Shown here: positions 1-20,000 of the stretch, one piece after another
Layout of the letters: the number at the start of each line of letters is the position of its first letter
Numbering within the stretch: the stretch's first letter is position 1
Notes under the pieces: model-generated
What the model saw: the letters and a program-made list of their open reading frames with translations, nothing else
Told to the model about the DNA's origin: nothing
The model's database searches: none
Position numbers and translations under genes: made by a program
IMG/VR virus record: IMGVR_UViG_3300026254_000003
Reading direction: 5' to 3' (one strand)
Length of the DNA: 20,000 bases
DNA from: an uncultured virus (IMG/VR IMGVR_UViG_3300026254_000003)
Taxonomy: Duplodnaviria > Heunggongvirae > Uroviricota > Caudoviricetes

Positions 1-528
1 ATCTTTGCATTCGTTCACCAGTTCAGCCAGTGGCATATCATCTTTGCGCCATAGGCCACGGATTTGAAGCCCAAGCAGTAGTGTTGAGCGGTAGACATCC
101 TGTGAAATAATGTCCGCATCCACCACGTATTGACACCATGCCTCAACCATTGCCAGCGAACTGACTGACACCATGCGGCTTAATGCGTTTAACTCGTTGT
201 TGGGGTCGCGAAAACCAAGCGTAAATGTCGCTGTGTTGTCACCTGAATCGTCGGCAACGCATACACGCAACTGTGTGGTTTCATCATCAGAAGTGTTATC
301 GTGGGCCCACTGCTCTACGGTAATCGAAAAGCCACCCACATTATCTACCTCTGAAAAAAGAAGCGCTGCCATCATAGTAAGCTTGTCTGGGGCTTGGCTA
401 GACGCGCCTGTCACTGTGCCAGATGCTGAAAGTGACATACCGTCTGGTGTATCTGAAAATGCGGCCACAAAAGCTTTTGTGCCACGTTCATTCGCAGTTA
501 ATGACAGTGATGATAAGATGGGATGCAT
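1..528 (-). CDS. Hypothetical protein, truncated by window edge (MHPILSSLSLTANERGTKAF...)
   Basis: Hand translation: ATG at 528-526, open for 176 codons to base 1. It lies directly downstream of promoter cassette 539-590 with an AAGGA RBS. It is missing from the ORF track because there is no stop in the window. Confidence 0.85.
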   Translation of the reverse strand, partial: MHPILSSLSLTANERGTKAFVAAFSDTPDGMSLSASGTVTGASSQAPDKLTMMAALLFSEVDNVGGFSITVEQWAHDNTSDDETTQLRVCVADDSGDNTATFTLGFRDPNNELNALSRMVSVSSLAMVEAWCQYVVDADIISQDVYRSTLLLGLQIRGLWRKDDMPLAELVNECKD

Positions 529-538
529 ACGTGTTTTT

Positions 539-590
539 CCTTTGCTGTGTTGACAGAAAAGAGTATCTCACAAGGTGAGTGTGTTGTCAA
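539..590 (-). promoter_or_regulatory. Conserved promoter/RBS cassette, copy 1
   Basis: -35 TTGACA (590-585), 17 bp spacer, TGn-GATACT (567-562), inverted TGTCAA (555-550), CACAGCAAAGGA. Confidence 0.85.
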
Positions 591-611
591 TGGCGATGGC
601 GTATTAAAACG

Positions 612-1040
612 CTAACGAGAACAAGCAACACCTATCATTAGTTCACAAGGTGGCACCGCGTCATTGCCATCATCGATGCTGACATGCTTGACGTCTCGTT
701 TTTCACACACCGCTTTCACATATAAATTGAAGTGTTCATCACTGTCTATCACAATAGAAAAAGTAAGGCCAAACGCGGAAACGTTCTCGCATATTTGGTC
801 AAGGCGTGCTTCACCCTCAACATCATACTTGCGCTCAATCGCTTTCGCGGTGAGGCGATAGCCCAATTCATCTTCAGCGCCAATATCTTGATCGGTGTCT
901 ACCACCGGTGTGAAGCTGTTGTGAGTCACGATACACGACACGACGTCTTCGCGTGGCGATTCTGCACTCTGTCCTTCATTCTGGTTGATAACAAGTGTCC
1001 AATTGCCTACGTTGATGATGCGTTGCGTTTCAGTATTCAT
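612..1040 (-). CDS. Hypothetical protein (MNTETQRII..., 142 aa)
   Basis: ORF 612..1103, start moved to ATG 1040 with AAGGA RBS. The upstream extension runs through a poly-T/terminator-like segment. Confidence 0.75.
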   Translation of the reverse strand: MNTETQRIINVGNWTLVINQNEGQSAESPREDVVSCIVTHNSFTPVVDTDQDIGAEDELGYRLTAKAIERKYDVEGEARLDQICENVSAFGLTFSIVIDSDEHFNLYVKAVCEKRDVKHVSIDDGNDAVPPCELMIGVACSR

Positions 1041-1107
1041 GTTGTTTCCTTGATGTACGCCTATGTTGATAAAAAAGAAAAAGCGTCTCAATGAGGCTCT
1101 CAACTAT

Positions 1108-1407
1108 TTAAAGCGGGCTTTCATCTAGCCAGAAAGCAGATAAAGTGCTGATATTAATAAATAGTTTAGAAGCATCACCTGCGCTATTACCGTAATCAAC
1201 AATAATCAAGTCAAATTTCGACTCTTGAATTTGAGAAAGTGAATATAGGTTATCTAATTCAATTCTTTCTGCTGTCTTTCCAAGTTCAATCCCGTAAACG
1301 CCTCCCATAGCATCATCTTGGGCGTATGGGGTAAGGCTATTTTGAAAGTCATTAAACTGCTCTGGGTTTTCTAGATCGTAAAATCCACTTGGTTTTGCTT
1401 TTTTCAT
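1108..1407 (-). CDS. Hypothetical AT-rich acidic protein (MKKAKPSGF..., 99 aa)
   Basis: ORF with ATG 1407 preceded by AAGGAC. Visibly lower GC than the neighbouring genes. Confidence 0.75.
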   Translation of the reverse strand: MKKAKPSGFYDLENPEQFNDFQNSLTPYAQDDAMGGVYGIELGKTAERIELDNLYSLSQIQESKFDLIIVDYGNSAGDASKLFINISTLSAFWLDESPL

Positions 1408-1548
1408 GAATGTGTCCTTGGTTAACTTGACGGGTAATCTTGTCAAAAAGGTAGCGACACCGTATTGACAAAACTAGAGTCTATTGGCGTTTCTAGTGGA
1501 AGCCGATTTTTGTCCACTCTCTGCCCTCGCTGAGCAGCTCACGTTAAG

Positions 1549-1806
1549 TTAGTGTTTCTGCATCACTATGGCAGTGAATGGTCCCATACAAGTAGACTCT
1601 GTGATTGTAAACGTCGCATACCTGGCATTTAATGTTGCATTGATATTGTCACGTCGCTCTCCCGCAGTGTTACGTACAGAACGAACACCTTGCGCCTTCA
1701 ATGCATCAATCAGCGCCTTGCCGTGGTGTCCATCAATGCACTTCTCTGTGCGCTTAAACGTGGATGACAGTAGTTCTGATATGAGTTTTGCTACTTGATT
1801 GTTCAT
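1549..1806 (-). CDS. Hypothetical protein (MNNQVAKL..., 85 aa)
   Basis: ORF 1549..1878. ATG 1806 preferred because the extension overlaps the ORF at 1821-1973. Confidence 0.7.
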   Translation of the reverse strand: MNNQVAKLISELLSSTFKRTEKCIDGHHGKALIDALKAQGVRSVRNTAGERRDNINATLNARYATFTITESTCMGPFTAIVMQKH

Positions 1807-1820
1807 AAAATTCAGTCGTG

Positions 1821-1973
1821 CTAAGCAAGGGGGTTTTTTATATGGTATTCGTACAGTGAGGGTTCTTGGCGTCGCCAAAAATCAACATCTTCACTAAAGT
1901 AACCGTTGTCTAAATCAAAGCCGCATTCAGCAAGAAAGTTGCGCTCACGGCGCTCACGTTCAACGTTATTCAT
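1821..1973 (-). CDS. Small hypothetical protein, 50 aa (MNNVERERRERNFLAECGFDLDNGYFSEDVDFWRRQEPSLYEYHIKNPLA)
   Basis: Hand translation ATG 1973 to TAG 1821. It fills the gap on the coding strand and is below the ORF-track size cut-off. Confidence 0.6.
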   Translation of the reverse strand: MNNVERERRERNFLAECGFDLDNGYFSEDVDFWRRQEPSLYEYHIKNPLA

Positions 1974-2035
1974 AACAAAAAATCGCTCTTTGATACTGGT
2001 TGATAGTGGCAGGGCGTGTGCCCTGCCTCGTGACG

Positions 2036-2542
2036 CTAGGTGCGCGTGATGATGTCGACAAAAAGACTGTCGTGGATACGCTGTGATACTGTTAAGGTGA
2101 TGGGTTTTTTGAACGCTCTACCATCAAGACTTTGCGTACAACCGTCCAATTCAAGCGATTGCTTTGCAATCCCCATTGACGCATAACGCGTGCGGATAAG
2201 ACGCATGGCATCTTGGCAGCTTTGTATATCGTCGTAACGATACGATAAGTTGTAGTCAACCTTGACCGGCACATACTTCCCTGACTGTCCTTTGACGGCT
2301 GTGACCTTGCCTTCAATGCCCGTCGGTAAGAACGCCGTAAGGCGCTTGTCCGTTGTGGTCGGAAAGGCAATGGCAGGTGTTGATTGATACAGCACGCCAT
2401 CTACGACGTTAGGGACATTGGTCGCCTGACCTAACTCAACGTGCCCAAACGTATTGTCTTGTTTAGCGGGGAACGCTGATGCGCCATAAGCAATAGCGCC
2501 AAAAAGTAGAACTGAGCCAAAAATAGTTTTGAGATGTTCCAT
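2036..2542 (-). CDS. Putative exported protein with N-terminal signal peptide
   Basis: MEHLKTIFGSVLLFGAIAYGASA|F: basic residue, hydrophobic core, A-x-A site. GAGGA RBS inside promoter cassette 2. Confidence 0.8.
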   Translation of the reverse strand: MEHLKTIFGSVLLFGAIAYGASAFPAKQDNTFGHVELGQATNVPNVVDGVLYQSTPAIAFPTTTDKRLTAFLPTGIEGKVTAVKGQSGKYVPVKVDYNLSYRYDDIQSCQDAMRLIRTRYASMGIAKQSLELDGCTQSLDGRAFKKPITLTVSQRIHDSLFVDIITRT

Positions 2543-2549
2543 CGTTTTT

Positions 2550-2600
2550 CCTCGGTTGTGTTGACAGGTTTAGTATCGCAAAAACGGTGAGTGTTGTCAA
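2550..2600 (-). promoter_or_regulatory. Conserved promoter/RBS cassette, copy 2
   Basis: TTGACA (2600-2595)-N17-GATACT (2577-2572)-N5-TGTCAA (2566-2561)-CACAACCGAGGA. Confidence 0.85.
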
Positions 2601-2616
2601 GCTTTTGTATGCAATA

Positions 2617-2648
2617 AAACAAAGCCATCAATCAAGATGGCTTTGTTT
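2617..2648 (-). terminator. Intrinsic terminator
   Basis: 13-bp perfect stem AAACAAAGCCATC/GATGGCTTTGTTT, downstream of the 2674 gene stop and just before cassette 2. Confidence 0.75.
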
Positions 2649-2673
2649 GTTCGATGCACGAGTGCGGTGAGGA

Positions 2674-3294
2674 TTAGTTGACGAGGTCGAAAAACTGACC
2701 ATACGTGATCTCACTAAAACCTTCCGGCACATCAACGGGCTCGTCAACAGGCGGGGCATCGCCCGTGCGCTCGGTGTACTTGGGCACGCGAAGCACAGCA
2801 ACATCCTCGCCATTATCATCTTTGGCAATACCGAAGTTTGTCGATATCATTGAACTGGCGCTGCTGTTAGGCACGCGATCGCCAATCATGGTTCGCATCA
2901 GGTTATTAGAAGAAATAAACCAGTCGCTAAGGTACGGATACTCGGTCAGTGCGTCATTGGCTTTGGCAACAAGGGCGTTCAGTGCCTTACCAAGCTTATG
3001 ATTGCCTTTGCCACCGACAATCGCCACTTTCTCACCGTTATGCTCACGGGTGTCATGGACTTTAATGTGCGAGGCAGACACAATTGGGTGAGCGACGGGG
3101 TAGACCAAATAGCGAATGCTAGACGCCCTGCCCCAGTTGGACGCTTCAGTATGCGCGACGGCACCACCGGCTTCGATATAAAGCGAGTTCACAATTTCAT
3201 CACGCTTAGGGGCGATGTTGGCATCAAAGTTACTCAATATCGCTTTGGCTGCATCAGGCGTGCTGACAAAGTAAAAGTAGCGTTTTTCGTTCAT
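2674..3294 (-). CDS. Hypothetical protein (MNEKRYFYFV..., 206 aa)
   Basis: ORF 2674..3357. ATG 3294 with AAGGA RBS avoids overlap with the upstream gene. Confidence 0.8.
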   Translation of the reverse strand: MNEKRYFYFVSTPDAAKAILSNFDANIAPKRDEIVNSLYIEAGGAVAHTEASNWGRASSIRYLVYPVAHPIVSASHIKVHDTREHNGEKVAIVGGKGNHKLGKALNALVAKANDALTEYPYLSDWFISSNNLMRTMIGDRVPNSSASSMISTNFGIAKDDNGEDVAVLRVPKYTERTGDAPPVDEPVDVPEGFSEITYGQFFDLVN

Positions 3295-3319
3295 GATTGA
3301 GATTCCTTGTGAGGGCAGC

Positions 3320-3541
3320 TTACTGCCCAAGTGGATAAGTGACGCGCTCGGCAGCACGCTGCTTTTTGATACTGCGCATTAGCGCAACAGAGCCTGCACT
3401 TCTCGCAGCCACTTCACATTCAGAGTGATTGGGAAAAAGCGCAGTGTAATACGATGCCGGCTTATCACTCTTCTTTGCGCGTTCTGACGCTGAAGGTGAA
3501 AGGATAACGGGTTGATTACAGTATTTGCATATTGACGGCAT
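3320..3541 (-). CDS. Small putative Zn-binding protein (CxxC...HxxC), 73 aa
   Basis: MPSICKYC...NHSEC. ATG 3541 follows the GGAGG of cassette 3. Confidence 0.8.
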   Translation of the reverse strand: MPSICKYCNQPVILSPSASERAKKSDKPASYYTALFPNHSECEVAARSAGSVALMRSIKKQRAAERVTYPLGQ

Positions 3542-3547
3542 GACGGC

Positions 3548-3598
3548 CTCCTGTTGTGTTGACAAGACAAGTATCTCAAATGGTGTGAGCGTTGTCAA
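3548..3598 (-). promoter_or_regulatory. Conserved promoter/RBS cassette, copy 3
   Basis: TTGACA (3598-3593)-N17-GATACT (3575-3570)-N5-TGTCAA (3564-3559)-CACAACAGGAG. Confidence 0.9.
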
Positions 3599-3630
3599 GT
3601 AAATTAGGCAAAAGGCCGCCTCTTGCAACG

Positions 3631-3909
3631 TTATGCCGCGTAATAACCTTCATTCACACCAAAGCGGCGTAGCGGGTCTGGCACAAGCGTAAAGCCTTTG
3701 CTTTCCATGAGCGCGTCATTGTCTAACTCGCTGTCAGTAAGCGCAAAAAGCGCCGCCTCGATGTCATCATCATTGCCATAGCCTTCAAAGCCGTGCTCAT
3801 CACGCCCGATAATATACAGTGATTCACTGTCATCATGGTAAAGCCAGTGTGCTGACATAATATCATTGTCAAAGAGGTACTTGCCGGTCTCGTTGTCGTA
3901 AGGGCCCAT
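3631..3909 (-). CDS. Acidic hypothetical protein (MGPYDNETG..., 92 aa; alternative GTG start at 3951)
   Basis: ATG 3909 lies immediately after the upstream TAA (3911-3913). About 21 D/E versus 5 K/R. Confidence 0.75.
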   Translation of the reverse strand: MGPYDNETGKYLFDNDIMSAHWLYHDDSESLYIIGRDEHGFEGYGNDDDIEAALFALTDSELDNDALMESKGFTLVPDPLRRFGVNEGYYAA

Positions 3910-3910
3910 G

Positions 3911-4261
3911 TTAATCTCTGCCTTTGTTATCGTTGATGTTAGGGGTTTCACCTGGGCGAGGTAAGATGTCGTTGATACGCTGCCCTAATGGTGTCTCTAT
4001 TGAGGGGATGTCAATTGCCAGTGGCGCGCCCGTGTTCGTCGTGTTAAGCAAACACTCGTATACTGCCGCAAGCTCAACGATGACATCGCGAATATCGCTT
4101 AAAAGCACGCTGTCATTTTCGGGTTCGCCGGGTGGGATGCCTGCATCCGTCATGATCTGAACGAGTTCAGATGTCGTGCTGGCGGCCACATTAGCAGAGA
4201 GTTCACCTCCAAAGTTCTCGCTGAGAAAGGCGTTTATCGCTTTAGATGATAGTCGTGACAT
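3911..4261 (-). CDS. Hypothetical protein, 116 aa
   Basis: ORF track. TAATG stop/start overlap with the upstream gene at 4261. Confidence 0.8.
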   Translation of the reverse strand: MSRLSSKAINAFLSENFGGELSANVAASTTSELVQIMTDAGIPPGEPENDSVLLSDIRDVIVELAAVYECLLNTTNTGAPLAIDIPSIETPLGQRINDILPRPGETPNINDNKGRD

Positions 4262-4632
4262 TATTGTTCATCCAAATCAATGATGCTTCGCAGCGTCGCC
4301 CGTGATGTAGGGCAAAGCATATTACCTAACGTCGCAAGGTCAATGGGTATTAAGGGGTTGTCGTTGCAACCTTCCCATCCAATTGCAATGTTTTCGTTAA
4401 CAAATGCAATAGAGAAGCCAGGGTATTGCGTAAACAAGTACTCTAAATCAGCATATGGCGCGTTATCATAACGAAGCGGCAATGTTCGCTTTAGCATAAA
4501 CAGCGCCTGAGCCAACCACGGGTTGGTGATAATAATGGGCGATTTGGTTGCCTTGACGAAATCGGTGAGGCGTGCGGCAATCTGTCGGCTAAGATAAAGG
4601 GTGTCGCCCTGTGGTTGTGATGCGTTGTTCAT
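4261..4632 (-). CDS. Hypothetical protein, 123 aa
   Basis: ORF track. TAAGG RBS, translationally coupled to the next gene. Confidence 0.8.
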   Translation of the reverse strand: MNNASQPQGDTLYLSRQIAARLTDFVKATKSPIIITNPWLAQALFMLKRTLPLRYDNAPYADLEYLFTQYPGFSIAFVNENIAIGWEGCNDNPLIPIDLATLGNMLCPTSRATLRSIIDLDEQ

Positions 4633-4682
4633 AGATAAACCTTATTTTGCATAGATTGAATAAGGGGTGCCCCCCTCATTGT

Positions 4683-4967
4683 TTATTGTGGGGCTCGAAA
4701 ACGAACCTGATCACTTTCGTGTACGAAAACAATAGTTTCCGCATTCTCCCATTCCCAGTAGCCCTTTTGCTTCTTTGCCCATTGTTCAAGTGCAGGGGCA
4801 ATCCACTGATAGCCTCTGACTTCGCAATCGTAGCTGATGGCGTCGATGTCTGAACAAAAAAGTTGCCCCTCGTCGCCTACACGAAAATTTACATGACGGT
4901 CGACCATATTGAAAGTGCCATTTTCAAGTACGGATATGTAGACCGTTGGGATGTTGCGTAAGACCAT
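4683..4967 (-). CDS. Hypothetical protein (MVLRNIPT..., 94 aa)
   Basis: ATG 4967 after the GAGGA of cassette 4. Confidence 0.8.
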   Translation of the reverse strand: MVLRNIPTVYISVLENGTFNMVDRHVNFRVGDEGQLFCSDIDAISYDCEVRGYQWIAPALEQWAKKQKGYWEWENAETIVFVHESDQVRFRAPQ

Positions 4968-4974
4968 AATATTT

Positions 4975-5025
4975 CCTCTGTTGTGCTGACAGAGCGAGTA
5001 TTGCAAAAGCTGTGTTTTTTGTCAA
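4975..5025 (-). promoter_or_regulatory. Conserved promoter/RBS cassette, copy 4
   Basis: TTGACA (5025-5020)-N17-AATACT (5002-4997)-N5-TGTCAG-CACAACAGAGGA. Confidence 0.8.
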
Positions 5026-5052
5026 TAATCGCGTGAAGAACATCCAGAAAAA

Positions 5053-5262
5053 TCAAGAAAAGCTATCGCGAACATCGTCGTTCATGGCTTTTTTAGCCGT
5101 CGCTCGTGCCACTTTGTTGTGGTAGCGACGTTTCGCTTTCTTGTTGCGAATGCGTTCTCCCTGAGGAAGAAACTCTTGGCAGTCTGCAACATCCGGCCCG
5201 TAGGGCGAGATGTGTTCAGGGTTGCCTTTATAAATCCCGTAAGGGCGTCTTTTATTCGCCAT
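5053..5262 (-). CDS. Small basic hypothetical protein, 69 aa
   Basis: ORF track. GAGGA RBS; K/R-rich C-terminal half. Confidence 0.7.
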   Translation of the reverse strand: MANKRRPYGIYKGNPEHISPYGPDVADCQEFLPQGERIRNKKAKRRYHNKVARATAKKAMNDDVRDSFS

Positions 5263-5296
5263 CGTTATTTCCTCAACTCGTTTTTAACATGTGCAC

Positions 5297-5602
5297 CTAC
5301 GGTTCTACGCGGATGCACTTGCCGTAAATATTTTTTATCGGTGTCCACCCATTAACCTTGCCGTGGTTGTTGGATATTTGGACGCGACCTGGCTGCACCG
5401 CAGTGACAAGGTGCAAATACTGCACCCCTGATACCGTACAGAGCACAATATCACGTTTTTTAAGGCCCTCGTCGCTGCCAAGAGGGCGCACGGTGACCTT
5501 TTGTCCTGACGATATGCGCCCTGTCATTGAGTTGCCTCGCGGACGAAACGACACGGTTTCGCCTCGCTGCAACTTAGTGATATAAGGCGTGGCCCAGCAC
5601 AC
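5297..5602 (-). CDS. S24/S26 peptidase-fold protein (stand-alone, 101 aa)
   Basis: VSFRPRGNSM...GQKVTV...DIVLC...YLHLV...NNHG matches the GxSM / GDIV / (K/H) / GDN layout of LexA/signal-peptidase-like domains. Confidence 0.7.
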   Translation of the reverse strand: MCWATPYITKLQRGETVSFRPRGNSMTGRISSGQKVTVRPLGSDEGLKKRDIVLCTVSGVQYLHLVTAVQPGRVQISNNHGKVNGWTPIKNIYGKCIRVEP

Positions 5603-5604
5603 GG

Positions 5605-5874
5605 CTACACCTTGTATAGCATTAGCGTGCCACCGTCATAGGGTTCGCCGTACCAGCCATTGTCATCGACGATAGCTTGTAGTGTAGGGTGCAGAGCGTC
5701 CTCGATAGTGCCTGCGTTAAAGATAGGTAAACCATCTGATGCAAACTCTTCGCTGCCTCGTAGCCAGATGCCTTTACGTGACGGGTCGCCGTAAAATTCA
5801 GCCATAGGTACGGCGTTCGCTTCTGGTAGCGCCTTATTGATTTTGCTGATCATTGCTTGTTCAGATAAAGCCAT
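5605..5874 (-). CDS. Hypothetical protein (MALSEQAMI..., 89 aa)
   Basis: ATG 5874 after the GGAG of cassette 5. Confidence 0.8.
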   Translation of the reverse strand: MALSEQAMISKINKALPEANAVPMAEFYGDPSRKGIWLRGSEEFASDGLPIFNAGTIEDALHPTLQAIVDDNGWYGEPYDGGTLMLYKV

Positions 5875-5880
5875 GTCTCT

Positions 5881-5931
5881 CTCCTGTTGTGTTGACAGGA
5901 TTAGTATCTCAAAAACTGAGAGTGTTGTCAA
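5881..5931 (-). promoter_or_regulatory. Conserved promoter/RBS cassette, copy 5
   Basis: TTGACA (5931-5926)-N17-GATACT (5908-5903)-N5-TGTCAA (5897-5892)-CACAACAGGAG. Confidence 0.9.
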
Positions 5932-5955
5932 TAAGAAACCGACATATTGCTCGTA

Positions 5956-6192
5956 TTAGTTAAACTTAGGTGTCACCAAGTTGGCGACGGCCTTACTCAT
6001 GATATGAGCGGTATCTTTGTTTTCCGAAAGCCTGACTTCCTGGATGAAACGGCGTATTGTAGCACGCTGCTGCGCACGCCATTGAAGCACCCTTTCAGGA
6101 TTGCGTTGTCGGGAGTAGGGAGCGCGATTACGTAATGCAAAATTAGCGCTTATTGCTCGTTGGCGAGATAAGACAAAGTCATTAAGCGTCAT
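5956..6192 (-). CDS. Arg-rich hypothetical protein (MTLNDFVL..., 78 aa)
   Basis: ATG 6192 after the GGAG of cassette 6. Confidence 0.75.
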   Translation of the reverse strand: MTLNDFVLSRQRAISANFALRNRAPYSRQRNPERVLQWRAQQRATIRRFIQEVRLSENKDTAHIMSKAVANLVTPKFN

Positions 6193-6198
6193 GGCATT

Positions 6199-6249
6199 CT
6201 CCTGTTGTGTTGACCATGTCAGCGTCTCAAAGTCAGAGAGCGTTGTCAA
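6199..6249 (-). promoter_or_regulatory. Conserved promoter/RBS cassette, copy 6
   Basis: TTGACA (6249-6244)-N17-GACGCT-N5-GGTCAA-CACAACAGGAG. Confidence 0.8.
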
Positions 6250-6286
6250 TATTTCCGACAAGTGTGTCGCGTGAATTAAGGAAAGA

Positions 6287-6484
6287 TTACTCTTCCGAAA
6301 TGACGAAGCTTTGAGTAGCTTGTGATATTGCGCTTTCAGTTGGCTCCAGCATTGTTAAAATGGCTTGCTTTTGCTCTTGTGTGAATGAGGCATCTGACAT
6401 GAGCGCCATCTTGCTTTTTTGCAGCGTAAGGTTAATGTTGGTTACAGCCTCGCAAGCGTTGTCGATAAGTTGACTAAGGTGCAT
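6287..6484 (-). CDS. Hypothetical helical protein (MHLSQLID..., 65 aa)
   Basis: ATG 6484 after the GGAG of cassette 7. Confidence 0.75.
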   Translation of the reverse strand: MHLSQLIDNACEAVTNINLTLQKSKMALMSDASFTQEQKQAILTMLEPTESAISQATQSFVISEE

Positions 6485-6490
6485 GTTTCT

Positions 6491-6541
6491 CTCCTGTTGT
6501 GTTGACAGTTTAAATATATCAATAAATTTGACAAAGTGCAA
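6491..6541 (-). promoter_or_regulatory. Conserved promoter/RBS cassette, copy 7 (variant)
   Basis: TTGCAC (6541-6536)-N17-TATATT-N5-TGTCAA (6507-6502)-CACAACAGGAG. Confidence 0.8.
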
Positions 6542-6547
6542 CAAAAT

Positions 6548-7018
6548 TTATTCAGACAAGTATGTCGACAATGACTCATCAAGTTCATCGAACAGTGCAT
6601 CGAATGCGGCTTCGGTTATACGCCCTTCACGTAACGCCTTTCGTGCAGCAAGTAATTGGGACGCATGACTCAGCATGTCGCTAACACCATGAAGCGGGAT
6701 GCAGCGTTGCGTTGGCGCTGGGTTGGTTGGCGTTATGCCGTTATAGATGTTAATGGTTAACGGAACGCTGACATTGTTATGCGGGCCGTTAAATGTCTCG
6801 CAGTCTGAAGAAAGCATATTGATGCCTTCTCCGCAGGGGATAAAGTAGAGGTTAACGCCGTCATCTCTAATGTCGTTTAACAGTTCTTCTGCGTTGCAGT
6901 CAGGGTAGATCTTACCGTGGCGCTGAACGGCACTGTCCAGTCCAGTCTTGGCGCTCTCAGGCGTGGTGCCTACGGCAATAAACTCAAAGTGTCGCGTTTC
7001 GTAAGTCGTGATATACAT
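6548..7018 (-). CDS. Hypothetical protein, 156 aa
   Basis: ORF track; GGAG RBS. Confidence 0.8.
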   Translation of the reverse strand: MYITTYETRHFEFIAVGTTPESAKTGLDSAVQRHGKIYPDCNAEELLNDIRDDGVNLYFIPCGEGINMLSSDCETFNGPHNNVSVPLTINIYNGITPTNPAPTQRCIPLHGVSDMLSHASQLLAARKALREGRITEAAFDALFDELDESLSTYLSE

Positions 7019-7120
7019 AACAAAGGCTCCGTAGGAGTCATGGCAATCACAGTGTGTGCTGTGTCGCCATGGTCTAATTAAAAAGGCTGACGGTGGCTTG
7101 GTTCGTCTTGTCGCTGCTCG

Positions 7121-7612
7121 TTAGGAAGAGGTTTCTTCTGGCTCAACGAGAATAACACCTTTTCCGCTAACAGGGCTGATCACGCCTTCATCGTCTCCGA
7201 GCCTTGATATGTATGCGCTGTCCACGCCAAACATGGCGTCAGTACCACGGTCTTTGTAGATAACGATGTCGACGGGAAGTTGCGTGTCAGGATCGGTGAC
7301 CGTGACTTCTTTGACATACATGGCGGTATCAGACGATGTGGGCGGTATGTTCTTCTCTGTGAGGTAGTCGATGGTTTTAACCCAATCCACTTCTGCTGAT
7401 GTCGTACTCATAATGACGTCGTAGATGCCGTAGTCCACATGACTATGGGCTTCCTTTAACCGGGCGATCAGCGTCGATGCTAAACGCTCAAAGACCTCGT
7501 CATCCCCCACTTGATCTGAGGTTAAGACAGGCACTCGGTTAACCAATACAGCTAATGATTTAACGTTGGCAAAAAATGCGCGAATGAGCGTAACGGTGAC
7601 ATGCTTATACAT
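7121..7612 (-). CDS. Hypothetical protein, 163 aa
   Basis: ORF track; AAGGGA RBS. Confidence 0.8.
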   Translation of the reverse strand: MYKHVTVTLIRAFFANVKSLAVLVNRVPVLTSDQVGDDEVFERLASTLIARLKEAHSHVDYGIYDVIMSTTSAEVDWVKTIDYLTEKNIPPTSSDTAMYVKEVTVTDPDTQLPVDIVIYKDRGTDAMFGVDSAYISRLGDDEGVISPVSGKGVILVEPEETSS

Positions 7613-7679
7613 GGCGTTCCCTTTATCAATGAGACTGTGAAGGCGCCGAAGCGCCTAGCTGTAGCGTAAAACGAAGTGG

Positions 7680-7922
7680 CTATTTAAAGATAGCCAGCAC
7701 GTCTGCACTGAGGAACTCTGATTTAACCAGAATGCTGGTGATTTCTTCGCTGAGGGGGTCAACGTTCAGCAAGTAGAAGCCTTCTTCTTTTTGTCTGATG
7801 AACGTATAGGTGTCCAAGCAAGCGAGCGTATCAGAGACCGTTACCGTACCGTGCAAGTCTTCCGTTTTCGCCTTTTTCATGCGACGGTCTTCGTTGAGTT
7901 CAAGTAAACGAGATACTTTCAT
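7680..7922 (-). CDS. Hypothetical protein, 80 aa
   Basis: ORF track; follows cassette 8 (CAGGA RBS). Confidence 0.8.
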   Translation of the reverse strand: MKVSRLLELNEDRRMKKAKTEDLHGTVTVSDTLACLDTYTFIRQKEEGFYLLNVDPLSEEITSILVKSEFLSADVLAIFK

Positions 7923-7931
7923 GTGTGCATT

Positions 7932-7984
7932 CCTGTTGTTGTGTTGACGGTTATTATATTAACAACAAACACAGCCTGTGTCAA
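7932..7984 (-). promoter_or_regulatory. Conserved promoter/RBS cassette, copy 8 (variant)
   Basis: TTGACA (7984-7979)-N17-TAATAT-N6-CGTCAA-CACAACAACAGGA. Confidence 0.8.
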
Positions 7985-8008
7985 CAAACACAGGCCACAA
8001 ATTGATGG

Positions 8009-8635
8009 TTATCTGTCTTGTGCCGAACGGGCATTGCGAAGCGCATCCGTGACACTCTCAACATCAGATTGAAAGCGCTCTAGGGCGCGATATTTCTCCG
8101 CAGCCTGTTTAACAGGCAACATGGTGTCGTCGGTCACTTCATCAAACTCTGCGTGAAGAAACTGCGCAATACGTGGTGGGAAAGCAATCAACACTTCGTT
8201 TATAGCGTCAGTGCCAGACTCAATAACGTCTTCAAGGCGGTCGCACAAGCGGTTCCAGCGCTCAAGCTCATCGACCGCTGCATGTAGTTCATTACTGAGT
8301 AAATCCCACATGACGGCGAAGGGTGCATCGCATCCCCAATCAGGGTGCGAAACGAGGGAGCCTTTAAATGTGATGGCTTCACCAAGTTCTATGGGAAGTA
8401 AGTCAGAATGTGGATAGTTGGCGTAAAGAAGCCCTCGCAATGCGACAACGTCCGATGGCAGTGGTTTGTCATCGTTACGCGTAGCAGTTGCGTTGTCTCG
8501 CGCCTGTATACTTCTGTAGCCTTCATGCTTAGTAAGAACATCAAGGACGGTGCTCTGTTTGACGTGTTTTGCGTTGTCTTTAGTTTGACAAGCAGTAACA
8601 ATGGCGGTGGCAAGGTGGCGTAATGGGTTGCTCAT
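8009..8635 (-). CDS. Leader-associated protein A (MSNPLRHLATAIVTACQTKDNAK..., 208 aa)
   Basis: ATG 8635 with GGAG RBS (8648-8645). The N-terminus resembles the 15096-15908 product. Confidence 0.8.
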   Translation of the reverse strand: MSNPLRHLATAIVTACQTKDNAKHVKQSTVLDVLTKHEGYRSIQARDNATATRNDDKPLPSDVVALRGLLYANYPHSDLLPIELGEAITFKGSLVSHPDWGCDAPFAVMWDLLSNELHAAVDELERWNRLCDRLEDVIESGTDAINEVLIAFPPRIAQFLHAEFDEVTDDTMLPVKQAAEKYRALERFQSDVESVTDALRNARSAQDR

Positions 8636-8835
8636 AATAGCGTTCTCCGAATGTGAATGTTCAAGCCCTACCAATTAACCTTGAAGCCTCACGCGGTAAA
8701 CGATTATAAACGTAAGTGTGCATTCAATGGTGCAAGAGTGGCCGGTCTGTATAAAACAAACACCCAAAGGGCGGTAGGCGGCGTGTGCTGCAACACACAT
8801 TTCGGTCATAGCGTCGTAACGCTCTCGAAACTTGT
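8636..8835 (-). ncRNA. Putative structured 5' leader with pseudoknot, copy A
   Basis: Stem 8660-8665/8680-8685. Loop 8667-8672 is complementary to 8773-8778. Adjacent CCC-AAA-GGG hairpin. Imperfect closing helix 8647-8661/8792-8805. Promoter TTGACA (8867-8862)-N16-TATTAT. Confidence 0.55.
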
Positions 8836-8868
8836 GTTAATAATACCAGTATTGATTAAAATGTCAAT

Positions 8869-8907
8869 AAAAAAGAAGCGAGGTTATGGCGGGGGAAACT
8901 CGCTTCT
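8869..8907 (-). terminator. Intrinsic terminator
   Basis: Minus strand AGAAGCGAG...CTCGCTTCT followed by a T-tract, downstream of the 8929 stop. Confidence 0.7.
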
Positions 8908-8928
8908 GTGTTGTTGATTGATTATTAA

Positions 8929-9288
8929 TTAGGACTCGGCGGTAGATTTTAATGATTCCGCCATCGTTTGCAGTACGGTTGCGCCCAACCCACGTGCGGT
9001 TTTGGCCCCACGGTTGGTAACATAGCGGCCATCAGCACCTGTCTTTAGTCCAAGCATTTGTGCAATGGCGTTGCCCACATTTTCTTGCGCTGAGGCGCTT
9101 GCTTCATCGCCTGAATCGTCCATCATTAACACGGTTGAGATGGCATCAAGTTGCGTTGGCGAAACGCTAAGTTGGTTCGTCTTGCCGGATACGGCTCCAT
9201 ACAGTTGAACAGAAGGTTTAAGGCCATCGCTGTTTTTGTTTTCTAGGCGTGACAGCTGGGTTTTGATGTAGCTTGTTTTTTGCGTCAT
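8929..9288 (-). CDS. Hypothetical protein, 119 aa
   Basis: ORF track; TAAGGA RBS. Confidence 0.8.
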   Translation of the reverse strand: MTQKTSYIKTQLSRLENKNSDGLKPSVQLYGAVSGKTNQLSVSPTQLDAISTVLMMDDSGDEASASAQENVGNAIAQMLGLKTGADGRYVTNRGAKTARGLGATVLQTMAESLKSTAES

Positions 9289-9351
9289 AGCAATTCCTTA
9301 TTAGGCCGCTGACCGCGGCCCTGTGGTTTAGTCAAAAAAAGAAAATGGTGC

Positions 9352-9948
9352 CTAGGCGTTTACGGACTTGCGCACTAACTCGTGATATTGCGCATCAATG
9401 TCATTGAGCATACCATTAGACTCGATGTCACAGCCTTCATAGCCAGAACGTTCGCAAATCATCGTGCCGTCATCATCGACCAGAAGAAAGCCGAAAGTGT
9501 CTTCCGAAATAAAGGCGTCGTACGCTTTAACCTCGGCTTTCATGTGTTCTTTAGCTTGGTTGCAGTGGTGAGCTTCAGTGCCGCCATAATAGGTGTCCAT
9601 GTCGCTGTGCGTCATGTAAATGACTCCGACCTGTCCGCTATCAAAAGCGCATGAGAACGGGATCGTTGACATGGTGATGCCAGAGTGGTCGTAAAGATGC
9701 AGTTCCAAGTAGACGGCAATAATGCCTAAACCTTGAGCCAGTCGAAACAATGATGCAGGATCTTGGCGGTCAAAGTCGGCAGATACTGAATCAAAATCAG
9801 GATGCCCAGAAATCATATCTGAAAGATCACCAGAAGCATCAACATCGCCTAATATATAGCGACGATGTTTGCACAGCATTCGGCCTTTGTTCTCAGCTTC
9901 GCGTGGGTTCAGTGCATCGGTTTCTTGGTAAATAGTAAATGTTGGCAT
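9352..9948 (-). CDS. Acidic hypothetical protein with LYDHSGITMS...FDSGQVG motif (198 aa)
   Basis: ATG 9948 after cassette 9. The motif is recalled from uncharacterised phage/conjugative-element proteins (not database-verified). Confidence 0.8.
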   Translation of the reverse strand: MPTFTIYQETDALNPREAENKGRMLCKHRRYILGDVDASGDLSDMISGHPDFDSVSADFDRQDPASLFRLAQGLGIIAVYLELHLYDHSGITMSTIPFSCAFDSGQVGVIYMTHSDMDTYYGGTEAHHCNQAKEHMKAEVKAYDAFISEDTFGFLLVDDDGTMICERSGYEGCDIESNGMLNDIDAQYHELVRKSVNA

Positions 9949-9956
9949 GAGTGCCG

Positions 9957-10008
9957 CTCCATGTTGTGTTGACAAATCAAGTATCTCAAAACATGTGGGC
10001 GTTGTCAA
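9957..10008 (-). promoter_or_regulatory. Conserved promoter/RBS cassette, copy 9
   Basis: TTGACA (10008-10003)-N17-GATACT (9985-9980)-N5-TGTCAA (9974-9969)-CACAACATGGAG. Confidence 0.9.
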
Positions 10009-10018
10009 TGTTTTAGTG

Positions 10019-10216
10019 TCACGTCACAGCGACGAGCCTTTCATTGGCAATATTAAATTGAGGCTTCATGGGTGCATCGTTGAATCGAACCATCGTTTTT
10101 CCATACGAGTAGCTGTCACATGATACAGTGCCAACATGTCCTTCTAGGGCTTTCAAGTGAGCGTTCATTGAGCCGTGCGCCTTGATAAAACGCACCTTTT
10201 CACCTTCTTTAAACAT
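10019..10216 (-). CDS. Small SH3/KOW-like beta protein (MFKEGEKVRF..., 65 aa)
   Basis: ATG 10216 with AAGGA RBS. F-K-x-G-E-K-V...GxVGTV...VRF pattern. Confidence 0.7.
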   Translation of the reverse strand: MFKEGEKVRFIKAHGSMNAHLKALEGHVGTVSCDSYSYGKTMVRFNDAPMKPQFNIANERLVAVT

Positions 10217-10268
10217 GATAAGTTTCCTTTTAAGAGATGTGGCGAAAGCACGCGCTCTCGCCATATCA

Positions 10269-10688
10269 TTACCAATTTTTAAAGTCTTCTGCGAGCTCAC
10301 CGTCAAGGTTGGCGGCAACCGTTGCTTTCACAATGTCTCGGATGGCGTCAATCCGCGCTTTACTGAGACTGAGATCAAGCGTCCATGTCTCCATGAGTCC
10401 AGAAGCGAAGCTGCACGGTGATTCTGCGTCAAGCAATGAATCAACATGATCACCGTTACCGTTCTCATCATATAAATCGCTAGACAGCATCATACATGAA
10501 GCATTTTGATGCGTATACAGCGCCGTTTTTACAATGATGTAACTGTCTGGATAGCTCGATGTGGCGATGTCATAGAAAGGCAAGTTGAGGTCCTCAATAT
10601 CATCGTAAGACGCCCCAAGTTTCGCCGCTATTTCAGGCAGCGGTGCCGGTGTGATTTTTGATGACAAAACACGATCTAAGAGACTCAT
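10269..10688 (-). CDS. Acidic hypothetical protein, 139 aa
   Basis: ORF track; ATGA overlap with the upstream gene. Confidence 0.8.
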   Translation of the reverse strand: MSLLDRVLSSKITPAPLPEIAAKLGASYDDIEDLNLPFYDIATSSYPDSYIIVKTALYTHQNASCMMLSSDLYDENGNGDHVDSLLDAESPCSFASGLMETWTLDLSLSKARIDAIRDIVKATVAANLDGELAEDFKNW

Positions 10689-11110
10689 AGCAGGCGCACC
10701 CCATCAAGTTGCAAAATACCTAAACCGCTTAATCCTGCTTCAGCGAGGACAGCCTTAGAGCCATCAATGTCGGTCTCAACAATTTCAACTTGAATAAAGC
10801 CGTTGCCGTCAGTGCATGAAGGCAACCTTTTCCAACTTGCTACAACACTGCAATCGTGGAAATTAACGGTCGCTGTTTGCTCGTCGTCATTTTTTTGGAT
10901 GGTGGGTGTTGGCTTATCTTCAAAAACAACATCAACGGTCAAGTTCAGTGGCTTGTAGGCGCTTTTGACGACAATTGACGCGGAGCCATCTTCGTCTTCT
11001 TCATACAGCACATTAAGGCTGACGTTACCAACGCGTAGCGCAAATGACAGCTCATAACCAAGTACGGCTTGCTTGTCGTCGTTTTTATAAATAGGGGTAT
11101 GTGAAAGCAT
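10685..11110 (-). CDS. Hypothetical beta-rich protein (MLSHTPIY..., 141 aa)
   Basis: ATG 11110 after the AAGGA of cassette 10. Confidence 0.8.
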   Translation of the reverse strand: MLSHTPIYKNDDKQAVLGYELSFALRVGNVSLNVLYEEDEDGSASIVVKSAYKPLNLTVDVVFEDKPTPTIQKNDDEQTATVNFHDCSVVASWKRLPSCTDGNGFIQVEIVETDIDGSKAVLAEAGLSGLGILQLDGVRLL

Positions 11111-11117
11111 GTGTATT

Positions 11118-11167
11118 CCTTGTTGTGTTGACAATGTCAGTGTCTCAAATTCTGTGAGTGATGTCAA
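11118..11167 (-). promoter_or_regulatory. Conserved promoter/RBS cassette, copy 10
   Basis: TTGACA (11167-11162)-N17-GACACT-N5-TGTCAA (11133-11128)-CACAACAAGGA. Confidence 0.85.
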
Positions 11168-11180
11168 CATGTCAATGTGG

Positions 11181-11525
11181 TTAGCCAAGCATCGTCAGCG
11201 CTAACGTGGTTTCCCGTGCGCTACCAAATTGATGAACGTGCGCTTTGAGATTAAGTACAAGGTGGTAGTGTTGTTGTAACGCCGATATACGTGTCATGTC
11301 GCCAACGACGCGCGCTTGAAGGTGCTCTATCTCCACCTGTGTTTGCTTAAGCTCAGAGGCGAGTAATGCCACGTTCTCGATGATGTTGCACAATGAGCCC
11401 GTGTCATGCTGTGGGTGAGCATATCGCTTATACAGGCGACGTATACTCGACAATGGGATGTAATAGGCTGGGATGACAATGGTGTCGACCCGGGCCTTAT
11501 CTTGTTTGCGATGAATTGAGTTCAT
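11181..11525 (-). CDS. Hypothetical protein, 114 aa
   Basis: ORF track; same strand, fills the gap; weak RBS. Confidence 0.65.
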   Translation of the reverse strand: MNSIHRKQDKARVDTIVIPAYYIPLSSIRRLYKRYAHPQHDTGSLCNIIENVALLASELKQTQVEIEHLQARVVGDMTRISALQQHYHLVLNLKAHVHQFGSARETTLALTMLG

Positions 11526-11568
11526 TTGTCGTGGCTATCGCTGTCGGAACCAGCAATCACTCATTAAA

Positions 11569-11826
11569 CTAATCATCGTCATCATCATTAGGGTTTTCCA
11601 TGCCCATGATTTCAATGGCGTGGTACATCACGGTGTTTAGCATCGCGTCCTCACCTGCATCACGTTCCATTTTAAGCGCTTCGAGGGCGTGTTCCACATC
11701 GTCACCGATCTCAAATGGCAAGTTGTCACGTTTGCAGAAGCTTTCATATTCCTCAAGCGCACGTTCAACGCAATCTTCCGTAAAGTACTGATCGTAGTAG
11801 CTCGACTTAAATAGTGTATCTGACAT
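11569..11826 (-). CDS. Highly acidic small protein, 85 aa
   Basis: GAGGA RBS. 25 D/E versus 6 K/R, ends in DDDDD. Confidence 0.8.
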   Translation of the reverse strand: MSDTLFKSSYYDQYFTEDCVERALEEYESFCKRDNLPFEIGDDVEHALEALKMERDAGEDAMLNTVMYHAIEIMGMENPNDDDDD

Positions 11827-11869
11827 AAGAAGTCCTCTTGAGAGCGGCCGATGTGCCGCCCTCCATTAA

Positions 11870-12370
11870 TTAAAGATAGGCTTGAACGATATACTTCGCT
11901 GAGCGAATGTGTTGGCAAACGAACGCGCTAAGCTCAGTGATTGCGTCTTGATAGTCAGGCGCAACAAGTGAAGTGTCTTTGAATCGCTCAAGCTCAGAAA
12001 ACACGGTGCGAAAACGAATGTCTTGTTCAATGAGAAGGTCAAACTCCTCTTCTTCCGTATATGCTGGTGGATTCGGGTCGGTCACAATTCGCGCTTCGCT
12101 AATGCCAGTAAGCAGGCGACTCTGGTCGCGGTAACCCACGGCATCCTCGGCCGCCATCAGGGCGTCGCGGAATGACAGCATATTAGTGATAGCAGTGCGG
12201 TGTGCGGTGATACACGTTTCACTCAGCAAGTCGCTTTTCGACAGATTCGTTGCCAGTATGGTAGCAATCTTATCTAACGCGACAACCTGCTCGCTGACGA
12301 CACGCAAAGGCAATGCGAAGCTATCTTGTATCGCTACCGGGTGCTCTGCCGGATAAACAGATGTTGGCAT
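11870..12370 (-). CDS. Hypothetical protein, 166 aa
   Basis: ORF track; follows cassette 11. Confidence 0.8.
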   Translation of the reverse strand: MPTSVYPAEHPVAIQDSFALPLRVVSEQVVALDKIATILATNLSKSDLLSETCITAHRTAITNMLSFRDALMAAEDAVGYRDQSRLLTGISEARIVTDPNPPAYTEEEEFDLLIEQDIRFRTVFSELERFKDTSLVAPDYQDAITELSAFVCQHIRSAKYIVQAYL

Positions 12371-12377
12371 GAAGTTT

Positions 12378-12428
12378 CTCCTGTTGTGTTGACGTTTTTA
12401 TTGTCTCAAAAAGAGAGGCTAAATGCAA
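12378..12428 (-). promoter_or_regulatory. Conserved promoter/RBS cassette, copy 11
   Basis: TTGCAT (12428-12423)-N17-GACAAT-N5-CGTCAA-CACAACAGGAG. Confidence 0.8.
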
Positions 12429-12433
12429 TCTTT

Positions 12434-13060
12434 TTATGCTTTTGAGGCGTCGCCATCAAGGATGTTTTCTGGCGTGTCCTTATATATTTCAGTTAACACT
12501 TTGTGGCGATAATAGCGCGCCATAATCAATGCTGACGCGTAACTTACCATGACGACGGTAAGGTGGACGTCAAAGATCACAAAGCAGGCACCTACCGCCG
12601 CACCTATTGCGGTATAGAGCATATCAAGCTTTGATTTAAGTAACGAATAGTCAGCGCAACCTGCGGTAACAATGCTGGTGGTTTGGTTGAGTATGGGCGA
12701 CATAATAATATTTGAAGAATACGTAACAATTGTCGCAATCGGCAATATCACGTGAGGAAAAACGTCATAGATTGTAAGCATATAGAAAACAAAAGCGAGC
12801 ACCTCAAAACCAATGGCGATATGAAAGGTTTTCATAGGATGCTCTTTAGCCATTTTCCCTAAGGCAGGAATGAAAATAGCAAGGCCAAGTACTGACAGCG
12901 CATAGTTTTTAAGCACTAGTCCATCTGCATTAAATAAATCAACGTACAGCATGACAATTGCTGCGCCAAGCAACGCATTGACAAACAGTAGGTAGAACGA
13001 CATGATTTGTTGATTACGGCGAAGTGGCGACAATGCCGCCACCTCTTTTATTAAATTCAC
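12434..13060 (-). CDS. Integral membrane protein (~6 TM helices, half-MFS-like size)
   Basis: About six hydrophobic segments. The GTG start at 13060 overlaps the upstream TGA (GTGA coupling). Confidence 0.75.
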   Translation of the reverse strand: MNLIKEVAALSPLRRNQQIMSFYLLFVNALLGAAIVMLYVDLFNADGLVLKNYALSVLGLAIFIPALGKMAKEHPMKTFHIAIGFEVLAFVFYMLTIYDVFPHVILPIATIVTYSSNIIMSPILNQTTSIVTAGCADYSLLKSKLDMLYTAIGAAVGACFVIFDVHLTVVMVSYASALIMARYYRHKVLTEIYKDTPENILDGDASKA

Positions 13061-13986
13061 GAGTGTTTTTCTCTCTTTTTTTGCTTCTCGAACCAACGGT
13101 GACCCATTGTCAACGCTTGCAAAGCGAGTTCCCTCTCGGCGTCACGTGATGCTTCATCAGGAGAGCACACGTCATCGTCACCTAACCGAACGTTGTCGCG
13201 TAAGTAATCTGACATTATGTCGTTGAATAAGTCAAAAACATAATGCCCATTGTTGCACGGTTCACTGGATGTGACAGATTCAATGTCGTCGCCATCAAGT
13301 TCAACAGAAACAAACTCATCGTCAAACTCAGCATACTCATTGTTTTTAACTTCCCAAAGAACATTGATGCTGTGGCCACCAAAAAGGAAAGAAACCTTAA
13401 CCTCATAGGCATCACTGCCTGAACGGCTAAACATGGGGCCGTCTAGGTCTTTAATGCGGAATTTAAACGACGATTTGTGTTCAATGAGTTTGTCGCGGTA
13501 GTAAGCGCACAGGGCTGCATTGCTCGTCCATGGTGAAAGCGCATCTCCTTTTACAGCAGCTGCATCACCTGCATTGTCGGTTAACAATTTAAGTAGCTTA
13601 TTGTAAGCGCGTTCAGATTCTCGCTCATAATGTTGCATATCATTGATCATGCTCAATGCGTTGTTCAACATACCCTTCGCCGCATTAAAATCATTGTGCG
13701 TGGGCGAGAGTGGCGCATCTGCATCGCGCTTCAAAAGGGCATAATTCTGACCGGTAAGGATCGTTGCCAATGTTTCTTGCGCGCGCTTTCTGTCCATCGG
13801 TGCATCTTCAAGCGTAAGCGTATCGAGTTGATGGCGTAGCGTATCGAGTTGTGTTTTGTCCTCATCATTGGCTTTGTAGGCCATCTGCTTAATGGCAGCG
13901 GAAACACGATCGCGTGAGGTATGAAGCGTCATGCTGTTACGTAGACGTGTAAGGGCCGCATTGATAAATGAAGTAGTGAATTTCAT
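13057..13986 (-). CDS. Leader-associated protein B, 309 aa
   Basis: ORF track. Helical N-terminal half with RAQETLATILTGQNYALL motif; acidic C-terminal alpha/beta domain. Confidence 0.85.
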   Translation of the reverse strand: MKFTTSFINAALTRLRNSMTLHTSRDRVSAAIKQMAYKANDEDKTQLDTLRHQLDTLTLEDAPMDRKRAQETLATILTGQNYALLKRDADAPLSPTHNDFNAAKGMLNNALSMINDMQHYERESERAYNKLLKLLTDNAGDAAAVKGDALSPWTSNAALCAYYRDKLIEHKSSFKFRIKDLDGPMFSRSGSDAYEVKVSFLFGGHSINVLWEVKNNEYAEFDDEFVSVELDGDDIESVTSSEPCNNGHYVFDLFNDIMSDYLRDNVRLGDDDVCSPDEASRDAERELALQALTMGHRWFEKQKKREKHS

Positions 13987-14155
13987 GATTGTACTGTTTC
14001 CGTTTTCGGTTCAGTTTAACAGCTCGTTCCTCCCTTGCGCCTGTTATTGGAGAACCGCTGGTGACAGTAGTTTCAATAAAAATCAGGTCGGTGTAACTTG
14101 CTAATATGGGCCTTACCCGTTAGGGCGGAGGAGGCAGTCGCTATTAGCGGCGACA
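13987..14155 (-). ncRNA. Putative structured 5' leader with pseudoknot, copy B
   Basis: Stems 14007-14012/14052-14057 and 14017-14022/14041-14046. Loop 14028-14033 is complementary to 14127-14132. Adjacent CCC-GTTA-GGG hairpin. Promoter TTGCAT (14189-14184)-N17-TAATAT (14166-14161). Confidence 0.55.
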
Positions 14156-14196
14156 GTTAAATATTAACAAAATACAGGCATCAATGCAACTATTAT

Positions 14197-14913
14197 TTAT
14201 GGTTTTGAGCGATAGAAAGGAACGCGATTGTTCATGATGCGAAGTTCTGCAATGTTCGCTTCTTTTATCGCTGACTGGCAGCCACCACAGGCATAGAGGT
14301 GACCAGAGAGGTACAGGATGCTGCCTTTTGCTTTATTTCCCGCCGCACGAAGCGCATTAACCTCTGCGTGCCCGTCCTGCTGGCACACGCTTTGACAAAG
14401 TTCGTATCCTTCGCCGGATTTCATGCCCTGCACCTCACGAGGGCATACCTTTTGAGGGTTGCGGCAAAGGTTTGTGCCGGTAAAAGATTCGCCATCTGGG
14501 GTTACCACGGTGGCATAGACGTTTTGTTTAACGCAAGGGCCACCAGCGCTATGAAGCTTAGTTATCCCAATACCATGTTCAAAGTAAGTGACGAAAAAGC
14601 CGGTTGCGTCGTGAAAGAAGTCCGCCACATCTTTGCGATAGAGTGTTAAGTGATTCCTTTTTACATTAACAGTCGTTTTTATTGTATCAATAATGCCATC
14701 AGGCACCATGTCGGCACGCCTAAGAAAGATGTGATTTTCTTGGTCGTTCTTTTGGAGGCTGTTGGCGATAACATATGTCATACCCAGCTCATGAAGCCCT
14801 GAGTGCATGATGAGATTGTCGTCAACAAAAGAAATTCCTTTACCGTCAATAATGCAAGAGGCATCATGGTAGCTTACCTGTAACTCTGGCATTGGGTGGT
14901 GAGAGCATGTCAT
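14197..14913 (-). CDS. Cytidine/deoxycytidylate deaminase-family protein with N-terminal extra domain
   Basis: HAEVNAL...LY...ACGGC Zn-binding motifs (HxE / CxxC) in the C-terminal ~115 aa. Confidence 0.8.
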   Translation of the reverse strand: MTCSHHPMPELQVSYHDASCIIDGKGISFVDDNLIMHSGLHELGMTYVIANSLQKNDQENHIFLRRADMVPDGIIDTIKTTVNVKRNHLTLYRKDVADFFHDATGFFVTYFEHGIGITKLHSAGGPCVKQNVYATVVTPDGESFTGTNLCRNPQKVCPREVQGMKSGEGYELCQSVCQQDGHAEVNALRAAGNKAKGSILYLSGHLYACGGCQSAIKEANIAELRIMNNRVPFYRSKP

Positions 14914-14922
14914 AAATGATTA

Positions 14923-14974
14923 CCTACGTTGTGTTGACAATAGCCATTGTCTCACAGGCAGTGTAGGTAGTCAA
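14923..14974 (-). promoter_or_regulatory. Conserved promoter/RBS cassette, copy 12
   Basis: TTGACT (14974-14969)-N17-GACAAT-N6-TGTCAA (14939-14934)-CACAACGTAGG. Confidence 0.8.
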
Positions 14975-14985
14975 TCACCTCTAAA

Positions 14986-15043
14986 GTGAACTACCCAGCG
15001 ACATCGCTTCGCTCTGTTCACGGGGTTTTCTCGACGATTTTCG
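14986..15043 (-). mobile_element. Possible miniature IS200/IS605-family remnant (PATE-like)
   Basis: Minus strand TTTAT|CGAAAATCGTCGAGAAAACCCC...GGGTAGTTCAC. The GAAxxCCCC..GGGTAGTTCAC pattern resembles IS200/IS605 right ends, and TTTAT is a known family target motif. Confidence 0.5.
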
Positions 15044-15055
15044 ATAAAGAACACA

Positions 15056-15086
15056 AGCGCCACCAGGTTGCCGGTGGCGTTTTTTT
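15056..15086. terminator. Intrinsic terminator (possibly bidirectional)
   Basis: CGCCACC (15058-15064)/GGTGGCG (15073-15079) stem, T7 on the plus strand, T-rich tail on the minus strand. Confidence 0.7.
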
Positions 15087-15095
15087 ATGAACAAA

Positions 15096-15908
15096 TTAAC
15101 GTTTTTCTATTTTACCGGATGCTAAAAACATCTGTTGGCATGCGATGTCACCGCAATTTAACGTTAAATCGCACACCGGCGACAATGTTCGAATGAGCTC
15201 ATGGCCAATCCCGCTGACGAGAAAGGGAATAATGGGGTCGTCACCTTCATCAAACGTAGAGGTTGTTAATCCAGTTAACGAGGAGAATAATTTGCCGCCC
15301 TCATGAAGTGAGATGCTTGTCGCTTGACCAAATCCCATTTCCATCTCGCTGCTAAAGTATTCGGTGATGTCATTTTGCGTTTCAAGTTCTACTTCGTACC
15401 CAATATCACAGGCAGAGAGATCAGCATCATCAAACAGTTTTAATGTCGCATCAACGAGAAGTTTACCGAAGGCCCTAGAGTATTCAACGTTGATAATAAC
15501 GCCAAGATAGCAGGTGGTTTTTTCAGGATCGTCGGTGTATCCCGTCGTTTTTATGGTTAATAATGGAAGGTTCATAAACCAGCTAGGGGCTGGGTCGCTA
15601 CCTGAAATCACTCTACCCACTTCGCCAACACGCGCAACACGCGACATCATGGGGCTAAGTAGTGTGCTGATGAAGGTTGCAGGATCGTCAAAATTGTCGC
15701 TGACTTTTTCATCAAGTAACGCTGATAGCTTGTTTGCGTTTGATGTGCCCATCATGTCAGCGAAATAAGCGAACAATTTGGCGGGTTTTTGGGTGTTTCC
15801 GAAGTGCTTGGCGTTCACGTCATTCATGTGCTGACGCAATGCCTTTGCATCATCTTTAGTGCGCAGAGCATTAACAAGCGTGGTAAAAAATAACTTAGGT
15901 GTGTTCAT
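15096..15908 (-). CDS. Leader-associated protein C, 270 aa
   Basis: ORF track; GGAG RBS. N-terminus TTLVNALRTKDDAK is similar to protein A's TAIVTACQTKDNAK. Confidence 0.85.
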   Translation of the reverse strand: MNTPKLFFTTLVNALRTKDDAKALRQHMNDVNAKHFGNTQKPAKLFAYFADMMGTSNANKLSALLDEKVSDNFDDPATFISTLLSPMMSRVARVGEVGRVISGSDPAPSWFMNLPLLTIKTTGYTDDPEKTTCYLGVIINVEYSRAFGKLLVDATLKLFDDADLSACDIGYEVELETQNDITEYFSSEMEMGFGQATSISLHEGGKLFSSLTGLTTSTFDEGDDPIIPFLVSGIGHELIRTLSPVCDLTLNCGDIACQQMFLASGKIEKR

Positions 15909-16092
15909 ACATCATTCTCCGTATTGCGTGTCTTTTTCTTGCCTTCCCGGGGTGATGACACGCTACAGTTCATAATGTAAACGTGGATTGCTAAATGATA
16001 GCGTAATGTTCATCGTTAATGATATTTGCAAGCGCATGGCGCCGGAAGGCTGCTAGGTTCTCACCTGTGTTTGCCGCACATCACTGTGAAGC
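15909..16092 (-). ncRNA. Putative structured 5' leader with pseudoknot, copy C
   Basis: Stem 15926-15932/15957-15963. Loop 15941-15947 is complementary to 16044-16050. Adjacent GCGC-ATG-GCGC hairpin. Promoter TTGACT (16127-16122)-N17-CAAAAT. Confidence 0.55.
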
Positions 16093-16128
16093 ATTTTCAT
16101 TTTGGCAGTATTGAACATGAAAGTCAAC

Positions 16129-16155
16129 AAAAAAACGCCTAAAATGGCGCTTTTT
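16129..16155. terminator. Bidirectional intrinsic terminator
   Basis: AAAAAAACGCC-TAAAAT-GGCGCTTTTTT. Confidence 0.65.
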
Positions 16156-16185
16156 GTTAACGAAATATTGTGAGGTTTAAGAAGC

Positions 16186-16401
16186 TTATCTTTCAATAAG
16201 CAGCACTATTCGACTGTCATTCTGCGAGAAGCATAAGTCTTCGTGCGAGTGAACCGTTCGCCGGATGTTGGCGATGCGTGCGCCATTCGATGGAGTGCCT
16301 TGTTGCGCGTCAGGATAAAGCGCGTTCATTATCCCCCAGTCGGAATCGCTTCCATTAGGCTGCGTTCGCAAATGGGCCAATATTCGGTCGACAAGTTTCA
16401 T
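16186..16401 (-). CDS. Small protein, possible winged-helix DNA-binding domain, 71 aa
   Basis: ORF track; TGGA RBS. IL..L / IMNALYP / RIANIRRTV helix pattern followed by a beta hairpin. Confidence 0.65.
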   Translation of the reverse strand: MKLVDRILAHLRTQPNGSDSDWGIMNALYPDAQQGTPSNGARIANIRRTVHSHEDLCFSQNDSRIVLLIER

Positions 16402-16421
16402 CGTGCATTCCAGTGATAACG

Positions 16422-17048
16422 TTATGCGCGTAATGCGCTAGGTAATAGGCCGTCTTCAAGTCGTCCACGGATAGTTTCACCATCGCTACGGCGAACATCA
16501 AACAGCGTATGCGGGTCTGCTGGCAGTAGCAAGGTCGCGCTATCAATCGGTGTTCGAGGTTCATCAAGAGGCCAATTGAGCTTCATGGTGAGCTTTACAC
16601 GCTGCGTAGCGTCGTCAAAACCTATATCAAATTTGGGTGTAAATGGGGTGTCGTCAAACACACAGTCAAGACAATAAGGTAGGCTAACATTATTTTGGGC
16701 AAGGGATTCAATGCTCTGGTTATTAACCTCCATACCCGCATCAATCAGCGCGACCCACTGTCCAACAAGTTCAACAAACCACTCGTTTTCCCAACCGTGT
16801 TTTGCACTCCAAATAAATGCCCCTTGCGCGTTCTGTACGTGAGTAAGGTGACGTAAATGTTCTGGGATAGCCTTGCCGACGTAGGCTACCATGTCGGCTG
16901 CACTGACGGCGATTTCCATCCCGCTCTGACGCGAGTTGGTTTTTTGACTGCCTGAAGCATTCTTGCTGGTTTGTGAAAAGTAAAAACGGTACTTTTCCTG
17001 CGGTAGCAACCACAATAAAGGCGGCATAAATTCTGTTGGCGACATCAT
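16422..17048 (-). CDS. Hypothetical protein, 208 aa
   Basis: ORF track; GGGA RBS. Confidence 0.8.
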   Translation of the reverse strand: MMSPTEFMPPLLWLLPQEKYRFYFSQTSKNASGSQKTNSRQSGMEIAVSAADMVAYVGKAIPEHLRHLTHVQNAQGAFIWSAKHGWENEWFVELVGQWVALIDAGMEVNNQSIESLAQNNVSLPYCLDCVFDDTPFTPKFDIGFDDATQRVKLTMKLNWPLDEPRTPIDSATLLLPADPHTLFDVRRSDGETIRGRLEDGLLPSALRA

Positions 17049-17063
17049 AGGTTCCCGTGGTAA

Positions 17064-17390
17064 TTAATCAGTTAACGCACGCTTGCGTAGCGCATCGGAT
17101 AGCGTAACTTCATAACAAGTCGATGTAAAATAACTGTCAGGTTGATAAGTGAAGACCAATAAGGCGTTGCAGGCACTGTTTCGCGCGGAGGCCGCCAGGG
17201 TTTCATCCTTTCGGTTACGAACAATGATCAGCTCGCCTTGAATATTGTCACGTTCGCTTTCGTAGACATCAAGGATGGCTTGCGTTGCGCTGCACACTAT
17301 CATGCGTACGCCCATGCCGTCGCCAGTTCGAGCAAAGTGTCGGTTAGGCTTGTTGATTAATAGCTTCTTGTCTTTCTCTGTTAACGCCAT
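17064..17390 (-). CDS. Hypothetical protein (MALTEKDK..., 108 aa)
   Basis: ATG 17390 after the GGAG of cassette 13. Confidence 0.8.
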   Translation of the reverse strand: MALTEKDKKLLINKPNRHFARTGDGMGVRMIVCSATQAILDVYESERDNIQGELIIVRNRKDETLAASARNSACNALLVFTYQPDSYFTSTCYEVTLSDALRKRALTD

Positions 17391-17396
17391 AATGCG

Positions 17397-17447
17397 CTCC
17401 ATTTGTGTTGACTAAAACAGGTTCGCACAGCCTGTGTTTTTTGTCAA
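17397..17447 (-). promoter_or_regulatory. Conserved promoter/RBS cassette, copy 13 (weak -10)
   Basis: TTGACA (17447-17442)-N17-GAACCT-N5-AGTCAA-CACAAATGGAG. Confidence 0.75.
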
Positions 17448-17494
17448 CAGATAATACACCTATCTGCCGTTGAGAACGAATGATGCACCACCGG

Positions 17495-17839
17495 TTAAGT
17501 AAGGTGCATTGCGCATGTCTCCGGCTTAACAGCATCAATAACGGCGATAAACATGGCGCGCTCATAGGTGTCTGCAAAATTGGTGAAAATGTACCTAGAG
17601 TGGCATGACTCACGCCATCGCACAGCATGTTTAAGGTTGTGCTTGTTTTCTATCCACCAAAGATCATCCGCCGTTCGCGTATCCACCGTGGCGAACATCT
17701 CGCCATTATTATTGCTACTAAAAGTGATCGCAACATTGAACGTTTTTTCGATGTCACCTTTTTCAGATGGAATGCCACATTGCTTAAGCAAGCGCTTCAA
17801 TGCAGGCATTGGTAGTTGTCTTAATAGAGCTGATGACAT
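17495..17839 (-). CDS. Hypothetical protein with SAP/HeH-like N-terminus, 114 aa
   Basis: GGAG RBS. LRQLPMPALKRLLKQCGIP resembles the first half of a SAP motif. Confidence 0.75.
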   Translation of the reverse strand: MSSALLRQLPMPALKRLLKQCGIPSEKGDIEKTFNVAITFSSNNNGEMFATVDTRTADDLWWIENKHNLKHAVRWRESCHSRYIFTNFADTYERAMFIAVIDAVKPETCAMHLT

Positions 17840-17869
17840 CGCTTATCTCCGATAGTGTGAGCATTACAC

Positions 17870-18226
17870 TCAGCGGTTGTTGTACTCAGTAACAGCTTTC
17901 CAGATGGTGCCCGTTAGCGTTTCTAGTGAGCAGGTGTAGCTCGGTGTCGCCGTATTACACAACACGTAAACAGAAAACACACCGTCGTCAGTACCGCTCA
18001 CGCGAACGCTATCGCAATAATCAGGTTCAAACGGAACAACCACATCAATAGCGGCACCGTCAACCTTGTTGATGGCCGCTTTTGCGTCATCAAGCGTCGC
18101 CTCAGCACCGTCGCTAGGAATAGCGATCCACCAGCCTATTGCATACACCGCGTCGGCCACAGATAGTGCCATAGGAGTGTTGAGAGATTCACCCTCAGTC
18201 ATTGCTTTAACGTCTTCCATATTCAT
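17870..18226 (-). CDS. Acidic hypothetical protein, 118 aa
   Basis: ORF track; TAAGG RBS. Confidence 0.8.
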   Translation of the reverse strand: MNMEDVKAMTEGESLNTPMALSVADAVYAIGWWIAIPSDGAEATLDDAKAAINKVDGAAIDVVVPFEPDYCDSVRVSGTDDGVFSVYVLCNTATPSYTCSLETLTGTIWKAVTEYNNR

Positions 18227-18294
18227 GGTGTTGCCTTAATGTTTTGTTCTAAAAATAGGGCGAGGGGCCACGTAGGGCACCTCTTGTTGTGTGG

Positions 18295-18702
18295 TTACGC
18301 CACTTTGCAGGTATGAAAAAGCGAAGGTGGACCAATGCGGGTTTCGCCTGTTTTGACATCCCTGATAACCAATGAGTTCTTAGGTCGGTTGGGTTTAATG
18401 CCAGCGGCAGTGTACTGCTTGTTGTTAATAATAAGCACCGTACCGTAACCATCGGCAGGAAGGTCGAAGCGTGGTGCGTAAAGCGCCCAATCCGCCTTGG
18501 CCTGAGCCTCTATGTCTTCTCTGTTGATGTCAGCCGCAATGTTGATTTTTGACGACATGCCGGACCCATCCGCTTGAAGTGTCATACTTCCTTCTAGCGT
18601 GACCGTCAGACCGTACTCGTTTTTAAGTTCGCTCAGTTTATCTCTAATAATATTAGCAACATCACGTGCGTTGCTCTTATCAATGCGGGTGATTTTAGGC
18701 AT
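18295..18702 (-). CDS. Phage-like hypothetical protein (MPKITRIDK..., 135 aa)
   Basis: ATG 18702 after the GGAG of cassette 14. Resemblance to phage early hypotheticals is recalled, not verified. Confidence 0.8.
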   Translation of the reverse strand: MPKITRIDKSNARDVANIIRDKLSELKNEYGLTVTLEGSMTLQADGSGMSSKINIAADINREDIEAQAKADWALYAPRFDLPADGYGTVLIINNKQYTAAGIKPNRPKNSLVIRDVKTGETRIGPPSLFHTCKVA

Positions 18703-18708
18703 GTCATT

Positions 18709-18759
18709 CTCCTGTTGTGTTGACAGGATCAGTATCTCAAAATCTGCGATGGTTGTCAA
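18709..18759 (-). promoter_or_regulatory. Conserved promoter/RBS cassette, copy 14
   Basis: TTGACA (18759-18754)-N17-GATACT (18736-18731)-N5-TGTCAA (18725-18720)-CACAACAGGAG. Confidence 0.9.
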
Positions 18760-18760
18760 T

Positions 18761-18789
18761 GCCTCGCGCTAAAAATGGAGACGCGAGGC
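18761..18789 (-). terminator. GC hairpin after the 18797 stop, probable terminator
   Basis: GCCTCGCG (18761-18768)/CGCGAGGC (18782-18789); weak T-tail. Confidence 0.5.
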
Positions 18790-18796
18790 GGAAAAT

Positions 18797-19666
18797 TTAA
18801 TTGTCTATATTTGAGAACGTCGAATGCCATATGATGTCCTCACGACTTTGCTCAAGCAGCAGTGAGGAAAGTGTGTTTTGTGGAACCACCCCTGCATCAA
18901 GGAACGTCGACATAAAGAACATCAATGGCAGCACCTTTAGCGCCGAGGTGACGAGCAGGCTACTTTTGCGTTCGTAGTTAGGATAGAACACAACGGCCAG
19001 CAGCATGGGCATAAAAAATGTTATCGCCATAATGATAAAGACAGACACCCAGTTTTCATCAATGATTGAGAGCAGGGAGAAAAACGGGGCAAGTAAAAAT
19101 GCAACGCCAAACGTGAAAGCGATGTTAAGCGCGCGCGTAGCTGTGCGTGGGGACGCTAACCAAACCACCTGCGTAGAAACCCCTAGTAAGAGTGGAAAAG
19201 CGGCATAGAGCCATGAGGGGGAGCCGTAGTTTAAAATAATGGCCAATACAGTGATAAGCGTAATGCCTAGCTTCTTTAAAAAAGGTACATTGTCTTGCGT
19301 TGGCTTTGCAGGGCTGACAATGTCAGGCAGTGTTATTTCAATAGGAGGAACAATGTTGAAAACGTGCGAGCCATAAGAGATTGAGGCGACATCATCAATG
19401 TTATATCGACTCACTTTGTTTTGCGGAAGCATTTCCGAACGGCTGTCCTTGAGCGTTATCGTTACGCCTGGACTCAACGCATCCACGCAAAGCTTGCCCT
19501 TTAGTGATTTGACGCGAAAGGCTTTATAAGGAAGCGTTGATGATTTTATATTAAGTGTGGTGCTATAGTCAGAGCCTACCGATGAATAATATTCATCAAG
19601 TGAAATGAAGTGGTTGTCTTGAGGTTCGCCTGACGTCGCGTATTGGAATCCATAAGTGCGCATCAT
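18797..19666 (-). CDS. Membrane protein: soluble N-terminal ~130 aa plus ~5-6 TM helices
   Basis: ORF track; hydrophobic C-terminal half; TAATG coupling at 19666. Confidence 0.8.
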   Translation of the reverse strand: MMRTYGFQYATSGEPQDNHFISLDEYYSSVGSDYSTTLNIKSSTLPYKAFRVKSLKGKLCVDALSPGVTITLKDSRSEMLPQNKVSRYNIDDVASISYGSHVFNIVPPIEITLPDIVSPAKPTQDNVPFLKKLGITLITVLAIILNYGSPSWLYAAFPLLLGVSTQVVWLASPRTATRALNIAFTFGVAFLLAPFFSLLSIIDENWVSVFIIMAITFFMPMLLAVVFYPNYERKSSLLVTSALKVLPLMFFMSTFLDAGVVPQNTLSSLLLEQSREDIIWHSTFSNIDN

Positions 19667-19965
19667 TAAAGCTCCTCTATAATGTCAGCAAGCAATGTGG
19701 CACTCGCCATGGGGGATAGCCCTTGAAATGTAATGTCATTGGCGATCGCATTGTTGCTGTCGATGGCGTAAGAAATGGTGACGCGATGTATCCAATAGGA
19801 CGGCGATGTGTTGCCACGTACTGCGCAGTTTCTGATCTTTGCCCGACGATTGTTTGTTAATGTGGTAACGATAAACTCACAGGATGAACTGCTGTAGAGA
19901 GAAGCGTCATCGTCCTGAATGAGAGGGGATAATTGAGACAAGAGAAACAGAGGGGTTAACCCCAT
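19666..19965 (-). CDS. Hypothetical protein, 99 aa
   Basis: ORF track; coupled to the downstream gene. Confidence 0.65.
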   Translation of the reverse strand: MGLTPLFLLSQLSPLIQDDDASLYSSSSCEFIVTTLTNNRRAKIRNCAVRGNTSPSYWIHRVTISYAIDSNNAIANDITFQGLSPMASATLLADIIEEL

Positions 19966-20000
19966 TATACGCCGTATAAAGCTTGGTTCGCTGTCTTCTA

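Follow-up and report, generated by a model that had tools for sequence, protein, structure and literature searches.

In the window (the whole stretch of DNA analysed, 20,000 nucleotides), part of a phage-like genome of uncultured marine origin, the genes lie in a block on one strand and are small and, for the most part, orphans. Three of them, here called A, B and C, each have their own promoter and a structured leader of 170 to 200 nt, a combination found only in these three within the window. Our preferred reading, to which we assign a probability of roughly 0.55, is that a single type of early-gene cassette was duplicated and diverged to give A and C, in a hyperplastic region where cassettes are shuffled, that B is one more cassette built to the same regulatory plan, and that the leaders are cis-acting translational controls. 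The genes are as follows.

8009..8635, minus strand: gene A, 208 aa, orphan family, ATG at 8635 (open reading frame and translation); every homolog begins with MSN..L
13057..13986, minus strand: gene B, 309 aa, orphan family
15096..15908, minus strand: gene C, 270 aa, from a family with 11 representatives among 1.84 billion proteins

Elsewhere in the window, a short repeated promoter/leader cassette is carried by 14 genes. Its motif, GTTGTGTTGAC, occurs 14 times with at most one mismatch (0.64 copies expected), always in the same orientation, and each copy of this promoter/leader type sits directly upstream of a start codon. Nine repeat families (D1 to D9) were distinguished. The other ORFs of the window gave PHROG matches in 4 of 37 cases. 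The neighbor gene at 2674-3357 is a homolog of EaC (66 phage records match, best E 3e-25), which assigns the window to the early accessory regions of phages, and further homologs of phage early accessory genes also are present. Together with the PHROG matches, these homologies indicate that the window is probably of phage origin. A DNA search of GenBank phages with the window returned 0 matches, and no core genes lie within it. The region is mosaic: L001 and L002 share blocks that are 96 to 100% identical, broken by indels and replaced blocks, among them a divergent B block at 13024-14414. B in L002 is only 62.5% identical, while its neighbors are 94 to 100% identical; in L005 and L006, B is 44% identical.

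The first-pass annotation described A, B and C as apparent paralogs with a common N-terminal helical module and unrelated C-terminal regions. The peptides it quoted are all encoded where it placed them, on the minus strand, and its alignment of A with C at the N terminus was confirmed by BLASTP (A 1-39 versus C 1-37, 16/39 identical, E 8e-4), in an alignment anchored at residue 1 of both proteins. The A side of this match is the following feature.

8519..8635, minus strand: A codons 1-39, the segment in common with C (BLASTP, 325-pair comparison and hhalign)

We compared the first 40 aa and the first 120 nt of 26 minus-strand genes, namely, those with clear ATG starts among about 42 ORFs (the others were left out), which gave 325 pairs. 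A-C was the top pair both for protein (score 56; mean 17.3, sd 4.0) and for DNA (17; mean 8.2, sd 1.3). The protein score was reached by 0/5000 shuffles and corresponds to a z of about 9.7 against the other 324 pairs. Comparison of the N-terminal subalignments by hhalign gave E 0.005 over 40 columns, whereas full-length profile comparisons were weak (E 0.072 and 0.031, probability below 2%). An HMM of the C-family N-domain retrieved A as its best nonfamily match among 1035 ORF segments, but with an E of only 0.31. The core T-x-D-[DN]-A-K-x-[VL]-[KR] is retained in distant members of both families (e.g., P0050, P0054 and P0056). The stretch in common is only about 39 residues long, and its brevity, the hhalign probabilities below 8% and the HMM E of 0.31 are what one would expect if two helical, lysine-rich N termini resembled each other by chance. 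We consider that highly improbable given the shuffles and the z score, the top rank of the pair at the DNA level, and the fact that leaders and promoters single out A-C independently. By these comparisons, A and C are united by significant colinear similarity of their N termini, weaker with full-length profiles, and the match is a real one.

B did not join this pair. Its best BLASTP E values were 0.43 against A and 0.13 against C, hhalign of B with A or C gave E values of 0.18, 0.076 and 0.097 (N termini, 0.41 for B-C and 0.28 for A-B), and the C-family HMMs did not match B. Thus, homology of B to A or C could not be demonstrated at the sequence level. The helix-Gly-helix segment attributed to all three proteins fared no better, since the three quoted segments are not homologous positions: the A-C alignment sets Gly39 of A opposite Gly37 of C, not Gly54, which lies in the C segment quoted earlier. 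The models place helices at 42-52 and 58-71 around Gly54 in C and, with low confidence, at 63-78 and 81-87 around Gly79 in B. The suggested likeness to a Glyoxalase_8-like N-terminal domain found no counterpart, with no Pfam match of any kind at E <= 0.07; hmmscan at E <= 1 returned no glyoxalase family for A, B and C (best matches unrelated, E 0.075 to 0.28) or, likewise, for 13 C-family members. Gene A had no match in Pfam, PHROG, PADLOC or NCBIfam. That the C-terminal regions of the three proteins are unrelated was borne out by BLASTP and profile comparison.

The similarity between A and C extends to their promoters (score 15 versus 7.7, sd 1.4; 0/1000 shuffles), and it includes the spacer TCAATACTG, which is not kept in the L004 C promoter. 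The sites are as follows.

8840..8867, minus strand: promoter-like site of A (TTGACA-16-TATTAT, TG-extended), directly after a terminator-like hairpin; consensus scan, 11/12
16099..16155, minus strand: terminator-like hairpin of C (16130-16155), then a promoter-like site (TTGACT-17-CAAAAT); consensus scan

Between promoter and start codon, each gene carries a leader containing two short complementary elements, X and Y.

8636..8835, minus strand: A leader, about 200 nt, its 5' end placed by reference to the promoter; predicted to fold into a long 3' hairpin whose base contains the AUG
8773..8778, minus strand: X of the A leader (CCUACC), with its complement Y lying 106 nt downstream
8667..8672, minus strand: Y of the A leader (GGUAGG), located 37 nt upstream of the AUG and close to the apex of its 3' hairpin
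13987..14155, minus strand: B leader, about 170 nt, conserved in 6/6 loci
14127..14132, minus strand: B leader element X, UCCUCC, pairing with Y
14028..14033, minus strand: Y of the B leader (GGAGGA), located 47 nt upstream of the AUG in the apical loop of its 3' hairpin
15909..16095, minus strand: C leader, about 187 nt, fold as for A
16044..16049, minus strand: X of the C leader (CCUUCC), with its complement Y lying 102 nt downstream
15942..15947, minus strand: Y of the C leader (GGAAGG), located 39 nt upstream of the AUG

The leaders are better conserved than the coding sequence. Against L002, the A leader is identical at 200/200 positions (coding, 605/627) and the C leader at 187/187; against L004, the C leader is identical at 185/187 (coding, 746/813); and against L005, the B leader is identical at 131/175 (coding, 530/959). 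A CCTNCC followed by a complementary GGN'AGG, with the middle base compensated, is confined, across the whole window, to the leaders of A and C, at similar spacings (106 and 102 nt between elements, 37 and 39 nt to the AUG). In B, a U-A pair of the X-Y pairing is replaced by C-G in L005 and L006. The 39 proposed pairs of the B leader structure are paired in 98.1% of cells, compared with 27 to 43% in slid controls, and two pairs are compensatory, with changes on both sides, among four distinct B sequences that also yielded the structure. In the predicted folds of all three leaders, Y lies close to the 3' hairpin's apex and the structure overlaps the translation start, the hairpin base containing or adjoining the AUG and Shine-Dalgarno sequence; the AUG is paired within that base in A and C, and the B stem stops 7 nt before it. 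The stability of the folds is not unusual (z -1.1 to -1.7), and cmscan of the whole window against 4227 Rfam families at E <= 1 gave 0 matches.

In primary sequence, the A and C leaders show no similarity beyond chance (score 9.0; shuffle mean, 9.0), so homology of the cassettes as entire units rests on an architecture found after the fact. The same observation bears on the idea that the A-C similarity reflects, instead of common protein ancestry, a tract recently exchanged between two unrelated cassettes at their 5' ends by recombination or gene conversion. Such a tract would account for the DNA similarity of first codons and promoters, spacer included, for the absence of that spacer from the L004 C promoter, and for the fact that the window's C is closer to A (BLASTP E 8e-4) than is the C-family profile (HMM E 0.31), all in a visibly mosaic region. 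However, the two similar stretches are separated by a dissimilar leader of about 190 nt, and a single recent tract therefore cannot explain the likeness. Moreover, the T-x-D core is kept in divergent A and C members from other contigs, and a protein identity of about 41% in the common coding stretch is not recent. We regard a conversion tract as unlikely.

All three families combine a conserved N terminus with a variable body. Identity in the N-terminal part versus the rest is 71% versus 31% for the A family, 59% versus 35% for the B family, and 74% versus 41% and 59% versus 9% for the C family, whose conserved region is the following.

15705..15908, minus strand: conserved helical N-terminal region of C, codons 1-68, the best conserved block of alignment A7

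Between L001 and L004, C codons 1-59 differ by 10 synonymous and 0 amino acid changes, which suggests purifying selection at the protein level. The first 50 aa of A, B and C carry a net charge of +2.6 to +4.7 and the acidic body one of -15 to -18, making them the three most extreme cases of a basic N terminus with an acidic remainder among 17 proteins of at least 150 aa. Structure models cover C and B. In the AlphaFold2 model of C (mean pLDDT 76.7, pTM 0.67), codons 1-68 form four predicted helices with a pLDDT of 56 to 71; the B model is too poor for fold comparison (pLDDT 42.9). Of the modular system put forward in the first-pass annotation, what stands is a conserved N terminus on a variable body in each family, while A and C have about 39 residues in common, resemble each other in their promoters and show one leader architecture; the domain common to A, B and C and the Pfam resemblance do not.

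That annotation also supposed that one N-terminal domain in all three proteins binds its own leader RNA, in autoregulation or as an RNP, and bears variable effector domains. The long structured leaders of A, B and C, and only of these in the window, are consistent with this, as are the charge pattern of all three proteins and the joint conservation of leader and N-terminal coding region: L001 and L005, otherwise unrelated, have only the B leader and ~250 nt (~83 codons) at the start of B in common at the DNA level. T4 gp32 offers a precedent in autogenous repression via a leader pseudoknot (PMC535899). We nevertheless think it very unlikely, and RNA binding by the N-terminal segment is not favored. 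B resembles neither A nor C significantly; no nucleic acid-binding domain was recognizable in A, B or C in Pfam, NCBIfam, PADLOC, PHROG or PDB sequences, the basic N terminus being the sole pointer to one; and no RNA-binding family matched these proteins or five further family members. Confidence in the N terminus of the C model is low to moderate. Despite their common N terminus, A and C have leaders with different primary sequences, and the elements that the leaders have in common pair with each other inside the RNA. Since intramolecular, start-masking pairing would explain those elements, a cis-acting switch needs no protein.

The conservation gradient in all three families, the purifying selection on protein level and the replacement of B alleles between near-identical strains also would fit a conserved N terminus that serves as a targeting or docking signal with no link to the leader, either for capsid packaging and injection, by analogy with T4 internal proteins, or for a constant host or phage protein. 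This seems to us quite unlikely: sigma-70-type promoters in an early-type block would argue against virion proteins, no cleavage motif or partner was identified, and the common stretch greatly exceeds the usual length of such short signals.

In the preferred reading of shuffled early cassettes, each cassette would consist of a terminator, its own sigma-70-type promoter and a leader of 170 to 200 nt whose long 3' hairpin would hold the ribosome-binding site and AUG in its base. The apical GGNAGG of this hairpin would pair with an upstream CCUNCC to give a pseudoknot or alternative pairing, and the leader would act in cis on translation initiation by masking the start codon. The encoded protein would begin with a short region, basic and helical, that is subject to purifying selection and probably in contact with some constant partner, followed by a fast-evolving acidic alpha/beta body. 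One may speculate that the A, B and C proteins are host-directed early effectors (takeover or antidefense) with bodies varying in an arms race; no family or fold match backing such a function was found.

The nearest precedent for a leader-binding protein is T4 gene 32, with its autogenous translational repression by way of a pseudoknot in the leader (PMC535899; see also PMC3014915); the first-pass model was of this type. Like A, B and C, it is a phage gene with a structured leader and a proposed pseudoknot upstream of the ribosome-binding site. Unlike in gene 32, the start codon here would lie in a long hairpin whose apical loop is the predicted pseudoknot partner, and gp32 is a known nucleic acid-binding protein, whereas A, B and C match no such family. 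Operator hairpins that mask start codons and translational switches based on alternative pairing are known from the MS2 replicase operator and RNA thermometers. As in these, the leaders are predicted to hold AUG and Shine-Dalgarno sequence in a hairpin base that competing long-range pairing could open or lock, but they are much larger (170 to 200 nt) and have no Rfam match at E <= 1. In T4 internal proteins, a short conserved sequence at the N terminus directs targeting to the capsid, and the bodies are variable. A, B and C share with them a short conserved N terminus, rapidly diversifying bodies and a plastic locus, an analogy of layout, but they stand behind sigma-70-type promoters in an early-type block, and their conserved stretch is ~39 to 68 aa, compared with about 10. 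Unlike the ea-region early accessory genes (EaC) of P22-like and Vibrio phages, which the neighbor at 2674-3357 resembles, A, B and C lack any homolog among 50,697 GenBank phage records.

For the gene block as a whole, the closest system is the promoter-early stem-loop (PeSL) cassette, reportedly described in T4-like phages by Arbiol et al. in 2010 (PMC2839356). PeSL cassettes are known from T4-like phages, and the window has no core genes or GenBank phage DNA match to place its genome there; A, B and C also differ from them in lacking the short repeated motif and in having long, individually distinct, structured leaders. PeSL-mediated shuffling in hyperplastic regions of T4-like phages is described by Comeau, Arbiol and Krisch (2014, PMC4122927). 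The window resembles PeSL cassettes in its small orphan genes on one strand, in a composite terminator/early-promoter motif repeated between small ORFs (14 copies), and in the indels and replacements that separate near-identical genomes, with contigs from RNA libraries branching at a terminator/promoter at 14985-15048.

The three longest upstream regions of the window belong to the orphan genes A, B and C. Each gene is preceded by a terminator-like hairpin and then by its own promoter-like site, from which the 5' ends of the untranslated leaders (approximately 200, 170 and 187 nt) were placed.

8009-8635, minus strand: gene A (208 aa)
8636-8835, minus strand: leader of A
13057-13986, minus strand: gene B (309 aa)
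13987-14155, minus strand: leader of B
15096-15908, minus strand: gene C (270 aa)
15909-16095, minus strand: leader of C

Many other start codons are directly preceded by a repeat of approximately 60 nt, which reads TTGACAAC..GAGATACT..GTCAACACAACAGGAG..ATG on the minus strand and, from its sequence, is a sigma-70-type promoter followed by a short leader. The window contains 14 copies of its core, all in one orientation, where chance would give 0.64; none of the 14 directly precedes A, B or C.

544-554, 2555-2565, 3553-3563, 4980-4990, 5886-5896, 6204-6214, 6496-6506, 7938-7948, 9963-9973, 11122-11132, 12383-12393, 14928-14938, 17402-17412 and 18714-18724, minus strand: copies of the repeat core

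The first-pass annotation had proposed that A, B and C are paralogs with a common N-terminal helical module and unrelated C termini. The peptides that it quoted are present in the sequence, and BLASTP aligned residues 1 to 39 of A with residues 1 to 37 of C (16/39 identical; E = 8e-4). Of the approximately 42 ORFs, the 26 minus-strand genes whose ATG start is clear were then compared pairwise over their first 40 residues and first 120 nt, which gave 325 pairs; the other ORFs were excluded. A-C was the highest-scoring pair at the protein level (56 versus 17.3 [SD, 4.0]; 0 of 5,000 shuffles reached this score) and at the DNA level (17 versus 8.2 [SD, 1.3]). Comparison of N-terminal sub-alignments with hhalign gave an E value of 0.005 over 40 columns; full-length profile comparisons of A with C were not significant (E = 0.072 and 0.031), and among 1,035 ORF segments searched with an HMM of the C-family N-terminal domain, A was the best match from outside the family, at an E value of only 0.31. 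Distant members of both families retain the core T-x-D-[DN]-A-K-x-[VL]-[KR]. We place the probability that the A-C similarity is real homology over a short stretch at about 80%.

The proposed membership of B did not hold up, as nothing significant related it to A or C (BLASTP E values of 0.43 and 0.13; hhalign E values of 0.076 to 0.41). The helix-Gly-helix strings said to be common to all three proteins do not occupy equivalent positions: Gly39 of A pairs with Gly37 of C, not with Gly54 of the quoted C string. The suggested likeness to Glyoxalase_8-like domains found no counterpart in Pfam, which returned no matching family, glyoxalase-like or other. The C-terminal parts of A, B and C are indeed unrelated at the sequence level. 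A candidate match between B (146-167) and C (37-53), G[DN]..P...LFAY[YF].D, was dropped because its E value was only 0.076 to 0.097. The second best of the 325 N-terminal pairs joined B (MKFTTSFINAALTRLRN...) with the product of 8929-9288 (MTQKTSYIKTQLSRLEN...), a gene that adjoins the unit of A immediately upstream (score of 35 against a mean of 17.3 and an SD of 4.0).

A search of 1.84 billion proteins returned 11 representatives of the C family (E ≤ 0.001), which are 254 to 282 aa long except for one 90-aa piece and mostly match over most of their length. The relatives of A form five clusters and those of B three, its own included. No relatives of A, B or C were found among GenBank phages by tblastn or in IMG/VR, where the C-family sub-alignments A9, A10 and A11 also had none. 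The C-family alignment had no match in GTDB genomes, the ESM Atlas gave no usable match for C or A, and a sequence search of the PDB returned none below an E value of 0.05. A Pfam Globin hit to 3 of the 13 C-family members (best E value, 0.003) was discounted as sub-threshold noise. Conservation in all three families is far higher in the N-terminal part than in the remainder.

Table. Conservation of the N-terminal part and of the rest, each protein against a family member
C vs P0006: N-terminal part, 74%; rest, 41%
C vs P0056: N-terminal part, 59%; rest, 9%
A vs P0050: N-terminal part, 71%; rest, 31%
B vs P0053: N-terminal part, 59%; rest, 35%

Across codons 1 to 59 of C, the compared loci L001 and L004 differ by 10 synonymous and 0 amino acid changes, so that the protein itself is under selection. 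The first 50 residues are basic (A, +2.8; B, +2.6; C, +4.7) and the remainder is strongly acidic (A, -14.8; B, -15.5; C, -18.1), making A, B and C the three most extreme cases of a basic start and an acidic rest among the 17 proteins of at least 150 aa. A model of C built from 13 sequences (mean pLDDT, 76.7; pTM, 0.67) predicted N-terminal helices at residues 2-14, 18-36, 42-52 and 58-71 (pLDDT, 56 to 71) and a confident alpha/beta body from approximately residue 76 on. Foldseek searches of the PDB and BFVD with this model gave no match at an E value of ≤0.001, and the model of B was unusable (pLDDT, 42.9; pTM, 0.27).

The primary sequences of the leaders are mutually dissimilar, with scores equal to the shuffle means; the promoter of A resembles that of C (15 versus 7.7 [SD, 1.4]; 0/1,000 shuffles). 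Within the window, only the A and C leaders carry CCTNCC followed by a complementary GGN'AGG. The two elements are spaced 106 and 102 nt apart in A and C, with GGN'AGG 37 and 39 nt from the AUG, and their middle pair is A-U in one leader and U-A in the other. In the B leader the elements are UCCUCC and GGAGGA, and the corresponding distances are 99 and 47 nt. In the minimum-free-energy folds of all three leaders, GGNAGG sits in or close to the tip of a long 3' hairpin, the base of which is predicted to hold the Shine-Dalgarno region in each case, plus the AUG itself in A and C. For the B leader (six loci, four distinct sequences), a 39-pair structure that includes a pseudoknot helix had 98.1% of cells paired, against 27 to 43% in slid controls, with two pairs in which both partners have changed; because the sequences that score the structure are also those it was built from, these figures are limited evidence. 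Compared with shuffles, the leader folds show no excess stability (z = -1.1 to -1.7), no leader matched Rfam at an E value of ≤1, and the B-leader pattern was unmatched in IMG/VR and in GTDB genomes. Metatranscriptome contigs from four studies span B and most of its leader, and three of these contigs (X15, X17 and X20) span the start of C and part of its leader; being RNA-library contigs, they are no proof of transcription or of 5' ends.

Table. Leader and coding conservation between compared loci
C, L001 vs L004: leader, 185/187; coding, 746/813
A, L001 vs L002: leader, 200/200; coding, 605/627
B, L001 vs L002: leader, 145/169; coding, 592/932
B, L001 vs L005: leader, 131/175; coding, 530/959

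The sole DNA similarity between L001 and L005, a 31-kb contig, runs from the 5' end of the leader to approximately 250 nt into B. L005 and L006 contain no window gene besides B and lack the short promoter motif; their gene content includes TnpB-like, RRXRR+HNH, PLD and ASCH genes.

L005 9833-10248: DNA common to the window and L005 (and L006), the B leader plus approximately the first 83 codons of B
L005 13054-14223: TnpB-like gene
L005 16874-18241: RRXRR+HNH IscB-like gene
L005, elsewhere: PLD-like and ASCH genes

In the simplest reading, the leaders control translation in cis, and the elements common to them pair with one another. The first-pass annotation had instead the N-terminal domain bind its leader, which is possible but unlikely: the basic N terminus, the joint conservation of leader and N terminus, and the precedent of gp32 (PMC535899) point that way, and the idea is weakened by B, which lacks the A/C motif. 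Besides such cis-acting control, one can envisage that leader and N-terminal module form a self-contained, horizontally mobile unit, in which the basic N-terminal helices of the encoded protein would recognize a start-masking pseudoknot leader from a class absent from Rfam, and new, fast-evolving effector bodies would have been repeatedly grafted behind. Movement of the B unit between two genomes that are unrelated elsewhere would be an example; we regard this scheme as a long shot.

All substantial ORFs of the window, approximately 42 small genes, lie on the minus strand. Among the 37 ORFs besides A, B and C, Pfam recognized only a dCMP-deaminase-type domain at 14197-14913 and a sub-threshold SAM_4, and PHROGs matched four, three of them to families of unknown function. 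The product of 2674-3357 is homologous to EaC, an early accessory protein of the P22 type, with matches in 66 phage records, most of them from Salmonella and Vibrio phages. Homologs of the 9352-10008 product turned up in 14 phage records; it falls in a functionally uncharacterized family (phrog_6186) with members in phages of Bacillus, Erythrobacter, Ruegeria and Sphingobium plus a Nitrosopumilaceae virus. Megablast of 7600-16500 found no match among 50,697 GenBank phage records; marine metagenomes contain the window proteins, on contigs reaching 230 to 486 kb. In our reading, the window comes from an uncultured marine phage and represents its early accessory region. The 14197-14913 product (238 aa) has its cytidine/dCMP deaminase zinc-binding domain confined to residues 123 to 224 (Pfam, 26.3 bits; cutoff, 25), and its N-terminal approximately 120 residues had no match in Pfam or PHROGs. 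The ORF that follows B (12434-13096) looks by eye, from its hydrophobic runs, like a multipass membrane protein. With the TTG listed as its start, it shares 40 nt with the end of B; because the L002 match does not set in until residue 13, the real start is probably further in.

A and C look like diverged duplicates of one cassette type comprising promoter, start-masking leader and the N-terminal approximately 39 codons. B follows the same regulatory design, with a protein that is unrelated or has diverged past recognition. Solely from early-type context, acidity and fast evolution, we infer that the three proteins are host-directed effectors. If this reading is true, the phage lineage would have two tiers of early expression: many genes with a standard short promoter/leader cassette, and a few fast-evolving acidic proteins with long start-masking leaders that are conserved better than the proteins. 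A, B and C would then be marked as tightly dosed or timed host-directed effectors, and their leaders would be candidates for a novel type of cis-regulatory RNA from marine phages. The conserved N terminus with its variable body would offer a way to track down the constant partner of an orphan effector family. Until a host or a function is known, this is of modest practical value.

Between L001 and L002, B is 62.5% identical and the neighboring genes are 94 to 100% identical. The divergent block (window 13024-14414; L002 9573-10963) takes in B with its leader and the deaminase gene's 3' end, at 56 to 85% identity per 200-nt window. Elsewhere the two contigs are 96 to 100% identical, a pattern that resembles allelic replacement of a single cassette. 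Downstream of C, a bidirectional terminator-like hairpin (15055-15082) and a promoter repeat form a branching point at 14985-15082, where RNA-library contigs from three studies branch into other sequence at 14985, 15025 and 15048 (loose ends), which suggests different neighbors in other strains. The 14 promoter-plus-short-leader repeats of the window resemble PeSL cassettes, which are known from T4-like phages. In the hyperplastic regions of those phages, cassettes are exchanged by way of terminator/promoter motifs (PMC4122927), and our data fit a hyperplastic early region of that type.

Follow-up and report, generated by a model that had tools for sequence, protein, structure and literature searches.

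The window, the whole 20,000-nucleotide stretch of DNA analysed here, contains three long intergenic regions, and the question that they raise is what these regions do upstream of the genes that they precede. Analysis of the minus strand revealed one layout common to all three (~8833-8636, 14155-13987 and 16092-15909, referred to as leaders 1, 2 and 3). This marine mobile element carries three genes without known function, each with a strongly conserved two-hairpin RNA leader upstream, and the role of the leaders is probably to control translation of the downstream genes.

In each of the three leaders, the 5' domain consists of a hairpin, P1, followed after 4-5 nt by a C/U-rich bulge of 6-7 nt, one further nucleotide and P2, a small G+C hairpin. 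A sequence exactly complementary to the bulge lies 100, 93 and 96 nt downstream in leaders 1, 2 and 3, respectively, within the loop of hairpin P3 (6-7 bp). The base of P3 reaches the Shine-Dalgarno (SD) sequence and AUG; the loop segment is 31-41 nt upstream of the AUG across the three leaders. The sequence-only reading had described plus-strand strings that proved to be the complements of this minus-strand unit (C/U-rich 6-7-mer, G, small G+C hairpin) and had placed the complement in a loop closed by a 6-7 bp stem of leader-specific sequence; the exact coordinates were verified for 3/3 leaders, as were all its sequence statements on them. The helices listed here are fully paired in all three leaders, beginning with leader 1.

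8840..8867, minus strand: leader 1 promoter, predicted σ70 (TTGACA-16-TATTAT, extended -10; scan, 11/12 matches)
8636..8833, minus strand: leader 1, 5' UTR of the gene at 8635-8009, transcription start predicted
8741..8798, minus strand: 5' domain, from folding and layout comparison
8798-8794 / 8787-8783, minus strand: P1, GUGUG/CACAC
8782-8779 / 8744-8741, minus strand: closing helix, GCCG/CGGC
8778-8773, minus strand: bulge, CCUACC, then G8772
8771-8769 / 8765-8763, minus strand: P2, CCC/GGG
8778-8763, minus strand: unit, CCUACC-G-CCCuuuGGG
8761-8745, minus strand: additional hairpin within the 5' domain
8653..8692, minus strand: 3' domain, P3a GUGAG/UUCAC, P3 UUCAAG/CUUGAA
8672-8667, minus strand: bulge partner, GGUAGG in the 14-nt P3 loop
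8009..8635, minus strand: gene 1, 208 aa, matches no known family

The leader 1 promoter immediately follows an intrinsic terminator hairpin (8864-8917). A predicted basal extension of the 3' hairpin pairs the SD (GGAG, 8649-8646) and AUG 8635, and both are mostly paired in the predicted ensemble (probability unpaired, 0.25 for the SD and 0.04 for the AUG). The first 39 residues of gene 1 resemble the N-terminal segment of gene 3 (E 8e-4). The parts of leader 2 follow.

14161..14189, minus strand: leader 2 putative promoter (TTGCAT-17-TAATAT, TG before -10), read by eye and not called by the scan
13987..14155, minus strand: leader 2, 5' UTR of the gene at 13986-13057
14101..14154, minus strand: 5' domain, from the fold and orthologue conservation
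14154-14150 / 14141-14137, minus strand: P1, GUCGC/GCGAC
14135-14133 / 14112-14110, minus strand: closing helix, GCC/GGC
14132-14127, minus strand: bulge, UCCUCC, then G14126
14125-14123 / 14118-14116, minus strand: P2, CCC/GGG
14132-14116, minus strand: unit, UCCUCC-G-CCCuaacGGG
14069..14100, minus strand: A/U-rich, variable linker, indels at 14091 and 14097
13993..14068, minus strand: 3' domain, basal ACUGU/ACAGU, P3a CGGUUC/GAACCG, P3 UAACAG/CUGUUA
14033-14028, minus strand: bulge partner, GGAGGA in the 18-nt P3 loop
14002-14000, minus strand: SD, GGA, within the 3' flank of the hairpin
13057..13986, minus strand: gene 2, 309 aa, from a small, unannotated family (17 representatives at E<=0.001)

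In the distant orthologues L005 and L006, unrelated sequence takes the place of the leader 2 promoter region, and similarity begins at the first bases of the leader, which coincide with the predicted transcript start. The predicted ensemble of leader 2 shows its SD and AUG largely in paired form (probability unpaired, 0.02 and 0.13). An invariant UAUUAGC (14107-14101) could pair alternatively with the P1 loop, and RNAalifold favours an 8-bp helix between that loop and 14107-14100, a competitor of P1. Gene 2 is hypervariable among elements that are otherwise near-identical; its product yielded a confident structure model (pLDDT 86.8), with which a structural search gave no informative match. 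Leader 3 has the same order of parts.

16099..16127, minus strand: leader 3 promoter, predicted σ70 (TTGACT-17-CAAAAT with TG), called by the scan
15909..16092, minus strand: leader 3, 5' UTR of the gene at 15908-15096
16028..16066, minus strand: 5' domain, from layout comparison
16066-16063 / 16058-16055, minus strand: P1, AGGU/ACCU
16053-16051 / 16030-16028, minus strand: closing helix, GCA/UGC
16050-16044, minus strand: bulge, GCCUUCC, then G16043
16042-16039 / 16035-16032, minus strand: P2, GCGC/GCGC
16050-16032, minus strand: unit, GCCUUCC-G-GCGCcauGCGC
15919..15968, minus strand: 3' domain, P3a CUGUA/UACGG, P3 GCGUGUC/GACACGC
15947-15941, minus strand: bulge partner, GGAAGGC in the 24-nt P3 loop
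15920-15917, minus strand: SD, GGAG, overlapped by P3a
15096..15908, minus strand: gene 3, 270 aa, no known family, monocistronic

The leader 3 promoter immediately follows a terminator (16155-16130), and gene 3 is bounded by its leader and a further terminator (15055-15082). The predicted ensemble of this leader leaves both its SD and its AUG only half paired (0.5 and 0.6).

Each leader had been proposed to have its own σ70-like promoter rather than the standard 14-copy cassette. The cassette was confirmed, with repeat families spanning 14 distinct sites, and the promoter claim stands by scan for leaders 1 and 3 and by eye only for leader 2. Contigs of RNA library X20 connect leaders 1 and 3 each to its own gene. 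Their ends, at 8819 and 16076, fall 14-16 nt short of the predicted starts; the contigs upstream end at 8887 and 16170, and X14 DNA contigs cross both gaps. These breaks, from one study, are a weak hint of transcript starts. Contigs of ~9 kb from the X15 and X17 RNA libraries cover entire gene arrays, and these libraries may therefore contain DNA.

The pairing between bulge and loop is maintained across divergent sequences: 3/6 positions of the 6-mers vary among the three leaders and complementarity is still perfect. Within each leader the bulge is the sole upstream 6-mer perfectly complementary to that P3 loop, and composition-preserving loop shuffles gave P = 0.022, 0.084 and 0.0077 (one value per leader). 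A layout descriptor, composed post hoc after viewing the three leaders, matched all three plus two further sites in the window (plus strand, 5190 and 6702). A single match is unremarkable because shuffled windows often match (mean of 0.8 matches in each of 200 shuffled windows, with at least one in 105/200), but three matches with one geometry in the three long leaders are remarkable. Only 27/190 columns are invariant in an alignment of the three leaders, and neither leader 1 nor leader 3 was detected by a covariance model of the leader 2 orthologues; the shared fold therefore depends on the post hoc descriptor.

Comparison with related loci showed that the leaders are under strong purifying selection. 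Leader 2 is present in 5/5 other metagenome loci, representing three lineages only, and leaders 1 and 3 are almost invariant. Four-fold sites of gene 2 are saturated in two orthologue comparisons (52/79 and 40/62 differ), whereas in the same two comparisons identity is 55/58 and 53/58 for the 5' domain and 68/76 and 56/77 for the 3' domain (domains against four-fold sites, Fisher p 4.5e-14 to 1.5e-5). In contrast, the leader 2 linker evolves about neutrally against the distant L005 (10/32 identical, p = 0.82); against the closer L002, identity is 21/30 (p = 0.0011). Leader 3 differs from that of L004 at 2/184 positions, compared with 20/112 four-fold sites (p = 1.2e-7) and 33/202 positions in the 200 nt upstream, and leader 1 differs from that of L002 at 0/200 positions, compared with 5/97 four-fold sites of gene 1 (p = 0.0035).

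Evidence from covariation is suggestive, with statistics below R-scape grade. The leader 2 alignment has 35 pairs with 99.3% of cells paired, and sliding the partners by 1-3 columns lowers pairing to 28-43%. Compensatory changes convert one long-range pair from U:A to C:G and one P3 pair from A:U to U:A, both in a single lineage (L005/L006); other changes are one A:U to G:U and one G:U to A:C. The U-to-C change in the long-range pair disrupts the competing local pair from RNAalifold. In a shuffle control that is not decisive, as many doubly changed cells as observed occurred in 21/500 shuffles, and 101/500 reached the covariation score. Single-sequence folding energies are unremarkable (z = -1.9, -1.1 and -1.2 for the three leaders), and the predicted ensembles leave the bulge and loop segments largely unpaired in leaders 1 and 3 (0.66-0.81). 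Pairing is kept as sequence changes, as had been claimed from the three paralogues, to which the orthologues add only two compensatory pairs.

We propose, with a probability of roughly 0.45, that the leaders are cis-acting 5'-UTR elements that clamp a hairpin occluding the ribosome-binding site. In this reading, each region serves as the 5' untranslated leader for an mRNA of its own, with two conserved domains and an A/U-rich linker that evolves freely. The 5' domain displays its C/U-rich bulge flanked by a short closing helix on one side and by the small G+C hairpin on the other. The 3' domain forms a long, imperfect hairpin; its lower part pairs with the SD and start codon or lies directly beside them, and its apical loop bears the exact bulge complement. 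Through 6-7 bp between bulge and loop (-8 to -11 kcal/mol), the domains would dock into a compact pseudoknotted fold that keeps the hairpin over the ribosome-binding site closed. The message would be produced yet poorly translated until the clamp opens, because the docked fold would hold that hairpin shut; candidate triggers are a trans-acting factor, linker cleavage or temperature. We infer that the leaders act on translation and that pairing represses rather than activates it. Scans gave no Rfam 15 match for any leader, in line with the earlier view that the fold is not a recognised family, and the leaders are best read as a new element.

The 5' domain is near-invariant among leader 2 orthologues even in loops and unpaired stretches, for which pairing alone is insufficient and which could reflect a protein operator. 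The protein would be the product of the downstream gene (autoregulation) or a regulator that the element encodes, and its binding to the 5' domain or to the docked fold would determine translation or the lifetime of the mRNA. The quite different sequences of the three paralogous leaders are as separate specificities would predict, and genes 1 and 3 have an N-terminal segment in common. Nevertheless, an operator appears unlikely: no RNA-binding family or fold was found among the three products, no relation of gene 2 to genes 1 and 3 was detectable, and dual use of nucleotides in two alternative pairings could equally cause the invariance. Hairpins near the predicted 5' end of 3/3 leaders could also shield the message from 5'-end-dependent decay, with RNase III or RNase E cutting the long, imperfect 3' hairpin or the A/U-rich linker, predicted to be single-stranded and unconstrained against L005 (p = 0.0011 against L002), to activate or inactivate it. 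Such protection requires no conserved long-range complement or bulge geometry, however, and we regard it as improbable. Although a two-domain fold with pseudoknot closure beside the ribosome-binding site is the usual riboswitch layout, a small molecule bound in a pocket of the docked domains is very unlikely, given that unpaired core nucleotides are common to the members of a riboswitch class and almost none are common to the three copies, that the leader 2 model is blind to the other two, that no Rfam riboswitch scores and that the regulated genes suggest no metabolite.

Self-cleaving ribozymes, for which no ribozyme model scores and no catalytic core is common to the three copies, and a chance layout in three A/T-poor intergenic stretches are both highly improbable. 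Complements of 6-7 nt are common (the 401 nt around leader 3 contain 7 perfect 7-mers) and the descriptor does match shuffled windows, but purifying selection on both domains is far above that at four-fold sites and compensatory changes are present; leader conservation contradicts chance. From the earlier proposal of a conserved cis-regulatory RNA, what remains is a conserved, structured, cis-located leader with long-range loop pairing; the riboswitch and ribozyme readings are unsupported, and the suggested ncRNA partner of the downstream protein may still apply. There is a similarly slim chance that the regions act as single-stranded DNA in conjugative transfer, as a Frpo-like promoter or priming site. 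A pseudoknot is not known to have a role in such sites. The array adjoins an SSB gene, and relatives of one neighbour gene lie next to ssb on conjugative plasmids of the MOBH type; published Frpo candidates (PMC11541004) measure 50-350 bp and are located upstream of leading-region genes. When the three regions are folded as single-stranded DNA, however, their -35 and -10 hexamers do not lie jointly in one duplex with complementary arms, conservation begins downstream of the promoter, and G:U pairs form on the gene-sense strand only, so that they and the G:U-to-A:C change give C-A mismatches on the template strand.

Several known systems resemble the proposed cis-acting clamp. The pseudoknot of the plasmid repZ leader depends also on translation of a leader peptide. 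According to the review PMC8383071, the leaders of repZ/repA on IncI-alpha and IncB plasmids form an activator pseudoknot (Asano and Mizobuchi 1998) and, like the leaders here, are mobile-element leaders with a hairpin loop and a distant complement upstream of the ribosome-binding site, whose pairing, as proposed here, decides translation; there, pairing is reported to be required for translation and is blocked by antisense RNA. Compared by description only, the leaders here differ in that the loop hairpin is the one adjoining the ribosome-binding site, no consistent antisense promoter/terminator or common upstream reading frame is present, and the genes are not replication initiators. The T4 gene 32 operator (PMC535899) is, as proposed for the leaders here, a pseudoknot in a 5' leader upstream of the ribosome-binding site that controls translation of the following gene; it consists of a compact pseudoknot of ~28 nt, then >40 nt of unstructured UUAAA/UAAA repeats, and is bound by its own single-strand-binding product. 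In contrast, pairing here spans ~100 nt, the ribosome-binding site is within a hairpin and no nucleic-acid-binding fold is known for the products. Frpo/ssi regions, the single-stranded-DNA promoters of plasmid leading regions (PMC11541004), are also long structured non-coding regions before early conjugative genes, often near ssb, and Frpo functions as DNA that folds so that the -35 and -10 boxes are re-formed in a stem. Unlike in that description of Frpo, the boxes here lie outside such a stem and the conserved part is downstream of them.

The ZTP/pfl riboswitch has two conserved subdomains, a linker of free sequence and long-range pairing beside the expression platform. The leaders here similarly have two subdomains bridged by a predicted pseudoknot over a variable linker, although the ZTP/pfl Rfam model was in the scans and gave no match, and the three leaders lack a common conserved core. 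The hok transcript, a short toxin mRNA under antisense control, pairs its 5' end with its 3' end, and long-range intramolecular pairing keeps such mobile-element messages translationally inert until processing. Unlike in hok, both partners here are within the 5' leader and the encoded proteins are 208-309 aa; by analogy with hok, the leaders would hold the mRNAs of a mobile element inert through long-range intramolecular pairing.

Comparison of the three long intergenic regions of the window revealed one layout in the minus-strand 5' leaders of three genes. The sequence-only reading had described such a layout, and both the order of the parts and the exact complements were confirmed in all three.

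About 8833-8636, minus strand: leader 1
8635-8009, minus strand: gene 1
About 14155-13987, minus strand: leader 2
13986-13057, minus strand: gene 2
About 16092-15909, minus strand: leader 3
15908-15096, minus strand: gene 3

In gene-sense order, each leader carries a helix (P1), 4-5 nt, a C/U-rich 6-7-mer, a single G and a small G+C hairpin (P2); 3-4 of the 4-5 nt after P1 pair with a stretch beyond P2 to form a short closing helix, leaving the C/U-rich segment as a bulge in this 5' domain. Beyond an A/U-rich linker, at a distance of 93-100 nt downstream, a segment exactly complementary to the 6-7-mer occupies part of the loop (14, 18 or 24 nt) of a 6-7 bp hairpin, P3. A second helix, P3a, continues the stem below P3, which ends 31-41 nt before the AUG. 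P1, the closing helix, P2, P3 and P3a are mismatch-free in all three leaders, and in none of them does any upstream 6-mer other than the C/U-rich segment match the loop by perfect complementarity; loop shuffling gave P = 0.022, 0.084 and 0.0077 for leaders 1, 2 and 3, respectively. A formal descriptor, composed after the leaders had been seen, matched the three leaders and two unrelated plus-strand stretches of the window, and shuffled windows gave a mean of 0.8 matches, with at least one match in 105 of 200 shuffles. A single descriptor match therefore means little, whereas three matches with one geometry in three long leaders are far from chance.

One metagenome scan yielded six loci, one of them the window's own contig (L001). 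The other five, orthologous loci L002-L006, all carry leader 2, two (L002 and L004) carry leader 3, and L002 carries leader 1. The gene 2 protein is 62% identical to that of the window in L002-L004 and 44% identical in L005 and L006, and the four-fold sites of gene 2 are saturated (52/79 and 40/62 differing). In the orthologues, the 5' domain of leader 2 is identical at 55/58 and 53/58 positions and the 3' domain at 68/76 and 56/77; the linker is identical at 21/30 and 10/32, with indels. Fisher tests gave p values between 4.5e-14 and 1.5e-5 for the domains, and for the linker 0.82 against L005 and 0.0011 against L002. Leader 3 differs from that of L004 at 2/184 positions, compared to 20/112 four-fold sites of gene 3 (p = 1.2e-7) and 33/202 positions in the 200 nt upstream, and leader 1 shows 0/200 differences against 5/97 at four-fold sites (p = 0.0035). 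Because conservation of the leaders exceeds that of these saturated or differing four-fold sites, both domains are functional non-coding sequence under tighter constraint than the proteins behind them. Natural indel variants occur in run contigs at 8744-8751 and 14091-14097. In contigs of X17, an RNA library, and X14, a DNA run, 8834-8959 (126 nt) is swapped for 739 other letters, which changes the upstream gene end, terminator and promoter, with a boundary exactly at the start of leader 1.

By the same comparisons, gene 2 is a hypervariable or replaced gene behind a retained leader. The 62% protein identity between window 13057-13986 and L002 10001-10912 lies between flanking genes that are 98-100% identical. 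The products of genes 1 and 3 are alike over the N-terminal 39 residues (41% identity, E 8e-4), and gene 2 has no detectable relation to either. In a set of 1.84 billion proteins, the gene 2 family counts 17 representatives (E <= 0.001), and three of the 12 members scanned weakly touch PF20066. Distant members of this family include P0037, P0040, P0042/P0055, P0045-P0047 and P0039/P0041/P0043, and gene 3 has a 49% relative, P0003. The structure model of the gene 2 product is confident (pLDDT 86.8, pTM 0.61), and its structural matches were uninformative, with a best Foldseek E of 0.12 and a best VIA Z of 6.5 over short helical stretches only. Searches of the gene products against a protein atlas, Pfam and PHROGs returned nothing useful.

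Pairing was examined in a leader 2 alignment of six rows, four of them distinct, from three lineages. The proposed structure of 35 pairs is 99.3% paired in this alignment, compared to 28-43% when partners are slid by 1-3 columns. In the long-range helix, U:A is replaced by C:G at the first pair, and in P3 one A:U becomes U:A and another becomes G:U. A pair flanking P2 changes from G:U to A:C in the L002 group, a non-standard pair known as a wobble-like substitute for G:U. RNAalifold, which omits pseudoknots, pairs the U of the long-range helix locally with an A; in L005 and L006 that local pair is C:C. This change therefore speaks for long-range pairing in the register proposed. Across the paralogous leaders, positions 1, 3 and 4 of the 6-bp long-range helix vary, with complementarity kept in all three, and the closing helix varies yet stays paired (GCCG/CGGC, GCC/GGC and GCA/UGC in leaders 1, 2 and 3). 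The original claim of pairing kept while sequence changes thus holds across the three paralogues and at two compensatory pairs, but both double changes fall in a single lineage and the shuffle controls (21/500 and 101/500) are not decisive. Folding-energy z-scores are only -1.1 to -1.9. A covariance model built from leader 2 orthologues scored leader 2 at 207 bits and missed leaders 1 and 3 at E up to 10, and a MAFFT alignment of the three leaders with orthologues left 27 of 190 columns invariant, with the paralogues misaligned. In leader 2, the P1 loop could alternatively form an 8-bp helix with 14107-14100; a pairing of 14120-14103 with 13962-13945 in the coding region was rejected because it is not kept in L002.

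Several observations bear on whether the leaders act as RNA. The conserved block runs from the predicted transcript start to the start codon, and G:U pairs are present on the sense strand alone. In L005 and L006, unrelated sequence takes the place of the leader 2 promoter, and similarity sets in with the first nucleotides of the predicted transcript. Contigs of X20, an RNA library, connect leaders 1 and 3 to their genes and break 14-16 nt inside the predicted starts, where the DNA run continues. Two further RNA libraries, X15 and X17, contain contigs of about 9 kb that span the whole array and may be DNA. We consider it likely that the leaders are transcribed. When the plus strands of the three regions were folded with DNA parameters as single-stranded DNA, the -10 box was unpaired or the boxes lay in different, unrelated stems. 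By comparison, the defining feature of Frpo leading-region promoters is that the -35 and -10 boxes share a common stem (PMC11541004); Frpo/ssi elements hold both boxes, paired with complementary arms, in one intrastrand stem, in contrast to the three leader regions, which have no common stem. Reverse-strand frames over the leaders (8657-8917 and 13931-14104) were rejected as coding, the leader 2 frame being broken by L005 indels.

The leaders are set in an array in which all genes of the window lie on the minus strand and almost none can be assigned to a known family. The only domain that Pfam recognises in the window is a cytidine/dCMP-deaminase domain (14197-14913); PHROGs contributes a few families, of unknown function. 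The window is part of L001, a metagenome contig of 229,889 bp, with identity across 16,941 nt.

14197-14913, minus strand: 238-aa deaminase protein, zinc-binding domain C-terminal, between leaders 2 and 3, standard promoter cassette ahead
L001 2294-2944, same orientation as the array: SSB gene, just upstream of the array, beyond window position 20000
L001 2978-4321, same orientation as the array: gene of a 447-aa trypsin-like peptidase, just upstream of the array
536-591, 2541-2601, 3539-3599, 4969-5028, 5872-5932: promoter cassette sites 1-5
6190-6250, 6485-6541, 7937-7959, 9949-10009, 11108-11168: promoter cassette sites 6-10
12369-12429, 14920-14975, 17388-17448, 18700-18760: promoter cassette sites 11-14

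Because an SSB gene lies upstream and relatives of the protein at 9352-10008 adjoin ssb and recT on MOBH conjugative plasmids (e.g. pDK1), as well as occurring in some phages, we regard it as probable that the element is conjugative, either a plasmid or an integrative element, and resides in a marine gammaproteobacterium; the runs that contain it are marine. Neither an oriT nor a relaxase was found in the DNA examined, namely the window and the part of the 229,889-bp contig around the array.

As the sequence-only reading had it, one standard cassette recurs at 14 sites elsewhere in the window, in which TTGACA and GATACT stand 17 nt apart, the spacer contains a small dyad, and a short, conserved 5' UTR with AGGAG at its end follows. 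Most copies have TCTCA..TGAGA as the dyad, which resembles the operator of a single common repressor. The accompanying claim that each leader has a sigma70-like promoter of its own was borne out by a promoter scan for leaders 1 and 3, directly after terminators, but the leader 2 promoter was read by eye only and was not called by the scan. The L005 contig does not carry the cassette. This contig encodes, at 13054-14223 and 16922-18241, TnpB (OrfB_IS605) and an ORF with RRXRR and HNH domains that looks like IscB. A repeat of about 64 nt (14985-15048) in the intergenic region ahead of the deaminase gene recurs in numerous unrelated run contigs. It also matches two plasmids of Pseudoalteromonas, on one of them directly adjoining IS200/IS605 tnpA-tnpB, and probably represents the end of an IS200/IS605 element or a small derivative.

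Searches for relatives beyond the six loci were negative in their respective scopes. Single-protein and alignment queries of viral_contigs gave no further relatives, nor did a first scan of genome_contigs. The invariant leader 2 18-mer is absent from viral_contigs and gave four matches in genome_contigs, all four due to chance. A promoter-cassette 15-mer was uninformative, with at least 118 single, unrelated matches, and phage and plasmid collections, queried with DNA in near and distant modes and with genes 2, 3 and P0044, returned nothing relevant. No family of Rfam 15 matched the 20 kb window at gathering scores. At E up to 10, the sole match mainly within a leader was Hrs13 in leader 1, at 11.6 bits against the 52 needed; other sub-threshold matches fell mostly in promoter or terminator regions, all far below threshold, with RsaF (16067-16171) and ceN100 (13966-14031) touching leader edges. 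The motif, not recognised as a known family at the outset, is therefore absent from Rfam 15; the literature was searched around the comparators only, so the absence is claimed for Rfam 15 alone. We regard it as a real, conserved, structured and putatively cis-regulatory 5' leader with a narrow distribution as far as seen.

In predicted ensembles, the lower 3' hairpin pairs the SD and start codon, with unpaired probabilities (SD/AUG) of 0.25/0.04 in leader 1 and 0.02/0.13 in leader 2; leader 3 is only partly paired (0.5/0.6). Bulge and loop segments are mostly free in the predicted ensembles of leaders 1 and 3, and in the nested fold of leader 2 they form a pairing between themselves (unpaired probabilities 0.21 and 0.17). 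The tertiary contact is predicted to contribute -8.1 to -11.3 kcal/mol. We propose that the 5' domain docks onto the apical loop; docking would clamp shut the hairpin that occludes the ribosome-binding site, such that the message would stay closed until release by a factor, by a cut in the unconstrained A/U-rich linker or by temperature. The repressive sign of such a clamp is inferred; by analogy with repZ, it is possible that bulge-loop pairing instead activates translation. In a rival reading a protein binds the leader; the main argument for it is that the loops and unpaired stretches of the 5' domain are near-invariant, beyond what pairing alone explains. A ribosome standby site or SD mimic was rejected: the loops GGUAGG and GGAAGG deviate from the SD consensus and stay complementary to their bulges, and selection therefore acts on intramolecular pairing rather than ribosome binding.

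CsrA-type sites were rejected, with GGA in the P3 loops of just two of the three leaders, and so was an attenuator, the U-tract after P2 being confined to leader 1. In that leader only, bulge and P2 can refold (8780-8761) so that a 6-bp hairpin precedes a U-rich run, an arrangement that resembles a terminator. Two earlier suggestions were not upheld: a riboswitch is disfavoured by the lack of a conserved unpaired core across the three leaders and by a leader 2 model blind to the other two, and a ribozyme by the lack of any Rfam match at E up to 10 to the self-cleaving hammerhead, twister, pistol, hatchet or HDV-like families.

We put at roughly one chance in eight the reading that the leaders are an undescribed class of "address-coded" RNA clamps, sharing a tertiary architecture, in which each has its own bulge-loop and 5'-domain sequence and each mRNA opens only for a partner of its own, which could be the encoded protein or a host or element factor met on entering a new cell. 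If true, the arms-race genes of a mobile element would carry a natural set of mutually orthogonal locks on translation, or the leaders would be the RNA component of a new RNA-protein system. More generally, if the docked two-domain reading is right, the leaders form a new structured family joined by long-range bulge-loop pairing, with three copies and three "codes" within 8 kb, in front of genes that otherwise defy annotation and are in part hypervariable, on an abundant marine mobile element. Some genes in arrays of unknown genes would then be controlled post-transcriptionally, in contrast to 14 neighbours that rely on one shared promoter cassette, and the leaders would offer an entry point to the function of the genes they control. 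Three naturally orthogonal versions of one fold would be of interest to RNA structural biologists and riboregulator designers.

Leaders of the repZ type include a leader peptide whose translation opens the structure. No common leader peptide was found in the three leaders: the frame of leader 1 runs to 45 codons and has no SD, that of leader 3 covers 15 codons from the start of the transcript, and leader 2 lacks one. The nearest described systems are the repZ leader pseudoknot of IncI-alpha plasmids (PMC8383071) and the T4 gene 32 operator (PMC535899). The T4 operator, as described there, combines a compact pseudoknot with an unstructured A/U-rich ribosome-binding site, whereas the pairing in the leaders spans about 100 nt and, by prediction, leaders 1 and 2 have a paired SD and AUG. 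In repZ, an antisense RNA gene lies over the loop, in contrast to the leaders, where plus-strand promoter-like sites are absent from leaders 1 and 3, that of leader 2 (13961-13989) is not conserved in L002, and no plus-strand terminator occurs in any of the three. The leaders fail defining features of both systems, while sharing with repZ (IncI-alpha/IncB) a hairpin loop that pairs with a distant complement in the same leader, here through 6-7 bp over 93-100 nt in all three leaders and with one compensatory change.
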